A DNA stretch of 64,000 bases from contig OY843751.1 of NCBI GenBank assembly GCA_963693055.1, forward strand, positions 4,896,001 through 4,960,000, given 5' to 3'. Position numbers and translations under genes: made by a program. This stretch comes from a bacterium (GTDB lineage Bacteria; Zhuqueibacterota; Zhuqueibacteria; Residuimicrobiales; Krinioviventaceae). Shown one piece after another: positions 1 to 64,000 of the stretch. The first letter of the stretch is position 1. Each line of letters opens with the position of its first letter. The notes beneath the pieces are model-generated. The model did not search any database. It was not told the DNA's origin and saw only the letters and a list, made by a program, of their open reading frames with translations.

Positions 1-825
1 TAGAAATACATAATCCATTTCAAGTTTTTGAAAGAGCTTGCGATGGATCTCCAGATTGATCTTTTGTCCATCATACCGGTTATAATTCAACAGGCCTACG
101 TATTGCTTTAAAATACCGCCCATATTGATTGTCATTTTAGGATTCGCCCAAATTCCCAGACGTACATCCACATCAGAATAACTGGAATTACCTGTACGAT
201 AGGTAACCGTAGAACGCGGCGGTAATGCGGCAATATCCAGAGGAGACACCTGTAATGTTTGTCCCAGATCCGTATAGCCCTGGTCCCGCTGCGCGTGACT
301 CGTAACATGTTCGACTGATCCTACACCTTCCACAGGTACCCAGTTCATATCAGCAAGGCCTGTGTACGGATCGTTCAAATTCAGAAACCCATACATGAGA
401 TCAAACTCGCCCGGTATTCCGGCAAACATGGCCCCTCTTGAGTGATTTCCAACATTTCCCAGATCGGCATTATAGGTTCCGGGCATCCAGTCGAACACAT
501 CCCCAAAAGAGCCATAATCCAGCCCACGGTACAACAGGGTATCAGCAACATGTGCCCGCACAACCGGAATATCTACCGGCAATTGACTGCTGTCAATTTC
601 AACGGGTTTGTGCACGGCCATTGTATCCTGGCGGCTGCTATCCGGAATTACACCATCTCCAAGCAATGTATCGGCTGCTACAGAATCAGGAAGCACATCG
701 ATAGACGCTCCTGCCTCTAATAAAGTATCCGGCATAACACTAACCGTTGAATCCTGTTCTACGGCAAACAACTGACAGGCATAGGCCAGTGATATTAAAA
801 AATATATGTATGTAATTTTCTTCAT
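1..825 (-). CDS. TonB-dependent receptor/outer-membrane barrel-like protein, N-terminal part (runs off window)
   Basis: Not in the ORF track. ATG at 825 overlaps the upstream stop (ATGA) and the frame is open to position 1: signal peptide MKKITYIYFLISLAYACQLFA, plug-like motif LNDPYTGLADMNWVPVEGVGSVE, then alternating beta-strand pattern. Confidence 0.6.
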   Translation of the reverse strand, partial: MKKITYIYFLISLAYACQLFAVEQDSTVSVMPDTLLEAGASIDVLPDSVAADTLLGDGVIPDSSRQDTMAVHKPVEIDSSQLPVDIPVVRAHVADTLLYRGLDYGSFGDVFDWMPGTYNADLGNVGNHSRGAMFAGIPGEFDLMYGFLNLNDPYTGLADMNWVPVEGVGSVEHVTSHAQRDQGYTDLGQTLQVSPLDIAALPPRSTVTYRTGNSSYSDVDVRLGIWANPKMTINMGGILKQYVGLLNYNRYDGQKINLEIHRKLFQKLEMDYVFL

Positions 826-1379
826 TTTTTATCAACTATTTGTAAATAATCCGGTAAATGCGGAACCAGCCGCGAAATGATTACCGGAACAACAATTATA
901 AACAAAAGGGTATTCACTCCAATATGAGTCAGGTAAAACAGCATACCGGTTGAAAACACAGCAATGATTTTATCCAAAGACAATTCAAACGTAACAATAA
1001 TAAAACTCATGGTCGTCAAAACATCGTAAAACAAAGTCAGTACAAATCCCGCTGCACCGGAAAAGAGAACACATTTCCAATCACAGGAAATAATTTTTCT
1101 TCGCAGTACACCACCACTCCAACCGATCAATCCAAAACAAAAGACCTGCGCCAGCAATAGCGGCAATATTGGCATTCCATAAGGATTAAATACCGAATAC
1201 AGGGTTTCTGCTGTCAAGCCTATACATAATCCCAGCAATGGACCGGTCAACACTCCGGAAATAAATACCGTAGCGGTGATCATTTCCACATTCGGGATGT
1301 ACAAAAACAAATATCCGATTGCTACCGACAGTGCAGCCAGAATAGAAGCTAGTATTATTTTTTTTGAAGAAGGGGCCAT
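822..1379 (-). CDS. ECF transporter S component (possibly cobalamin/CbrT-like)
   Basis: About 185 aa, highly hydrophobic; ALSVAIGYLFLYIPNVEMITATVFISG and FNPYG motifs; start refined to MAPSSKK. Confidence 0.7.
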   Translation of the reverse strand: MAPSSKKIILASILAALSVAIGYLFLYIPNVEMITATVFISGVLTGPLLGLCIGLTAETLYSVFNPYGMPILPLLLAQVFCFGLIGWSGGVLRRKIISCDWKCVLFSGAAGFVLTLFYDVLTTMSFIIVTFELSLDKIIAVFSTGMLFYLTHIGVNTLLFIIVVPVIISRLVPHLPDYLQIVDKK

Positions 1380-1458
1380 TTCGTTACCAGATATGTGAAA
1401 CTGGAATTTAGGAAAAGTTGAGGGGATTTCCAAGGTCTTTCACAGGCTATATACCTGT

Positions 1459-2481
1459 TTATAAACCAATTCCATCAATTTCCGTACTACATTTGGGACA
1501 TTTTCCGGCATTTAGCCGGTTCTCAATAATTGTAAAACCCCAACGCTCAATCAAAAGTTCCCCGCAATGACAACAGTAGGTATTTTCCCCAACATCTCCG
1601 GCTACATTACCGCTATAGACATATCTCAAACCTTCACTCAAGCCAATTTCCCGTGCCCGCCTCATAATGGACAATGGTGTTATGGGCAGATCCCTGAGCA
1701 AATACTGAGGATGAAATCGGCTAATGTGCCAGGGCGTTTCCGGTCCCAGCTCGTCTCTGATAAATCGTGCTATCTCTATTATAGATTCTTCGTTATCTAC
1801 GAATGTAGGCACAATCAGGGTGGTCACTTCAACCCATACACCCAGTTTTTTTAAAAGCTTGAGTGTGTTCAATACATGTTTCAACTCGCCACCAACAACA
1901 CTTTTGTAAAAATCAGGGTCCCATCCCTTGAGATCAATATTGGCGGCAGTCAAAAAAGGCGCAATCTTTTCAAGAGGTGCTTTATTTATATAACCATTCG
2001 ATATCCAGACAGTGCCCATTCCCTTTTCAACAGCTAGGCTGGCAATTTCAAAAGCATATTCATAATAAATTGTTGGCTCGGTATAGGTAAAAGCGATGGT
2101 TTTACACAAATGCCGTTTTGCTGTATCCACTACCTCTTTTGCAGAATAATCCTGTCCCACAATCAATTCATCCCGCTGACTGGGCATCTGTGAGATATCA
2201 CAATTCTGGCAAAATTTGCATTTAAAATTACACCCCACAGTTGCAACAGAAAATGAGGATGAACCCGGCTTTACATGAAACAGGGGTTTTTTCTCAATGG
2301 GATCTATATGTGTTGCTACGGCTTTTTCATAAACAAGAGAGTATAATACCCCTCGCTTGTTCATGCGAACACCGCATATACCAATTTCCCCATCACTCAG
2401 TTTGCAATGATGGGGACATAGCATACATTGTAACTGTCCCTCTGTTTCCCAAAAAAAATCAGCTTTTTTCAATGGATTCAC
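1459..2481 (-). CDS. amrS: AmmeMemoRadiSam system radical SAM enzyme
   Basis: CMLCPHHC...GICGVR, DPIEKKPLFH, GCNFKCKFCQN (CxxxCxxC), FTYTEPTI, YVYSGNV, C-terminal Cys pairs. Confidence 0.9.
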   Translation of the reverse strand: MNPLKKADFFWETEGQLQCMLCPHHCKLSDGEIGICGVRMNKRGVLYSLVYEKAVATHIDPIEKKPLFHVKPGSSSFSVATVGCNFKCKFCQNCDISQMPSQRDELIVGQDYSAKEVVDTAKRHLCKTIAFTYTEPTIYYEYAFEIASLAVEKGMGTVWISNGYINKAPLEKIAPFLTAANIDLKGWDPDFYKSVVGGELKHVLNTLKLLKKLGVWVEVTTLIVPTFVDNEESIIEIARFIRDELGPETPWHISRFHPQYLLRDLPITPLSIMRRAREIGLSEGLRYVYSGNVAGDVGENTYCCHCGELLIERWGFTIIENRLNAGKCPKCSTEIDGIGL

Positions 2482-2483
2482 CT

Positions 2484-3425
2484 CTAGTCGATTGGAAACA
2501 GGGCTTCCATTTCAGCAATATCCTCGGCATCCAGTTCAACAGCTGCAGCGGCAATATTGGCTTCAACCTGATCTACTCTTCTGGCACCCACAATGGCAGA
2601 TGTAACAGCAGGATGCTTTAATACCCAGGCTACTGCCAGCTGTCCTATATTCACACCATGTTTCTCTGCAATGGGACGTAATTTTTCAACTCTCTCCAGG
2701 TTTTCTGAAAGCTTGGGCTCATTGTATTCAGGATTCCGCAACCGCCAGTCATCGTGCGCAAGCCTTGTTATATCAAACTTGCCGGTGAGCAATCCGGAAA
2801 ACATGGGACTGTAAGCAACAACACCAATACCATTTTCCTGGCAATAAGGTAATATCTCATTTTCGATACGCCTGCGGAACAGACTGTATGGCGGCTGTAA
2901 CGAATCCACATGCCCTATATCCATACAGCTCTGCATCAGTTCTACTTTAAAATTAGACACACCCACCCAGCGAATTTTGCCCTCTTTTTTGAGGTTAAGC
3001 ACTTCCTGCCAGGATTCTTCAACAGGTGTGTGATTGTCCGGCCAGTGAAATTGCATTAAATCAATCACATCGATATCCAGACGGGTCAGACTGTCTTCAA
3101 CCTCTTTACGGATGCTCTCTGGTTTTAAATTGTTACGAACCTTGTTGTTTTCATCCCAAACCAGACCACACTTGGTAGCAATGATTAAATCATCACGTTT
3201 TCCCTGGATCGCTTGCCCTACAAGCTCTTCCGCGACACCCAACCCATAAGCCGGCGCGGTATCGATCCAATTGATGCCCAAATCAATTGCGCGTTCAATT
3301 GTACGGATCGATTCTTTTTCATCAGACGGGCCCCAACCAAAGGTCCAGGATCCGCCAATAGCCCAGGTACCCAGCCCAACAAGTGAGAGTTCCGGTCCGT
3401 TTTTACCCAGTTTACGTGTTTTCAT
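2484..3425 (-). CDS. Aldo/keto reductase
   Basis: GLGTWAIGG, IDTAPAYG, IATKCG, GKIRWVGVSNF, LQPPYSL, AYSPM. Confidence 0.92.
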   Translation of the reverse strand: MKTRKLGKNGPELSLVGLGTWAIGGSWTFGWGPSDEKESIRTIERAIDLGINWIDTAPAYGLGVAEELVGQAIQGKRDDLIIATKCGLVWDENNKVRNNLKPESIRKEVEDSLTRLDIDVIDLMQFHWPDNHTPVEESWQEVLNLKKEGKIRWVGVSNFKVELMQSCMDIGHVDSLQPPYSLFRRRIENEILPYCQENGIGVVAYSPMFSGLLTGKFDITRLAHDDWRLRNPEYNEPKLSENLERVEKLRPIAEKHGVNIGQLAVAWVLKHPAVTSAIVGARRVDQVEANIAAAAVELDAEDIAEMEALFPID

Positions 3426-3437
3426 AATACCTCTTTA

Positions 3438-4064
3438 TTATATAGTTAACCCGGCTGACATCATCAATGAAAAAAGTAAAAGCAATGGGATGGACAGAAT
3501 TACCTGTAAAATCAAAAAAGCCCCAACACTTTTCAAAAAAGTAAATTTATTGATTTGAGCCAAACCGGAAAACAAAATATACAAATGAAATACAATAACA
3601 ATTACATCCACAAGCTGAATGATCCCCCACAAACCCTGCAACAAAGTACTGGATTGAATAATGGGTTGTTCAACCTGAAACAACTCGTCCCGGAACAAGA
3701 TATATTTAATGCCCCATAAAGGCATTGTATATACCAGGGGGGCCCAGGCCCAGGCCATAACCGTTCTTACGTGACCGAGTGGTGCAGGGCCACCCATCCT
3801 TGTGGTTATTTTTTGCAGCACCCAGCCGCCAACATATACTGTAAAAAGACCTCCCAAAGGGCCCATTAGAATACTTGAAACAATCAAATTACTTGTTTTC
3901 ATTGAGGGCAGCATTACAGTCACACCGTTTGCATTATCAAGGGCTTGAGCAATACCACCCAGAACAATCAACATTAACATTTGATAGCGGGGATTTTCAT
4001 CAACAATTCGTTGTATGGTTTCGCGTGGATTTCTCCAGATTGTAGACCAGGGGCTCGGTTCCAT
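3438..4064 (-). CDS. Yip1-family membrane protein
   Basis: PWSTIWRNPRETIQRI N-terminus followed by about five TM segments. Confidence 0.7.
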   Translation of the reverse strand: MEPSPWSTIWRNPRETIQRIVDENPRYQMLMLIVLGGIAQALDNANGVTVMLPSMKTSNLIVSSILMGPLGGLFTVYVGGWVLQKITTRMGGPAPLGHVRTVMAWAWAPLVYTMPLWGIKYILFRDELFQVEQPIIQSSTLLQGLWGIIQLVDVIVIVFHLYILFSGLAQINKFTFLKSVGAFLILQVILSIPLLLLFSLMMSAGLTI

Positions 4065-4067
4065 GTC

Positions 4068-4646
4068 TTACTGTTCCGTTCTATTAGTTGTATTTCCAAA
4101 CATTTCTATTACCTTCTTTTCAAATCGATAAAATATTGAATCGTCTTCTAAAAGACGTTTATCTATTCCATTCCAAACACCCTGAACCATGGACTGATAA
4201 TACCATTTTTGTTTATCATATCCTTCATGAAAGCGGTCCCATAATTTGTCTCCGATATGCTTATAATCATTCAGCATGGATGAAATATTATGTAATTTGT
4301 CCGCACAGGTCACATATTTCACCGGCATGGGAGCATGATAGATCGCATCAATTGTATGCTGCTTCCTGGCCTGCCACGATGCTTTACGGTCAGGCTCTGA
4401 ACATGCCTGAACTATATCGGCAATCTCTTGCCCAAACTCTTTTACCAGGGTATCAAAAGTCACATGCGTATCTTCAAGCGTGTCATGCAGCAGACCCGCA
4501 ATGACAATCTTGTCGCTACATCCTTCTTTTAACAGTAGCATACTGACCGCAAACGGATGCACAATATAAGGCACATCGCTCTTTTTTCTATACTGTCCGT
4601 CATGTGCAGTAGTAGCAAATATAATGGCGTTTTCCAGACTTTTCAT
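4068..4646 (-). CDS. Stand-alone HD-domain protein, RelA/SpoT hydrolase-like (small alarmone hydrolase/Mesh1-like)
   Basis: AHDGQYRK...PYIVHP, GLLHDTLEDT, CADKLHN motifs. Confidence 0.85.
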   Translation of the reverse strand: MKSLENAIIFATTAHDGQYRKKSDVPYIVHPFAVSMLLLKEGCSDKIVIAGLLHDTLEDTHVTFDTLVKEFGQEIADIVQACSEPDRKASWQARKQHTIDAIYHAPMPVKYVTCADKLHNISSMLNDYKHIGDKLWDRFHEGYDKQKWYYQSMVQGVWNGIDKRLLEDDSIFYRFEKKVIEMFGNTTNRTEQ

Positions 4647-4657
4647 ATATGAATCGC

Positions 4658-6418
4658 TTATTCGTTTGATTTTGTACTACGAAACGCAGCCAGTACATCG
4701 TTTTGACTGATTATCCCCAACAGCATGGATGAATTTTCATCATCAATGATGGGTAAATATGTAACATCGCTGTTTTGCTTGAAAATTTCCAAAACTTCGC
4801 CTAATGTCTGGTCCGGGTAAAGCGCCAAAGGTTCGGGCTTTACAAGGTCACGCGCCACAATAAACTTTGCAATGCTTTCATCAAACAAGATATCGCGAAT
4901 ATCCTGATAATCTACAACACCAATAAATTTCTCATTACGATTAATAATAGGAAACCGGTCATATTTACTGTGAGAGATCTGACGCAATATTTCATTAAAA
5001 GGTGTATCTTCGTACAAGGTTTCAACATTTTTGCGCATTACATGTTTTACATATATATCGGCAGCACTTTTGAGATTATGTCCTTTGGGTACACCAATAG
5101 AGGTTCTGAACTGGTCAATAACATGATGCAGGCCTTCATAGGTACCTTCTTTGGCTTTTTTTGAAAGCAGGGTCAACAAGGGCACCTCTCCTGCATGTAC
5201 AAGGGCCTGACGAACTGTAATGGGTCCGGCAAGTTCAAAAAACACCACGGAACCCAGAATAACGGTCTGAATGATCTCTCCGCCTTCTGGCCACTGACGG
5301 GCAAGAGATTGCGACAATCCAATAGCAACACCCGCCTGGGCAATCATTGCATATCCCAGCCAGCGCCGCTCAATGTATCCAAAATCTCCCCATTTGGCGC
5401 CCATCCAGTTTCCCAACACTTTACCGGCGGTGCGCATAATGATATATGCAATACCCAGCAAACCAATGTCTTTCATCACTTCTATATGCAGACTTGCACC
5501 TGCAATTACAAAGAAAAAGACATACAGGGGATAATCGACACTTTTTAACGCTTCAAATAAATTCCGTTCTTTGGGAGAGGCATTTACTATGGTTAATCCC
5601 GTAACAAAACAAGACAAAAAGATATCCAGTCCCCACATCCATGACAATCCAATATTCGCAACAATACCGCCAATAAGCAGCATCAGGTATTCTGTACGAC
5701 TCTCAACATTCTGCGCCCATACACTAATGAGCACACCGGTAAGGAAGCCCAAAACGATGGGGCCAAACATGGCAAGCAAAAACAATGTTACAGAGCCACT
5801 GCTGTTGAGAAGTAAGAATGTAATGATGTTAAAGATCAAAATTGAAAACAGATTATTTAATCCGATCAGTGAAAGCGCAAGGTCCGTTACCGGGCCTTCG
5901 GAATCATATTCACGGATCACCATTAATGACGCTGCGGGTGCGGTTGCAATTGCTATAATACCGGTAAATATGGCCAAATAAATTGAAGATCCCAATAAAC
6001 CTAATGACGCGCCCAAAACAGTCTTGTTGAGCAGCATATTAAACACAAATATGGTGATGGAAACCAGGATAAAAGTAGCTGCCATTTCTGATAAAGATAG
6101 CCGGGCCATACGTTTGCCCCAGCGTCTGAGGGATTGGAACTTGAACTGACTTCCAATGGTCAGCATAATAAAAGCCAGCGCAACATCAGAGATTATTTTT
6201 ACAAATTCCAACACTTCATGGCTGATCAGCTCGGGGTAACCCAGCATATGCGCCATCGACGGGCCTGCTGCCAGGCCTACCAGTAAATAACCGGTAACCC
6301 GGGGAACACGTAAACGTGCGGCAACACGACCAAAAATCAACGCTGCCAGAAAGCAAATACCGGTAGAAAACAAAGTATGGTTAATGTGCAGGTCCAATTC
6401 AAATTCCGAAATAGTCAA
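4658..6418 (-). CDS. Cation:proton antiporter (CPA2/Kef-like) with C-terminal CBS pair
   Basis: LRVPRVTGYLLVG, ATAPAA, FFVIAGASL, AQAGVAIGL, followed by CBS motifs (VKHVM...FPIIN; LLGIISQNDVL). Confidence 0.85.
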   Translation of the reverse strand: MTISEFELDLHINHTLFSTGICFLAALIFGRVAARLRVPRVTGYLLVGLAAGPSMAHMLGYPELISHEVLEFVKIISDVALAFIMLTIGSQFKFQSLRRWGKRMARLSLSEMAATFILVSITIFVFNMLLNKTVLGASLGLLGSSIYLAIFTGIIAIATAPAASLMVIREYDSEGPVTDLALSLIGLNNLFSILIFNIITFLLLNSSGSVTLFLLAMFGPIVLGFLTGVLISVWAQNVESRTEYLMLLIGGIVANIGLSWMWGLDIFLSCFVTGLTIVNASPKERNLFEALKSVDYPLYVFFFVIAGASLHIEVMKDIGLLGIAYIIMRTAGKVLGNWMGAKWGDFGYIERRWLGYAMIAQAGVAIGLSQSLARQWPEGGEIIQTVILGSVVFFELAGPITVRQALVHAGEVPLLTLLSKKAKEGTYEGLHHVIDQFRTSIGVPKGHNLKSAADIYVKHVMRKNVETLYEDTPFNEILRQISHSKYDRFPIINRNEKFIGVVDYQDIRDILFDESIAKFIVARDLVKPEPLALYPDQTLGEVLEIFKQNSDVTYLPIIDDENSSMLLGIISQNDVLAAFRSTKSNE

Positions 6419-6639
6419 TGATCTGTTTGTTAAACATAGACATTCCCGACTAAATAATCAAGATTTATTAAACCGGAACAGGAAATGCGTGGGAAAAGAT
6501 GATGGATGGCAATTGTATATCAAAGCCCTAAAACAAAACGCAAAGAACGCAATATCAGATCGTAATTTTGTAGTAAGGTAAGGGTGAAGTTGAGTTTGAC
6601 AGTGGATTTGGATTTTCACTTAAAAGATTAAATGGATTA

Positions 6640-7533
6640 TTAAAAATTACTATTATTTTTATCAACACATTTTAAAAGCTTCTTACGCCTCATCTCCATC
6701 TTCTTCTTCAATTGCTTAGTCAAAATACTACCGATTAAAGGAATTTTCGATAATCTTTTCCATACAATTGAAGCTGGTAAATCGGTAATAATTGTTGGAT
6801 GACCAGGTGAAATCTTATCAGCTTCTTTAAAATAAAAAATTGATTTTTCAAAATTCATAATTCTAAAATAGTAAATACCTAAATGGAAATTAGTTAAAAA
6901 GTCATCACTTCTTTTTGTTTTGATCTGTAATAAACATTTTATTGCATTTTCATAATCGCCGAGCGAACCCCATATATCCGACTTAATTTGTAACACACGA
7001 ATGTCATCACACAGTTCGTCATAATTCAACAAATTTAATGCATCGCTAAAATTGCCATTATCATAAAAACGTCTAGCTTTTGTTACTATATGGTTCAAAT
7101 TAACTACTTTTGAAACTTTATTGAATATTACAGACGCAACATTTTCAATATTTTCTGTAGAAACTTTCAAATAACTAACGGTTGGCAAAAGTCCAGGTAA
7201 ATCTGATTCATCAATACGCAATGGGATAATGTAATCCGAATCAGGTTCTTCTAATGCTCTTGCTTGTGCTGCTCGCCATTCATGAAGTGTCCATCTCTTT
7301 TCCTTATATGATTGAGAAATCAATATTATACAATAACTAGCCTTATTCATATATATATCGATTAAATATTCAGTTAAATTCTTCCCGAGAAGCTTTGCCT
7401 GCTCATAATCATCATAGAAAACACTTAAACCATGATTGATATAAAGTTTTTTAGCTAATAAGTGTGCTATTTCCCTATCTTCACCTGCAAATGAAATTGC
7501 GATATCATACTCGATCAATATTATTTCCTTCAT
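6640..7533 (-). CDS. TIR-domain (TIR_2) protein with C-terminal TPR repeats
   Basis: YDIAISFAGEDR...VFYDDYEQ...CIILISQSY...WTLHEW (catalytic Glu)...IIPLRIDESDLPGL; TPR-like helices (LGDYENAIKCL, HLGIYYF...EKSIFYFKEADKISP). Confidence 0.85.
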   Translation of the reverse strand: MKEIILIEYDIAISFAGEDREIAHLLAKKLYINHGLSVFYDDYEQAKLLGKNLTEYLIDIYMNKASYCIILISQSYKEKRWTLHEWRAAQARALEEPDSDYIIPLRIDESDLPGLLPTVSYLKVSTENIENVASVIFNKVSKVVNLNHIVTKARRFYDNGNFSDALNLLNYDELCDDIRVLQIKSDIWGSLGDYENAIKCLLQIKTKRSDDFLTNFHLGIYYFRIMNFEKSIFYFKEADKISPGHPTIITDLPASIVWKRLSKIPLIGSILTKQLKKKMEMRRKKLLKCVDKNNSNF

Positions 7534-7586
7534 TGAATTTCACAGCGCTTATCTCAACCAACAAAACCAAAATTTTTAAAAAAAAA

Positions 7587-9281
7587 TTATTTATATCTAT
7601 CCCATGGAATTGCTGTCACTCCATTAAGGAATCTAGATTTGATTTGCCCAAGAATATTAACATCAGACGCAACATGCTGACCAAGATCCGCAAGCTCATG
7701 AATTTCAGCAGGTGAATCGAGACGATAAGTATTAGGCATTGTTATTGTATTAACTCTTAGAAAACGAGGCTCTCCCAACAACAGCTTGGTTTGTTTCAGC
7801 GATGATTCTTGTTGAACATTCATCAACAAGTTGAGTATCTTTTTTTCTCGTAACCAACCAGTTATTCCAGAATCAATTTGGTTTCTAACAGTAAAAGGTT
7901 CGTCAGTTGTTCCAACACTCAAAACATCAATCCTTTCAAGTGGGATTCGAAGAAAACAAACTGATTCAATCACAGCAGCTAAAGCTGGAGAATTCGCCCA
8001 AACTCCTCCATCGAAAAACCTGCTTTCCGTGAGCATATTTGAAATTTTAGCAGCTGTAAAATATGTCGGTGCAGCTGCTGTAGCAAGAGCAATATGGGCA
8101 ACTTCAGTATTTGCATCTAAAGTTAATTCAGGATGATGTGGAGTACGAAAAAGGTGTGAAGCTCCAGCAATGGCATGGTAAGTTGGTATTACCAATCGAC
8201 AACATGAATCTTTCATCCTTTTTTTTACACCACTAAAATAATATGCAGATTCTAATTCTTTCAATAATACTGATTGAGCAAATTTGGGTCTATATAAATG
8301 TTTGGTCTTATGCCTTAGTCTACCCAATAATCGAGTCAAAGGGAAAATAATAGGACCTTTATTTATATAAAAATCAAGAATTTGCTTGGCAGACAATCCA
8401 ATTCCTAAACCAATTGCGAGAATCCCTCCTGTTGAAGTACCAGCGATTAGATCAAAATGATCTGTAATACGTAATCCAGTTTGATTTTCCCAAGTTGCAA
8501 GAGCAGCAGCACTAAATGCCCCCTTTAAACCACCACCATCAAGAGCCAATATTCTAAATGAAACACCTTCTGAGCCACTTCCTCGAACCAAGGGCAATCT
8601 CTCGAGTTGTGAGCAAACCTTTTTAGTTATACTCTCGACATCTGTAAGTATAGAGATTTGACGATTTGTATCAATATCAAAACCATTTTTGAGATAGTTA
8701 AATATATTAGGATTATTTTGAATTAAATCATGTGCAGCTCCACCAAGTCCACCCAGCAAGAAACATGGCAATCCTTTTTCAATCGCATAATTGAGTTCTT
8801 TCGGGATTCCTGCTTTCTCTGCTAATGAAAACCACCATTTACCACCTACAACAACAATAACATCACATCTAGCCACCATCCATTCTCTAAGTAATTCTAA
8901 ACTAACTTCTCGAGCGTTTTCTCCTTTTGCTTCAGGTGTTTCATATACTACAGCATACTTTCTCCATTCAGCAATAGGAACAACTCCTGTATCCTTCGAC
9001 CATAAACGTGAAACTGCAAGAACTAAAGCATCTTTACGTCCACCTTTCTTCTGGTAAGATCTTGACTCTTCTAAAAGAATTGGTGTAAAACTTGGATGAC
9101 TTCCATGAATGATGTGCCCTCCATGCTCAAATACATATCGAGATATAAAACGAACAAAATCCACAATTGTTTTTCTCTCTAAATCAGTAGAGTTCTGCTC
9201 CTCAGGAATAGAACCTGACAACCAGATGCGTGCACCTGATAGAGATTTATAATGATGAACGCCATCTTTTTCATCAGGCAT
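7587..9281 (-). CDS. SLOG-domain + patatin (CapV-like) phospholipase fusion; putative anti-phage effector
   Basis: N-terminal SLOG: IWLSGSIP, HGSHPSFTP, VIVVVGGK...GIPKELNYAIEKGLPCFLLGGLGGAA. C-terminal patatin: LALDGGGLKG, IAGTSTGG (GxSxG), FDGGVWANSP (catalytic Asp). Confidence 0.85.
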   Translation of the reverse strand: MPDEKDGVHHYKSLSGARIWLSGSIPEEQNSTDLERKTIVDFVRFISRYVFEHGGHIIHGSHPSFTPILLEESRSYQKKGGRKDALVLAVSRLWSKDTGVVPIAEWRKYAVVYETPEAKGENAREVSLELLREWMVARCDVIVVVGGKWWFSLAEKAGIPKELNYAIEKGLPCFLLGGLGGAAHDLIQNNPNIFNYLKNGFDIDTNRQISILTDVESITKKVCSQLERLPLVRGSGSEGVSFRILALDGGGLKGAFSAAALATWENQTGLRITDHFDLIAGTSTGGILAIGLGIGLSAKQILDFYINKGPIIFPLTRLLGRLRHKTKHLYRPKFAQSVLLKELESAYYFSGVKKRMKDSCCRLVIPTYHAIAGASHLFRTPHHPELTLDANTEVAHIALATAAAPTYFTAAKISNMLTESRFFDGGVWANSPALAAVIESVCFLRIPLERIDVLSVGTTDEPFTVRNQIDSGITGWLREKKILNLLMNVQQESSLKQTKLLLGEPRFLRVNTITMPNTYRLDSPAEIHELADLGQHVASDVNILGQIKSRFLNGVTAIPWDRYK

Positions 9282-9768
9282 ATTTACCCCTTATCTCAAT
9301 TGCCTTCTCAACCCAATCTTCAAGATTCTTTTTTATATAATCATAAACATAGGTACTTGTTGAATAGGGAGGATTATATGATTTCACAATATTTGCCATA
9401 TTTTCACCATCAACTGTGTATGCAGAAAAGGGATTGCTTCCCATTGATGATTGATTTTCATCCCTATCTTTCAAATTGTGGATGTAAATCCCAAGTAATC
9501 CTTTTCCCTCTTCCCATGCTCTCTTAATTTCATATTTAATCCATTTTCTTCCCGCAGTTTTTGAACCGATTAAGACAATAACAACAGATTTACCTTTAAG
9601 CTGTTCATTTATCCATTTCTCTATGTCACCATCTCCCCCCTTCTTAATTGTCTCCCAATCATTATCCGAAACAGGTTTGTTACCTTCTATAACGCCCATA
9701 TTTCTAACTTGAGATGCCCGCCAATTATCGGGGATATAATGAAAACTATAAAACGCTTTTCGTGCCAT
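9274..9768 (-). CDS. thsB: Thoeris ThsB-like TIR protein (DUF1863/MTH538-like)
   Basis: MARKAFYSFHYIPDNWRASQVRNMGVIEGN...DWETIKKGGD...VIVLIGSKTAGRKWIKYEIKRAW...GLLGIYIHNLKD; RBS GGAG before ATG 9768; stop overlaps the next gene's start. Confidence 0.88.
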   Translation of the reverse strand: MARKAFYSFHYIPDNWRASQVRNMGVIEGNKPVSDNDWETIKKGGDGDIEKWINEQLKGKSVVIVLIGSKTAGRKWIKYEIKRAWEEGKGLLGIYIHNLKDRDENQSSMGSNPFSAYTVDGENMANIVKSYNPPYSTSTYVYDYIKKNLEDWVEKAIEIRGKYA

Positions 9769-10057
9769 TATTTTCTCCAAATAATAATTTAATTTATTAA
9801 TTTTAAAAGCAGAAACCCTCAAAGCTTGTAAACTATATATTTAGAAAGCTAAAAGTTTTATATTAGTTATAGCATAAAGCACTTAATATAAGATTTAAAA
9901 TCTTAATAATAATATTAGTCCACCCAAGAATCCCCAAATCATTTTCTATTTACAACTATAATAAACTAATCATTAACAAACAAATCAAGAGAATTTTAAA
10001 TCTTATACAAATTTAATCCTATATTCCTTTAAATCCCATAAATCTTAATTCAGACAA

Positions 10058-10939
10058 TTACTCCGCATGCTCTGCGCGGGTTTGATTGATCAATCCAAAT
10101 ACATCCTGATTAACATCCACATCTTTTTTATAATACAACTCGTTAACAATATCCGGTCCCTCTCTGGTGAAAACCGCAGCATATACATCAAGACTGTTCA
10201 GATCAATATAAACATCTGCAAAGTGGTCACCACAATTGTGGGACTCGCATCCTTTCAGCACCAGAAAACCATCCTGTATCGCTACAGGCATCTGTACACC
10301 AAATGCGGTTTTGAACGCGTCACATTGATCACCCAGGATCTCTTTTAAAGTATCTTCCACCCCTTCTACCTGCGCCAGCACTTGGTTAGGATATTGGGAT
10401 ACATACCCCGCAAGCGTTTCCGCGGTCAAAGCCTCGGATTGGAGTTGAAAAGGATCATCATCGGTTTCCGTCAAAAAACCCTGTACATATTTCCAGCGGG
10501 ACAACACCTGTCCCAGTTCATCACATTCCGCGATTTCAATCACATCACCAGAGCCTTCTACATAACCCTTTGTGATTCGGTAAAACCAGAATTCCAGCTC
10601 TCCCAGCATTTGATATGATGAATCATCGTAAATGCCTATCACCCGTAAAATCGGGGGAAAACAATTGCCGCCCTGGTGTTCTGACATAATGATCACATCT
10701 TCATCGCCATTCACCCCAGGGAAAAAAGCCTCAACCATGCCCATTCCATATTCACCGTCATTGATCTTGTAAACCTCTTGCGAATTGAGTTTAACTAAAA
10801 GATTCATCCCATTGATTTCCGCAATCTCGAATTCCCCACCAATGGTATTGATTTTTACAGAATCCTCAGCATACACAGTGCTTGTATGAGGTATTATCCA
10901 AATCAAAAGAAATATAAAACCCAATCTCCATGCTCTCAT
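10058..10939 (-). CDS. Exported protein with C-terminal Ivy-like (CxxHxC) motif
   Basis: Signal peptide MRAWRLGFIFLLIWIIPHTSTVYA; VLKGCESHNCGDH resembles Ivy CKPHDCG. Confidence 0.5.
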   Translation of the reverse strand: MRAWRLGFIFLLIWIIPHTSTVYAEDSVKINTIGGEFEIAEINGMNLLVKLNSQEVYKINDGEYGMGMVEAFFPGVNGDEDVIIMSEHQGGNCFPPILRVIGIYDDSSYQMLGELEFWFYRITKGYVEGSGDVIEIAECDELGQVLSRWKYVQGFLTETDDDPFQLQSEALTAETLAGYVSQYPNQVLAQVEGVEDTLKEILGDQCDAFKTAFGVQMPVAIQDGFLVLKGCESHNCGDHFADVYIDLNSLDVYAAVFTREGPDIVNELYYKKDVDVNQDVFGLINQTRAEHAE

Positions 10940-11192
10940 GCAAAACTCCGGAAACAGTTGATCATTTTTATAAAGTTACAAAATTAATGGATCAAAAAAC
11001 ATGCCTGTTTTATTAACTTGACGCGAATTGTGATTAAAAGACAAAACGCAAAGTACGCCAAGAGGTCGCCAGGGACGCTGAGGGAAAGCTCATTCTCTGC
11101 GCTCATTTCTAAATTGCTTCCGATGAAAACAACACGACCAATACCATGATAACGAAATCCTGGGCATCATTGAATCCTTTAATCATGGTTCA

Positions 11193-11370
11193 GATCGTGA
11201 CGGAGTTAAGCGTCAGCGGTCTCCGTCACGGGAAACCTTTTTTCTTGAGTGATCCATACTTGCAAAATAATAAACATCTTGCACAACGGAGATCACTACG
11301 TTTATCTCCGTTGCGATCATTTCTTTTTGATAGTGGTAAAGTTAATCTCCAGCGGTCTCCGTCACGGGAA
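11193..11370. repeat. Three GATC-headed hairpin repeats (family B, ACGGAG/CTCCGT stem)
   Basis: 11193-11234 (+) GATCGTGACGGAG-N15-CTCCGTCACGGGAA; about 11282-11318 (-) GATCGCAACGGAGAT-N10-ATCTCCGTTGTG; 11329-11370 (+) degenerate, sharing CAGCGGTCTCCGTCACGGGAA with the first. Confidence 0.8.
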
Positions 11371-11548
11371 TCATGTAATCTTGTTCATCCTTCAATCTTG
11401 GTTATAATCCTCTACTCTAATCCTTTCAATCATGGTTTTAATCAAGGTTTTCATCACGGTCAAAAATAATATCAGGGTCTCTAACTTTTTCCTTGTACTC
11501 TAGTCTGTTTTTTCGTTTCTTTATGAAAAACAATGGAGAGATAAAAAC

Positions 11549-12799
11549 ATGTATTCCTCAGAAATAGCAAGCAAACCCAAACCCTCAAAAGCTTACAGAT
11601 GGACCGTGCTGATTTTTATCAGCATGGCCATGTTTGGCAACTACTATATCTATGACAGCATCAGTCCCCTGGCGGACGTACTCAAAGCGCAGCTCGGTTT
11701 CACAGATAGCAACATCGGGCTTTTAAACGCAATTTACAGTCTGCCAAATATCCTCATGGTACTTATCGGGGGTATTATTATTGATTTGATTGGTACAAAA
11801 AAAGCATCATTTCTGTTTGCTGCCCTCTGTCTCACAGGCGCTATTGTAACAGTGTCTCACGGGTCACTTGCTGTAATGGCCACAGGCAGATTAATTTTCG
11901 GGCTGGGCGCGGAATCGCTCATCGTTGCCGTCACTACAGTTATTGCAAAATGGTTCAAAGGCAAAGAACTGGGATTCGCAATGGGTATAAACCTAACCAT
12001 ATCACGCCTGGCTACCTTTGCAGCGCTCAACTCTCCCACAATTGCCAAACCGCTGTATGTCAATTGGCAGTATCCTCTTTTAATTGCTGTGGGAGCGGGC
12101 GTAATCTCTGTTTTATCCGTCATCATTTATTTCTCTCTTGAATCCAAAGCCACAAAGCTCTATGATCTGGGTGAAGCCGAAGAAGTGGACAAGATCAATC
12201 TCAAGACCGTATTTAAAATGAATCCCTCTTTTTGGTTCATTACTTTATTGTGCGTTACATTCTATTCAGCAATTTTCCCATTCCAGACCTTTGCTGTCAA
12301 GCTGTTCATGGAACAGCATGGTCTCACCCGAGAGTTGGCAGGTTTCACATCCAGCATCATCACATTTGCGTCTATGGTTATGACCCCCTTGTTTGGACTG
12401 CTCATCGACAAAGTCGGCAAACGCGCAAGTTTAATGATGTTTGGCTCAATACTGCTGGTTCCGGTTTATCTGCTGCTGGTCTACACTTCCCTCCCGCCCA
12501 TGGTTCCCATGGCTTTAATGGGCATTGCATTCTCACTCGTACCCGCTGCCATGTGGCCCGCGGTTGCGCTGATTGTAGAATCCAATCGTCTGGGTACGGC
12601 ATATGGACTCATGACCATGATTCAGAATATCGGCTTGTTCGGCTTTAATATGGTTATTGGCTATGCGAATGATCTTTCCAGCGGCTATACTGCGGGAATG
12701 TGGATTTTCTCCATTCTCGGTTTTGCGGGTATGCTGTTCGCGTGGCTGCTGAAACGCGCGGATGAACGACACAATAATGGCGCACTTGAAAATGCCTGA
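11549..12799 (+). CDS. MFS transporter (MFSD1-like)
   Basis: 12-TM pattern; GGIIIDLIGTKK and GLLIDKVGKR motif A; GRLIFGLGAESL; KWFKGKELGFAMG. Confidence 0.9.
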   Translation: MYSSEIASKPKPSKAYRWTVLIFISMAMFGNYYIYDSISPLADVLKAQLGFTDSNIGLLNAIYSLPNILMVLIGGIIIDLIGTKKASFLFAALCLTGAIVTVSHGSLAVMATGRLIFGLGAESLIVAVTTVIAKWFKGKELGFAMGINLTISRLATFAALNSPTIAKPLYVNWQYPLLIAVGAGVISVLSVIIYFSLESKATKLYDLGEAEEVDKINLKTVFKMNPSFWFITLLCVTFYSAIFPFQTFAVKLFMEQHGLTRELAGFTSSIITFASMVMTPLFGLLIDKVGKRASLMMFGSILLVPVYLLLVYTSLPPMVPMALMGIAFSLVPAAMWPAVALIVESNRLGTAYGLMTMIQNIGLFGFNMVIGYANDLSSGYTAGMWIFSILGFAGMLFAWLLKRADERHNNGALENA

Positions 12800-12867
12800 T
12801 TTTTCAGGATTATTTAACGGTTAAATTTGTTGTAAATATGATAATATAAAAACAAACGGGAATACAA

Positions 12868-13281
12868 TTGCCTCTGGTATATGTAACACGAAAAGTGCAT
12901 TTTAATGCAGCCCATCGCCTGCATACAGACAATCTGAGCGAGCAGGATAACGAAAACCTGTACGGGCTGTGCAATAATCTTTATGGCCATGGCCACAATT
13001 ACGAGTTGGAAGTCACCGTTCGCGGTGAACCGGACCCTGTAACCGGCATGGTGATTGATCTCAAAGAGCTCAAAGATATTCTTCAAGAACATGTTGTCAA
13101 GGTCATGGACCATAAACACCTCAATCACGATGTGGAAATCATGCGGGGAATTGTTCCCACTGCTGAGAACATTGCAATTGTGATCTGGCAACAGTTAGCA
13201 GACCATATACCCCGCGGTACATTGTACGAAGTAAAGCTGTATGAAACGCCAAGAAATATGGTAATATACAGAGGAGAATAA
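12868..13281 (+). CDS. 6-pyruvoyl-tetrahydropterin synthase, PTPS-II type (QueD family)
   Basis: [19 protein letters not shown] (Cx5HGH, the animal/BH4-type signature rather than Cx3HGH of QueD), [14 protein letters not shown]. Confidence 0.85.
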
Positions 13282-13285
13282 ACAT

Positions 13286-13849
13286 ATGGCAAAAACAATC
13301 AAAGATTCCGTTCTTGATATTTTGGAAATCATTGGTGAAGATCCTCAGCGGGAAGGGCTGCTCAAAACCCCCAAACGGGTTGAGAAATCTTATGAATACC
13401 TTACTCGCGGTTACAACATGGATATTGACAAAGTCGTTAATGAAGCTATCTTTGAAGAAGATTGTGAAGAAATGGTTGTTGTGCGAAACATTGAATTTTA
13501 CAGCCTTTGCGAACACCACATGCTGCCCTTTTATGGCAAATGCCACGTAGCCTACTTGCCAAAGGGAAAAATCATTGGTTTGAGCAAGATACCAAGAATA
13601 GTTGACATGTATGCACGTCGTTTGCAGGTACAGGAGCGCATGACCCGCCAGATTGCCGAAACCATTCAAAGCATACTAAAGCCGTATGGTGTGGCTGTTA
13701 TCGCTGAAGGCAAGCATCTTTGCATGATGATGCGCGGGGTAGAGAAACAAAACAGTTTTGTTACATCCAGCACCATGCTGGGCGGATTTAAAAATGACCG
13801 GGTAACCCGTATGGAACTGTTGAACCTGCTACAAACAAGGATAGATTGA
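13286..13849 (+). CDS. folE: GTP cyclohydrolase I
   Basis: [51 protein letters not shown]. Confidence 0.97.
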
Positions 13850-13850
13850 T

Positions 13851-14570
13851 ATGATCTCTAGCACGCTCAAAAAACAAATCGCCTGGATCACCGGCAGCGG
13901 ACGTGGTATTGGTAAAAGTATAGCACAGGAACTGGCGGCAAACGGTGTCAAGGTGGTAGTATCGTCCCGCACCAAAGCAGAAATCGAATCTGTAGCACAA
14001 CAAATTAACGAAAATGGCGGCAGTGCCCTTGCCATCCAATGCGACGTAACACAAAAACAGCAGGTAAAAGAACTCGTAGATCAGGTAAAACAGCAATGGG
14101 GTGATATAGATATTCTCGTCAACAATGCGGGCATTGTCTATTTTGCCAAAATTGTTGATTATGATGAGCAAAAATGGGACGAGTTGATGAATACCAACCT
14201 GAAATCCGCTTTTCTCTGCAGCCAGGCAGTATTGCCAGGTATGATAGCAAAGCAATCGGGGCATATCATCAACGTTGTATCTGTTGCGGGTAAACAGGCG
14301 TTTCCCAACAATGCAGGATATTGCGCGTCAAAGTACGGTATGCTGGGATTCACAGACGTGCTCCGCATGGAAGCCCGCAAGCACAATATCAAAGTTACCG
14401 CATTTCTACCCGGTGCAACGGATACCGAAATCTGGGGAAATGCCAATGTTGACCGATCTAAAATGCTTACTCCCAAACAGACGGCAGAATGTGTACTGGC
14501 TATCTGCGGAAGCCATCCTGATGCACTGCCGGAAGAAGTGGTATTACGGCCCATTGGTGGAGATTTGTAA
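13851..14570 (+). CDS. SDR oxidoreductase, probable Chlorobium-type sepiapterin reductase
   Basis: TGSGRGIG, NNAG, YCASK; SSRT, MNTNLK, PGATDTEIWG and the terminal EEVVLRPIGGDL recall Chlorobium tepidum sepiapterin reductase; directly follows folE. Confidence 0.7.
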   Translation: MISSTLKKQIAWITGSGRGIGKSIAQELAANGVKVVVSSRTKAEIESVAQQINENGGSALAIQCDVTQKQQVKELVDQVKQQWGDIDILVNNAGIVYFAKIVDYDEQKWDELMNTNLKSAFLCSQAVLPGMIAKQSGHIINVVSVAGKQAFPNNAGYCASKYGMLGFTDVLRMEARKHNIKVTAFLPGATDTEIWGNANVDRSKMLTPKQTAECVLAICGSHPDALPEEVVLRPIGGDL

Positions 14571-14585
14571 TATCGGGAGGTTTTT

Positions 14586-15278
14586 ATGCTAAAACTCACA
14601 TTTTTAGGTCATTCCGCGTTTTTGATTGAATCAGACAAGGGCAATCTGATCATTGATCCGTTTCTCAGCAATAATCCTGTTGCTGCAGCCCAGGCGGATG
14701 CAATCAAAGTGGATTATGTACTGCTTACACATGGTCATGGTGACCATTTGGGAGACGGACTAAAAATCGCCAAGGCCAATAATGCAACCATTATCGCACC
14801 CAATGAACTGGCGGTCTATTGTCAAAAAAAAGGATACAATGCTCACCCCATGCATATTGGTGGAGCATTTAATTTTCCATTCGGCCGGGTTAAACTCACC
14901 ATTGCCCACCACGGTTCAGGAACCGATCTGGGTGGTGACGCGTTAACCTATATGGGCAATCCCTGCGGATTTGTTATCACCATCAATGGCAAAACCATTT
15001 ATCATGCAGGTGACACGGGACTTTTTATGGATATGCAGCTCATCGGCAAACTCAACAAGCTGGATATAGCCCTGCTGCCCATTGGTGATAATTTCACCAT
15101 GGGTATTGATGATGCCGTAATAGCAGCAGAATTTTTGAATCCCGGTCTGGTTGTGCCTATGCACTATAATACTTTTGATGTCATCAAGGTAAATCCGAAA
15201 GAATTCAAGCGTAAAATGGAAGCAAAAAACATAAACGTATTAATCATGAATCCCGGAGACGCAACAAGTTTAACTTGA
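14586..15278 (+). CDS. Metal-dependent hydrolase, metallo-beta-lactamase fold (UPF0173)
   Basis: LGHSAF, THGHGDHLGD, YHAGDT, LPIGDNFTMG, PMHYNTF. Confidence 0.92.
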   Translation: MLKLTFLGHSAFLIESDKGNLIIDPFLSNNPVAAAQADAIKVDYVLLTHGHGDHLGDGLKIAKANNATIIAPNELAVYCQKKGYNAHPMHIGGAFNFPFGRVKLTIAHHGSGTDLGGDALTYMGNPCGFVITINGKTIYHAGDTGLFMDMQLIGKLNKLDIALLPIGDNFTMGIDDAVIAAEFLNPGLVVPMHYNTFDVIKVNPKEFKRKMEAKNINVLIMNPGDATSLT

Positions 15279-15327
15279 TAGATTTTCAAGAGTTTAGTAT
15301 ATTTCTTGTTCGCAACATGTGCCATTT

Positions 15328-15344
15328 TTGGTACAAGTATTGCT
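15328..15344 (+). promoter_or_regulatory. Putative sigma54 (-24/-12) promoter
   Basis: TTGGTACAAGTATTGCT: GG-N10-GC spacing, near the TGGCAC-N5-TTGC consensus, intergenic. Confidence 0.55.
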
Positions 15345-15349
15345 ATAGC

Positions 15350-15403
15350 AAGGGTAGCTCGAAAGTGAGATGTCCGCATATTGCTTTCATGCTGCCCTTT
15401 TTT
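15350..15403 (+). terminator. Long hairpin plus U-tract (terminator, attenuator or small RNA)
   Basis: AAGGGTAGC/GCTGCCCTT outer stem, GAAAGTGAGATG-TCCG-CATATTGCTTTC inner stem, then a T6 run. Confidence 0.55.
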
Positions 15404-15434
15404 AACACATGAATTCCCAATACAGGAAAATAAT

Positions 15435-17342
15435 TTGAAAAGGATCCGATTTGTAATACTGTTCACGTTTTTCATTATAACCGGACTGTTTGCAGAAACT
15501 GTCAAATGGGGTGTTCCCATTATGCCGGTCAGCGAGATCAAGCCGGGCATGACAGGCACAGGATACACTGTTTTTTATGGTAACGAGATTGAAGAGTTTG
15601 GATTCAAAGTTATTGAAATTGTAGAAAACTTTTATCCCAAACGTGATCTTGTTCTGGTCGAATTGACCGGAGAAAAAGCCAGAAAAAACGGTGTGGTCAG
15701 TGGTATGAGCGGCAGCCCAACCTACATTGACGGCAAGCTGGTGGGTGCGCTGGCGTTACGCTTTGGCATGTTTATGAAAGATCCCATTGGCGGCATTATG
15801 CCCATAGAACAAATGACTGAAATTGATCAACACGAGTCTGCAAGAGCCCAGGAAACCACAGCATCGGCAGCGCTTTTGCCGGATTACATAGCAACCGCAC
15901 TTTGTGGTGCAGATGATTCATTCTGGCAGCACGTTACCAGCGGTTTTGAACAGACTTTGCCCCAAATGGGTGGTAATTCGCTAACCCAGATAAAGTCACC
16001 ACTGGTCTTTTCGGGGTTCGATTCAAGACTGGTTTCGCAGTTTAGCCCCCAGTTTGAATCTCTTGGCTTTAATGTTGCATCCGGTGGTACAGCCGGCAGC
16101 ACCAAAACCGATGATACCCCCCTGGCTCCCGGCTCTGCGGTGGCGCAAATTTTCATCAATGGAGATATGGGAATAGAATCCACAGGTACTGTAACAACGG
16201 TTCAAGACAATAAAGTTTTAGCATTCGGGCACTATGTTTTCAATCTCGGACCGGTTAACCTGCCAATGGCAAAAGCAAAAATTCTGGCAACCCTGCCCAG
16301 TGAAATGGGTTCAACCAAAATGGCTGCGTCAACAGAAATTGTAGGCGCCTTTCGCCAGGACCGCTTAACCGGTGTTTATGGAGACATGAATATAACCCCG
16401 CGTACCATCCCCATCGATCTGAATTTTGAACAGCTATCCGGAACCAAAACAGACTATCATTTCAATATGGCAGATGATCCGGCGATGAACAATATCATGC
16501 CGCTTTTCCTGCGTATTGCACTGATCCAGTCTCTTACAGCAGGACGTTTATCCGGCAGCCTGAATTCCATGTATATGAACAGTACCATAGAATTTACAGA
16601 TGGGACCCATCTAAAATTAAACGACTTTTTCTCTACCCGCCAGCGCTTTGGTTTTATGGCATCAGGCACAGACGCAAACAGTGCAAGTGACCTCATTGCC
16701 TCAGCATTAGGTGCCTTAATGGTCAATGATTTTGAATCACCCAATATCAAATCCATCAACATCAATACTCGTGAAGTAGCGGGTGAGCGCATTGCCAGAA
16801 TCAAAAACATCTGGCAGAACAAGAATATAGTATCTCCCGGTGATACGCTTACATTTTCAATTGAACTGGAAACAACCAAAAATAAAGATCTCAAAATCCA
16901 GCGTTCATTCCCCATCCCCAAAAATCTGGATGCCCGCAGCTTGACCATTTTAATATCAAGCGGGCCTACATTAAGCAATTATGAGATCCAAACCAATCGC
17001 AATAAATTCATTCCTGTAGACTTTGCGCACATGGTATCGATCATTGAAAACAGAAGAATGAATGATCATCTGTATCTGCAAATACAAATGCAAGACAAGG
17101 GATTAATGCTGGAAGGTGAAGAACTGACAGCATTGCCGCCATCGGTAATGGATATAATGAGCACAATTAAAACAAACGGTTCAAGCCAAAACACCGGCAA
17201 CCGGATTTTGCATGAAGAATCTATACAAACAGATTATGTTATTGCCGGAGCTAAACGGCTGGTTGTTACAATCAAACAACCGCCAAAAGCAACATATCCG
17301 GACCCCGATGAAGAGCAGCCAGCACAACCGACTTACTGGTAA
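15435..17342 (+). CDS. Exported SpoIVB peptidase S55 domain protein
   Basis: IKPGMTGTGYTVF, GVVSGMSGSPTYIDGKLVGAL, VLAFGH; TTG start with AGGA RBS and signal peptide. Confidence 0.85.
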   Translation: MKRIRFVILFTFFIITGLFAETVKWGVPIMPVSEIKPGMTGTGYTVFYGNEIEEFGFKVIEIVENFYPKRDLVLVELTGEKARKNGVVSGMSGSPTYIDGKLVGALALRFGMFMKDPIGGIMPIEQMTEIDQHESARAQETTASAALLPDYIATALCGADDSFWQHVTSGFEQTLPQMGGNSLTQIKSPLVFSGFDSRLVSQFSPQFESLGFNVASGGTAGSTKTDDTPLAPGSAVAQIFINGDMGIESTGTVTTVQDNKVLAFGHYVFNLGPVNLPMAKAKILATLPSEMGSTKMAASTEIVGAFRQDRLTGVYGDMNITPRTIPIDLNFEQLSGTKTDYHFNMADDPAMNNIMPLFLRIALIQSLTAGRLSGSLNSMYMNSTIEFTDGTHLKLNDFFSTRQRFGFMASGTDANSASDLIASALGALMVNDFESPNIKSININTREVAGERIARIKNIWQNKNIVSPGDTLTFSIELETTKNKDLKIQRSFPIPKNLDARSLTILISSGPTLSNYEIQTNRNKFIPVDFAHMVSIIENRRMNDHLYLQIQMQDKGLMLEGEELTALPPSVMDIMSTIKTNGSSQNTGNRILHEESIQTDYVIAGAKRLVVTIKQPPKATYPDPDEEQPAQPTYW

Positions 17343-17360
17343 ACAAAAAAGGAATACTGA

Positions 17361-19481
17361 ATGTTGAAAAATAAATCCATATTATTTTTAATCGCTGCAC
17401 TATTCATACTTTCCAGTGCGGCATTGGCTGTAAAACCGCGTTACAGTACCTACCAGTCTAAAGGTAAATTTGAACGGGGTACCAGCAAGAAAATGTCCAT
17501 CCTGCATAAAGGGATTTTAACTCCGGCGCCCAAAGTAGAAAAAATCATGAGCACTGGTGATCCGTTTATCTGGTCCGCTATTAGTGACAGTAAAGGCAAT
17601 ACTTATCTTGGCTCTGGTAACGATGGTATTGTTTACAAAATATCAGCCAAAGGCGATACTGCCATATGGCTCGACACAGACGAGCTTGAAGTTTATGCAT
17701 TGACAGTAGACAAACAAGACAACATCTATGTGGGCACATCGCCACGTGGCAAAGTATACAAAGTAACGCCTGCTGGCACAAAAACAGAATTTTACAGCCC
17801 CAAATCCGATTATATTTGGGACATGGATATGGACGCAAAAGGCAATTTATATGTAGCTACCGGTTCTATTGCATCAATTATAAAAATTACTCCAGACGGC
17901 ACCCCTTCAGTTGTAATGAAAAGCGAACAAACCCATATCCGCAGTATATTTGTCCACAATAATACAATTTACGCAGGCAGCAGTGGCAACGGTTATGTTT
18001 ATAAAATTGAACCGGGCGGATCTCCCTTTGTTATACTTGACACCCAAATGCAAGAAGTGCACGATATTCTGGTAACACCAGATGGTTCGGTTTACGCGGC
18101 AGCATTTGGCGAAACTACAGCCATGTTTCCGGGACAAACCAAGGAAAGAGCAGACCAGAGTAAATCAAACGGTGATAGTGAAGAAGAAGAGGGCGAAAAC
18201 GAAGCCTCTATTGCACAATCATTCCTTTTAGAAAACATGGCACAAACCGCACAAACGCCCACAGCTTTATATCGAATCGAAACCAATGGCTATTCCAAAG
18301 ATCTGTGGCTGGGTGCTGAAGAACATATCCAATCCCTGTTGCTGGCAAAAGATGGGACCATCCTTGCCGGTACCGGCGATAATGGGAAATTATACGCAAT
18401 TGATAAAGAGGGTAATTCCTCGTTACTGTTTAATGTAGAAGAATCACAAATCACTGCTATGACATACAGCATTGATCATAAACTGGTTATTGGCACTTCG
18501 AATCTGGGCATTGTATATGGCGTTATGCCTGAAAAATCCAAAACCGCCGAGTACGAATCCGAAACCATTGATACAGGCCTTCAGTCCATTTGGGGCACCC
18601 TTGCCTGGAAAGGTTCAGAGAATGACGGCAAGATAGAGTTCTACACCCGCTCAGGAAACACAGAACTACCGGAACAAACCTGGAGCGAATGGCAGAAAAC
18701 CGTAAAAGAAAACGGCGCGTTAAAAATTAAAAGTCCTGCGGCCCGTTATGTCCAATGGAAATGTGAAATGCAACCCGGTAAAAATCCGCCGCAGATCAAA
18801 GAAGTAAATATTGCATACATGCAAAAAAATCTGCCGCCTTTTATCAGTGATGTTGTTATCCATCCCCCCGGCAATTATTATGAAATAGATGACAATAGCG
18901 AAATCCGTGAAAAAGGTATTCCTTATCCGCAAACACCAACACAGGAAGGCAAAAAGACAGGATTTCAAAGTGTAGACTGGTTGTTCGAAGATCCCAATTT
19001 TGACGGTATCCTGTTTAGTGTACAATATTGCAAAACAGGTTCAAACAACTGGAAAACATTGGTCACCGATTATCCCGGAAGCTATTTCTCCTGGGACAGC
19101 CGTCAAATGGCTGATGGAGAATATCTGGTAAAAGTCATTGCTGCAGATGCACCGTCGAATCCCAAATCAATGGCCCTGACTGGTGAAAAGAACAGTGAAC
19201 CCTTTATTATTGACAATTCGGGCCCCCAGATTAACATTCAATCATTAAAAGATAAAGTCCTGACCGTTTCAGTAGAAGACGCCTGGAACAATTTGGAAAA
19301 AGTTTATTACAGCGTCAACGCTTCATCGTGGGAAACCATCTATCCCACGGATCAGATAACAGACGCCAAAAAAGAAAAATATCAAATAACAATAGACACA
19401 GCATTACCAGCAGATATCGCGATCAAAGCCCATGATAATGTTGGTAATATAACTGTTGTACACAAAGAACTAGAAAAATAG
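17361..19481 (+). CDS. Exported beta-propeller repeat protein with C-terminal Fn3/Ig-like domains
   Basis: Signal peptide; repeated D..GN.YVGT..G.VYKV blades; TRSGNT..P..WSEW motif; DGEYLVKVIAAD. Confidence 0.75.
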   Translation: MLKNKSILFLIAALFILSSAALAVKPRYSTYQSKGKFERGTSKKMSILHKGILTPAPKVEKIMSTGDPFIWSAISDSKGNTYLGSGNDGIVYKISAKGDTAIWLDTDELEVYALTVDKQDNIYVGTSPRGKVYKVTPAGTKTEFYSPKSDYIWDMDMDAKGNLYVATGSIASIIKITPDGTPSVVMKSEQTHIRSIFVHNNTIYAGSSGNGYVYKIEPGGSPFVILDTQMQEVHDILVTPDGSVYAAAFGETTAMFPGQTKERADQSKSNGDSEEEEGENEASIAQSFLLENMAQTAQTPTALYRIETNGYSKDLWLGAEEHIQSLLLAKDGTILAGTGDNGKLYAIDKEGNSSLLFNVEESQITAMTYSIDHKLVIGTSNLGIVYGVMPEKSKTAEYESETIDTGLQSIWGTLAWKGSENDGKIEFYTRSGNTELPEQTWSEWQKTVKENGALKIKSPAARYVQWKCEMQPGKNPPQIKEVNIAYMQKNLPPFISDVVIHPPGNYYEIDDNSEIREKGIPYPQTPTQEGKKTGFQSVDWLFEDPNFDGILFSVQYCKTGSNNWKTLVTDYPGSYFSWDSRQMADGEYLVKVIAADAPSNPKSMALTGEKNSEPFIIDNSGPQINIQSLKDKVLTVSVEDAWNNLEKVYYSVNASSWETIYPTDQITDAKKEKYQITIDTALPADIAIKAHDNVGNITVVHKELEK

Positions 19482-19484
19482 GTT

Positions 19485-20468
19485 ATGGTATCAAAAACAC
19501 ACTGGAAAAACCTGACCCGCTTTATCTCCAACGGTGAACATTTCCTGCTCACCACGCATATTAATCCGGATGGAGACGGGTTGGGCAGCCAAATTGCAAT
19601 GGCTGAATATTTGAAACAATGTGGTAAAAACGTAACACTGATCAACAACAATCAGACTCCGGTTTATTTCAGCTTTCTGGATCCTGAAAACCAGATCCAA
19701 ATCTACAATCAGGAGTTGGATGAGATAATCAAATCTGTTGATGGTGTCATTATTGTAGATATCAGCGACTGGGAACGATTGGGCAAATTGGGCCAGGTTA
19801 TCAAAACCAACAACATACCTGTTGCCTGCATTGACCATCATATACCCACAGATACAATGGGTGAAACACAGATCCTGGATCAGACGGTCTCTTCAACCGG
19901 AGAACTGGTGTATCAATATCTTGCAGATCAGAATGCGGATTTTGGTGACAGAATCCTGTCTGCATTGTACACAACGATTTTGACAGATACGGGATCGTTT
20001 CGGTTTTCCAATACAACCCCACAAACGCATCGCATAGCCGCTGACTTGATAGAGCGTGGGGCAGATTTTAAAATGATCTTTAAAAACATTTACGAAAGCC
20101 ACTCAAAAAACCGCGTGCGGCTGACCGGAGAATTATTGAGTAACCTGCAATTTGCATGTGATGACAGATTGGCCTGGTTTGTGCTGTCTAAAGAACTGAT
20201 TGAAAGATGTGGTGTAGAAAACTGGGAGCTTGAAGGGTTGTCAGAACTTCCCCGGCACCTGAAAAATCTGGAAATCAGCATCATGTTCACAGAGATTGAT
20301 AAAGGCACAAAGGTAAGCTTGCGTTCAAGCGGCAACATTCCTATTAATGGCCTGGCGAACCTGTTCGGTGGTGGCGGACACCAGTTTGCATCTGGTGCTT
20401 TGCTGAAAATGGATAAAGATAAAGCCATTAAAACCATCATAGAAGAAGCTAAAAAACTATTCAATTAA
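19485..20468 (+). CDS. nrnA: DHH/DHHA1 phosphoesterase (NrnA-like oligoribonuclease/PAP phosphatase)
   Basis: THINPDGDGLGS, IDHH, TDTGSFRFSNT, KVSLRS, GGGGH. Confidence 0.88.
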   Translation: MVSKTHWKNLTRFISNGEHFLLTTHINPDGDGLGSQIAMAEYLKQCGKNVTLINNNQTPVYFSFLDPENQIQIYNQELDEIIKSVDGVIIVDISDWERLGKLGQVIKTNNIPVACIDHHIPTDTMGETQILDQTVSSTGELVYQYLADQNADFGDRILSALYTTILTDTGSFRFSNTTPQTHRIAADLIERGADFKMIFKNIYESHSKNRVRLTGELLSNLQFACDDRLAWFVLSKELIERCGVENWELEGLSELPRHLKNLEISIMFTEIDKGTKVSLRSSGNIPINGLANLFGGGGHQFASGALLKMDKDKAIKTIIEEAKKLFN

Positions 20469-20481
20469 ACCAGTTTAGTCT

Positions 20482-23400
20482 ATGACCCAAAATGATGAAA
20501 AAATTGAATTATTGCACCACCTGTCAGAATTATCACATTCCGGCTATGATCCCGCAAATGTATTCAAACAGATGCGCAACACAACCGAACAACTCTTGAA
20601 TTGTGATTCTGTTCTGGTGATGATCAATGATCATGACAATAACAATTTGACTGCGGCCAATCATTTTAACAACTTTTCATCGTCATTTAACAATCTGACA
20701 ATTCCCTATTCTGATCCGCTGGTCATTGATATTCTTGTAAATAAAAAATACAAGAGCAGACTGGTCCCTGAAAATCCCCTGCTGCCGTCATCAAAATCAG
20801 AAGTATTTGTACCCATCCAGTCTCCACAAAAGATAATAGGCTGTCTCTATCTTGGCAGAATCAAAGAAACCGCATTTTCTCCCAATGAAATCAAGTGGGC
20901 TGAAATGGCAATCGGTTATTTTACATCCGTTATGGAACGTACCGAATGGGAAAAGGAAAAATATCAATATCAGGGCAGCCAGCAAAAATCCAAGTCGCTT
21001 ACCATATCATTTATAGAGTCTTTGCAACAACCAGCTGTTATTATTGACATCCACAAAGATAAATTTTATCAGATTAATGCTGCGTTTACAGATCTGTTTG
21101 AAATCAGTCAAAATGATCTTTCAAATCTTGCTTTTTCAGCAATGTGTCGTGATCATTTAAAAATCAAAGATCTGGATCCTGAGGCAAAACAAAACTTAAT
21201 CACCAACTGGATCTACAAAGATAACCAGCTAAAGAGCCTGAAAACCATATTTACATTTTTAGATAATGTAGAAACAGGCATGCTGTTATTGATCTTTCAG
21301 GAAGAAAAACAAAACACTCAGGAGCTAGACAATTTCTGGCTGCATGAACTGTTTGCTTCTTTGAGCGCATTTTCCTTTCAGGATCTTCAAAATGATTATA
21401 GAAATACAGCAAGTATTATCTTTAATCAGTTCAATACTGATTGTCTCACCATTCACCGTACTCTGAACAAAAATGTTCAAACGCTTGCATGTTATGAAAA
21501 CAAAGACGGAGCAGCCATAGACGCGGCTGACTCGATTTCAAAATTGGTAAATCCCAATTATTTACTATCCATTGCAGAAAAAAACAAGCCCCTCTATCTT
21601 GCAGATATTTCTAAAACCAAAGAGCTCGAAAAACTTGCCAATTCCGGCATCCAGTCTGTCACATGTATTCCTTTATCCATAAACAACCAAAGTATGGGAA
21701 TGCTAACGCTCTGCTGTAAAGAATCCGGCACATGGAACTCGAAAGATAAAATAAAATTGGCAAGCATTTCTCAAATCTCTACCTATTTTATCTTTTCTCC
21801 TCAACTATTGACCGAGTTGAATACCACCAGAGAATACCAGAATTTGATGGAAAAGGCTATAAAACAGACGTTTTCCGATCAACCTCTAGAAACCAAAGTT
21901 GTGAATATTGCCCAAAACCTGATAGAGCAGATACCCTTTGATTACTTTTCTCTCACGTTGTTTGATGATACCGGTAATATTGAAAAAGCGATTGATCTGG
22001 CCCTGCCCGAGTCAATAGATGCATTTGAAACACCACTCCAACAGGAAAAAATCAAAGACAGTCAGCTTGCTAGAGTGCATCAGGAATTGAAAAATTCCTC
22101 CACTAAAGCAAACATAATGCAGCCCTTTAGACTTCCCTTTTCTTTACCGGCACATACAAGTGTAGTAATGGTTAGCGGAGAACGGTATTTAGGAAATTTT
22201 GCATTAGGACGGTCGCAAAAGACACCTTTTACACGCAAAGAAACTGATCTTTTAAAAATGCTGGGCACTTTTTTCTCCAGCGCGGTTTCATTGCAAAACA
22301 ACAATAAAAATGATCTTTGGATTAAAGCCAAAGCCATTCAGGAGCATCTCCAGCCGGACCTGCAAAAGGAGATCAGCAAACAGGATTTGTTAAAATCGAT
22401 TTGTGACACCGTTTCAACCGTTTTCGAAGGTACGCAATGTAAAGGCGCGTTTGTTCATGAAAATATGCGTATTCTGGAATTGTTTGATTGGATTTCGCGG
22501 CAATCGCTGAAACATTTATCCGTAGCTAAAATCAAAAAATTGTTACTTGAATTATCAAAATCTCGCAAACCGGTTTTAATTTCAAATCTTAACCAGTTCA
22601 AACAGGTGATATGCGTTCAAGAAGCAACTGACAAAGATTTAACTTTATTCAAACCCTTTGTCATCTCGCCCATATTTAAAAACGAAAAAATCCACGTGCT
22701 GATGCTGACCAGTTGGAATAAACCCCATGTTCCCGACAATAATTCAATGCTGGCACTGGAAATGTACACCAATCAGGCTAAAACCATCCTCCAGAACTTT
22801 GAGCAGCTTCAGGCTTTACAGCAAAAAGCAAATGCCCTTGAAGATTATGCGCACATGGCAGCACACGAGCTAAAGTCACCGCTGCAAACCATAAAAAACT
22901 ATGCATCAATTCTCAAAGAAGACCTGAGCGAAAAGGTTGATCCCGATGCCGAACAATATTTAAACAGATTACTGATCAACCTGGACAATATGGAAAATAT
23001 GATCTCGGAATTACTAAACATGTCCAGTCAGCAGCACACAGAATCAGAAATGATTGAATTTGTTCCCCAACCGGTTATTCAAAAATCTCTGGCGGCACTT
23101 GAAAAAATGATCCAGGAAAGTAAAGCCGAGATAAAAATTGACAAGTCCTTGCCCAAAATATATGCAAACAAACACGGATTTGAGCATATTATAACAAACC
23201 TGGTTTCTAATGCAATTAAATACACAAAATCTACAGATACCCCGCAAATAACTATCTATGGACGCAAAAACGGCAGCAAAACAGAAATCACCGTTGCCGA
23301 TTTGGGTATGGGGATTGCAGAAAAAGACCTGGATAAAGTGTTTGAACCGTTTTTCAAACAAAATGACACGCCGGGTCAAAAAAGCACGGGCTTGGGATTA

Positions 23401-23505
23401 CCCCTGGTTAAAAGAATTGTAGAACAGCACGAGGGCACACTCAAAATAGAATCCCAACTCAATAAAGGGACACGTTTTATTATTACATTCCCAAATAAAA
23501 AATAA
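20482..23505 (+). CDS. Large cytoplasmic multi-GAF/PAS sensor histidine kinase
   Basis: GAF motifs (VPIQSPQKIIGCLYL; CIPLSINNQSMGML); H-box AAHELKSPL; N-box NLVSNAIKY; DLGMGI; STGLGL. Confidence 0.88.
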   Translation: MTQNDEKIELLHHLSELSHSGYDPANVFKQMRNTTEQLLNCDSVLVMINDHDNNNLTAANHFNNFSSSFNNLTIPYSDPLVIDILVNKKYKSRLVPENPLLPSSKSEVFVPIQSPQKIIGCLYLGRIKETAFSPNEIKWAEMAIGYFTSVMERTEWEKEKYQYQGSQQKSKSLTISFIESLQQPAVIIDIHKDKFYQINAAFTDLFEISQNDLSNLAFSAMCRDHLKIKDLDPEAKQNLITNWIYKDNQLKSLKTIFTFLDNVETGMLLLIFQEEKQNTQELDNFWLHELFASLSAFSFQDLQNDYRNTASIIFNQFNTDCLTIHRTLNKNVQTLACYENKDGAAIDAADSISKLVNPNYLLSIAEKNKPLYLADISKTKELEKLANSGIQSVTCIPLSINNQSMGMLTLCCKESGTWNSKDKIKLASISQISTYFIFSPQLLTELNTTREYQNLMEKAIKQTFSDQPLETKVVNIAQNLIEQIPFDYFSLTLFDDTGNIEKAIDLALPESIDAFETPLQQEKIKDSQLARVHQELKNSSTKANIMQPFRLPFSLPAHTSVVMVSGERYLGNFALGRSQKTPFTRKETDLLKMLGTFFSSAVSLQNNNKNDLWIKAKAIQEHLQPDLQKEISKQDLLKSICDTVSTVFEGTQCKGAFVHENMRILELFDWISRQSLKHLSVAKIKKLLLELSKSRKPVLISNLNQFKQVICVQEATDKDLTLFKPFVISPIFKNEKIHVLMLTSWNKPHVPDNNSMLALEMYTNQAKTILQNFEQLQALQQKANALEDYAHMAAHELKSPLQTIKNYASILKEDLSEKVDPDAEQYLNRLLINLDNMENMISELLNMSSQQHTESEMIEFVPQPVIQKSLAALEKMIQESKAEIKIDKSLPKIYANKHGFEHIITNLVSNAIKYTKSTDTPQITIYGRKNGSKTEITVADLGMGIAEKDLDKVFEPFFKQNDTPGQKSTGLGLPLVKRIVEQHEGTLKIESQLNKGTRFIITFPNKK

Positions 23506-23652
23506 TATTTTTTTAGGAGTATTTTTTTATATTTTAATGTTAAATTAGCATTGATTTGTAATAACTTTTAATTAGTAAATTATTGACAAAATTAGTATTT
23601 ATCACTACATTCTGTTTGAATGATTGCAGAAACTTTCCATAAAGGAACTTTT

Positions 23653-24627
23653 GTGAACGCAACCGAAATATTCTCAACTGTACAACACCATTTAGACAAT
23701 TTTGAAATAGCCCTTAACAAGAAATTACATTCTAATATACCGCTTGCCGAGACTGTTGTCAGGTACGTAGCTGATAAACGCGGAAAACGTCTTCGGCCGC
23801 TTTTGGTTTTCCTTACCGCTGAAATGCATGGAACCCCAAACGATGTTACCATGGCTTCGAGCCTGGTTATAGAATTATTGCACACTGCAACACTGGTGCA
23901 TGATGATGTTGTTGATGATTCAGAGTTGAGAAGAGGCCACCCAACTGTTAACAGCCTTTGGAATAGCAAAATCTCCATATTGGTGGGTGACTTTTTATTC
24001 TCCAAAACCTTGTCAACCATGGTTGATTTGAAGAGCATTCAAGCGCTCGCAATACTATCAGATTCTGCAAATCAAATCACCGAAGGTGAATTGCTTCAAA
24101 TGGACCAGGAATATCTTAACGGTCTAAATGAGTCTATCTATTACGAACTAATAACGAAAAAAACCGCATCTCTTTTCAGTGCTTCATGCCAGTTGGGTGC
24201 CTTGTCCGTCTCTGCCGATGAACTTGCCATCAAACGTATGGGATTGTTGGGCGAAAATTTAGGGATAGCGTTCCAGATTACAGATGATCTGTTGGATTAT
24301 ATTGGGGATGAAAAAATTCTCGGTAAACCGGTGGGAAACGACATTCGGGAACATAAAATCACATTACCACTGATCTTTGCGTTAAACAAAGCCGAAACGC
24401 CTGTGAAGGAAAAAATTCTTGCTCATTTTGACAATGGCACCTTTTCAGACAAGGAAATTAAACATATTATCGACTTTGCTCACGACTATGGCGGCATAGA
24501 ATACACCAAACAGACTGCTAATACATTTGCAAACAAGGCGTCATCCGTGCTTTCCGCGTATCCCGATTCCGAATACAACCAAACCCTAAAGCAGCTGGTT
24601 GCATTTTCAATCAACCGCGATGTCTGA
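23653..24627 (+). CDS. Polyprenyl diphosphate synthase (IspB/HepT-like)
   Basis: GKRLRP, LVHDDVVD..LRRG, KTASLF, AFQITDDLLD; GTG start after AAAGGA. Confidence 0.93.
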   Translation: MNATEIFSTVQHHLDNFEIALNKKLHSNIPLAETVVRYVADKRGKRLRPLLVFLTAEMHGTPNDVTMASSLVIELLHTATLVHDDVVDDSELRRGHPTVNSLWNSKISILVGDFLFSKTLSTMVDLKSIQALAILSDSANQITEGELLQMDQEYLNGLNESIYYELITKKTASLFSASCQLGALSVSADELAIKRMGLLGENLGIAFQITDDLLDYIGDEKILGKPVGNDIREHKITLPLIFALNKAETPVKEKILAHFDNGTFSDKEIKHIIDFAHDYGGIEYTKQTANTFANKASSVLSAYPDSEYNQTLKQLVAFSINRDV

Positions 24628-24729
24628 TACTGCACAGCAAACATATTCCACGGTTAAAATTCTGTTTTTGAATTTCACAAATTTTATTAAATTTAATAAA
24701 ATCCGGTATATAAATAGGGTAATTGATCT

Positions 24730-25764
24730 TTGAAAATGGCAGCCCCGGAAAAAATACTGCTTATTCGACTCAGTTCTATGGGAGATATTATCCTTACTAC
24801 TCCCCTGGTTCGGATATTGAAAAACAAATATCCAAATGCAGAAATTGATTTTGTGGTGAAATCACAATTTCAGGATGTTCTTGCCGCAAATCCGCATATC
24901 CATACATTATGGACACTGGATACAAGAGCAGGCAAATCCGCAATGCGGGATTTAAAGCAGAAATTTCTTTCCTGTAATTATGACTGGGTGGTTGATATAC
25001 ACAAAAACTTTCGCAGCAGCTATTTAAAACGCGGCTTGAAAGCAGTTTTTTTCTCGTATAAAAAATATAGACTGATACGATTTTTACTGGTTAAATTCAA
25101 TATCAACCTGTATTCTGAAATTATCCCCGTCAGTCAACGTTATATTTACAGCGTGCAATCTGTGGGAATAGAGAACGATCACAAGGGTGTTGAATTTTTT
25201 CTAAATTCAGATACGCGTAACATAATTCATAACAAACTCGTTGAATTAGGAGCCTTAAATCAACCCATTGTATGCATTGCACCCGGAGCGGGTTTTTGGA
25301 ACAAGCGCTGGCCCCTTGAATACTTTAGCCAGGTTGCTCACGAATTGAATGAAAACCACAATATGAATGTATTTGTTATGGGTGATTCACGGGACAAACC
25401 CCTGGCTGCTGAAATACTAAAAAATTGCAGTAAAAACATTTTTGATTTTACCGGTCAGTTCAGCATAATGGAATCAGCTTGCGCTATGGACCATGCAAAT
25501 CTGGTTCTCACCAATGACAGTGGATTAATGCATATGGCTGCCGCGCTGAACAAAAAAACGCTGTCAATTTTTGGTCCCACATCGCGGGAACTGGGGTTTT
25601 TCCCACAGCACCCGCAGGCAGTAGTACTTGAAAATGCGGATCTGAACTGCAGACCCTGCACACATATGGGATCTAACAAATGCCCAAAGAAGCATTTTAA
25701 ATGCATGAAAGATATAAAACCAAAACAGGTAATACAAGAACTTTTACAATTGTTTTATTCATAA
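24730..25764 (+). CDS. waaF: Lipopolysaccharide heptosyltransferase II (GT9)
   Basis: LIRLSSMGDIILTTP, PGAGFWNKRWP, NDSGLMHMAAA, IFGPT, CRPC. Confidence 0.8.
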   Translation: MKMAAPEKILLIRLSSMGDIILTTPLVRILKNKYPNAEIDFVVKSQFQDVLAANPHIHTLWTLDTRAGKSAMRDLKQKFLSCNYDWVVDIHKNFRSSYLKRGLKAVFFSYKKYRLIRFLLVKFNINLYSEIIPVSQRYIYSVQSVGIENDHKGVEFFLNSDTRNIIHNKLVELGALNQPIVCIAPGAGFWNKRWPLEYFSQVAHELNENHNMNVFVMGDSRDKPLAAEILKNCSKNIFDFTGQFSIMESACAMDHANLVLTNDSGLMHMAAALNKKTLSIFGPTSRELGFFPQHPQAVVLENADLNCRPCTHMGSNKCPKKHFKCMKDIKPKQVIQELLQLFYS

Positions 25765-25779
25765 ACAAAGGAAAAGCCT

Positions 25780-26154
25780 TTGCAAGGAAAAGCATTAGCC
25801 GAACAGATATCTCAACTTGTTCTTGATATCAAAGGACAGGATATTGTAATTATGGACCTTCAGGGTCTTACATCTATTGCGGATTATTTTGTAATCTGTA
25901 CTGTAGACAGTGACGTGCAGGCCAAAGCCATTAAAAACCACATTGCCGATGAACTGCTCTACCAATCCGTTCGTCCCTGGCATGTTGAAGGTACTAACAA
26001 CCTCAACTGGGTACTGATGGATTTTGTGGATGTGGTAGTCCATATCTTTTTAAAGGAATCTCGTGATTTCTATTCTCTTGAAAGATTGTGGGGAGATGCA
26101 AAAATTACACAAATAAAGGACGATGATGAAACCTCTGGAACACATACGCAATAG
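25780..26154 (+). CDS. rsfS: Ribosome silencing factor
   Basis: KGQDIVIMDL, ADYFVICT, WVLMDFVDVVVHIF...RDFYSLERLWGDA. Confidence 0.95.
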   Translation: MQGKALAEQISQLVLDIKGQDIVIMDLQGLTSIADYFVICTVDSDVQAKAIKNHIADELLYQSVRPWHVEGTNNLNWVLMDFVDVVVHIFLKESRDFYSLERLWGDAKITQIKDDDETSGTHTQ

Positions 26155-27784
26155 TATAAAAAAAGCACTTGAAGAAAACGGATTCGACGCATCCGATAAA
26201 ACCCTGCTAAGCCTCGAAAAACCGAAACAGGCTGAACATGGTGACATCTCTTCTACAGTTGCCATGAACCTGGCCAAAATCGCTAAAAAAGCGCCCCGTC
26301 AGATCGCGCAGGATCTGGTTAACAGCCTGAATAAGAAACTGGATCCGGACTATATCACCAAAATCGACATTGCGGGACCCGGTTTTATTAATTTTTATCT
26401 TGCTGAAAAATGTCTGCAGCAATCCGTTCTTACCATACTGAATGAAGCCAGAGATTTTGGTAAAAGCAATTGGGGTGACGGCTACAAAATCAATTTTGAA
26501 TTTGTAAGTGCCAACCCTACGGGTCCTTTGAATATTGTAAGCGCGCGCGCTGCTGCTGTTGGTGATGTATTAACCACCCTGTTCAACATGGTGGGATACG
26601 AAGCAAAGCGGGAATACTATATTAATGATGCCGGCAGACAAGTCCGGTTGTTGGGTGCTTCGGTCAGTGCCCGTTACATGACCGAGCTGGGCAACGAACA
26701 ACCCGTTCCCGAAGATGGCTATCATGGTGAGTATTTGATAGACCTGGCTAAAGAAATTTTTGCTAAAGATGGCGATAAATATGCCTCACTAGCCGATGAT
26801 GAAAGAGCCGCCACTTTGGGACGCATGGCACTGGAATATATGATTGGTCGTCACAAAGCCAGCATGAAAAACTATCGTCTGGAATATGATGAATGGTTTA
26901 ACGAAACCCGCATCCGCGAAGCAAACGCGCACCAAAAAGTGCTTGATCATTTTGCAAAAACAGACATGAGCTATGAAAAAGAAGATGCGCTCTGGTTCAG
27001 ATCATCTCAATTTGGTGATGAAAAAGATCGCGTACTCATTACCAGCCAGGGTGAACCGACATATTTCCTCATCGACATTGCATATCATCAAAATAAATAT
27101 GATCGTGGATTCGAAACACTGATCGATTTCTGGGGTCCCGACCATCACGGTTACATCCCCCGTATGAGTGCCGCATTACAGGCATTGGGTCATCCCAAAG
27201 AGAAATTTGATGTCAGCATCATCCAGCAAGTCAATCTGCTGCGCAGCGGCAAAGCCATAAAAATGTCGAAACGCGCCGGTGAGATTGTAGAAATGGACGA
27301 GCTCATTAACGAAGTAGGTGTGGATGCCGCACGATACTTTTTTGTAGATCGTCGTATCTCGCAGCCATTGGATTTTGACATTGATCTGGCAAAGAAACAA
27401 AGCGATGAAAATCCGGTTTTTTACGTTCAATACGCGCACGCACGCATCTGTAACATTATGCGTCATGCGCAGGAAAATGGAGTAGAAATTCCGGAAACTG
27501 CGGACATGTCTCCCATGACCAACACTTTCGAGTTGGCGCTTGTTATTAAACTGCTCGACTTTCCTGAAATGGTCACCAAAGCAGTTGAGAATATGGAACC
27601 GCACCGTATCACCAATTATTTGCACGAAACCGCAACGGTATTTCATAAATTTTATCACGAGAACCGGGTAGTAACCGAAGACAAAGCAATGACAGCGGCC
27701 AGATTAATGCTCTGCAAGGCAGCTAAACAGGTTATTGCCAACGGATTGGATGTTTTAGGTATTTCTGCACCCGAAAACATGTAA
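26123..27784 (+). CDS. argS: Arginine--tRNA ligase
   Basis: IAGPGFINF, EFVSANPTGPL, EYYINDAG, WGPDHHGY, KMSKRAG, NPVFYVQYAHAR, GISAPENM. Confidence 0.97.
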   Translation: MMKPLEHIRNSIKKALEENGFDASDKTLLSLEKPKQAEHGDISSTVAMNLAKIAKKAPRQIAQDLVNSLNKKLDPDYITKIDIAGPGFINFYLAEKCLQQSVLTILNEARDFGKSNWGDGYKINFEFVSANPTGPLNIVSARAAAVGDVLTTLFNMVGYEAKREYYINDAGRQVRLLGASVSARYMTELGNEQPVPEDGYHGEYLIDLAKEIFAKDGDKYASLADDERAATLGRMALEYMIGRHKASMKNYRLEYDEWFNETRIREANAHQKVLDHFAKTDMSYEKEDALWFRSSQFGDEKDRVLITSQGEPTYFLIDIAYHQNKYDRGFETLIDFWGPDHHGYIPRMSAALQALGHPKEKFDVSIIQQVNLLRSGKAIKMSKRAGEIVEMDELINEVGVDAARYFFVDRRISQPLDFDIDLAKKQSDENPVFYVQYAHARICNIMRHAQENGVEIPETADMSPMTNTFELALVIKLLDFPEMVTKAVENMEPHRITNYLHETATVFHKFYHENRVVTEDKAMTAARLMLCKAAKQVIANGLDVLGISAPENM

Positions 27785-27800
27785 GAACAAGGAGTTATTT

Positions 27801-28730
27801 ATGAGTAATGTATTGGTAGTTGGATCAATGGCTTACGATTCTGTAGAAACCCCGCAGGCCAAAGTAGATCGTGCCCTGGGTGGTTCAGCCACATTTTTCT
27901 CTGCTGCAGCCGGTAATTTTGCACCGGTTAACCTGGTTGCCGTTGTGGGAGAAGACTTTGATCATAACGACATTGCCTTTTTAAAAGATAAACAGGTCAA
28001 CCTGGACGGCCTCACAACCGAACCGGGAAAAACCTTTTTCTGGGCCGGAAGATACCTGGAAAACATGAACGACCGCGAAACACTAGACACCCAGTTGAAC
28101 GTTTTTGAAAAATTTGATCCGATATTGCCGGAATCCTATCGCAACAGCGAATATGTATTTCTCGCCAACATCATGCCCGAACTGCAGACCAAAGTCGTAG
28201 AGCAGATCAAAAATCCCAAATTTGTTGCAATGGATACCATGAATTTCTGGATCACCGGAGCACTCGATCCATTAAAAACTATTTTATCCAAAGTGGATGC
28301 GCTTGTGATCAATGACTCGGAAGTACAGTTATTATCCGGCAAGAACAATATCTTTACCGGTGCACGTATCATCCAGGAAATGGGTCCCAAAACCCTGATC
28401 ATTAAAAAGGGTGAACATGGCGCAATTCTGGTCCATAATGACAACTATTTCACATGTCCGGCAATACCGGTAGAAAACCTGTTCGATCCCACAGGTGCCG
28501 GTGATACATTTGCGGGTGGACTTATGGGTTATCTGGCAATGACCGATAATGTGAATCAAGAAAACCTGCGTCGCGCCATGATTATGGCAACCACAATGGC
28601 CTCTTTTTGTGTGGAAGCGTTCAGCGTAGATCGTCTCAAAGGCCTTGAAAAAGCAGAGATTCAGGAACGTGTTCACAAGCTGCTCAATCTTATTCATGTG
28701 GAATATGATAACGACTGGGTTAAACTATGA
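27801..28730 (+). CDS. PfkB-family carbohydrate/nucleoside kinase
   Basis: LGGSATF, IKKGEHGA, DPTGAGDTFAGG. Confidence 0.92.
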   Translation: MSNVLVVGSMAYDSVETPQAKVDRALGGSATFFSAAAGNFAPVNLVAVVGEDFDHNDIAFLKDKQVNLDGLTTEPGKTFFWAGRYLENMNDRETLDTQLNVFEKFDPILPESYRNSEYVFLANIMPELQTKVVEQIKNPKFVAMDTMNFWITGALDPLKTILSKVDALVINDSEVQLLSGKNNIFTGARIIQEMGPKTLIIKKGEHGAILVHNDNYFTCPAIPVENLFDPTGAGDTFAGGLMGYLAMTDNVNQENLRRAMIMATTMASFCVEAFSVDRLKGLEKAEIQERVHKLLNLIHVEYDNDWVKL

Positions 28731-29146
28731 GCATAGTTACGGAAACCATTACCGTTTCCACTCGCGGCAATACAGACATTCACGACATTACCCGTCAGGC
28801 CGCAGATAAATTAAAATCCTGTGGATTGACAGCAGGAACCGTTACATTTTTTGTATCCGGTTCTACCGCAGGTTTAACAACGGTTGAATTTGAACCGGGT
28901 TTAATGCAAGACCTGCCCGAGATGTTTGACAAAATTGCCCCCAAAGGTATACCCTATCATCACGATGCCACCTGGGGCGATGGTAACGGCCACTCGCATG
29001 TACGGGCATCATTACTGGGTCCGTCATTAACCGTTCCCTTTGTAAACGGCAGCATGATGCTGGGTACCTGGCAGCAGATCATTTTGATCGATTTTGATAA
29101 CCGGTCGCGTAGCCGCGATATTGTAATGCAAATCATGGGCGAATAA
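28727..29146 (+). CDS. yjbQ: YjbQ (UPF0047) family protein
   Basis: GSTAGLTTVEFEPGL, YHHD..WGDGNGHSHVRASLLGPS, LGTWQQI. Confidence 0.88.
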   Translation: MSIVTETITVSTRGNTDIHDITRQAADKLKSCGLTAGTVTFFVSGSTAGLTTVEFEPGLMQDLPEMFDKIAPKGIPYHHDATWGDGNGHSHVRASLLGPSLTVPFVNGSMMLGTWQQIILIDFDNRSRSRDIVMQIMGE

Positions 29147-29169
29147 ACACCTTAAATAGATTAGGATAC

Positions 29170-29195
29170 AGCCCTGCTTCGGCAGGGCTTTTTTT
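29170..29195 (+). terminator. Intrinsic terminator
   Basis: AGCCCTGC-TTCG-GCAGGGCT followed by a T run. Confidence 0.85.
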
Positions 29196-29198
29196 ACG

Positions 29199-29963
29199 AT
29201 GATAAAGATCAGAAACCTCACATTCTCATTCAACAGCCATGAGGAAAAGCGCACCATCCTAAATAACATTAACCTGGATTTCCATCCGGGTGAATCTGTG
29301 GTTATTATGGGGCCCAATGGCTCTGGAAAATCCACACTGGCGCGCTGTTTGAACGGATTACATATGCCGGATTCCGGTACTGTCTCGGTGGACGGAATGC
29401 TCACTACAGATGAAAAGCAATTGCTCGATATCCGCAGACAGGTGGGCATGGTGTTCCAGAATCCCGACAACCAGATCGTTTCCGCAACCGTCGAACGCGA
29501 GATTGCATTCGGATTAGAAAACCTGGGCATCCCATACGAAGAGATGCGCGAGATCGTGGTCGCTAAACTACACGAATTCGATTTGTATCCCTACCGTACC
29601 CAATCACCGCACTATTTATCCGGTGGAGAGAAACAGCGTTTGGCCCTGGCCGCGGTACTGGCTATGGAACCGGAATACCTGGTACTGGACGAGCCCACAT
29701 CTTTGCTCGATCCCTATAACCGCAAAAGCATTCTGGATATTATTCAGTACCTCAACAAACGTGAGGACAATCCCCTTGCAACCATCCTCATCACCCAATT
29801 CCCGGACGAAGCCCTCACCGCAGATCGATTGGTAATCGTCCACAAGGGAGAAATTTTCATGGACGACAAACCAGACACCATTTTTAAACAGGTAGACACC
29901 CTGCTCGAGATCGGCCTCGAACCCCCGGTGCAGTATGTACTGGAGAGATTGAACAGCTATTAG
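29199..29963 (+). CDS. ecfA: Energy-coupling factor transporter ATPase (EcfA/CbiO)
   Basis: GPNGSGKST, VFQNPDNQIV..TVEREIAFGLENLG, LSGGEKQR, LDEPTSLLDP. Confidence 0.88.
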   Translation: MIKIRNLTFSFNSHEEKRTILNNINLDFHPGESVVIMGPNGSGKSTLARCLNGLHMPDSGTVSVDGMLTTDEKQLLDIRRQVGMVFQNPDNQIVSATVEREIAFGLENLGIPYEEMREIVVAKLHEFDLYPYRTQSPHYLSGGEKQRLALAAVLAMEPEYLVLDEPTSLLDPYNRKSILDIIQYLNKREDNPLATILITQFPDEALTADRLVIVHKGEIFMDDKPDTIFKQVDTLLEIGLEPPVQYVLERLNSY

Positions 29964-30614
29964 CTGACAGCTATCAGTATCTAATTTTCAGTAGTCAGTC
30001 TTCAGTGATCAGAAAAAATCAATGCCTGCACCCTGATCACAACACAGATGTCTGTATCGCGGAATATTATACTGAGACATCCGCCCCTAAAGATTCTCCC
30101 CCTATTCCTGAAACAATCAACAAACCCCATCTGTGTTTCATCCGTGTCGATCCGTGGCTAAATCTTATACCCATGACGGAGAACACTATCGTTTATCTCC
30201 GTCACGATCTAATTTATTCAGTGATCAGAAAAAATCGACGCCTGCACCCTGATCGTGACACAGATGTCAGTATCACGGAACATTATACAGAGACAGTTAT
30301 CCTGTCCATCTGTCGTCGGACAATCCTCAAGTGTGATCTACAAGTTTATTCATTTTTTGTAGAACGAAATTTATTTCGTTTGTACGCCCAAAGTATACTT
30401 GAATTCTATCAAATCCTGATCGCGACACAGATGTCTGTATCGCGGAATATTATCCAGTAACATTTATCCCGAAAAATTATCTCCCCAATTCTTAAAACAA
30501 TCAACAAATCCGATCCGTAGCAAAATCTCAACACACATGACGGGAAACACTATCGTTTATCTCCGTCACGATCTAAATCTTTACTGATCACTGACAACTG
30601 ATAGCTGATAACTG
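29962..30614. repeat. Composite non-coding repeat block: roughly 200-bp units with GATC-headed hairpins, bounded by inverted heptamer-repeat tracts
   Basis: Near-identical direct repeat 30001-30079/30217-30295; family A hairpins at 30035, 30251, 30418; family B at 30171-30209 and 30536-30573; GTAG-headed palindrome GTAGAACGAAATTTATTTCGTTTGTAC at 30359-30385; ends CAGTGATCAG versus CTGATCACTG. Confidence 0.8.
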
Positions 30615-30689
30615 CTTCCCCATCACTACCTTTGCCATATCCAACAGCCAGTTGTCATCAAAGATCCGGAGCAGAACGCTCAAACTATC

Positions 30690-31508
30690 CTACGGCAAAT
30701 CCCCAAATCCGTAAAACTCCAATCCTATCTTTACAGCATGTTTCAAAATCGCTTCCAAAGCATCGGGTGTGATATAATTTTTCGGCCCCTCGGTATCATT
30801 TTCACGTATATCATGCGCGTACAAAACCAGAATCTCGCTGTTCTGTTTCGCACGGTCCATAGCAGCAAAAGCCTGCTTTAATATCTCATCCTCCAGCGAA
30901 TGCGGATGACAACTCGCGCCCGGCAAGGTCATTTTAGCATGCACACTGTCAATGGGAGTGTATAAAAGCGCATTGTCTTTCATCTCTACACCGGACCGTG
31001 AACCGCCCCCGCGCATATAATCAAAATACGCAAACAACGCTGTGTCCGTCACAGTATTCCGATTGGAATTGGGATATGCAAAACACATGGGCTCAAAACC
31101 TTGCTGTTTCATGGCATCCAAAGCAGGCTCTATCTCTTGCGCCAGATATTTCTCCGCCGAATGTTCTTTGATAAACTCGGCGGCTTTTCGGTGCCGCAGA
31201 CCATGACAGCCAATGGTATGACCCTTTCCACGTAAATGCTTTAACGACGCAACCTGTTCAGGCGTCAACTGGTCAAACCGGTCCACAAAAAATGTGCATC
31301 TGGCCCCATATTTTTCAAACAAGGGGATGTGCTTTTCCCAATTGATCATATTCCGGTCATCAAATGTCATCAACACACCGGGAGCATCCAGAGCTATATC
31401 TGCCGAATATAAAGGTAAACAGCTTTTCAAAACCATAACAAACACAACACATGCAGTAAAACAAAGTGTCTTTGCGCCAAACAAATTATAATCACGCATT
31501 CTCATCAC
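30690..31508 (-). CDS. Polysaccharide deacetylase family (NodB/CE4-like) exported protein
   Basis: MTFDD, GARCTFFV, GHTIGCHGLRH, FAYP, LVLYAH. Confidence 0.82.
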   Translation of the reverse strand: MMRMRDYNLFGAKTLCFTACVVFVMVLKSCLPLYSADIALDAPGVLMTFDDRNMINWEKHIPLFEKYGARCTFFVDRFDQLTPEQVASLKHLRGKGHTIGCHGLRHRKAAEFIKEHSAEKYLAQEIEPALDAMKQQGFEPMCFAYPNSNRNTVTDTALFAYFDYMRGGGSRSGVEMKDNALLYTPIDSVHAKMTLPGASCHPHSLEDEILKQAFAAMDRAKQNSEILVLYAHDIRENDTEGPKNYITPDALEAILKHAVKIGLEFYGFGDLP

Positions 31509-32328
31509 TCAATTCTTCCCGGATAAACTTGATTACCTGGGGGTCCGTCCATTGATATCCCATGCGTGCCCAATAATTATAGCCCTCTTCTTTACTACCT
31601 GCAACTATAAGAGCCATATCATAAAAATATCTTTTTGAATGATTTTTCTTGACCAGTTCCTTGGCAGTAAAAGGAGAGTATTGCCTGGCTGTCTTTAATG
31701 CAGTCCGTGCGTTATCTAATTGTTGTAAACGGAAATATGCTAAAACTTTACCATATATAATATCAACCAGTGTATCATCTGGATAATTTTTGCACAATTG
31801 AACAATCTTCTTATAATTCCCCAAGGCAAGATAACATTCTATTAACGCAGACCTTACGCCTTGATTATCATTTGGATTATATTCAATAATTTTTTCAAAT
31901 ACCTCAATTGCATCTCTCCAATTTTGGCAATATAATAAAGTTAATCCTAATCCAAAATACGCCCGTAAAAAGGGCCTGTTATCGGGATACAACCAATCAA
32001 GTTTTCCTTTGAATTTTTTGGGAATTACTCTATTACAAATCACCACAGATTGCATAAAATATTGTTCTGCATTGCCATAATTATTATCATCGAGTTCTGA
32101 ATACCCCAGGTTAGTATAAAAATGAAAAAAATCAGGATAATCTTTCTCAATATGACTAACCAATTCCATAACACCTTCCATATCCCCGGCTTCACCCCTT
32201 CCCTCAGCCTCGATAAGCCTGTCATACAATTCATACCATTTCGGACTGAACACAAACGAACCATACCTGATACCGTCAATGGTTTCTGATTTAAATCTTA
32301 TCAATGGTGTTTTACTCATTTCTATCAA
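31492..32328 (-). CDS. Tetratricopeptide repeat protein
   Basis: LDWLYPDNRPFLRAYFGLG...IIEYNPNDNQGVR; TPR helices; AT-rich. Confidence 0.72.
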   Translation of the reverse strand: MIEMSKTPLIRFKSETIDGIRYGSFVFSPKWYELYDRLIEAEGRGEAGDMEGVMELVSHIEKDYPDFFHFYTNLGYSELDDNNYGNAEQYFMQSVVICNRVIPKKFKGKLDWLYPDNRPFLRAYFGLGLTLLYCQNWRDAIEVFEKIIEYNPNDNQGVRSALIECYLALGNYKKIVQLCKNYPDDTLVDIIYGKVLAYFRLQQLDNARTALKTARQYSPFTAKELVKKNHSKRYFYDMALIVAGSKEEGYNYWARMGYQWTDPQVIKFIREELSDENA

Positions 32329-32419
32329 TCCTTTCTGTATGTAAATACAATTATATTATTACAGTCTGTAACATTATAAAAACATTTTTTTCACTGAAAC
32401 TGACCGCTGAAAACCTTTT

Positions 32420-33301
32420 TTATTTCCTCACCACCACCTTTTTCATCCCTTCCTGCCACCAGTCATCCAATGCCGGGTTACGCAGGCTTCGTATCGCGTT
32501 CCCACCCGATGCTTTGCTCATATCCAACACAGCGGTTATAGTCTCTTCCGTAAACATATCTGCTTCCACAATGATATTACCATCCGGTTTGATGATACGA
32601 CTCTGCCCGTGCGACATCATGGCAGGACTGTTTGCCTGTATAATATAGACATTGTTCTCTACCGCTCGGGCACAGATCTGATAACGATACGGCTCTAGCT
32701 TTTTCTCTGCTTTGACATTAGATTCACTCGATATGTAAAAAACCAGCCTTGCACCCGCCAATACCGGCAATCGAACCAGCTCGGGATAACGTTCGTCGTG
32801 ACATATAATAATGGAACAGGGTATATTGTCAATGTAAAATACAGACATGACCTCACCGGCAACGGCCCAGTCGTCTCCACCTACCAATTGTATCTTGGCA
32901 TAACGTTCTATTATTTTGCCATCAGGATTAAAAACCACCGCGGTATTATAGCGCACACCATTGGAATCAAATGGAGTACCCACAACTGCATAAATATTAT
33001 GTTCATCACATGCTTTTGCAATGTCATCCTCAGCACTTAAAAGCTGTTCGGCTGTCGCGCTGTTGATCACCGCTTTGTCGTATCCTGTAATCACACATTC
33101 CTCAAAAACCACAACACGGACACCCTGTTCAGCACAGGCTGCAATTTTTTCTATAATAGCTTTTGTGTTATCAACTACCGATCCCCGTGTTTGTATCTGC
33201 ACTGCGGCCACATGTAAAAACGGCCCTTCTGTTTCAGCAAAGGCCAATGATAATAGAAAAAAAACCATACAGGCTGAAATAAAAAATCTGTTATTCATCA
33301 T
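32420..33301 (-). CDS. Exported carbon-nitrogen hydrolase (nitrilase superfamily)
   Basis: Signal peptide; Glu-Lys-Cys triad in VFEECVITG, YAKIQL, IICHDERYPE; ARAVEN. Confidence 0.88.
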   Translation of the reverse strand: MMNNRFFISACMVFFLLSLAFAETEGPFLHVAAVQIQTRGSVVDNTKAIIEKIAACAEQGVRVVVFEECVITGYDKAVINSATAEQLLSAEDDIAKACDEHNIYAVVGTPFDSNGVRYNTAVVFNPDGKIIERYAKIQLVGGDDWAVAGEVMSVFYIDNIPCSIIICHDERYPELVRLPVLAGARLVFYISSESNVKAEKKLEPYRYQICARAVENNVYIIQANSPAMMSHGQSRIIKPDGNIIVEADMFTEETITAVLDMSKASGGNAIRSLRNPALDDWWQEGMKKVVVRK

Positions 33302-33421
33302 CCGGATCCTTTCTAAAAGAATTAAACAATGATAACAGATTCTTTATTAAATAGCAAGAGGATTTATAATGCATGTTTCCATTTCTCATGGCTCGGCATG
33401 CATCACAAGCCCCCATTCTAT

Positions 33422-33450
33422 CTGACTACTGATAACTGATTACTGACTAC
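33422..33450. repeat. Heptamer tandem repeat
   Basis: CTGACTA CTGATAA CTGATTA CTGACTA; same family as 30584-30614 and about 44639-44655. Confidence 0.7.
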
Positions 33451-34953
33451 TTAATTATAATCAATCCCACGTCTTTCCAGCAAAGTACCTTCCATCTGGT
33501 AGAGGTTGACCAGTGCGTTCAAATAGTCCACCATGGCACTGGCTTCATCTAGCTGACTGGAGGTATATTCACGCTGTGCCTGTAAAACCAAATAATTTGT
33601 TGACTTGCCCACGCGGAATTTCTCAAGTTCTGCATCCACTTTAAGAGATTGCAGTTCCCGCGTGCTGGTTGTGGCCCCTATCTGTTGGCGTGCACGTTCC
33701 ACTTCAACAAACGCTCCGCGAACATCCCACTCGACGAGTTGTTTCATATTATCGAGAGAAATTTCCATCTGTTCATGCGTCCATTTTGCCCGGGCCAGGC
33801 GTGCGCGTGCCTGACGATTGGGGACCGGAAACTCGAAATTCACGCCCATATTGACATCGTAATAAGGACTGCGAAGTTTGGGCATACTCTGGTCAAAAGA
33901 TTCAGCATAAGTAGAACGGCCTAAGGATATGAAAAAATCCAGTCGTGGCAGCAATCCGTTTTTGGTGCGGGTAATATCCAGTTCGCCTTGCTGTATTTCA
34001 TATTTGGCCTGACGAAGATCAGACCTGAATTCCAATCCCGCTTCTACATGCAATTCAACGGCATCCAAAGTATCTACCGGAATAAAAGGACGGTCAGTGG
34101 GTTGAGGTACAATACCCCAGGTATTCCGAACTGAAGGATTCAGTAAATAAAGAAACCGCAGCCTCGCCTGCTCATAATTACTCTGCGCGTCAATCAATGC
34201 CGATTTACGGGTAGAAACTTCTGCATGCACTGCAGCCAGTTCCAATTCAGGTAAACGCCCCACAGTTACCCTCTCAATGGATTCCTGCAATTGTTTCTCA
34301 GCCAGTTCAAGAGACTGGTGCTGAATATCGATTGCCCGCTTGGCAAGATACAAGCTCCAATACGCATTTTCAACATTGCCAACAGTTTCTTCTGCAACGG
34401 CTTTAAATTCCGCATCCGATATATCCACATCCAAACGGGCATGACGCAAGTCTGCCATGTTCACCCCCAAACCGAATCCGCGTAAAATCGCCTGTGTTAC
34501 GGTTATATTCATATTACCGGTATATTGATCGGTATATATATTGGATATTGAACTGTTTAATGTATAGTTGGCAGAAACATTTGTTCCGGTTGGTAAATTT
34601 TGGGACAAACTCGCTTCATAAACAGCACGTTCTGACAACAACTCGTAAGCTGTTCGCTGTGCACCCAAAAAACGCTGGGTTTTGCTTTCAGTCCGGGTTC
34701 CTCCGGCAGACAATACAGGATCGTATGTGGATTTTTCCTGCATAACAAATGTCTCGGCAATTAGCGGATCTAAACGCTGAATGCGAATAGAGGGATTGTT
34801 ATCTAACGCTATGGTTATTGCTTTTCTCAAATCGAGAAACAAGGTATCATCCTGAGCGGCAATCGTTTCTTTTGTTTCCTGTGACCAGGCTGTCCCGGTA
34901 AGCAAGACCAATAAAATTATATGAAAATATATATTGTTCATCTTTTTCATCAC
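33451..34953 (-). CDS. TolC-family outer membrane efflux protein
   Basis: Signal peptide; AITIALDNNP; VENAYWSL; LLPRLD; KFRVGKSTNYLVLQAQ. Confidence 0.9.
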   Translation of the reverse strand: MMKKMNNIYFHIILLVLLTGTAWSQETKETIAAQDDTLFLDLRKAITIALDNNPSIRIQRLDPLIAETFVMQEKSTYDPVLSAGGTRTESKTQRFLGAQRTAYELLSERAVYEASLSQNLPTGTNVSANYTLNSSISNIYTDQYTGNMNITVTQAILRGFGLGVNMADLRHARLDVDISDAEFKAVAEETVGNVENAYWSLYLAKRAIDIQHQSLELAEKQLQESIERVTVGRLPELELAAVHAEVSTRKSALIDAQSNYEQARLRFLYLLNPSVRNTWGIVPQPTDRPFIPVDTLDAVELHVEAGLEFRSDLRQAKYEIQQGELDITRTKNGLLPRLDFFISLGRSTYAESFDQSMPKLRSPYYDVNMGVNFEFPVPNRQARARLARAKWTHEQMEISLDNMKQLVEWDVRGAFVEVERARQQIGATTSTRELQSLKVDAELEKFRVGKSTNYLVLQAQREYTSSQLDEASAMVDYLNALVNLYQMEGTLLERRGIDYN

Positions 34954-37900
34954 GAATGTCTGGTCCTTTCTTTTTCGAATATTGAATATACCACAGGGAT
35001 CAGCACCAATGTGATGAGTGTTGAGCTCAACAAACCGCCAATCACCACGCGAGCAAGTGGTGCCTGGGCTTCACCACCTTCACCCAAACCAAAGGAAAGA
35101 GGCAGTAAACCTAAAGCTGTTGTCAGAGTTGTCATGATAATAGGACGTAAACGCCGTGCACCGGCTGTTTTAATTGCTTCAAGCAAGGGAACATTATGCT
35201 TGTCACGCAACTGGTTGGTATAATCAACCAGCAAAATTGCATTATTTACCACAATTCCGGCAAGCATAATACACCCTATAAATGCCTGCATGGTAAACAT
35301 GGTACCGGTCAAAATCATGGTCAAGACCACACCAATCAAAGCCATGGGGATGGAAAACAATACAATAAACGGATCTCGAAAAGACTCAAATTGCCCCGCC
35401 ATTACCAGGTATACCAGAAAAATTGCCAGGATCAATCCAAACATGAGCTCACGATACGAGCGTTGCTGCTCTTCATAATCACTTCCAAATACTACAGCAA
35501 AATCACGGGGAACCGGAATTTTCTGCAACTCTTTACGGATATCCGCAACTACAGATCCCATATCACGCTCTGCTATATTGGCATCGATGGAAATTATTCG
35601 TTCCTGGTCTTTTCGCTCAATACGTGCCGGACCTTCTTTGGCTTCGGTACTGATAACATTTCGCAAAATCACCGGTTCACCCCGGTTATTATTCACGGTT
35701 ATATCCATCAGTCCTTCCATATCCTGACGACCTTCACGGTTCAACCGGACCAGTATGCGGTATTCTTTGCCGCCTTCACGATAATAAGACGCATAGGTAC
35801 CACCAATTACAGTTTCAAGAGCTTCTCCAATTCGGGATACGGTTAAACCCAAATCTGCCGCTTTTTGACGATCAATAATCACCAGTTCTTCAGGACTTCC
35901 TTCTTCTCGACTGATACGGGTATCGGTAATACCGTTAACCCGCTGGACGGCCTCATTTACCTGCTGGGCCAGAGCCTGTGCGGTTTCCAGATTGTAACCC
36001 CGGACTTCAACGGTTATACTTTCTGCATCACCCGTTCCCATACGTAATAAAAACAATCCCTGGCCTACACGGGTACGGATGGTTACACCGGGTATACTGG
36101 TTAATTTTTTTCGCAGGTCAATTGCAATATCATCACTGCTGCGTGAACGCTCGGCTTTGGGTACCAGGGTTACGCGGACTTCACCGGTATGCCCACCGGA
36201 TGACCGCCTTCCGCCGCCGCCAACCATAGTCAATACTGATATTTTTTCTGGCACTTCACTGTTTATTATTTCTTCAACCTGTCTTGTAATTTCATCCAAA
36301 ATTTCATATCGGGTGCCCACCTCCATTTCCAGATTCACACGCACCTCGCCTTCATCAGCAGCAGGCATCAATTCCACACCAATGAACCGGATCATAAAAA
36401 CAGACAGGATGAACAATATAGCCATAGAGCCAACCACCCATTTTTTGTGATTGAGGGCTTTTTGTAAAAAGTCCGAATAAAACCCTTCAAAATCCTGAAA
36501 CCATTTTTCGCTTCTATCATAAATCCTTTGTAACAACTTGTGTTCCTTGTCACCAGGTTTACGGAAACGCAAGAATCGGGATGACAACATGGGAATAAGG
36601 GTCAATGCCACAATCAGAGAACATAACAATGAAAAACTAACCACATATGCCATCTGCTGGAACATGATACCAGACATACCTCGAATAAAAATTACCGGGA
36701 AAAACACAACCAACGTTGTCAATGTACTGGCAAGAATTGCTGACCACACTTCTGACGTACCTGTCAAAGCGCTGTTGATAGGATCAAGCCCCTCCTCCCG
36801 GTGTCGGTATATATTTTCCAGCACCACAATGGAATTGTCTACAAGCATACCTATACCCAGCGCAAGCCCGCCAAAGGTGATAATGTTTAGCGTAAAGTCC
36901 CCGAAATACATGAGCGCAAAGGTTGCCACCACAGAGATAGGTATTGCTGTTGCAATAATGGCCGTACTGGAAACATTGCGCAGAAACACAAACAGGATCA
37001 AAATTGCCAGAAAACCACCCACAAGTGTGGAATTACCCACATTATTGATGGAGCGTTTAATATATACCGAAGTATCAATAAGGGGAACCAGTTCAATCTG
37101 AGGTATATCTCTATTGATACGTTCCATTTCTTTTTTCAATTCTTCAGCAGCTTTAACCGTATTGGCGCCGGATTGTTTGTTCACGGATATCCGCAAACCC
37201 GCTTTACCATTCACGCGATATAAACGCCGTATCTCTTCCCAGGAATCGTTAATTTTCGCAACATCACGAATACGAATAGGGGTGCCTTCACGAATAGTAA
37301 TTACAGTATTGCGGATCTGATCCAGGCTGGTAAACTCGCCCTGGGTACGGACCAATACATACATTTTGCCTTTTTCAAGCAAACCTGCCGGTATATTGCG
37401 GTTTTCATTGCGAAGTGCGGTTAGAATATCATTGGGCGATAATCCCAACGATTTCAGCTTTTCCGCCTGCAAATCCACATGGATCTCTCGCATCATTCCA
37501 CCATAGATATTTAATGCCGCCACACCTGGAACCCGCTCAATGCGATATTTCACCTGGTCTTCCACAATTTGACGCAAATCCAGGGGATTCATATTACTCG
37601 ATACACCAAAGATCATGATGGGAAAAGCAGACAAATCGAACTTGCGTATCTGTGGCCGTTCAATATCCTCTGGCAAACGCCTCATAGCCCGGTCCACACG
37701 GTCGCGGATATCATTTGCGGCAACGTCTAAATCGCTGCCCCAGGCAAAAGATACACGAACACGGCTGTTACCTTCTGTAGAGGTAGAGGTTATTTCTTCT
37801 ACACCCTGAACAGCGGCAATAGCCTCTTCTATAGGTCGGGTTACCAGTTCTTCCATTTCCTGGGGACCAATATTACCATAAGAGGTAGATACCGAAATGG

Positions 37901-38030
37901 TGGGATATGTAATTTCCGGCATCAAATCGATGGAAAGACGTGTGAATGATACCATACCAATGGTTATTACAATAATAAATATAATTGAAGTCAAAATGGG
38001 TCGTTGGACCGGCCCTTGAGCAATATGCAT
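34950..38030 (-). CDS. RND efflux transporter permease (AcrB/SwrC-like)
   Basis: IDLMPEITYP, VTRPIEEA, IGMLVDNSIVVLENI, GIVVNNAILLVD, RLRPIIMTTLTT. Confidence 0.96.
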   Translation of the reverse strand: MHIAQGPVQRPILTSIIFIIVITIGMVSFTRLSIDLMPEITYPTISVSTSYGNIGPQEMEELVTRPIEEAIAAVQGVEEITSTSTEGNSRVRVSFAWGSDLDVAANDIRDRVDRAMRRLPEDIERPQIRKFDLSAFPIMIFGVSSNMNPLDLRQIVEDQVKYRIERVPGVAALNIYGGMMREIHVDLQAEKLKSLGLSPNDILTALRNENRNIPAGLLEKGKMYVLVRTQGEFTSLDQIRNTVITIREGTPIRIRDVAKINDSWEEIRRLYRVNGKAGLRISVNKQSGANTVKAAEELKKEMERINRDIPQIELVPLIDTSVYIKRSINNVGNSTLVGGFLAILILFVFLRNVSSTAIIATAIPISVVATFALMYFGDFTLNIITFGGLALGIGMLVDNSIVVLENIYRHREEGLDPINSALTGTSEVWSAILASTLTTLVVFFPVIFIRGMSGIMFQQMAYVVSFSLLCSLIVALTLIPMLSSRFLRFRKPGDKEHKLLQRIYDRSEKWFQDFEGFYSDFLQKALNHKKWVVGSMAILFILSVFMIRFIGVELMPAADEGEVRVNLEMEVGTRYEILDEITRQVEEIINSEVPEKISVLTMVGGGGRRSSGGHTGEVRVTLVPKAERSRSSDDIAIDLRKKLTSIPGVTIRTRVGQGLFLLRMGTGDAESITVEVRGYNLETAQALAQQVNEAVQRVNGITDTRISREEGSPEELVIIDRQKAADLGLTVSRIGEALETVIGGTYASYYREGGKEYRILVRLNREGRQDMEGLMDITVNNNRGEPVILRNVISTEAKEGPARIERKDQERIISIDANIAERDMGSVVADIRKELQKIPVPRDFAVVFGSDYEEQQRSYRELMFGLILAIFLVYLVMAGQFESFRDPFIVLFSIPMALIGVVLTMILTGTMFTMQAFIGCIMLAGIVVNNAILLVDYTNQLRDKHNVPLLEAIKTAGARRLRPIIMTTLTTALGLLPLSFGLGEGGEAQAPLARVVIGGLLSSTLITLVLIPVVYSIFEKERTRHS

Positions 38031-38067
38031 AATCAGAATCCTTTAAATAATGAATTCCTAATGTGGA

Positions 38068-39231
38068 TTATTGTTGTGAATCAATAACATTTACGGGACT
38101 TCCATCTTCCAAAAGGTGTTGTCCCAATACCACAACCAGCCCCTGCAGCGGAGGATCCACAATTTCTATAATATCTGTCTGAGAAATACCGGTAACAACG
38201 GGTACAAACTTTGCTTTACTGGCCTCAACATCCACCAGGTACACACCAGTTTCTCCGTTATGATTCACCACAGCATCTCTTGGCACCGTACAAACATTTG
38301 CTTTTTCAGCAAGCACAACCCGCACATGGGTAAACATGCCCGGCTTTAAAATGAGTGAATCATTGTCTACTTCTACCTCAAGTTGTGCCACTCGGGATGT
38401 TTCCTGCAGCATGGGTGCAATACGTGTTACAACGCCGGGGAAATACCTGCCAGGATACGCATCTACCTCAACCTGTGCTTCCTGCCCCTCTTTCATTAAT
38501 GCATAATCACGCTCTACAACCGTGGTCTGTACTATGACTTTTTCATAACCAATAACGGATACAATGGGCGAGTTGGTTGCAATCAGTCCACCTTCATCAA
38601 CAAATCGTTCTCCAATATAACCGGGTTCTGTAGCTTTAAGAATGGTATAACTCAACCGGATCTGGGCCGATTTTAGCGAAGCTTCACGCTGCTCAACCTG
38701 TGCGTTGGCAAGCTCAAGGCGAGAACTTTGGGCTTCAAAGGTACTTGTTGTGGCATCCAGCTCTGATGGGGATGCAATCCCCTTTTGTTGTAGAGACTTG
38801 ACACGGTCAAGCTCTTGCCGTGCCAGTTCATACTGACTTTTTGCTTCTAAAAGCGATGCCTTGGCAATTCTCAAATTGGCTTCAGCTTCAATAACTGCCT
38901 GTTCATATTCTGCATCATCCAAACGGGCAATAATCTCATCGCGGTCAACCCAATCTCCAATCCTTTTGTGAATACGTAAAATTCTACCCGAGACCTTGGG
39001 TGAAACCATATAGCGATAAAGTGGGTGGATGCTTCCCGTGAACTGACGGGTTTGTTTAATACCGGTATAGTAAACACTGTCTACCTGTACCGCAACAGGC
39101 GGTTTGGCCTCCCGCTCTTCTCCTTTTTCACCAGTAAACAGTGAAATAATTCTCCAGCTCAGAAATACAATAAAAACAACTAGCAGCGCATAAAGGGTCA
39201 TTTTTTTCATGTCTTTTGGCACCTTTTTCAT
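38068..39231 (-). CDS. RND efflux periplasmic adaptor (MFP)
   Basis: VSPKVSGRI..GDWV, coiled-coil hairpin, LKPGMF; first gene of the MFP-RND-TolC operon. Confidence 0.93.
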   Translation of the reverse strand: MKKVPKDMKKMTLYALLVVFIVFLSWRIISLFTGEKGEEREAKPPVAVQVDSVYYTGIKQTRQFTGSIHPLYRYMVSPKVSGRILRIHKRIGDWVDRDEIIARLDDAEYEQAVIEAEANLRIAKASLLEAKSQYELARQELDRVKSLQQKGIASPSELDATTSTFEAQSSRLELANAQVEQREASLKSAQIRLSYTILKATEPGYIGERFVDEGGLIATNSPIVSVIGYEKVIVQTTVVERDYALMKEGQEAQVEVDAYPGRYFPGVVTRIAPMLQETSRVAQLEVEVDNDSLILKPGMFTHVRVVLAEKANVCTVPRDAVVNHNGETGVYLVDVEASKAKFVPVVTGISQTDIIEIVDPPLQGLVVVLGQHLLEDGSPVNVIDSQQ

Positions 39232-39326
39232 AATTTTAGGGATATAAAAACAATTTTTTGCAAAAAAACCAAGTGAGAGAAAATATCGGTAGCAGAGAAA
39301 AGTATTTAATTATAAATATACAGCAC

Positions 39327-39347
39327 AACTTGAACACTATTCAAGTT
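39327..39347. promoter_or_regulatory. Palindromic putative operator upstream of efflux operon
   Basis: AACTTGAA-CACTA-TTCAAGTT. Confidence 0.4.
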
Positions 39348-39416
39348 CGCAATACATAATATAACGTAAACATGCATTTTTTGTTCTGGGAAACGTAAAT
39401 CAAACTTGTAAAATAG

Positions 39417-39458
39417 TGTAAAATGTAGATGATCACAATAGATCATCTACATTTTGCA
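39417..39458. other. Inverted repeat (terminator or operator)
   Basis: AAAATGTAGATGATC-ACAATA-GATCATCTACATTTT, 15-bp perfect arms. Confidence 0.6.
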
Positions 39459-39484
39459 ATATAATGATAAATAATTTATAATAT

Positions 39485-39835
39485 CTAGTATTTTTTCAAC
39501 AGGGATGCAATCCACCAACCCAGGCCACCCAGTATGCCACCAACAATTCCGGTAAGGAGAAAGATAAGAATTGCAAATTGAGAAGGTAAAAACGTGATTT
39601 GTACCAGTTTACCGGCAAACAGCCAACCTGGCGCACCTATTGCAGGAACAAGCGCAAGCAGAAACCACGCTAATCCGGCTCCCGCAAATCCTGCCCGAAA
39701 TAACTTTTTTTGAACAGAAAACACAAATCCGACTACTATTCCGGCAACCAATGCAGAGGGCCAACCGATCAATAAATCCAGTATAATGGTTAACACAAAG
39801 AGAATAAGCATACCCATCCATGATTTATTTCGCAT
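39485..39835 (-). CDS. Small integral membrane protein
   Basis: 116 aa with 3-4 TM segments; start overlaps the stop region of the acylase gene. Confidence 0.7.
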   Translation of the reverse strand: MRNKSWMGMLILFVLTIILDLLIGWPSALVAGIVVGFVFSVQKKLFRAGFAGAGLAWFLLALVPAIGAPGWLFAGKLVQITFLPSQFAILIFLLTGIVGGILGGLGWWIASLLKKY

Positions 39836-42398
39836 TTTTCCGCCCTCCCGGATTCAATGTAAGAACCGATTCAATATTTTTTTCTTCCAACGCTTCGGCT
39901 GTTTTGGGATACAGAAGTTCAAAATACTTTTGATTGTACCACGGTGCAATATTGTCATCATAATGCTTACTGGCAGGGTTGCCGCTTTGCCCGCCGGGGT
40001 AAACACCAACTTTTCTGCCCTCATCGCCTGGCTCTACAACCATCCGCCAGAGCGGACCCACATTCCGGGATGCATAAGAGATGGTATACCTGCTGCCTTT
40101 TAGGGGCAAACGGGGGTACCCCAGTCCCGGCAGATCGGTTAGATGATCAATGTAAAAAGCACTTTTCTCATTTCCTCTTCTCATATTTTTTAATTCGACA
40201 CCATATCGTTTTACACTATAGTCATAAACCGATTTTAGTTTAGAAATAATATAATCATCCCGGGTTTCCAGTTCATCAGTTTGGGGTAGATCAAACCATT
40301 CCGGGCCTGCTTCATTGAGAAATATGCATTCCCGGATTTCATTCCGTAAATGGATGAATGACCGGTTGTATTTGCTACGGAATTTATTTTCTATGGGTAA
40401 TGAAAAATTTAATACATGATTAAATATAACCGCAGCACTGGATTCGGGTGTAAAGCGACCATCCCAGTTTTTAAACACATCATATATTTCACGCAAGATT
40501 GGATCATCCATGCCCTTGTTTTCAATCGCTGTTAGCATTATCGGCAAAAGATTTTGCACTCTTGCGTCCACAATATCACACTGTATGCGCTGCATATCCG
40601 CAAAAGAGATTTTTTCTTTGGATTGCAGCAATTGGGTGATGCGTCTGGCGCGAAAGCCTTCTTCCCAGCCGTCTCCCAGGTAATACGGATACCCTTCTCT
40701 GACCGGGTACTGGTTAGCTGAAACCAGAAATCCCTGTTCAGGATTTACACTGTGCGGCATTTGTTCAAACGGAATAAACTTGCTCCAATTCGTTTCTGCA
40801 CTGCTGCCGTCAAGCGGATAGCGGCCATCACTATTGTTTCTCACCGGCACTTTGGCTGAAGCATACATGCCAATGTTTCCATATACATCCGCATAAGCAA
40901 TGTAATGGGGAGAGACAAAGTAATCATCCAGCGCTTGTTCGAATTCGTGGTTCGTCTGCGCCCGATTGATATTTCGAAAGGCATTCATCTCGTTAGAGAC
41001 CTCGTGGCCCACCCATCTGAACGCAAACTTGCCCTTTTTCCAATCCATTACCGGACCGTGGACTGAATTTTCAAACACGCAAAGACTGTCTTTGCCATTT
41101 CGTACTTTTACCAATACTGTATCTTTTTCAATCGGCAGCCACGCCCCATCATAGAGATATTTCTCACCACTCTCATCCAACTGCAGCATATAGCAGTCCC
41201 GCACATCCGCATTGAATGTGGTCGATCCCCAGGCCATATAGCGGTTAAATCCGTAAATAATATAGGGCGTATTCAGCAAGGCAATGCCATATACATCATA
41301 CTCGGGACATACCAAATGCGCTTCGTACCACATGCTGGGCAGGGTGAGCCATACATGCGGATCATGCGCCAGTATCGCCTTGCCGGAAGCGGATTTATCG
41401 GGACTGATCACCCAGTTGTTGCTGCCAATCCCTCTTATATAGGGTGAAGATTGAGATTCCAACCCATCCGCATAAACCATCACATGCTGACGGCCCGTTT
41501 CCGCATTGTTATCAACAAACGACACGACTTTATCCGCATCTGTTACCAGATTGACAGGTCCCTCATCAGTATCCGAAACCTGCCCCAAACCGGGATGTGG
41601 GTTCGTTTTGCTGTAAACGGTCCGGTCCTGCGGTGGCATACCCTTCTTTTCCGGAATAACGGGCGGCGAGTATGCCGGATATTCAGGATAAAACCGATTG
41701 TACAGGCTGTCCCCCAAAATCTCCCGCATTTCTGTCTCAGTTTTCTGTTTCTCGTATGGATAATAACTTCCTGAACTGAGCTGCCAGGTCAGGGATTTGA
41801 TCTGGCAAAAGCAGTGTTCGACAGTCCAGGGCTCCGGGGCATAATTAAACAGCTTAAATTCGAGCGGCAATTCTGATGGATTTAATGATGCCATATAGGC
41901 ATTGATACCAGAGACATACGCTTCCAGTTCCGCGTATAAGGGACTCCCCTCAAGCGCGGCACAATTACGCTCAGCAGCGGCTACCAGTCCCAATTCATGT
42001 TTTCTGAAATTGTCACGTAAAGCGAATTTTCCGAATACCTCCGCAGACCTTCCCGATGCATCACGCTGACCTATATCCATCTGCCAGAGCCGATCCTGCG
42101 CCTGCACATAACCAAAAGCATAGCACAGGTCTTTTGCATTTTGTGCAAATATATGCGGCACCCCGCGCTTGTCACGAATGACCGTAACCTTGTCTCTCAA
42201 TCCCTCAAGTGTTATTGACTGTTCCTGTGGATGCTCAGCCTGTCGGGCATTCTTCCACACCCCTTTTGACGGGTCCAGCAGTTTTGCCAGCGGCGGCACA
42301 GGGTAAAAACCAAATCCCAACAACAGAACAATCAACACGGAAGCGACCAATGCGACTACTCTCTTCCAGACAACATACTGCTTTCGATCTTTTTGCAT
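39825..42398 (-). CDS. Penicillin acylase family (Ntn hydrolase, peptidase S45), membrane-anchored
   Basis: RDKRGVPHIFA, GYVQAQDRLWQMD, GSNNWVIS (N-terminal nucleophile Ser), SANQ, PGGQSGNPASKHYDD. Confidence 0.92.
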   Translation of the reverse strand: MQKDRKQYVVWKRVVALVASVLIVLLLGFGFYPVPPLAKLLDPSKGVWKNARQAEHPQEQSITLEGLRDKVTVIRDKRGVPHIFAQNAKDLCYAFGYVQAQDRLWQMDIGQRDASGRSAEVFGKFALRDNFRKHELGLVAAAERNCAALEGSPLYAELEAYVSGINAYMASLNPSELPLEFKLFNYAPEPWTVEHCFCQIKSLTWQLSSGSYYPYEKQKTETEMREILGDSLYNRFYPEYPAYSPPVIPEKKGMPPQDRTVYSKTNPHPGLGQVSDTDEGPVNLVTDADKVVSFVDNNAETGRQHVMVYADGLESQSSPYIRGIGSNNWVISPDKSASGKAILAHDPHVWLTLPSMWYEAHLVCPEYDVYGIALLNTPYIIYGFNRYMAWGSTTFNADVRDCYMLQLDESGEKYLYDGAWLPIEKDTVLVKVRNGKDSLCVFENSVHGPVMDWKKGKFAFRWVGHEVSNEMNAFRNINRAQTNHEFEQALDDYFVSPHYIAYADVYGNIGMYASAKVPVRNNSDGRYPLDGSSAETNWSKFIPFEQMPHSVNPEQGFLVSANQYPVREGYPYYLGDGWEEGFRARRITQLLQSKEKISFADMQRIQCDIVDARVQNLLPIMLTAIENKGMDDPILREIYDVFKNWDGRFTPESSAAVIFNHVLNFSLPIENKFRSKYNRSFIHLRNEIRECIFLNEAGPEWFDLPQTDELETRDDYIISKLKSVYDYSVKRYGVELKNMRRGNEKSAFYIDHLTDLPGLGYPRLPLKGSRYTISYASRNVGPLWRMVVEPGDEGRKVGVYPGGQSGNPASKHYDDNIAPWYNQKYFELLYPKTAEALEEKNIESVLTLNPGGRKNAK

Positions 42399-42548
42399 TC
42401 CAGTCTCCCCTCTGTTTGCAAATCATGTTTTCGGCACGAATTCTTTTCATTTTTACACGTTCATTAAAGATCTTATCCCCTTGGAGATACATTCAAAAAA
42501 AATTTTAATCTTTTTAAATCAACATATTTCTATCTTAAACCTCCCGGT

Positions 42549-42673
42549 GACTGTTGAAAAAGTTCATAATCTAGCAAAAATCACCAACTCTCCGACCCAT
42601 CCGTCAGCTGACGGATGGGTCGGAACTACGACGCAAAGCTCTGATTCGCAAGCATTTGTAAATTAACAACCTG
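42549..42673. mobile_element. Possible MITE/IS-end remnant containing a perfect 34-bp palindrome
   Basis: Left end GACTGTTGAAAAAGT resembles IS5/IS1182-type ends; weak right end AATTAACAACCTGC; internal palindrome TCCGACCCATCCGTCAGCTGACGGATGGGTCGGA (42591-42624). Confidence 0.35.
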
Positions 42674-42766
42674 CCCATCATGAAATTTTCCCAATTTTAT
42701 AAAAATGAAATAAAATATTTTTTTCTCTGTATCCTTTGTGGCTCTGTGGTGAAGTTTTTAATCCCT

Positions 42767-42913
42767 CCTGATAGCAACACAGATATCTGTATTGCATTAA
42801 ATCAATTTTGCAACCTTAATCCTGAAATTATATTACAAACATCCAACGCTATTCGCAGAATCGATTCATAATGAACAGATCGCGACACAGATGCCTGTGT
42901 CGTGGAATATTAT
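42767..42913 (+). repeat. Two family A GATC-headed hairpin repeats
   Basis: CCTGATAGCAACACAGATATCTGTATTGC (42767-42795) and GATCGCGACACAGATGCCTGTGTCGTGGAATATTAT (42878-42913); both match copies at 30035-30453. Confidence 0.8.
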
Positions 42914-43056
42914 CATGGGACATTCGTCCCATCCTTGGCTAATTCGCATCCAGCTTCTATCTTTACAGAAAAACACTTGCCTTGCTCACCATTTTTTAGT
43001 AAAATATCACATCGCAATCCCATGAAAACCAATTTAACCAAATAACAGGACCCGCA

Positions 43057-44475
43057 ATGCCTGAAACTGCTTTTGAACCTGAATTTATCATACCCCAACC
43101 CGCAATTAAACAGATCATACAATCTCAACGAGATTTTTTCAAAACCCAAAAACCAGATTACTCTTTTCGTATGCAACAGCTCGCTACGCTCAAATCCGCC
43201 ATGGAAGCGTACGAATCCGAGCTGCTGCTTGCCATGGAAAAAGATATGCGCAAACCCCGGTTTGAAGGCTATTTAAGCGACATTGCCTTTACCGTAACAG
43301 AGATTGACCTTGCCCTGAAAAAATTAAAATCCTGGATGAACCCCAAACGCGTTTCCACACCCATCGCCCATTGGCCCGGCTCCAGTTACATCCATGCCGA
43401 ACCCTTTGGCGTTACCCTGGTAATGGCCCCCTGGAACTATCCCATTTACCTGTTGCTCGTCCCGCTGATTGGCGCCATGGCAGCCGGAAACTGTACCGTG
43501 CTCAAACCCTCAGAACTGACGCCCAATACTTCGAGCGTCATTGCCAAAATGTTCAAAGAGTATTTTGACCCGGCCTACATTGCTGTGGTTGAAGGAGACG
43601 GACAAATCGCGCAGGAACTGCTGAATGAAAAATGGGATTATATTTTCTTTACCGGCAGTCCCGCCATTGGAAAAATAGTCATGCAGGCCGCGGCACAACA
43701 CCTGACTCCGGTTACCCTTGAACTGGGCGGTAAAAGTCCCTGTATTGTGGACAAGAACATAAACATGGAAACCGCTGCCCGGCGCATTATCTGGGGGAAA
43801 TTCCTCAATGCGGGACAAACCTGCATTGCCCCGGATTATTTGCTGGTCCATCAATCCATCAAAGATGCATTTATTAAACAATGCAAAACGACATTACTTG
43901 AATTTTACGGTAGCGATAGATTCAACAGTCCGGATCTGGCGCGCATCGTCAATGAACGGCATTTTGATCGGTTGAGCAGCCTGCTCAAGGATGCTAACAT
44001 ACTCGTTGGGGGAGAAACCGACCGGGATTCCCGCTATATTGCGCCCACCCTTTTAGACGGTGTGGATTGGGAGCATCCCGTCATGCAGGATGAAATCTTT
44101 GGTCCCATTTTACCAGTACTGGAATATAGTGATCTGAATGATGCGATTAAAACCATCAACAGCCACCCCAAACCCCTGGCTTTGTACTTTTTCTCAAATG
44201 ATAAATCACTACAGAATAAAGTTATTGCCAAAACCAGTTCCGGCGGAGTGTGTATTAACGATACCATCAATCACATTATCCCCAACAATCTGCCTTTTGG
44301 CGGTGTGGGCACCAGCGGCATGGGTACATACCACGGCAAAGCCAGTTTCGATATTTTCTCACACCACAAAAGCACGCTCAAGCGCTCATTCCTTTTAGAT
44401 ATAAAAATAAAATACGCGCCCTATACTGTAAAAATTGAGCACGCAAAAAAGCTGTTAAAACTGATGACAGGGTGA
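43057..44475 (+). CDS. Aldehyde dehydrogenase (ALDH3/YwdH-like)
   Basis: APWNYP, LKPSEL, FFTGSPAIG, TLELGGKSP, NAGQTCIAPDY, DEIFGPILP, PFGGVGTSGMG. Confidence 0.96.
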   Translation: MPETAFEPEFIIPQPAIKQIIQSQRDFFKTQKPDYSFRMQQLATLKSAMEAYESELLLAMEKDMRKPRFEGYLSDIAFTVTEIDLALKKLKSWMNPKRVSTPIAHWPGSSYIHAEPFGVTLVMAPWNYPIYLLLVPLIGAMAAGNCTVLKPSELTPNTSSVIAKMFKEYFDPAYIAVVEGDGQIAQELLNEKWDYIFFTGSPAIGKIVMQAAAQHLTPVTLELGGKSPCIVDKNINMETAARRIIWGKFLNAGQTCIAPDYLLVHQSIKDAFIKQCKTTLLEFYGSDRFNSPDLARIVNERHFDRLSSLLKDANILVGGETDRDSRYIAPTLLDGVDWEHPVMQDEIFGPILPVLEYSDLNDAIKTINSHPKPLALYFFSNDKSLQNKVIAKTSSGGVCINDTINHIIPNNLPFGGVGTSGMGTYHGKASFDIFSHHKSTLKRSFLLDIKIKYAPYTVKIEHAKKLLKLMTG

Positions 44476-44505
44476 GATTGGTTTATTATTAAATCAGAGG
44501 CAAAA

Positions 44506-44592
44506 ATGAAATACGATGACCGTATCATTATTTATATCGACATACTAGGTTTTAGAGAAAAAATTAAAGAATCGAAAAAAGAAAACAAATGA
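44506..44592 (+). pseudogene. Truncated N-terminus of a DILGF-motif (nucleotidyl cyclase-like) protein
   Basis: RBS AGAGG then MKYDDRIIIYIDILGFREKIKESKKENK-stop; too short for the ORF track. Confidence 0.5.
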
Positions 44593-44753
44593 ATTTAATG
44601 CACACTAATTAATGTAAAGTCATGGCTTAATTGCTTTTACTGATAACTGAATACTTGTAACTTTCTATATTCGATAACGAAAAATAATTTTTAAAAACCC
44701 CAAAACTCTTTTATATACAATTATATTCACTTTTTAAATAAAAAAATACTTGC

Positions 44754-44801
44754 AATTTACTCAATATATTGAGTAAATTTACTCAACGTATTGAGTAAAT
44801 T
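44754..44801. promoter_or_regulatory. Two overlapping palindromes with 22-bp period (putative operator)
   Basis: AATTTACTCAATATATTGAGTAAATT (44754-44779) and AATTTACTCAACGTATTGAGTAAATT (44776-44801), ending 13 nt before the ATG. Confidence 0.7.
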
Positions 44802-44813
44802 GTAAGGCTAGCT

Positions 44814-45992
44814 ATGTATAAAAGAGCCATATATCCCATTCTACAAAAACGTTTATCTGAAAAACGCCGGTTCATTCAGGTTCTGGCAGGTCCCAGACAA
44901 ACAGGGAAAACCACACTCGCACAACAAATCCTCAAATCCGGGACCATTCAGGGAATATATGCCTCTGCTGACGGCCCCACTCTGCAGCCCCATTCATGGA
45001 TAGAGCAACAATGGGAGTTTGGCAGACTGGAAGCGAAAAAAGGCTCCACTGTCCTAATATTGGATGAAATCCAAAAAATTGACAACTGGTCAGAAACAGT
45101 CAAAAAATTGTGGGATAATGATTCATTAAACAATATTCCTCTTTATTGTATCATTCTAGGTTCATCACCTCTATTAATGCAAAAAGGACTATCTGAAAGC
45201 CTGACCGGCAGATTTGAAGTTATCCCGGTTACGCACTGGAGCTTTCAGGAAATGCAGAACGCCTTTGATATATCATTAGAACAATATATCTATTATGGCG
45301 GATATCCTGGTGCAGCAGAATTAATTGCGGAACCAGACAGGTGGCAAAACTATATATTACACTCTTTAATAGAACCTACAATCTCTAAAGACATCTTACT
45401 CATGACCCGTGTAGACAAACCTGCATTGTTGCGAAGATTATTTGAACTGGGTTGTCAGTATTCAGGTCAAATTTTATCTTTTCAAAAAATGTTGGGTCAA
45501 CTCAAAGATGCGGGCAATACCACCACACTGGCGAATTATTTGGAGCTATTGGGGCAGGCCGGTTTGTTAACAGGCCTCTCTAAATATGCCGGCCAAAAAG
45601 TCAGACAAAGGGCATCAAGCCCCAAGCTACAGGTATTAAACACAGCATTAATGGCAGCACTGGGGAATACACGTTTTGAAGATACATTAAACAATAACCA
45701 ATTATGGGGACGATTTGTAGAGTCAGCAATTGGGTCGCATTTAGCCAACAGCAGTCGTTCAACTCAAATAAAAGTTTTTTACTGGTCAAGCCGTAACAGA
45801 GAAGTGGATTTTGTACTGGAAAAAGGTGACAAGCTTGTTGCCATTGAAGTAAAAAGTCATAATAAACCGGCTTTTCTTCCGGGTATGGATGCATTTTCTA
45901 ACGAATTCCCGGTTACAAAAAAATTACTTGTAGGGGGAAATGGTATTCCTGTTGCGGAATTTTTAACAACACCGGTTACAGATTGGTTCTGA
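44814..45992 (+). CDS. AAA_14 ATPase + DUF4143 (PD-(D/E)xK-like) protein
   Basis: GPRQTGKTT, ILDEIQK, LGSS, ESLTGRF, YGGYP, C-terminal EVDFVLE...AIEVKS. Confidence 0.9.
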   Translation: MYKRAIYPILQKRLSEKRRFIQVLAGPRQTGKTTLAQQILKSGTIQGIYASADGPTLQPHSWIEQQWEFGRLEAKKGSTVLILDEIQKIDNWSETVKKLWDNDSLNNIPLYCIILGSSPLLMQKGLSESLTGRFEVIPVTHWSFQEMQNAFDISLEQYIYYGGYPGAAELIAEPDRWQNYILHSLIEPTISKDILLMTRVDKPALLRRLFELGCQYSGQILSFQKMLGQLKDAGNTTTLANYLELLGQAGLLTGLSKYAGQKVRQRASSPKLQVLNTALMAALGNTRFEDTLNNNQLWGRFVESAIGSHLANSSRSTQIKVFYWSSRNREVDFVLEKGDKLVAIEVKSHNKPAFLPGMDAFSNEFPVTKKLLVGGNGIPVAEFLTTPVTDWF

Positions 45993-46005
45993 GAAACTAA
46001 AAGCC

Positions 46006-47268
46006 CTATTCCCCAACATCCCAGAACAACACATCTTTATGGGGTCTGGCATCGAGAATCCGTTTTTTCAAGGTTTTTAACTTGCCCTCAATATCTTTGT
46101 GCAGGTTTTCGGGTCCCACTTCCATATCAATGCCCACACCACCGCAGCTTGGCAGCCACAGCTTGATTGTTTCGGTACCGTTTTCTATTTCGCGGGTATG
46201 CTCAAATCTCTCAATGCGGGAGATCCCTTCCAGCGTTTTGGGTACCGGGATTTCACCAGCAACATGCTGCTCCAGCAGATAATCCATATCCACGATATTC
46301 CGGAGTTTGTAATACTCCATCAGCTTGGCAAGCGCAACCAGTCGAAACAGTTCCTCAAGCTCTGCATACAAGGGCTCGGTCTCTGCCAGTTCCGAATAAT
46401 GAGAGGTAAAATTCTTTGTAAACGCCTCTGCCATAGGATCAGTTTTACCGGCCCCCACGAGTCTCTTTTCCGACGAGTGCAGATATTGCGATTCTGTCAG
46501 CAACGTTACAGGACAATCATCAATCTTTGCAATCTGATCATCATAACTGAACTGATAATCTCCGGGATAAAACCAGAACCGGTTCATTGAAGCAATCCCC
46601 ACGGTGATAGAATTCCCTACCCGAATATCCGTTTCCATTTGTGATTTCACAGCAGGTAATAATCCGGTAATACCGTTTACATCCGGCACAAACGAACCAT
46701 CCACAATACGTTTTAACAGATAATCCGCATCTACCATTACCGAAGCAAACCTAGACTCGAAGGGAATGCCAAACACCCGCACCGTCTGAGGCAATTTACA
46801 GATATCATGCCACATCTCTATCACTGTATCCTTGGCTTCAACATCGGTAACAGTATTCAACCGCTGGGACAATTCATTCAATTGTGCCAACACCTTTGCA
46901 TTCGGATCTATTGAACAACCGGGATTGCTGTAATAGTAGGTATTATCTTTCAACTCGGCATAAACCATCCACGCATTTCGCAAGGCGATCACAAAATCAG
47001 TTGTGTACAGCGGCATACGGTCATCTAATACCTGTCCATACACAACAACATCCTGGTTCTCTGCATCCGTTACAAATCCATCAACACGGTTGATCCCACA
47101 CAAATACAGCAATATAGCATTATCCGTATCTTTACCTGCCTGCTGCCATTGATTTTGGAACTGTGTCAATGAAAACGCACGGGTCCCTGCAAAAACTGAT
47201 GCTGCCGGCCATGTAAAACCGGCAGCAATCAAATAAATGATCAGAATAAATAGAAAATAACGTCTCAA
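46006..47268 (-). CDS. Exported DUF1598-like protein
   Basis: Signal peptide; PGCSIDP, VRVFGIP...FASVMVDADYLLKRI, NRFWF, FTSHYSELA..PLYAEL. Confidence 0.65.
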   Translation of the reverse strand: MRRYFLFILIIYLIAAGFTWPAASVFAGTRAFSLTQFQNQWQQAGKDTDNAILLYLCGINRVDGFVTDAENQDVVVYGQVLDDRMPLYTTDFVIALRNAWMVYAELKDNTYYYSNPGCSIDPNAKVLAQLNELSQRLNTVTDVEAKDTVIEMWHDICKLPQTVRVFGIPFESRFASVMVDADYLLKRIVDGSFVPDVNGITGLLPAVKSQMETDIRVGNSITVGIASMNRFWFYPGDYQFSYDDQIAKIDDCPVTLLTESQYLHSSEKRLVGAGKTDPMAEAFTKNFTSHYSELAETEPLYAELEELFRLVALAKLMEYYKLRNIVDMDYLLEQHVAGEIPVPKTLEGISRIERFEHTREIENGTETIKLWLPSCGGVGIDMEVGPENLHKDIEGKLKTLKKRILDARPHKDVLFWDVGE

Positions 47269-47278
47269 AAAAACCTCA

Positions 47279-47977
47279 TTATTTCATTTTGGCAAGTTTA
47301 TCGAGATCAATCTTGTCAACGGCTTTTTTAATATCATCCATTTTTACATTATTGCCATCAACCTCAACAACAAACCGTTCTGCCACAAACAAGGTTACCT
47401 GACCATATTCCTGGTCTTTTTCCCAGCTTTCAAATGCCCGGTGTCCCTTGATAGTTGTGGTTTTCTCATAACCCGAATCACCTTCCTGGTCAATATCCGT
47501 TGCCAACCATGCAAGCTGGGTCATCCGTACGAGTTTATTCATATTGCCCATATCCGTGATCTCGATCTCTATAGAACCCCCGTCATTGTTCTCATATTCC
47601 GCGGTGGCCTGAGAAATCTTCATACCCAATGCAGAAGTCTTTTCTCCACTTGCATCGGTTCTGTTCATACCACGCAAATTACCAGGTAACAAAGATTTCA
47701 GGTCTTTATAATCAACCGGTTCAACTTTGGAATCAACCACTTCATCACTCATTTGCCCCAGTGCTTTAGCCATTTCTTCCATACCTTCGGCCATCTCTTC
47801 CATGCCTTCACCAAAGCCTTCAGCCATTTTTTCGCCAGCCTTGGCCATTTGCTCACTTGCTTTTTCCATCTGGCGTTCTGCTTTTTCCATCTGTTTTTCT
47901 TCAGGTGATTTACCACATCCGCCTAAAACTGACATCATCAAGACAGTGGAAACCAGAATGATCAAACAGCGTTTCAT
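47279..47977 (-). CDS. Lipoprotein of unknown function
   Basis: Lipobox VLGGC; acidic/Met-rich coiled coil; VEPVDYKDLKSLLP domain. Confidence 0.75.
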   Translation of the reverse strand: MKRCLIILVSTVLMMSVLGGCGKSPEEKQMEKAERQMEKASEQMAKAGEKMAEGFGEGMEEMAEGMEEMAKALGQMSDEVVDSKVEPVDYKDLKSLLPGNLRGMNRTDASGEKTSALGMKISQATAEYENNDGGSIEIEITDMGNMNKLVRMTQLAWLATDIDQEGDSGYEKTTTIKGHRAFESWEKDQEYGQVTLFVAERFVVEVDGNNVKMDDIKKAVDKIDLDKLAKMK

Positions 47978-48133
47978 TGTTGCCTCCTTTTATTAAAATT
48001 ACATTTTTTTACAAGATATTAATAATATACGAAAAAAAAATTGACTCGTTACCCATTTTTTTCTATTTTCATTGAATAAAATATTGTTTTGTGTTTATCA
48101 TCACAAAGCAAACATTCAGGAAAATGAATACAA

Positions 48134-48754
48134 ATGGAGATTGTATTGAACAACCCCGATTCCGCCGCACCGGCAATGGTATCGCAAGCCCGAAAGTCCA
48201 TAAACAGCGACACAGATGCGATACGCTATTGCCAGCAAGGTAACGCGCAGGCGTTTGGCTACCTGGTGGAAAAATATATGCAAAGGGCCTATTATTCCGC
48301 GTTGGGACTCGTAGGATCGCACGACAATGCGGTTGACTTGTCTCAAGACGCATTTGTAAGGGCATTTCGTGCGATCAAAACCTTTGATCCCAGTCGTAGC
48401 TTTTTTACCTGGTACTATCGAATATTACGTAATCTTTGCTTCAATCATTTGCGGGACAAATCTCGTCACGCGCGTTCATTCTCTGAAATGGATGAATACG
48501 AAATCAACTCTATTTCCGACGAGTCCTCAGACACTGAAGCTCTAGCAGAGCAAAACGAAGCTCAAAAAGCGGTCTGGCAGGGCCTTGAACAACTCAAAGA
48601 ACAGGAACGTGAGATTATCATACTCAAAGATATTCAAGATTATTCATATAAAGAAATTGCAAAAGTTCTGGAATGCCCCATCGGCACCGTTATGTCCCGC
48701 CTTTACAATGCCCGCAAAGCATTAAAAGCAAAACTGGAAGGTTTCTACTCATGA
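48134..48754 (+). CDS. ECF RNA polymerase sigma factor
   Basis: AFGYLVEKY, DLSQDAFVRAF, FFTWYYRI, YSYKEIAKVLECPIGTVMSRLYNARK. Confidence 0.93.
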   Translation: MEIVLNNPDSAAPAMVSQARKSINSDTDAIRYCQQGNAQAFGYLVEKYMQRAYYSALGLVGSHDNAVDLSQDAFVRAFRAIKTFDPSRSFFTWYYRILRNLCFNHLRDKSRHARSFSEMDEYEINSISDESSDTEALAEQNEAQKAVWQGLEQLKEQEREIIILKDIQDYSYKEIAKVLECPIGTVMSRLYNARKALKAKLEGFYS

Positions 48755-49212
48755 CAGATTATAATCATATTAAAGAAAAATTTCAAATATTAATGATGGG
48801 TGCTATAGACGGTGAACTGGATGCAAAACAACAACAGGAATTTGAATCACTTCTTGCAGAACACCCGGAATTTTTTCAGGAATATCAAGAATTTCTACAG
48901 CTCAAGGAGAAAACCACAGCAATGAAGCTTAAAACCCCACCTGATGAATTATGGGATACCTATTGGATTGACATATATAACCGTATTGAACGGGGCATTG
49001 GTTGGATATTTTTCTCAATCGGTGCTATGATACTGCTTACCTTTGGTGGTTACAAATTTTTCAAAGCCATTGTTCAAGACGCGCAAATGCCAATCATTCT
49101 GAAATTTGGCACTTTTTTTCTGATCGGCGGACTGGCTGTACTGCTGGTATCTGTTGCACGTGAGCGCATGTTCACTTACAAATCGGACCCGTATAAGGAG
49201 ATTAAACGATGA
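48751..49212 (+). CDS. Putative membrane-anchored anti-sigma factor
   Basis: ATGA overlap with the sigma gene; IDGELD N-terminus (Zn ligands degenerate); two C-terminal TMs; DPYKEIKR. Confidence 0.72.
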   Translation: MTDYNHIKEKFQILMMGAIDGELDAKQQQEFESLLAEHPEFFQEYQEFLQLKEKTTAMKLKTPPDELWDTYWIDIYNRIERGIGWIFFSIGAMILLTFGGYKFFKAIVQDAQMPIILKFGTFFLIGGLAVLLVSVARERMFTYKSDPYKEIKR

Positions 49213-49538
49213 TCATCACCACTACACACACTATACATCACAAACACATTATTAAAACCCTGGGAATGGTCAAAGGCAACACTATTCGGGCACGCTTTGT
49301 GGGTAAAGATATTATTGCAGGCTTTAAGCAACTGGTTGGGGGAGAAATTGAAGATTATACAAAACTTATGGCAGAATCGCGTGAACAGGCCCTTGATCGC
49401 CTGATTGCAGATGCCAAAAGCCTTGGCGCAAATGCTGTTGTTGGCGTAAGGTTCAGTACCAGCGAGCTTATGGCAAACGCGGCAGAAATTCTGGTGTATG
49501 GCACGGCCGTTATTGTAGAAGAAGACGAGGATCAATGA
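49209..49538 (+). CDS. YbjQ/UPF0145 family protein
   Basis: LGMVKGNTIRAR..GKDI.AG...VGGEI..YT...SREQALDR...GANAVVGVRF. Confidence 0.9.
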   Translation: MIITTTHTIHHKHIIKTLGMVKGNTIRARFVGKDIIAGFKQLVGGEIEDYTKLMAESREQALDRLIADAKSLGANAVVGVRFSTSELMANAAEILVYGTAVIVEEDEDQ

Positions 49539-49756
49539 TGGATCCACATATCAATATAAACTTTGTATGCCCCAAATGCAGAAATACCCAGTGTGAAATT
49601 GATCAAATGCGCGCCACCGGTGGCGCGCTGGCTAAAATCTTTGATGTACAAAATAAAAAATTTACGTCTGTTACCTGTACCCGGTGCAGATATACAGAAT
49701 TTTATAAAACCGATACTACTACAATTGGCAATATTTTTGATTTTTTAACAAATTAA
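49535..49756 (+). CDS. Zinc-ribbon protein (DUF2082-like)
   Basis: CPKC...KIFDVQNKKF..VTCTRCRYTEFY. Confidence 0.85.
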   Translation: MMDPHININFVCPKCRNTQCEIDQMRATGGALAKIFDVQNKKFTSVTCTRCRYTEFYKTDTTTIGNIFDFLTN

Positions 49757-49792
49757 ACTTGAACCCCAATCAATGTTGTTTTATATTCAACA

Positions 49793-50551
49793 ATGATAAC
49801 CCCTTTCAGGAAAAATTCTTCAAAAAAATCATTATCCGGTTTACTGTCAATCTGGACTGTTTTACTGGCAACGCTTCCTATATTTTCACAGGTATCTGTC
49901 AATCAAAATTCCGTTTATCAGCAGGCCCCAAGACGCACATCTTTTTCCAATTTCAAAAAGCCAAAAGTTTTGCATGCATATTATCAGGTTGAAATCATTT
50001 CTGGTGAAAACAAAGTCTATGGCGAAGAATTTCACACCAATCATCCATTTTCTATCACCAAACTCTCTTTCCTGCCAATTCCCGGACACAAAGGTTGGGG
50101 ATTCACAGCAGCATATATCGATGAAACGATTCCAACAGCAGACCGATATTTATACATTTCACCACGCTATTATTTTCAAACCAGACATGGTTGCGTTATG
50201 TATGGCTTTCGTTACCACTATTCTCTGAAATATGATGAAGGTCCTACTAAAGACAGATTGCAACCCCTTATAGCTTATAAATATGGTAACCTGGAAAAAT
50301 TATATATCTCTATCGATATTTTTTCTGAAAATATTTTTGGCGTTTTAAACATCAGTATGAATTATATTTTTTCGGATAAATACAGCAGTATCTCATTGGG
50401 GTATGTCAATACAAAACGTGGAATTTATAACGGCTTGTCTTACAGGTTGAATTATAAAGTCTATAAACGCTTTATGTTTGTGTTTCAGGGGAATCTTCAC
50501 AACAAACACTATATTACCGGTATGCAGGCAGGTTTAGGGGTTTTGTGGTAA
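49793..50551 (+). CDS. Hypothetical exported/outer-membrane protein
   Basis: Signal-like segment, aromatic-rich alternating strands, C-terminal GLGVLW. Confidence 0.5.
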   Translation: MITPFRKNSSKKSLSGLLSIWTVLLATLPIFSQVSVNQNSVYQQAPRRTSFSNFKKPKVLHAYYQVEIISGENKVYGEEFHTNHPFSITKLSFLPIPGHKGWGFTAAYIDETIPTADRYLYISPRYYFQTRHGCVMYGFRYHYSLKYDEGPTKDRLQPLIAYKYGNLEKLYISIDIFSENIFGVLNISMNYIFSDKYSSISLGYVNTKRGIYNGLSYRLNYKVYKRFMFVFQGNLHNKHYITGMQAGLGVLW

Positions 50552-50552
50552 C

Positions 50553-50579
50553 AAAAAAAGGCGCTGTTAACAGCGCCTT
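50553..50579 (-). terminator. Intrinsic terminator between convergent genes
   Basis: AAGGCGCTG-TTAA-CAGCGCCTT with an A run on the left (U-tract on minus strand). Confidence 0.75.
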
Positions 50580-50591
50580 GAATCTTTAAAA

Positions 50592-51839
50592 TTATTCATA
50601 TCTTAAAGCATCTACAGGTTCAACATTTGCGGCTTTCCTTGCAGGAAAAACTCCCGACAACAATCCGATCAATGTAAGGATAATAACCGTTGTTAAAACA
50701 ACACCGTGTGACAGTAGCGGTCTTCCCAGAAACTGCATGGGACCATCTCCCTGGGCCGGCATCATCCATAACAGCTTGATTACTCCCAGAGCAACGAGAA
50801 GCCCCAATCCTCCTCCAATCGCAGATATAAGCAAAGACTCGAATACAAACTGTGATATAATATGCCGTTTCTTGGCGCCTATAGCACGTTTAATTCCAAT
50901 CTCTCGGGTACGTTCTTTGGCCACAACATACATGATATTGGCTACACCCACACCCGCAATGATCAATGTCATGGCACCAATCACTCCCAAAAAGATATTA
51001 ATACCTTTAAACACTTTGTCGCTTTGCTTTTCCTGCTCGATAAAGTCCCACATGGGTACAGCCCGCTCATCCGTAGGATCAAAACCATATTTTTTACCCA
51101 GAATGCGTCTCACTTCAGATTTTACCAGTTCACTATGCTGAGGTTGGTCCGGCTTTACAATCAATTCTCCCAGGTAACGATATCCGTAAATACTTTGGAA
51201 TGTAGAGAAAGGAATGATTGCCCGCCGGTCATCGGGACCGTTATTCATTGACGTTTGCAGTTTTTTAGGCATAATACCGATAACTTTAAAAGGAATACCA
51301 TCTAAGGTCAGAGTTTGCCCAATGGGGTCCTGGCTTCCAAACAGATCTTTTGCAACTTCGCCACCCAAAAATACTACCCGTTTCTTTTCCAGTTGATCTT
51401 TTTGGTTCAAAAACCGACCTCCGGCAGCAGGGTATGTTCTGCGTAAAAACTCAAATTCCGGGTACACGCCTTCCATAAATGTTGAAGCACTCAATTCACC
51501 ATTGCGCAGGCGCACATGTTTGCCCATTTGCGCGTTAACGGACACAACCTCGGGAATGCTTTCCAGCAAAATCCGGGCATCATCCTCAACCAGACGAATG
51601 CGTCTGCCAATGGGCATTCCCTGGTATTTTTTAGTTGTCTGCCCACCATAAATACGGATGATCCGATCACCGGCATTTAAAAATCCTTCTTTCATCCGGA
51701 AAGCAAGGCCTTCACCAAAAGCCATCAGCAGGATAACCGCCAAAGTACCCCAGGTAATCGCAATTGTAGTTAAAAACGCACGGGTCTTTTGCTTTTTTAA
51801 ATCACCAATAAATTCCTGTAAAAAAATCATTATTTGCAT
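50592..51839 (-). CDS. ABC transporter permease (MacB/FtsX family)
   Basis: FLTTIAITWG, GRFLNQKD, AGVGVANIM...ERTREIGIKRAIGA, PARKAA..PVDALRYE. Confidence 0.92.
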   Translation of the reverse strand: MQIMIFLQEFIGDLKKQKTRAFLTTIAITWGTLAVILLMAFGEGLAFRMKEGFLNAGDRIIRIYGGQTTKKYQGMPIGRRIRLVEDDARILLESIPEVVSVNAQMGKHVRLRNGELSASTFMEGVYPEFEFLRRTYPAAGGRFLNQKDQLEKKRVVFLGGEVAKDLFGSQDPIGQTLTLDGIPFKVIGIMPKKLQTSMNNGPDDRRAIIPFSTFQSIYGYRYLGELIVKPDQPQHSELVKSEVRRILGKKYGFDPTDERAVPMWDFIEQEKQSDKVFKGINIFLGVIGAMTLIIAGVGVANIMYVVAKERTREIGIKRAIGAKKRHIISQFVFESLLISAIGGGLGLLVALGVIKLLWMMPAQGDGPMQFLGRPLLSHGVVLTTVIILTLIGLLSGVFPARKAANVEPVDALRYE

Positions 51840-51854
51840 TGCGCAACCTTTTCT

Positions 51855-53093
51855 CTAGTATCGCAAACATTCAATAACATCCAGACGTGAGGCCTTGCGT
51901 GCAGGGAAAAATCCCGCCAAAAATCCTATCAAGCCCAAAACTGCTGTGGATGCAATTGCAACAGTCCATGACAACTCCGGATGTCCTACATACTCTTCTA
52001 TGGGTAGCTGGGATATCAGCTTAATCAAAACCACTGCCAATGCCAGACCGATTGCCGCACTCATGCCGATTATCACAAAAGACTCGAACAAAAACTGGCC
52101 CATGATCTGCTTGCTTTTCGCGCCTATAGAGCGCTTTATCCCAATTTCCCGGGTACGCTCCTGGACCACAACATACATAATATTAGCAAGCCCAATACCT
52201 CCAACAATCAGGGTAATAGTGCCAATAATACCCAAAAATATCTTGAAGCCCAGACTGAAATAATATATAAATTTGTCACTTTCCGTTGTATCCCAAATAC
52301 CCAGGGCTTGTTTATCAGTGGGGTCAAATTTTAATTTCTTACCCAAAACCTTATATATTTTCTCTTCCGCAATCTTGTTCCGACGCGGGTCAGCAACCTG
52401 GTATACTACATTACTTACATAAGTATAACCATAAATGGACTGAAACGTGGTCATTGGCATAAATACACGGTCATGGTCACGTGAAGAATAACTGGAAGGC
52501 TGGGTTTTCTCCTGCAATACACCAATAATTCGGAAAGGGATATCTCCAACCATCAAATACTTGCCTATAACCGACGCATTTTCTCCATATAACAAGTCAC
52601 GCAGCTTGTAACCGATAAAACATACCCGCCGTTTCTCCTTTAAATCCATATCATTCAACCATCTGCCGCCGGGACGAGGTAAAACATTTCGCATGGGGCC
52701 ATATTCCGGCAGCATTCCGGCAATGGTTGCCTGGTTGATCTTGTCTCCATGACGTACCGGAACACCATATTTAATAAATTCGGGACTAATGGCACTAAAC
52801 TCACCAACCTCATTACGCATCAGTTCCACATCTTCGGCACGTAAGCGAATGCGCCTCTCCTTGTTATATCCTTGGAATACCATACTGGTTCTTCCCGGCC
52901 ACATGATTGCGATGCTTTCACCCATACCATGCATGTTTTTTTTCATTGATTTTTCAACGCCCACACCAAAAGCCAGCAGCAATACAATGGTCATGGTTCC
53001 CCAGATTATACCAAACATGGTCATAAAGGTTCGGCCTTTGTATTGCCTGAGGTAATAAAATACCTCTCTAATGTTATCTAAAAGCTGGTTCAT
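51855..53093 (-). CDS. ABC transporter permease (MacB/FtsX family)
   Basis: MTMFGIIWG, GGIGLANIM...ERTREIGIKRSIGA, PARKAS..VIECLRY. Confidence 0.92.
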   Translation of the reverse strand: MNQLLDNIREVFYYLRQYKGRTFMTMFGIIWGTMTIVLLLAFGVGVEKSMKKNMHGMGESIAIMWPGRTSMVFQGYNKERRIRLRAEDVELMRNEVGEFSAISPEFIKYGVPVRHGDKINQATIAGMLPEYGPMRNVLPRPGGRWLNDMDLKEKRRVCFIGYKLRDLLYGENASVIGKYLMVGDIPFRIIGVLQEKTQPSSYSSRDHDRVFMPMTTFQSIYGYTYVSNVVYQVADPRRNKIAEEKIYKVLGKKLKFDPTDKQALGIWDTTESDKFIYYFSLGFKIFLGIIGTITLIVGGIGLANIMYVVVQERTREIGIKRSIGAKSKQIMGQFLFESFVIIGMSAAIGLALAVVLIKLISQLPIEEYVGHPELSWTVAIASTAVLGLIGFLAGFFPARKASRLDVIECLRY

Positions 53094-53102
53094 AAGCTCA
53101 CC

Positions 53103-54209
53103 TTAAATGATCTCTTTGATCTTTTTTTCCAGCACTTCATCACCTTCATCAAGACCCGAAGTAATCTCTATGGTAATGGCGTCGCTTAAACCGGTTTCAA
53201 TATATTTTTCAGTGGCTTCTTCACCTTCTGGTGCAGGAAGCATAACAAAAGCAGAATCACTGCGAAAGGTTATCACGCGTTCTGGTAAAGACAGTACACT
53301 ATCTTTTTTCGCGATAATAACATTTACATTTGCAGAGAACCCTGCCCGCAATACGGCATCGTCGGTTTTTTCAATAGCAATTTCTACAGGGAATACCGTG
53401 GTATTGTCTTCTTTACGTGCCTTGAGAGAGATCAACGTTACATGCCCTGCAACTTTTTTGCCCGGTAACGCGCCGATTTGCAAGTCACATTTCATACCTT
53501 CTTTGATTTTACCTACATCAATTTCGTCAACCGTACCCTTGAATATCAAATCATCCATATTAGCCATTTTCATCAGTTCAGTACCCGCCTGATATGATGT
53601 TAAAGGCACAACCGGATCACCAACATTTACACTTTTTTCAAGAATAAAGCCTGAAATGGGGGCCTTGACCACGGTTTCAATATCTGTATCTGCAATTTTC
53701 ACTTTTCCTTTTTCTATCAGATCCAGACCTTCTTTGGCTATCTTGTGGCTCAACACAGCTTGCTCATATTCCTGATTCAGAGTTTCATATTCCTGATCAG
53801 AGATCAGTCCTTTTTCAAGCAGGTTCTTTTTACGGGCTATTTCTTTTTTTACAGTTTCCAGTTCAATCCAGGCACTTTCAACCCGCCGTTTGGCAGCCGC
53901 CAGTTCAAGCGGCGTAGGATCGGGATTCACCTCTAATATAACCTGCCCCTTTTCAACAAAATCCCCTACATCTACTAACAGTTTTCCTACAACTCCTGAA
54001 ACTTTGGACTTTACCGCAATCTCATTTCTGGGTTCTATAGAGCCCACTGCAAGGGCTTTATCTATAATATCTGCACGTGACACCTTGACTGTATTTTGGG
54101 GTGCTTCTTTTTTGCCTGTCTTTGACATAACAACAGCCGCACCGACTACCAATACCAATAAAATAATGATCACGATCCAAACAATTTTTTTTCTGGATTT
54201 CCTTGCCAT
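53103..54209 (-). CDS. Periplasmic adaptor (MacA-like MFP)
   Basis: Start MARKSRKK after GGAGG; VKSKVSGVV, APISGFI, VDEIDVGKI. Confidence 0.9.
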   Translation of the reverse strand: MARKSRKKIVWIVIIILLVLVVGAAVVMSKTGKKEAPQNTVKVSRADIIDKALAVGSIEPRNEIAVKSKVSGVVGKLLVDVGDFVEKGQVILEVNPDPTPLELAAAKRRVESAWIELETVKKEIARKKNLLEKGLISDQEYETLNQEYEQAVLSHKIAKEGLDLIEKGKVKIADTDIETVVKAPISGFILEKSVNVGDPVVPLTSYQAGTELMKMANMDDLIFKGTVDEIDVGKIKEGMKCDLQIGALPGKKVAGHVTLISLKARKEDNTTVFPVEIAIEKTDDAVLRAGFSANVNVIIAKKDSVLSLPERVITFRSDSAFVMLPAPEGEEATEKYIETGLSDAITIEITSGLDEGDEVLEKKIKEII

Positions 54210-54322
54210 TTGGGTGATACCTCCATAAATGATAAATACCGGAATAAAAAAAGGGCTACATGTATTATTACGCATGCAGCCCTGAATTGTTACAAAAATA
54301 GAATGAATAGTTATTACTTATT

Positions 54323-55474
54323 TCATGCGGCAATTTCCAAAATCTGTTCAACTTCTTTAAAGGTGATCTTGCCATGCTCACCCAATTTAACCTTGCGGTT
54401 TTCCAATTGCTTTACTGCTTTACTACAATCTGCCGGTGTCAAATCCACATCTTTTAAACTGACCGGTACCTGCATTTGCTTAAAAAATGCAATCGTTTTT
54501 TCTATTGCAAGATCAATAGCTTTTTCATCATCATGAGTATCAACGCCCCAAACTCTGCGGGCGTATCTGGCCAGCTTTGCTCCCTTTTCTTTACGCTGGT
54601 GTTTCCAAACAGCGGGCATAACAATTGCCAACGTACGGGCATGATCAATACCATACAACGCAGTCAGCTCGTGACCAATCATATGCGTTGCCCAGTCCTG
54701 CGGAACGCCCACACTATTGAGATGGTTCAGCGCCATGGTTGCAGCCCACATAATATTGGCACGTACATCATAATCCTTAGGATTCTCAAGAGCCTTGGGA
54801 CCTTCTTCAATCAATGTCATTAATAGTGCTTCTGCATATCTGTCCTGAATAGGCGCATTTACATCATATGTCATATATTGCTCCATTGTATGTGCAAATG
54901 CATCCACAACACCATTTGATATTTGACGTACAGGCAATGAGAAGGTAGTTTCAGGATCCAGGATTGAAAATTTTGGATAGACATTAGGATTCCCAAAAGC
55001 CAATTTTTCTCCGGTTTCATCTCTCGATATTACCGCATTCATATTCATTTCTGAACCGGTAGCCGGTAAGGTTAATACACATCCAAAAGGCATTGCAGAT
55101 TGAATTTTGGCGCCAGATGTCAAAATATTCCATGGTTCTCCATCAAAATTGACTGCTGCTGAAATAAATTTTACCGCATCTAACACTGAACCGCCACCAA
55201 CGGACAAAACAAAATCTACTTTTTCCCTTTTAATCACATCTACGGCTTTCATACATGTGCTATACTGTGGATTCGCTTCAATTCCGCTGAATTCAACTAT
55301 ATCATAACCTTCTAATGCCTTCATCACCTGCTCATGAACACCGTTATTTTTTATGGAACCGCCACCATAAGCGATCATCACCTTTAAGGATCTATCAATC
55401 AAACGGGACAACTCTTTTATAGTACCTTTACCAAAAACAATTCTTACAGGATTATAAAACTCAAAATTATACAT
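54323..55474 (-). CDS. Iron-containing alcohol dehydrogenase (YqhD/BdhA-like)
   Basis: YGGGSIK, GIEANP, VGGGSVLD, TLPATGSE, DWATHMIGHELTA..GIDHARTLA. Confidence 0.94.
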   Translation of the reverse strand: MYNFEFYNPVRIVFGKGTIKELSRLIDRSLKVMIAYGGGSIKNNGVHEQVMKALEGYDIVEFSGIEANPQYSTCMKAVDVIKREKVDFVLSVGGGSVLDAVKFISAAVNFDGEPWNILTSGAKIQSAMPFGCVLTLPATGSEMNMNAVISRDETGEKLAFGNPNVYPKFSILDPETTFSLPVRQISNGVVDAFAHTMEQYMTYDVNAPIQDRYAEALLMTLIEEGPKALENPKDYDVRANIMWAATMALNHLNSVGVPQDWATHMIGHELTALYGIDHARTLAIVMPAVWKHQRKEKGAKLARYARRVWGVDTHDDEKAIDLAIEKTIAFFKQMQVPVSLKDVDLTPADCSKAVKQLENRKVKLGEHGKITFKEVEQILEIAA

Positions 55475-55562
55475 CTACTATTACTCCTTAATTTTTATTC
55501 CATTATAAAAATAATAAAATCTCTAAATATTTAAAAAGGATTTGTTGCGTAATTTATTCCAT

Positions 55563-55600
55563 AAAAAAAAGCCCTCTGCTTTTTATTACAAACAGAGGGC
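55563..55600 (-). terminator. Intrinsic terminator after MCP
   Basis: GCCCTCTG...CAGAGGGC stem with an A8 run on the left. Confidence 0.65.
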
Positions 55601-55633
55601 ATGGCAGGACGTTATTATCAGCTATGCAGATAG

Positions 55634-57676
55634 TTAAAATCTTTCAAACTCGTTGTCAAATGCATCTCCACCATTAGAAGATGCTGTTTCCAGTTGAATA
55701 TGCACACCTCCATTCGCTTTATCGGCACCATTTTTAGCATTGGTTTTTGTAGTTTTTGCAATATTGATTGTCTTGTGCTGCCTTGCTCGTTTTGTGACAT
55801 TTCCAATGTTAAAAAATTCAACCGTCTCAAGCAATTGCTCTGCCTGGCTGGATAATTCTTCAGATGTTGATGACATTTCTTCAGCCGCAGAAGCATTCTG
55901 TTGAATCACCTGATCCAGTTGCTGCATTGCCTTGTTAACCTGCTCAACACCGGTACGTTGTTCTACACTTGCAGCAGAAATTTCCTGTACCAGATCAGCA
56001 GTACGCCGTATATCCGGGACCAGCTCTTTTAACATCGCACCAGCTTTTTCGGCCACCTCGGAAGAAGATCCGGCAAGCGTGTTAATTTCAGCGGCAGTTT
56101 GCTGACTGCGTTCAGACAGTTTACGAACACCTTCAGCAACTACGGCAAATCCTTTTCCATGTTCACCGGCACGGGCAGCTTCAATAGCGGCGTTCAAGGC
56201 GAGTAAATCCGTTTGACGTGCAATCTCTTCAATAATCGAAATCTTGCTTGCAATTTCTCGCATAGCAGCAACGGTTTCATCAACAGCACGACCACTTTCC
56301 TCTGCATCATTGGATGCTTTGGTAGCAATTTTTTCGGTTTGCTGTGCATTGTCGGCATTTGCTTCAATGTTTGAAGCCATCTGTTCCATTGAAGAAGACG
56401 CTTCTTCTGAAGAAGCTGCCTGCTCAGTTGCACCCTGAGACATTTCCTGTGAACTGGAACTCAATTCCATGCTACCGGATGATACATTATCAGCGGCAGT
56501 TTGAACATCCATAATTACACTACGGAGCTTTTCAATCATATTCCGTAACGCCTTGGCCAATTGGCCAATTTCATCATCCTGATCCAGCTCCAGTTCCGCG
56601 GTCAAATCACCGTTGGCAACACTTTTTGCAAACTCTACCCCTTTAATCAATGGAGCCGTAATAATCCGTGTCAGAAATACTGCAAAAGCAATACCTATCA
56701 ACAAAGCGAGTACCAATCCCACTATCATGGTTAAGGATGATGATTTGAGTATGCTCACGGTATCTTTGGCAATACCTTCGGTCTGATTAATACCAGCCAA
56801 AGCAACAGTTTGTGAGCTTTCAAGTACCTGATTTGCAGACTTGTCACGTTTAATATTCAAATCATCCAATGTATACCAATCTTCCAAAATAGCCAAACCC
56901 GTGCTTTTATAAAGGTCTGCAGCAGTTTTGGTGTCATCAATCTCTTTATTATCCTTCGCTTTATGGGTTACTTTCCGCAATTCCAAAAACTTTTCATCCA
57001 TCTGGTTAAATATTGAAGCACTCTGTTCCATCAATGCAGGGCTACGCAATGCCTGAGCTTTCCACACGATTAAACGCGCAGAATTCCCAAGATCTATCAC
57101 ATCATTTACAAGATTCATTTTTGTAACACGTTCTAATAATTTATCATTGCCAACATTATTACGAATATCCGACACCATCTGTGCGTTCTGACTCTGTAAA
57201 AACAAAGCACAACTTTCCATAAAATTTGCCGCCGATTTATCAAGTTGGTTCTGCAACTTGGCTATATTTTGATTGGTTTTCTCAGTCTGATCAACCAAGT
57301 TTCTATAAATATTAACCTGCTCTTCCACTTTCTCAACAGATCCATGCAACTTGACAAGATGTTTTGACTGGTCTGCTAGTTCTAGTGCGTCAGACAAACT
57401 GGATTCTAATTCATCCAGATATTTGCGTCCCTCATCCAAAAACGTTTGTTCTTTTGTAAGTCCATATCCCCTTATATTATACATTGTTAATAAAGAATTA
57501 CGTTCCAGTTGATTTGCAACATCAAATTCAGGAACATATTCATCTGCCAGCATATTGGCTTTTGTTTGAACTCTTGCCATATTAAATATGGCCATAACTC
57601 CCAGAATAATCGAAATGACAATCAAAATCCCGAATCCTAATCCCAACTTTGTACCTAATTTAAAATTCTTAAGCAT
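55634..57676 (-). CDS. Methyl-accepting chemotaxis protein
   Basis: Two TMs, periplasmic sensor, HAMP (DEIGQLA), [31 protein letters not shown]-terminal pentapeptide EFERF; start MLKNF after GGAGG. Confidence 0.96.
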
Positions 57677-57677
57677 T

Positions 57678-58223
57678 TTACGCCTCCTGCGCTTCAAGTT
57701 CTTTTTTCAGTTCTTTATTTCCTTTTTTACTTTTCGGCTTTTCTTCAGACTGTTGAATATTGATTATATCATCAATTGAAAATATTTTATCAATATCCAG
57801 TAAAATAATAAAATCTTTTTCACTTTTTCCCATACCTTGTATGAAATCATTATTCACACGTGTACCCATTTTGGGTGCTGCTTCAATCTGGTCCTGTAAT
57901 AACTCTATCACTTCATTAACAGAGTCAGCCAGTAATCCCAATGTTATAGATTCACCATCCAGCATCACCTCAACAATGATGATACAGGTATCACGTGTAT
58001 GCTCTACCTGGCCCATTGCAAATTTCATCTTCATGTCAACTACAGGTACAACACTGCCACGCAAATTAATAACACCCAACATAAAATCAGGTGTACGCGG
58101 TACTTTGGTAATTTTGGTCAAATCCAATACTTCTTTAACTTTTGCAATATTTATCGCGTACAATTCTTTATCAAGTTTAAAGGATAAATACTGAGGAAAA
58201 TCATTTTGCACATCTTGAGTCAT
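57678..58223 (-). CDS. cheW: Chemotaxis coupling protein
   Basis: YLSFKL...VKEVL...[33 protein letters not shown]. Confidence 0.95.
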
Positions 58224-58227
58224 CTGC

Positions 58228-58938
58228 CTACCTCCCATTCAATTCTTGAACTAGATCTATATTATAATCATATTTAATTCCTACTACGGTATTGTTAGGT
58301 GATAACAAAAAAATGGTGTTGCCTTTACAATCAAATTGATCGCATTCATGGTTATGGATAGTAACCTTGATCTTGCCTGAAATTTCACCCTTGATCAATA
58401 CAAATGCTCTTGAAGGGGTTTCACAAAGTTTTAAAAGCTCAACCCGCCGCTCTTTTAAATAGTATAAAATTGAATCCAAAGTCCGTTGACGATTTATCAA
58501 CTTGTCCAATTCTTCCTGAACATTACCAGAAATATTCTCTTCAATGGAGGTAGAAATAACTTTTATTCGTTGTTCAAGACTTGCAATTTCTTCTTCCACT
58601 GCTTCAAGTTTATCTTCAATATCATAATCGCTTCCAACTTTGAAATGCATGACAGCATTTTCAGCCACCTCCACATCTTTGACAATTATCCTTTCTCCTG
58701 CCACCAAAATTGAATTTTGAGCGCTTTTTACCTTACCATCTATCTGAATCGTCTCGGCAGCAAAAAGACATGAATTTTGCACATCATTTTCTACAAATAT
58801 ATTCTGACGTGTTTTATATATTTTATTTTGAATAGATTTACATTCAATATTTGATTCTAAAAGTGAAACCGAACACATAACCACCCTCAACACTTTTTTA
58901 AACTTGTAAACAACACCCTGATAAAAACCACCCACCAT
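58228..58938 (-). CDS. Short FapA/DUF342 C-terminal-like protein
   Basis: Beta-helix-like region, KVGSDY then a coiled coil, VLIKGEISGKIKVTI; start uncertain. Confidence 0.45.
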   Translation of the reverse strand: MVGGFYQGVVYKFKKVLRVVMCSVSLLESNIECKSIQNKIYKTRQNIFVENDVQNSCLFAAETIQIDGKVKSAQNSILVAGERIIVKDVEVAENAVMHFKVGSDYDIEDKLEAVEEEIASLEQRIKVISTSIEENISGNVQEELDKLINRQRTLDSILYYLKERRVELLKLCETPSRAFVLIKGEISGKIKVTIHNHECDQFDCKGNTIFLLSPNNTVVGIKYDYNIDLVQELNGR

Positions 58939-58973
58939 TTAATAATTGATAATCAATATTATGGCAATTCTAT

Positions 58974-58989
58974 ATCAAAATTCGTACCA
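58974..58989 (-). promoter_or_regulatory. Putative sigma54 promoter for the FapA-like/cheW/MCP operon
   Basis: Minus strand TGGTACGAATTTTGAT (GG-N10-GA; the -12 element deviates from GC). Confidence 0.45.
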
Positions 58990-59053
58990 AAACCGCAAAC
59001 CCTTTATAAACAATGCATTAGTGCGACGATCACAAAAAGGATAAACTTTAATT

Positions 59054-59204
59054 TGCCATTTTGACAATTTTTAAAAATGGATTAAATTCGGTCCTAAACA
59101 AGAAAATATAAAATTATTTACGCACAACACGTAAATAATCGACCATTTTAGAAATTTGGGCTATTTTAGAAATGAAATTCCCCAAATTGTCATTTTGACA
59201 ATTT
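59054..59204. promoter_or_regulatory. Two putative enhancer-binding-protein sites TGTCA-N3-TGACA
   Basis: TGCCATTTTGACA (59054-59066) and AAATTGTCATTTTGACAATTT (59184-59204), upstream of the sigma54-like motif. Confidence 0.55.
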
Positions 59205-60549
59205 AATATTGATATGAATGAAGTTTACGATACAGCGTCTTTAAGCCAATATCTAATAGTCTGGCGGTTTTCTCTTTGTCGTGATTACAGTATTCATAAA
59301 CCTTGAGGATGTGTTTGCGTTCAACAGTTTGGAGTGTGTCAATTTGTTCTTCACTGAGCTGTTCTGCTTCCTGCCTTGCAAGATGCGCTTTTTGAATTTC
59401 AACAGGCAAATGAATGATCTTGGGCGGTTTCCCTTTTGACAGCAACAATGCCCGGTCAATTACATTTTCAAGTTCCCGTACATTGCCCGGCCAATCATAC
59501 ATCATTAATGCGATAATGAATGATTCAGAAAACTGCATGGTACATTGTTTTCTACGGATAAAATGCTCCATAATTAAGGGTATATCTTGCTTTCTTTCCC
59601 GTAATGGCGGCAGAGTTATCTCGAATCCGGCGAGTCGAAAATAAAGGTCTTTTCGAAACATTCCATTCTCAATTTCCTCTTCCAGATTACGATTTGTAGA
59701 ACAAACAAACCGAACATCCACATTTATCTCTGCAGTTCCTCCTACCCTGCGTACCGTACCGGTTTCAACAACTCGCAAAAGCTTGGCTTGCAGTTCAATA
59801 GGCATTTCTCCAATCTCATCCAGAAACAAGGTCCCCTGATTTGCGACTTCAAATAAACCGTATTTACGATTTATTGCTCCTGAAAAAGCACCTTTTTCAT
59901 GTCCAAAGAATTCACTTTCCAGAAGATCTTGAGGTATAGCTGCACAGTTGACTGGAATAAACGGTTCATTGCTGCGCGAACTTTTTTGATGGATGGCTTT
60001 GGCAATCAATTCTTTACCTGTGCCGCTCTCTCCGGTCACCAGTACAGAAATATCAGAATCAGCAACAGAATCAACCTGTTCAAGAGTTTTGTGTAATTTT
60101 TCAGACTTGCCTGCAATTGCCGGAAATTGTTCACGATGTAACTGTTGTTTCAACTTTTGATTTTTTTCATATAGCAGCTTGTTCTGATATAACCGCTCAA
60201 CCACTTTATTGATTTTATCAAGGTCAAAAGGTTTGGTAAAATAATCATCAGCGCCAATTTTAATTGCCTCAACAGCCCCCTGAATGGATGAATATCCTGT
60301 AACCAATATAACCTGAGCATTGATATCAAACGATTTGATCATTTTCAACAGTTCAATACCATCTATCTTGCTCATAACAACATCAGAGATCACCAGATCA
60401 TACACATACTTTCTATAGAGCTGAAATGCCTCTATTGCAGTACCAATAGTTTCTACATGATACTCTTGACTCTTGAGAAAATCAGCCAGACTTTCCCGCA
60501 GATCAAGATCATCATCCACAATCAATATACTAAAATCGCGGTTCGACAT
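59203..60549 (-). CDS. Sigma54-dependent response regulator (NtrC/AtoC family)
   Basis: REC domain (ILIVDDD, ISDVVM), GESGTGKE, FGHEKGAFSGA, LFLDEIGE, WPGNVRELEN, C-terminal HTH. Confidence 0.96.
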   Translation of the reverse strand: MSNRDFSILIVDDDLDLRESLADFLKSQEYHVETIGTAIEAFQLYRKYVYDLVISDVVMSKIDGIELLKMIKSFDINAQVILVTGYSSIQGAVEAIKIGADDYFTKPFDLDKINKVVERLYQNKLLYEKNQKLKQQLHREQFPAIAGKSEKLHKTLEQVDSVADSDISVLVTGESGTGKELIAKAIHQKSSRSNEPFIPVNCAAIPQDLLESEFFGHEKGAFSGAINRKYGLFEVANQGTLFLDEIGEMPIELQAKLLRVVETGTVRRVGGTAEINVDVRFVCSTNRNLEEEIENGMFRKDLYFRLAGFEITLPPLRERKQDIPLIMEHFIRRKQCTMQFSESFIIALMMYDWPGNVRELENVIDRALLLSKGKPPKIIHLPVEIQKAHLARQEAEQLSEEQIDTLQTVERKHILKVYEYCNHDKEKTARLLDIGLKTLYRKLHSYQY

Positions 60550-61624
60550 CCTTGCCCCGCGCTATTGGTAATAAAACTGTAAATGTAGTTCCTTCATACA
60601 ACATGCTGGTAACAAATATAGTCCCATCGTGTTCCTGAACAATGCTATTACAAATAAAAAGGCCTAATCCTGTACCTTTCCCCGGAGGTTTTGTGGTAAA
60701 AAATGGATCAAAAATATGATTTTTAATTTTATCAGGAATCCCATCTCCTGTATCACTAGCACTGATCATAACACATTCTTGCCCCTTGTAAACCATATTT
60801 TTGGTAATAACTGTAATTTTACCATTTGTATGAATAGCATCCATTGCATTGATCAACAGGTTTAACAATACCTGTTCTATTTTGGTTTTGATTGCAAAAA
60901 CTGCTCGTAAATCGGGATCAAGTTGTGTAATAAATTCTATATTGTTTTTCTTGAGTTGTGTTTCTAAAAGACTATTGACAGTTTGTATTAATTTATTAAT
61001 ATCAACAGATTCATAAAACTGGTCAGCATTTCTAGAAAATCCCAACAGATTTTGGATGATATCTGCCATACGGTCAACATTCTCATCAATATTCATGGCC
61101 TGCTTTAAAAGCTTTTCATCATCAATTGCATTGGCAATAATCTTCATCCGGGTTTTAATAACAGTCAGGGGAGTATTTAACTGGTGGGCCATACCCGCAG
61201 CAAGCTGCCCTACAGTTTCCATTTTATGAGATTGGTAAAGTCTTTGCTGAAGCAGTTTTTTCTGGGTTATATCTGTAACCATCAACAAATATACAAAACT
61301 GAGACCATTTTCATTTTTAACAGGCCAGGTCTTGATATTAACCGGGATCAAATTGCCGTTTTTATGAATACATTCTATTTCAAATTCTTCCGCAATTTGT
61401 TTATCGTCAATCTCTATCCAGATCTTTTCAATCGTTTCAGTCCATTTTAGGGGTAGTAATTTTTTAAAGGCAAGCCCTTCTAATTCAGAATGTTCGTATC
61501 CCAGCAACTCACAAAACGCCGGATTTGCACCGGTGATTGTTTGAGCTTTGGCTAAAAATACAATCCCATCTTTACTTGTATCAAATAAAAATTTGTAATC
61601 TGAACAATTGGGCATATGAATCAA
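60530..61624 (-). CDS. Cytoplasmic PAS sensor histidine kinase (NtrB-like)
   Basis: PAS (ANPAFCELLGY), AAGMAHQLNTPL, QVLLNLLINAMDA, DPFFTTKPPGKGTGLGL. Confidence 0.94.
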   Translation of the reverse strand: MIHMPNCSDYKFLFDTSKDGIVFLAKAQTITGANPAFCELLGYEHSELEGLAFKKLLPLKWTETIEKIWIEIDDKQIAEEFEIECIHKNGNLIPVNIKTWPVKNENGLSFVYLLMVTDITQKKLLQQRLYQSHKMETVGQLAAGMAHQLNTPLTVIKTRMKIIANAIDDEKLLKQAMNIDENVDRMADIIQNLLGFSRNADQFYESVDINKLIQTVNSLLETQLKKNNIEFITQLDPDLRAVFAIKTKIEQVLLNLLINAMDAIHTNGKITVITKNMVYKGQECVMISASDTGDGIPDKIKNHIFDPFFTTKPPGKGTGLGLFICNSIVQEHDGTIFVTSMLYEGTTFTVLLPIARGKDVEPRF

Positions 61625-61751
61625 TCAAAATTAATAAAGTATTTGAATATAAATTCATACAACAAGAATAATGCCAGTCTTGAGAGTAAATCGTAATTAT
61701 ACTATTTTAAAAGCATTTATAAAAAAAACAATCCCCTGATGGTTCTGATAT

Positions 61752-61786
61752 AAAAAAAGGGGCGGTTATTTTTAAGACCGCCCCTT
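61752..61786 (-). terminator. Intrinsic terminator after GH109 gene
   Basis: AAGGGGCGGT...ACCGCCCCTT stem with an A run on the left. Confidence 0.75.
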
Positions 61787-61792
61787 GAAAAA

Positions 61793-63196
61793 TCATGCTA
61801 TAATCTGAAGAGGTTTCGTATTTTTCCATTCTCCGCGGGTAAAATCAGGAAAGACTTGTGGTGCTCCGTCTTGATCAACAGAATCTTCGCTCAGCGGCCC
61901 TACAGCGCTCCAGAAACATCCTTCATATACATTCTGATCCAACGGCAGTCCTTTTCTCAGACATTCAATGATACGATAGCGCATTATAAAATCCATGCCA
62001 CCATGTCCACCCATCTTTTTCGCCAGTTCTCCCAAGCGAACATACAACGGATGTTCATATTGTTCATAAATAGCCTGTAATTTTTCACCCTCAACCCAAT
62101 CATGATGTGTTTCAGTTACACCTTCCACACCGCCTTCAATTGCAATTCGTGCAGGAAAACCCGCCAGCGTTCCTTTGGTTCCCTGGATCAGATTATGACG
62201 AGTATAAGGTCGCGGACTCGTTTCGTCCCATTGCACCATAATAGTTCGTCCCATACCGGTTTTGATAATAGAGGTATTAATATCGCCGCCTTTGAAATCC
62301 AACTGGTTCCACTTGTGTTCCGGTGGGAAATGTGATTTTGCCCAGGCGCTCCTACCTTTTGCCGGTGAAGAAAATGCTACAATACGGGAAAAATTATCAT
62401 CTCCTCTGGCAAGGTTCATATACTGTGCAACAGGACCCAATCCATGTGTAGGATATAAATTGCCGTTACGCTTCGCATAATGATAGGTACGCCACGATCC
62501 TGTTCCTCGTTCTACATCGTTCATTTGAGTACGTAGTTCATGAATATAAGCGGCTTCTCCATGTAACAGTTCACCAATAACTCCCTGACGGCACATGTTG
62601 AGATAAAGCAATTCTTCGCGACCGTAATTAACATTCTCCATCATCATACAATGTTTCCCGGTCTTTTCAGAGGTATTTACAATCTCCCACATTTCATTTA
62701 AATTAATACCTATAGGAACCTCTACAAATGCATGGGCCCCGCTCTTCATGGCCTCAATAACCATTGGCGCATGCAGCTTCCAGGGAGTAGCTATAAATAC
62801 AGCATCGGGTTTAACTTCTGCCAGCATTTTTTTCCATAAATTTTCATCACCAAAATAAGTAGCAATATTCTGATGACGGGTGCCCTTGCCCCGTTCTTTA
62901 CAGGCATTGGCGGTTTTCATTGCCAGATCTTCATACAGATCACTGATAGCAACCACTTCGGTCCCTTCAATCTCGGCAATCTGGCGTGCATGGCCGGGTC
63001 CTCGCGCTCCTACACCAATAAATGCACATCTTACGGTCTCTATTGGTGGTGCTGCATAATCACCCATATATTTTGAACCGGTGGGACGGTCAGACATGTT
63101 GTTCTTGTTTTGACCGCATCCTAAAATAAGGCCGGCACCCAAGCCACTTATAATTTTAATAAAATTGCGTCTTTCCACATTGTTGAAATCTTTCAT
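61793..63196 (-). CDS. Glycoside hydrolase family 109 (NAD+-dependent alpha-N-acetylgalactosaminidase-like), Tat-exported
   Basis: ERRNFIK Tat motif with lipobox-like Cys; IGVGARG, MMMENVNY, GNLYPTHGLGP, GGHGGMDF, FPDFTRG. Confidence 0.92.
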   Translation of the reverse strand: MKDFNNVERRNFIKIISGLGAGLILGCGQNKNNMSDRPTGSKYMGDYAAPPIETVRCAFIGVGARGPGHARQIAEIEGTEVVAISDLYEDLAMKTANACKERGKGTRHQNIATYFGDENLWKKMLAEVKPDAVFIATPWKLHAPMVIEAMKSGAHAFVEVPIGINLNEMWEIVNTSEKTGKHCMMMENVNYGREELLYLNMCRQGVIGELLHGEAAYIHELRTQMNDVERGTGSWRTYHYAKRNGNLYPTHGLGPVAQYMNLARGDDNFSRIVAFSSPAKGRSAWAKSHFPPEHKWNQLDFKGGDINTSIIKTGMGRTIMVQWDETSPRPYTRHNLIQGTKGTLAGFPARIAIEGGVEGVTETHHDWVEGEKLQAIYEQYEHPLYVRLGELAKKMGGHGGMDFIMRYRIIECLRKGLPLDQNVYEGCFWSAVGPLSEDSVDQDGAPQVFPDFTRGEWKNTKPLQIIA

Positions 63197-63229
63197 TACA
63201 ACCTCCGTTAATGACCCTAAGGTCTGTAT

Positions 63230-64000
63230 TTAATTAAAATTCATCTTTTCAGGTGGAACACAAAACCAGCTCAACTGTTCATCAACTGACATATCTTTGG
63301 GAAGCCGATCAGCAAATGGATGTGTTTGTTTAAAATGATTCAACATAAGCGTTTGCATTTTTTCCAAAACATCAGCGTTACCGGCTAAACCAGCCACATC
63401 TCGGTGTTCAAATGGATCATTCACCACATCATACAATCTATGCATCAATCCAGATGGGCCGTTGCCGGTTGCATAACCCTGTCCCAGATCACTCACTCCA
63501 GAGGTAAATATATATTTCCATTTTTCTGTACGAACCATTGCCTTGTTGTCTATTAAAAACTCGGAAAACACATAAGGTTTGTGTTCAGTGGATTTGTTTT
63601 CAATCAAAGGCACCAGACTTTTGCCCTGTGCTTTCTGCATTTTCCCTACACCTAACAGATCAGTTATTGTAGGAGCCAGATCCACAAACTCGCAAATGGG
63701 ATCAATTTCATTTTCAGATTCACAACGGTTTCCAGGACGCATAATTAAGGGAGAGCGTACAGCCTCTTCCCACATCATGTGTTTTTCAAATCGCTTATGG
63801 TGCCCCAACAGATAGCCCTGGTCGCCAATATAAATAACAAGGGTTTCATCTACCAGCCCTTGCTTGTCCAGTTCGTCTAATATAATCCCCACATTCTTGT
63901 CCAGATACTCTACAGAAGTATAGCAGGAAGCAATGATACCTCTTTTATCATCATCGCTCAAATCTTTAAAAATGGCGGGTATCCAACGATCGTCCTCGTC
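63230..64000 (-). CDS. Sulfatase family protein, C-terminal part (5' end outside window)
   Basis: Frame open to 64000; YLDKNVGIILDEL...TLVIYIGDQG..LGHH..FEK, VDLAPTI, MVRTEKWKY, LYDVVNDPFE. Confidence 0.88.
   Translation of the reverse strand, partial: DEDDRWIPAIFKDLSDDDKRGIIASCYTSVEYLDKNVGIILDELDKQGLVDETLVIYIGDQGYLLGHHKRFEKHMMWEEAVRSPLIMRPGNRCESENEIDPICEFVDLAPTITDLLGVGKMQKAQGKSLVPLIENKSTEHKPYVFSEFLIDNKAMVRTEKWKYIFTSGVSDLGQGYATGNGPSGLMHRLYDVVNDPFEHRDVAGLAGNADVLEKMQTLMLNHFKQTHPFADRLPKDMSVDEQLSWFCVPPEKMNFN

Follow-up and report, generated by a model that had tools for sequence, protein, structure and literature searches.

The locus described here raises the question of which signal would switch on a phospholipase whose gene overlaps that of a TIR-domain protein and has no CD-NTase gene beside it. 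An earlier note on this DNA had proposed a Thoeris-like operon of three co-oriented genes in an AT-rich block, in which a TIR-made nucleotide is read by a SLOG domain and answered by a patatin domain fused to it. Sequence comparison and structural modelling lead us to a related reading, which we hold at a probability of about 0.72: the locus would be a predicted defence system and a Thoeris variant, with, as its effector, a CBASS phospholipase that SLOG has brought under the control of a TIR-made signal.

A low-GC block at a variable site

Within the window (the whole 64,000-nucleotide stretch that was analysed), all three open reading frames were recovered where they had been placed, on the minus strand and inside a 3.5-kb low-GC block (positions 6508–10013, no strand assigned). 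The block has a GC content of 33.8% as compared with 39.4% for the genome (4.8% of the genome's 3.5-kb segments are as low), and the GC3 of its genes is 0.21–0.29, versus 0.42 in two flanking genes. In a genome of the same genus (G001) the block is absent and its site carries a repeat array and a Y1 transposase instead, with flanks that align at 92% and 86%. The block is a recent insertion at a variable site; no terminal repeats were found bounding it and no integrase or transposase lies within it. Positions 5500–11000 are covered without difference by contigs from two runs of a single sample (probably the one from which the genome came, and not independent support), so nothing obvious points to an assembly error at the block junctions. 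Short contig pieces in the same search were AT-rich chance matches.

A promoter scan of the locus gave a chance-level result (19 versus 16.5), and no terminator-like site was found there. The earlier statement that CD-NTase, SIR2, macro and caspase genes are absent was borne out for the block by inspection of its open reading frames and by Pfam, PADLOC and NCBIfam profiles. The surroundings in the window are mostly housekeeping genes; the scan of the 44 other window proteins gave a single further clear PADLOC candidate, PDC-S01.

The first gene of the block (positions 9274–9768, minus strand) encodes a 164-residue stand-alone ThsB-type TIR protein, recognised by Pfam ThsB_TIR (PF08937, E = 7.7e-27) and PADLOC ThsB (1e-74). 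The closest solved chains are 8wcf (E = 5e-44) and 6lhy/9b7d (E = 2e-19). Its catalytic glutamate is Glu80, within the WIKYEI motif as previously described, and was kept in all 56 aligned ThsB-group proteins. The stop codon of this gene overlaps the start of the fusion gene by 8 nt, confirming another observation of the earlier note; the same overlap occurs in loci L008, L010, L012 and L025. We regard this TIR protein as a core component, and predict that it acts as phage sensor and signal synthase.

A CapV-type phospholipase joined to a ThsA-like SLOG domain

The 564-residue fusion protein (positions 9281–7587, minus strand) was confirmed to combine a SLOG domain (Pfam LD_cluster2, E = 6.9e-13) with a patatin domain (Pfam Patatin, E = 9.6e-23). 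The patatin domain (residues 239–564; positions 7587–8567, minus strand) contains a GGG motif at residues 249–251, K253 and a Ser/Asp dyad (S283 and D424), the latter kept in 169 of 169 close fusions and 30 of 30 distant ones; the structural model is unreliable at residues 405–427, a region that includes D424. The likening of this domain to CapV can be made more specific: it scores 243 bits with the NCBIfam CBASS_lipase profile (cut-off 200) and matches AbCapV (8zr9) with an E-value of 1.5e-28 and a structural Z-score of 27.4. Identity with the anti-phage phospholipase DS2_1 was rejected (82 bits, where the cut-off is 400). In an LG+G4 tree, 44 fusions form one branch nested among CapV-like enzymes with support of 91/78, which is below the starred level, and the fusion effector probably arose once, through addition of a SLOG domain to a CBASS CapV.

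This ancestry complicates the assignment of a sensor. In AbCapV, residues K149, D159 and E207 are required for activation by cGAMP (PMC12480259), and they map to R379, D389 and E439 of the fusion (a map that leaves out AbCapV R279). The window's own subfamily retains all three (166, 165 and 169 of 169 close relatives, respectively, against a mean conservation of 80% across the patatin domain), as do stand-alone CapVs, in which K/R, D and E/D are retained in 10 of 10. The inherited pocket could thus also bind a nucleotide, either the adenine end of the TIR signal or a cyclic dinucleotide made elsewhere, giving an effector that needs both sites or that answers Thoeris or CBASS signals. We consider this quite unlikely, since most distant fusions have an eroded pocket (R379 kept in 18 of 30, D389 in 9 of 30 and E439 in 26 of 30), as do enterobacterial ones, searches of the genome and the fusion loci gave no CD-NTase, and the residues may have a structural role or merely reflect inheritance; the K and D positions are likewise lost in three of four plasmid fusions. 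We give somewhat more room, while still regarding it as unlikely, to a subfamily phospholipase mid-way from CBASS, with SLOG and a working CapV pocket, that responds jointly to TIR and CD-NTase signals or else detects, via SLOG, a novel molecule of TIR origin, the E2-containing versions being CBASS operons in which a TIR replaces the cyclase. SLOG is the likelier sensor; it is not the sole candidate, because the patatin domain of this subfamily still carries the CapV nucleotide-contact residues.

The SLOG domain (about residues 13–232; positions 8586–9281, minus strand), assigned by Pfam LD_cluster2/STALD and a structural model, is the predicted signal receptor. Among the SLOG structures compared, ThsA has the closest fold (Z-scores of 16–17 for ThsA SLOGs; for 7uxs, Z = 16.5 with an rmsd of 3.0 over 182 aligned residues), and LOG phosphoribohydrolases score 13.0–13.6. 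Identity to the ThsA SLOG is about 19%, the sequence alignment to 7uxs is weak (E = 0.18; 6.7e-5 for SeThsA), and a phmmer search of the PDB with the SLOG domain alone returned no matches. When the ThsA contacts (10.1101/2022.05.07.491051) are placed on the fusion through a residue map, those to the diphosphate and distal ribose are retained, with G23, S24, R132, G158 and E162 matching BcThsA G289, S290, R371, G399 and E403. By this weak alignment, five of the eight ThsA residues that contact 3'cADPR are matched, two differ and one is unaligned. The unmatched contacts are the adenine-side and lysine ones (L326 corresponds to P63, K388 to W149 or its neighbour K148, and Q359 is unaligned). R132 and E162 are each present in 30 of 30 distant fusions, a set collected with a SLOG profile and one in which SLOG conservation is therefore favoured. 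The signal would probably be ADPR-based and need not be 3'cADPR.

TIR genes adjoin the fusion in most loci

The proposal that SLOG-patatin homologs neighbour ThsB-like TIRs was examined in other fusion loci (86 in all searches for CD-NTases and TIR-TPR relatives by BLAST, 63 non-redundant ones for the TIR counts), and it held. Purpose-built profiles found a TIR gene within 3 kb in 54 of the 63 loci, and 57 when Pfam, PADLOC and NCBIfam profiles were added; where each flank extends for 1.5 kb or more, as in 30 loci, 27 have one, and in 44 of 63 a same-strand TIR lies within 150 nt of the fusion. TIR density is 0.51 per kb near the fusion versus 0.014 per kb beyond 3 kb, a contrast that is favoured because the purpose-built profiles were made from near neighbours of fusions. 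No TIR was found in six of the 63 loci; in four of these the sequence on one side ends within 200 nt, which is not the case for L045 or L006.

A CD-NTase profile able to recover eight of nine left-out sequences found none in either the 86 fusion loci or the genome, a SMODS search was blank, and a PF21654 search (run without a positive control) also gave no CD-NTase. The control was positive, with a CD-NTase beside 10 of 11 stand-alone CapV-like relatives. Membership in CBASS was rejected on the grounds that no CD-NTase is present in the operon or was found in the 86 loci or the genome, and RefSeq gives these fusions a misleading name, 'CBASS cGAMP-activated phospholipase'.

Two or more TIRs lie within 3 kb of the fusion in 29 of 63 loci, and a Thoeris survey cautions that, in unverified types, the TIRs may themselves be effectors that deplete NAD. 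These points could suggest that no diffusible signal is involved, and that the TIRs deplete NAD or bind directly to the fusion, which within an island rich in TIRs would serve as their partner or as a parallel effector. We find this very unlikely, as the adjoining TIRs are for the most part small ThsB-family proteins that stand alone and the SLOG pocket is invariant in distant fusions. Furthermore, the TIRs belong to several clades and flank the fusion on one side or the other, so a shared small molecule suits better than a fixed protein interface.

The fold shared with LOG phosphoribohydrolases leaves another role for SLOG, that of an enzyme or buffer that processes the TIR product, with the lipase released upon loss or conversion of a basal signal in a guard-type logic. 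Such a role may hold for the ThcA of type III Thoeris, to which the fusion shows weak similarity (35 bits), and ThcB4-ThcA adjoins the fusion in L032, L086 and L108. This reading appears highly improbable for the fusion: ThsA SLOGs score higher than LOG enzymes, ThcA/ThcB4 occur in only 2 of the 63 loci, and the two loci that lack a visible TIR despite their flanks fit an effector that is harmless without signal.

The third gene of the block (positions 6640–7533, minus strand) encodes a TIR_2-TPR protein (Pfam TIR_2 1.9e-17, TPR_8 1e-5; Glu85) and starts 53 nt downstream of the fusion. Its start is uncertain by five codons, because the database call is 292 residues and the open reading frame 297. 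About 58 TIR-TPR relatives were counted among 94 matches to this family; searches of plasmids and of genomes of the phylum gave TIR-domain or partial matches only. The gene is thus present as described earlier, but not as a conserved part of the system: BLAST found relatives in none of the 86 other fusion loci, and a profile of its TIR family matched in one of 63, a different 432-residue protein on the opposite strand. A fixed three-gene system was ruled out on this basis. We consider it an accessory gene, which may encode another sensor or act in defence on its own, and lean against its feeding the same effector as the ThsB TIR.

The fusion itself is a large and widespread family. Full-length copies were found on 13 plasmids. 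Copies occur next to Tn7, in 4 of 5426 complete E. coli genomes and in 1 of 167 genomes of the phylum; an E. coli cluster that holds TIR and fusion genes together with ThcB4-ThcA lies at 204904–211578 of NZ_CP034659.1. Viral contigs contributed one full-length fusion among 14 loci, and a 400-genome sample of another phylum yielded no new fusion. A TIR-linked lipase might conceivably serve stress signalling, anti-plasmid defence or lipid remodelling, and the mostly housekeeping surroundings in the window, with PDC-S01 as the single other clear candidate, would agree with a function other than against phage. Of the alternatives weighed here we judge this the least probable, given the patchy presence and low GC of the locus, the plasmid and Tn7-adjacent copies, and the RM, integrase and Thoeris genes among the neighbours of the fusion.

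A probable Thoeris variant with a phospholipase output

Our preferred reading, a Thoeris variant that signals through SLOG, has two core genes, the ThsB TIR and the SLOG-patatin fusion. Upon phage infection the TIR protein would make an NAD-derived ADP-ribose signal, which the SLOG domain would bind; the signal-bound SLOG would then switch on the CapV-type phospholipase allosterically, probably through a change of oligomeric state as in ThsA and CapV, and the active enzyme would degrade the cell's own membrane, resulting in abortive infection. We infer each of these steps, from phage trigger through membrane lysis. The TIR linkage, the lack of a detected CD-NTase, the intact SLOG pocket and the catalytic dyad lend comparative support to the mechanism first proposed, and its three-gene make-up is what we discard.

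In the wide sense of Thoeris, the locus has a stand-alone ThsB-family TIR with its catalytic glutamate and an effector consistently linked to such TIRs (57 of 63 loci, and the 8-nt overlap here). It resembles type I (ThsB and a SIR2-SLOG ThsA that responds to 3'cADPR) in its TIR, its ThsA-fold SLOG and often several TIRs. It differs in that SLOG and patatin domains fill the fusion and leave no SIR2 NADase, the output is a patatin, the SLOG lies at the N terminus and belongs to Pfam cluster 2, and the adenine-side contacts differ. With CBASS CapV (AbCapV 8zr9; PMC12480259) the fusion shares the dyad, the three pocket residues and a score above the CBASS_lipase cut-off; unlike CapV, it has an additional SLOG domain, a TIR partner and no CD-NTase found. 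Type III Thoeris likewise combines multiple TIRs with a SLOG protein, and ThcB4-ThcA adjoins the fusion in some loci, one on an E. coli plasmid, but ThcA-type proteins are SLOG-only, of cluster 3, and lack a lipase. By NCBIfam, the window proteins reached 35 bits for ThcA (cut-off 110) and gave no match for ThcB4.

Eleven Thoeris types are verified. A recent preprint (Yirmiya et al. 2025, 10.64898/2025.12.03.692087) validated seven of ten tested configurations, and its list of 29 putative effector types that accompany ThsB-like TIRs includes phospholipases. The effectors of its types V–VIII, X and XI have other domains (for XI, 'a hydrolase'), and by Pfam none of the domains named for types V–XI (DUF2270, DUF6650, SLATT, CMP hydrolase-TPR, ThsJ, ion channel, hydrolase) was found here, types IX and XI being loosely defined. 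Its main text mentions no patatin, and no SLOG for a new type, and the fusion family may or may not be among its predicted types. SLOG, LD_cluster2, patatin and ThsB were all without a match in the supplements of PMC13069673. No experimental characterisation of a SLOG-patatin fusion was found in the literature searched. Because the family is common, eleven Thoeris types have been verified and phospholipases are already among the predicted effectors, novelty is lower than first estimated.

Databases currently label the fusion family as CBASS. Cheap testing is possible from the E. coli copies, and a purified SLOG-switched lipase would make a convenient reporter with which to identify the signal in SLOG systems of cluster 2. 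Type III signalling is described as uncharacterised (10.64898/2025.12.03.692087), and the fusion copies next to type III genes may help explain it. If correct, our reading would add a Thoeris type with a phospholipase output, and would describe an effector moving between signalling systems: SLOG is added as a sensor to a CBASS lipase, whose original cGAMP site disappears in many lineages.

Gene content and setting of the cassette

The three genes predicted in an earlier note are present on the minus strand as described, and the cassette is real and intact. The first (9768-9274) encodes a 164-residue ThsB-type TIR protein (Pfam E-value 7.7e-27; PADLOC ThsB 1e-74) whose Glu80 is the catalytic glutamate that the note had placed within WIKYEI. 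It overlaps by 8 nucleotides the start of the gene for the 564-residue SLOG-patatin fusion (9281-7587), in which Pfam recognizes SLOG cluster-2 and patatin domains. A TIR_2-TPR gene (7533-6640; Pfam) starts 53 nucleotides past the fusion. The genome carries a second TIR_2 gene outside the window (G000:C1:5008966-5009310), and a strong match to PADLOC candidate PDC-S01 (E-value 1e-174) lies at 44814-45989 on the plus strand.

The block containing the cassette (6508-10013) has a GC content of 33.8%, versus 39.4% genome-wide, and a GC3 of 0.21-0.29, versus 0.42 for flanking genes. In a genome of the same genus (G001) the flanks of the block align at 92% and 86%, and the site is instead taken up by an array of repeats that includes a Y1 transposase. 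A search of 167 genomes from the phylum detected the fusion in the window's own genome alone; the other five matches were short stand-alone patatins. We therefore conclude that the block was acquired recently and is patchily distributed. In G001 (L101:6360-9150) this is a long array of palindromic repeats surrounding a 177-residue Y1 transposase, which we take to be REP/RAYT-like; its presence at the same position marks this intergenic site as a turnover hot spot. Related repeats are found at 11189-11375 of the window, and at the right junction of the block (10008-10060) lies a short repeat with roughly two dozen similar copies genome-wide. A perfect 15-nucleotide inverted repeat 5' of the ThsB gene (9887-9901 and 9993-10007, 91 nucleotides between arms) is possibly an operator or the remnant of a small element.

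Linkage, distribution and origin of the fusion

Using the fusion as sole query, we collected 86 loci (6 genomic and the best 80 of 112 metagenomic), which were reduced at 90% identity to 63. On the question of whether SLOG-patatin homologs neighbour TIR genes, posed in the earlier note, our own profiles placed a TIR gene within 3 kb of the fusion at 54 of the 63 loci, rising to 57 with library matches in L024, L073 and L086. Where at least 1.5 kb was available on both sides (30 loci), 27 contained a TIR gene and 16 two or more. TIR density was 92 per 180 kb at less than 2 kb versus 2 per 146 kb beyond 3 kb, a contrast favoured by the derivation of the profiles from near neighbours; the near TIRs were independently confirmed by Pfam. 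The catalytic glutamate is present in all 56 aligned ThsB-group proteins. Four of the six loci without a TIR are cut less than 200 nucleotides away on one side, and two (L045 and L006) are not, the fusion of L006 being interrupted.

A CD-NTase profile that recovered 8 of 9 left-out sequences found no such gene in the 86 loci or the whole genome, widening the note's statement that none is present here. At control loci of stand-alone CapV-like plasmid genes (11 opened of 23 partial matches), a CD-NTase adjoined in 10 and a TIR was in view in 1. The proposed three-gene operon is not a fixed unit: the TIR-TPR gene, which has a family of its own, was found next to the fusion in none of 86 other loci, and the second TIRs found there are of other kinds. 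The core of the system is therefore a TIR plus the fusion.

The fusion belongs to a large family. Of 8000 candidates scored in a protein search, 3870 matched; the 120 matches listed had at least 94% query coverage and 62% identity, with both Pfam domains in 119. When representatives at 50% identity were searched with a SLOG profile, at least 29 more full-length fusions (31-47% identity) appeared among 150 matches listed. Of 36 plasmids with a match, 13 carry a full-length fusion, many being enterobacterial, as do 4 of 5426 genomes of E. coli. In RefSeq (H1-H13) most full-length fusions are labelled 'CBASS cGAMP-activated phospholipase'; the four regions opened contain TIR genes and no annotated cyclase. 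The same SLOG occurs in receiver-SLOG-patatin (P0105), two-SLOG-plus-patatin (P0217) and TIR-SLOG (P0330, P0352, P0356) proteins, and Burroughs and Aravind reportedly predicted SLOG-TIR links by comparative genomics.

An LG+G4 phylogeny of 59 patatin domains (long-branched L091 omitted) placed 44 fusions in a single clade (support 91/78, short of the starred level) that falls within a set of CBASS-linked enzymes. The clade's sister, a stand-alone CapV-like protein from the cyclase-less Gloeothece plasmid NC_011732.1 (L126, 17977-22523), is a candidate intermediate state. That plasmid has four TIR genes, a nucleotide kinase, an NTP pyrophosphohydrolase and no annotated CD-NTase.

At 6 of 63 loci an E2-like gene is close to both the TIR and the fusion, and at 5 it separates them, with a divergent HTH/ImmA-type gene confirmed upstream in 3 of those 5. 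This variant (L003:4615-7680, L004, L005, L075 and L079; also L069 and L076-L078; some with a divergent HTH/ImmA pair) mirrors the order of CBASS short-E2 operons, four of our CBASS controls having the order CD-NTase, E2, CapV and three of these the HTH/ImmA pair, although the controls' E2s belong to a different subfamily (no match by tblastn). The variant may be a conjugation-regulated Thoeris. Its TIRs share a conserved C-terminal tail ending in NPPKPW plus two residues. At L017, L018:1239-1643, L046:4049-4498 and L052, the clusters that hold the fusion and ThsB-type TIRs also include a small hydrophobic gene of the PDC-M50A type, which may encode another effector responding to the same signal.

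Two putative pockets in the predicted effector

In an AlphaFold model of the fusion (pLDDT 75.8, pTM 0.80; poor at 368-378, 405-427 and 461-494), the N-terminal part matches the ThsA SLOG 7uxs (Z 16.5, rmsd 3.0, 182 aligned). LOG-type SLOGs score lower (Z 13-14), and a SLOG serving as an enzyme or guard seems very improbable to us. The available text of 10.1101/2022.05.07.491051 lists the 3'cADPR contacts of BcThsA as G289, S290, R371, K388, G399, E403, L326 and Q359. In a weak profile alignment (numbered from the chain range) G289, S290, R371, G399 and E403 correspond to fusion residues G23, S24, R132, G158 and E162, while L326 falls on P63, K388 on W149 (next to conserved K148) and Q359 is unaligned. 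Judged from this alignment, contacts to the core of ADP-ribose seem to be retained, but those for specificity do not. R132 and E162 are each present in all 30 distant fusions, which came from the SLOG profile search.

The C-terminal part resembles AbCapV (Z 27.4, rmsd 3.7, 294 aligned). Its lipase motifs (GGG 249-251, S283 and D424) are present in 169 of 169 close relatives, and S283 and D424 each in 30 of 30 distant fusions. Of the cGAMP contacts of AbCapV given in the available text of PMC12480259 (F147, K149, D159, E207 and R279), the first four correspond to L377, R379, D389 and E439. The F147 position is uninformative because it is aromatic in none of 10 stand-alone controls; the other three residues are present in all 10. 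The window's subfamily retains R379 in 166, D389 in 165 and E439 in 169 of 169 members, and the 30 SLOG-retrieved distant fusions in 18, 9 and 26, respectively. Of four plasmid fusions, which were retrieved with the full-length protein as query, three have likewise lost the K and D. A two-site effector, a reading on which both the retention within the subfamily and the losses beyond it bear, is unlikely.

Classification and proposed mechanism

The cassette is probably a defence system that resembles Thoeris and has a chimeric effector; a role other than anti-phage is extremely unlikely. CBASS membership was rejected by its defining genes (CD-NTase not found), as were type I and type III Thoeris by theirs. 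We found no published description of a SLOG-patatin effector in a search that most subscription literature lay outside. A Thoeris survey (10.64898/2025.12.03.692087), in its available text, reports eleven verified and 29 putative types, with seven of ten tested configurations validated, and mentions 'phospholipases' once and patatin never; the family may be among its listed types or its failed tests.

Alongside the directly observed genes, residues, TIR linkage, mobility and lack of a detectable cyclase, we propose, by analogy with Thoeris and CapV biology and with a probability of about 70%, that phage would activate ThsB, which would convert NAD to an ADPR-derived signal. The SLOG would bind this signal, a change in oligomer state would open the lipase, and the membrane would be degraded and infection would abort. 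Among solved chains the ThsB-type TIR is closest to 8wcf and BcThsB, and it also matches PADLOC PDC-M50B; its sequence leaves the signal product unfixed. That the TIRs work without a diffusible signal strikes us as quite improbable.

Type III ThcB4 and ThcA were detected above cut-off beside the fusion at L032, L086 and an E. coli plasmid locus. In the last of these (NZ_CP034659.1, L108:4427-11101), five TIR genes, the fusion and ThcB4-ThcA form one cluster adjoining a Tn7-like tnsD, which provides a ready test system.
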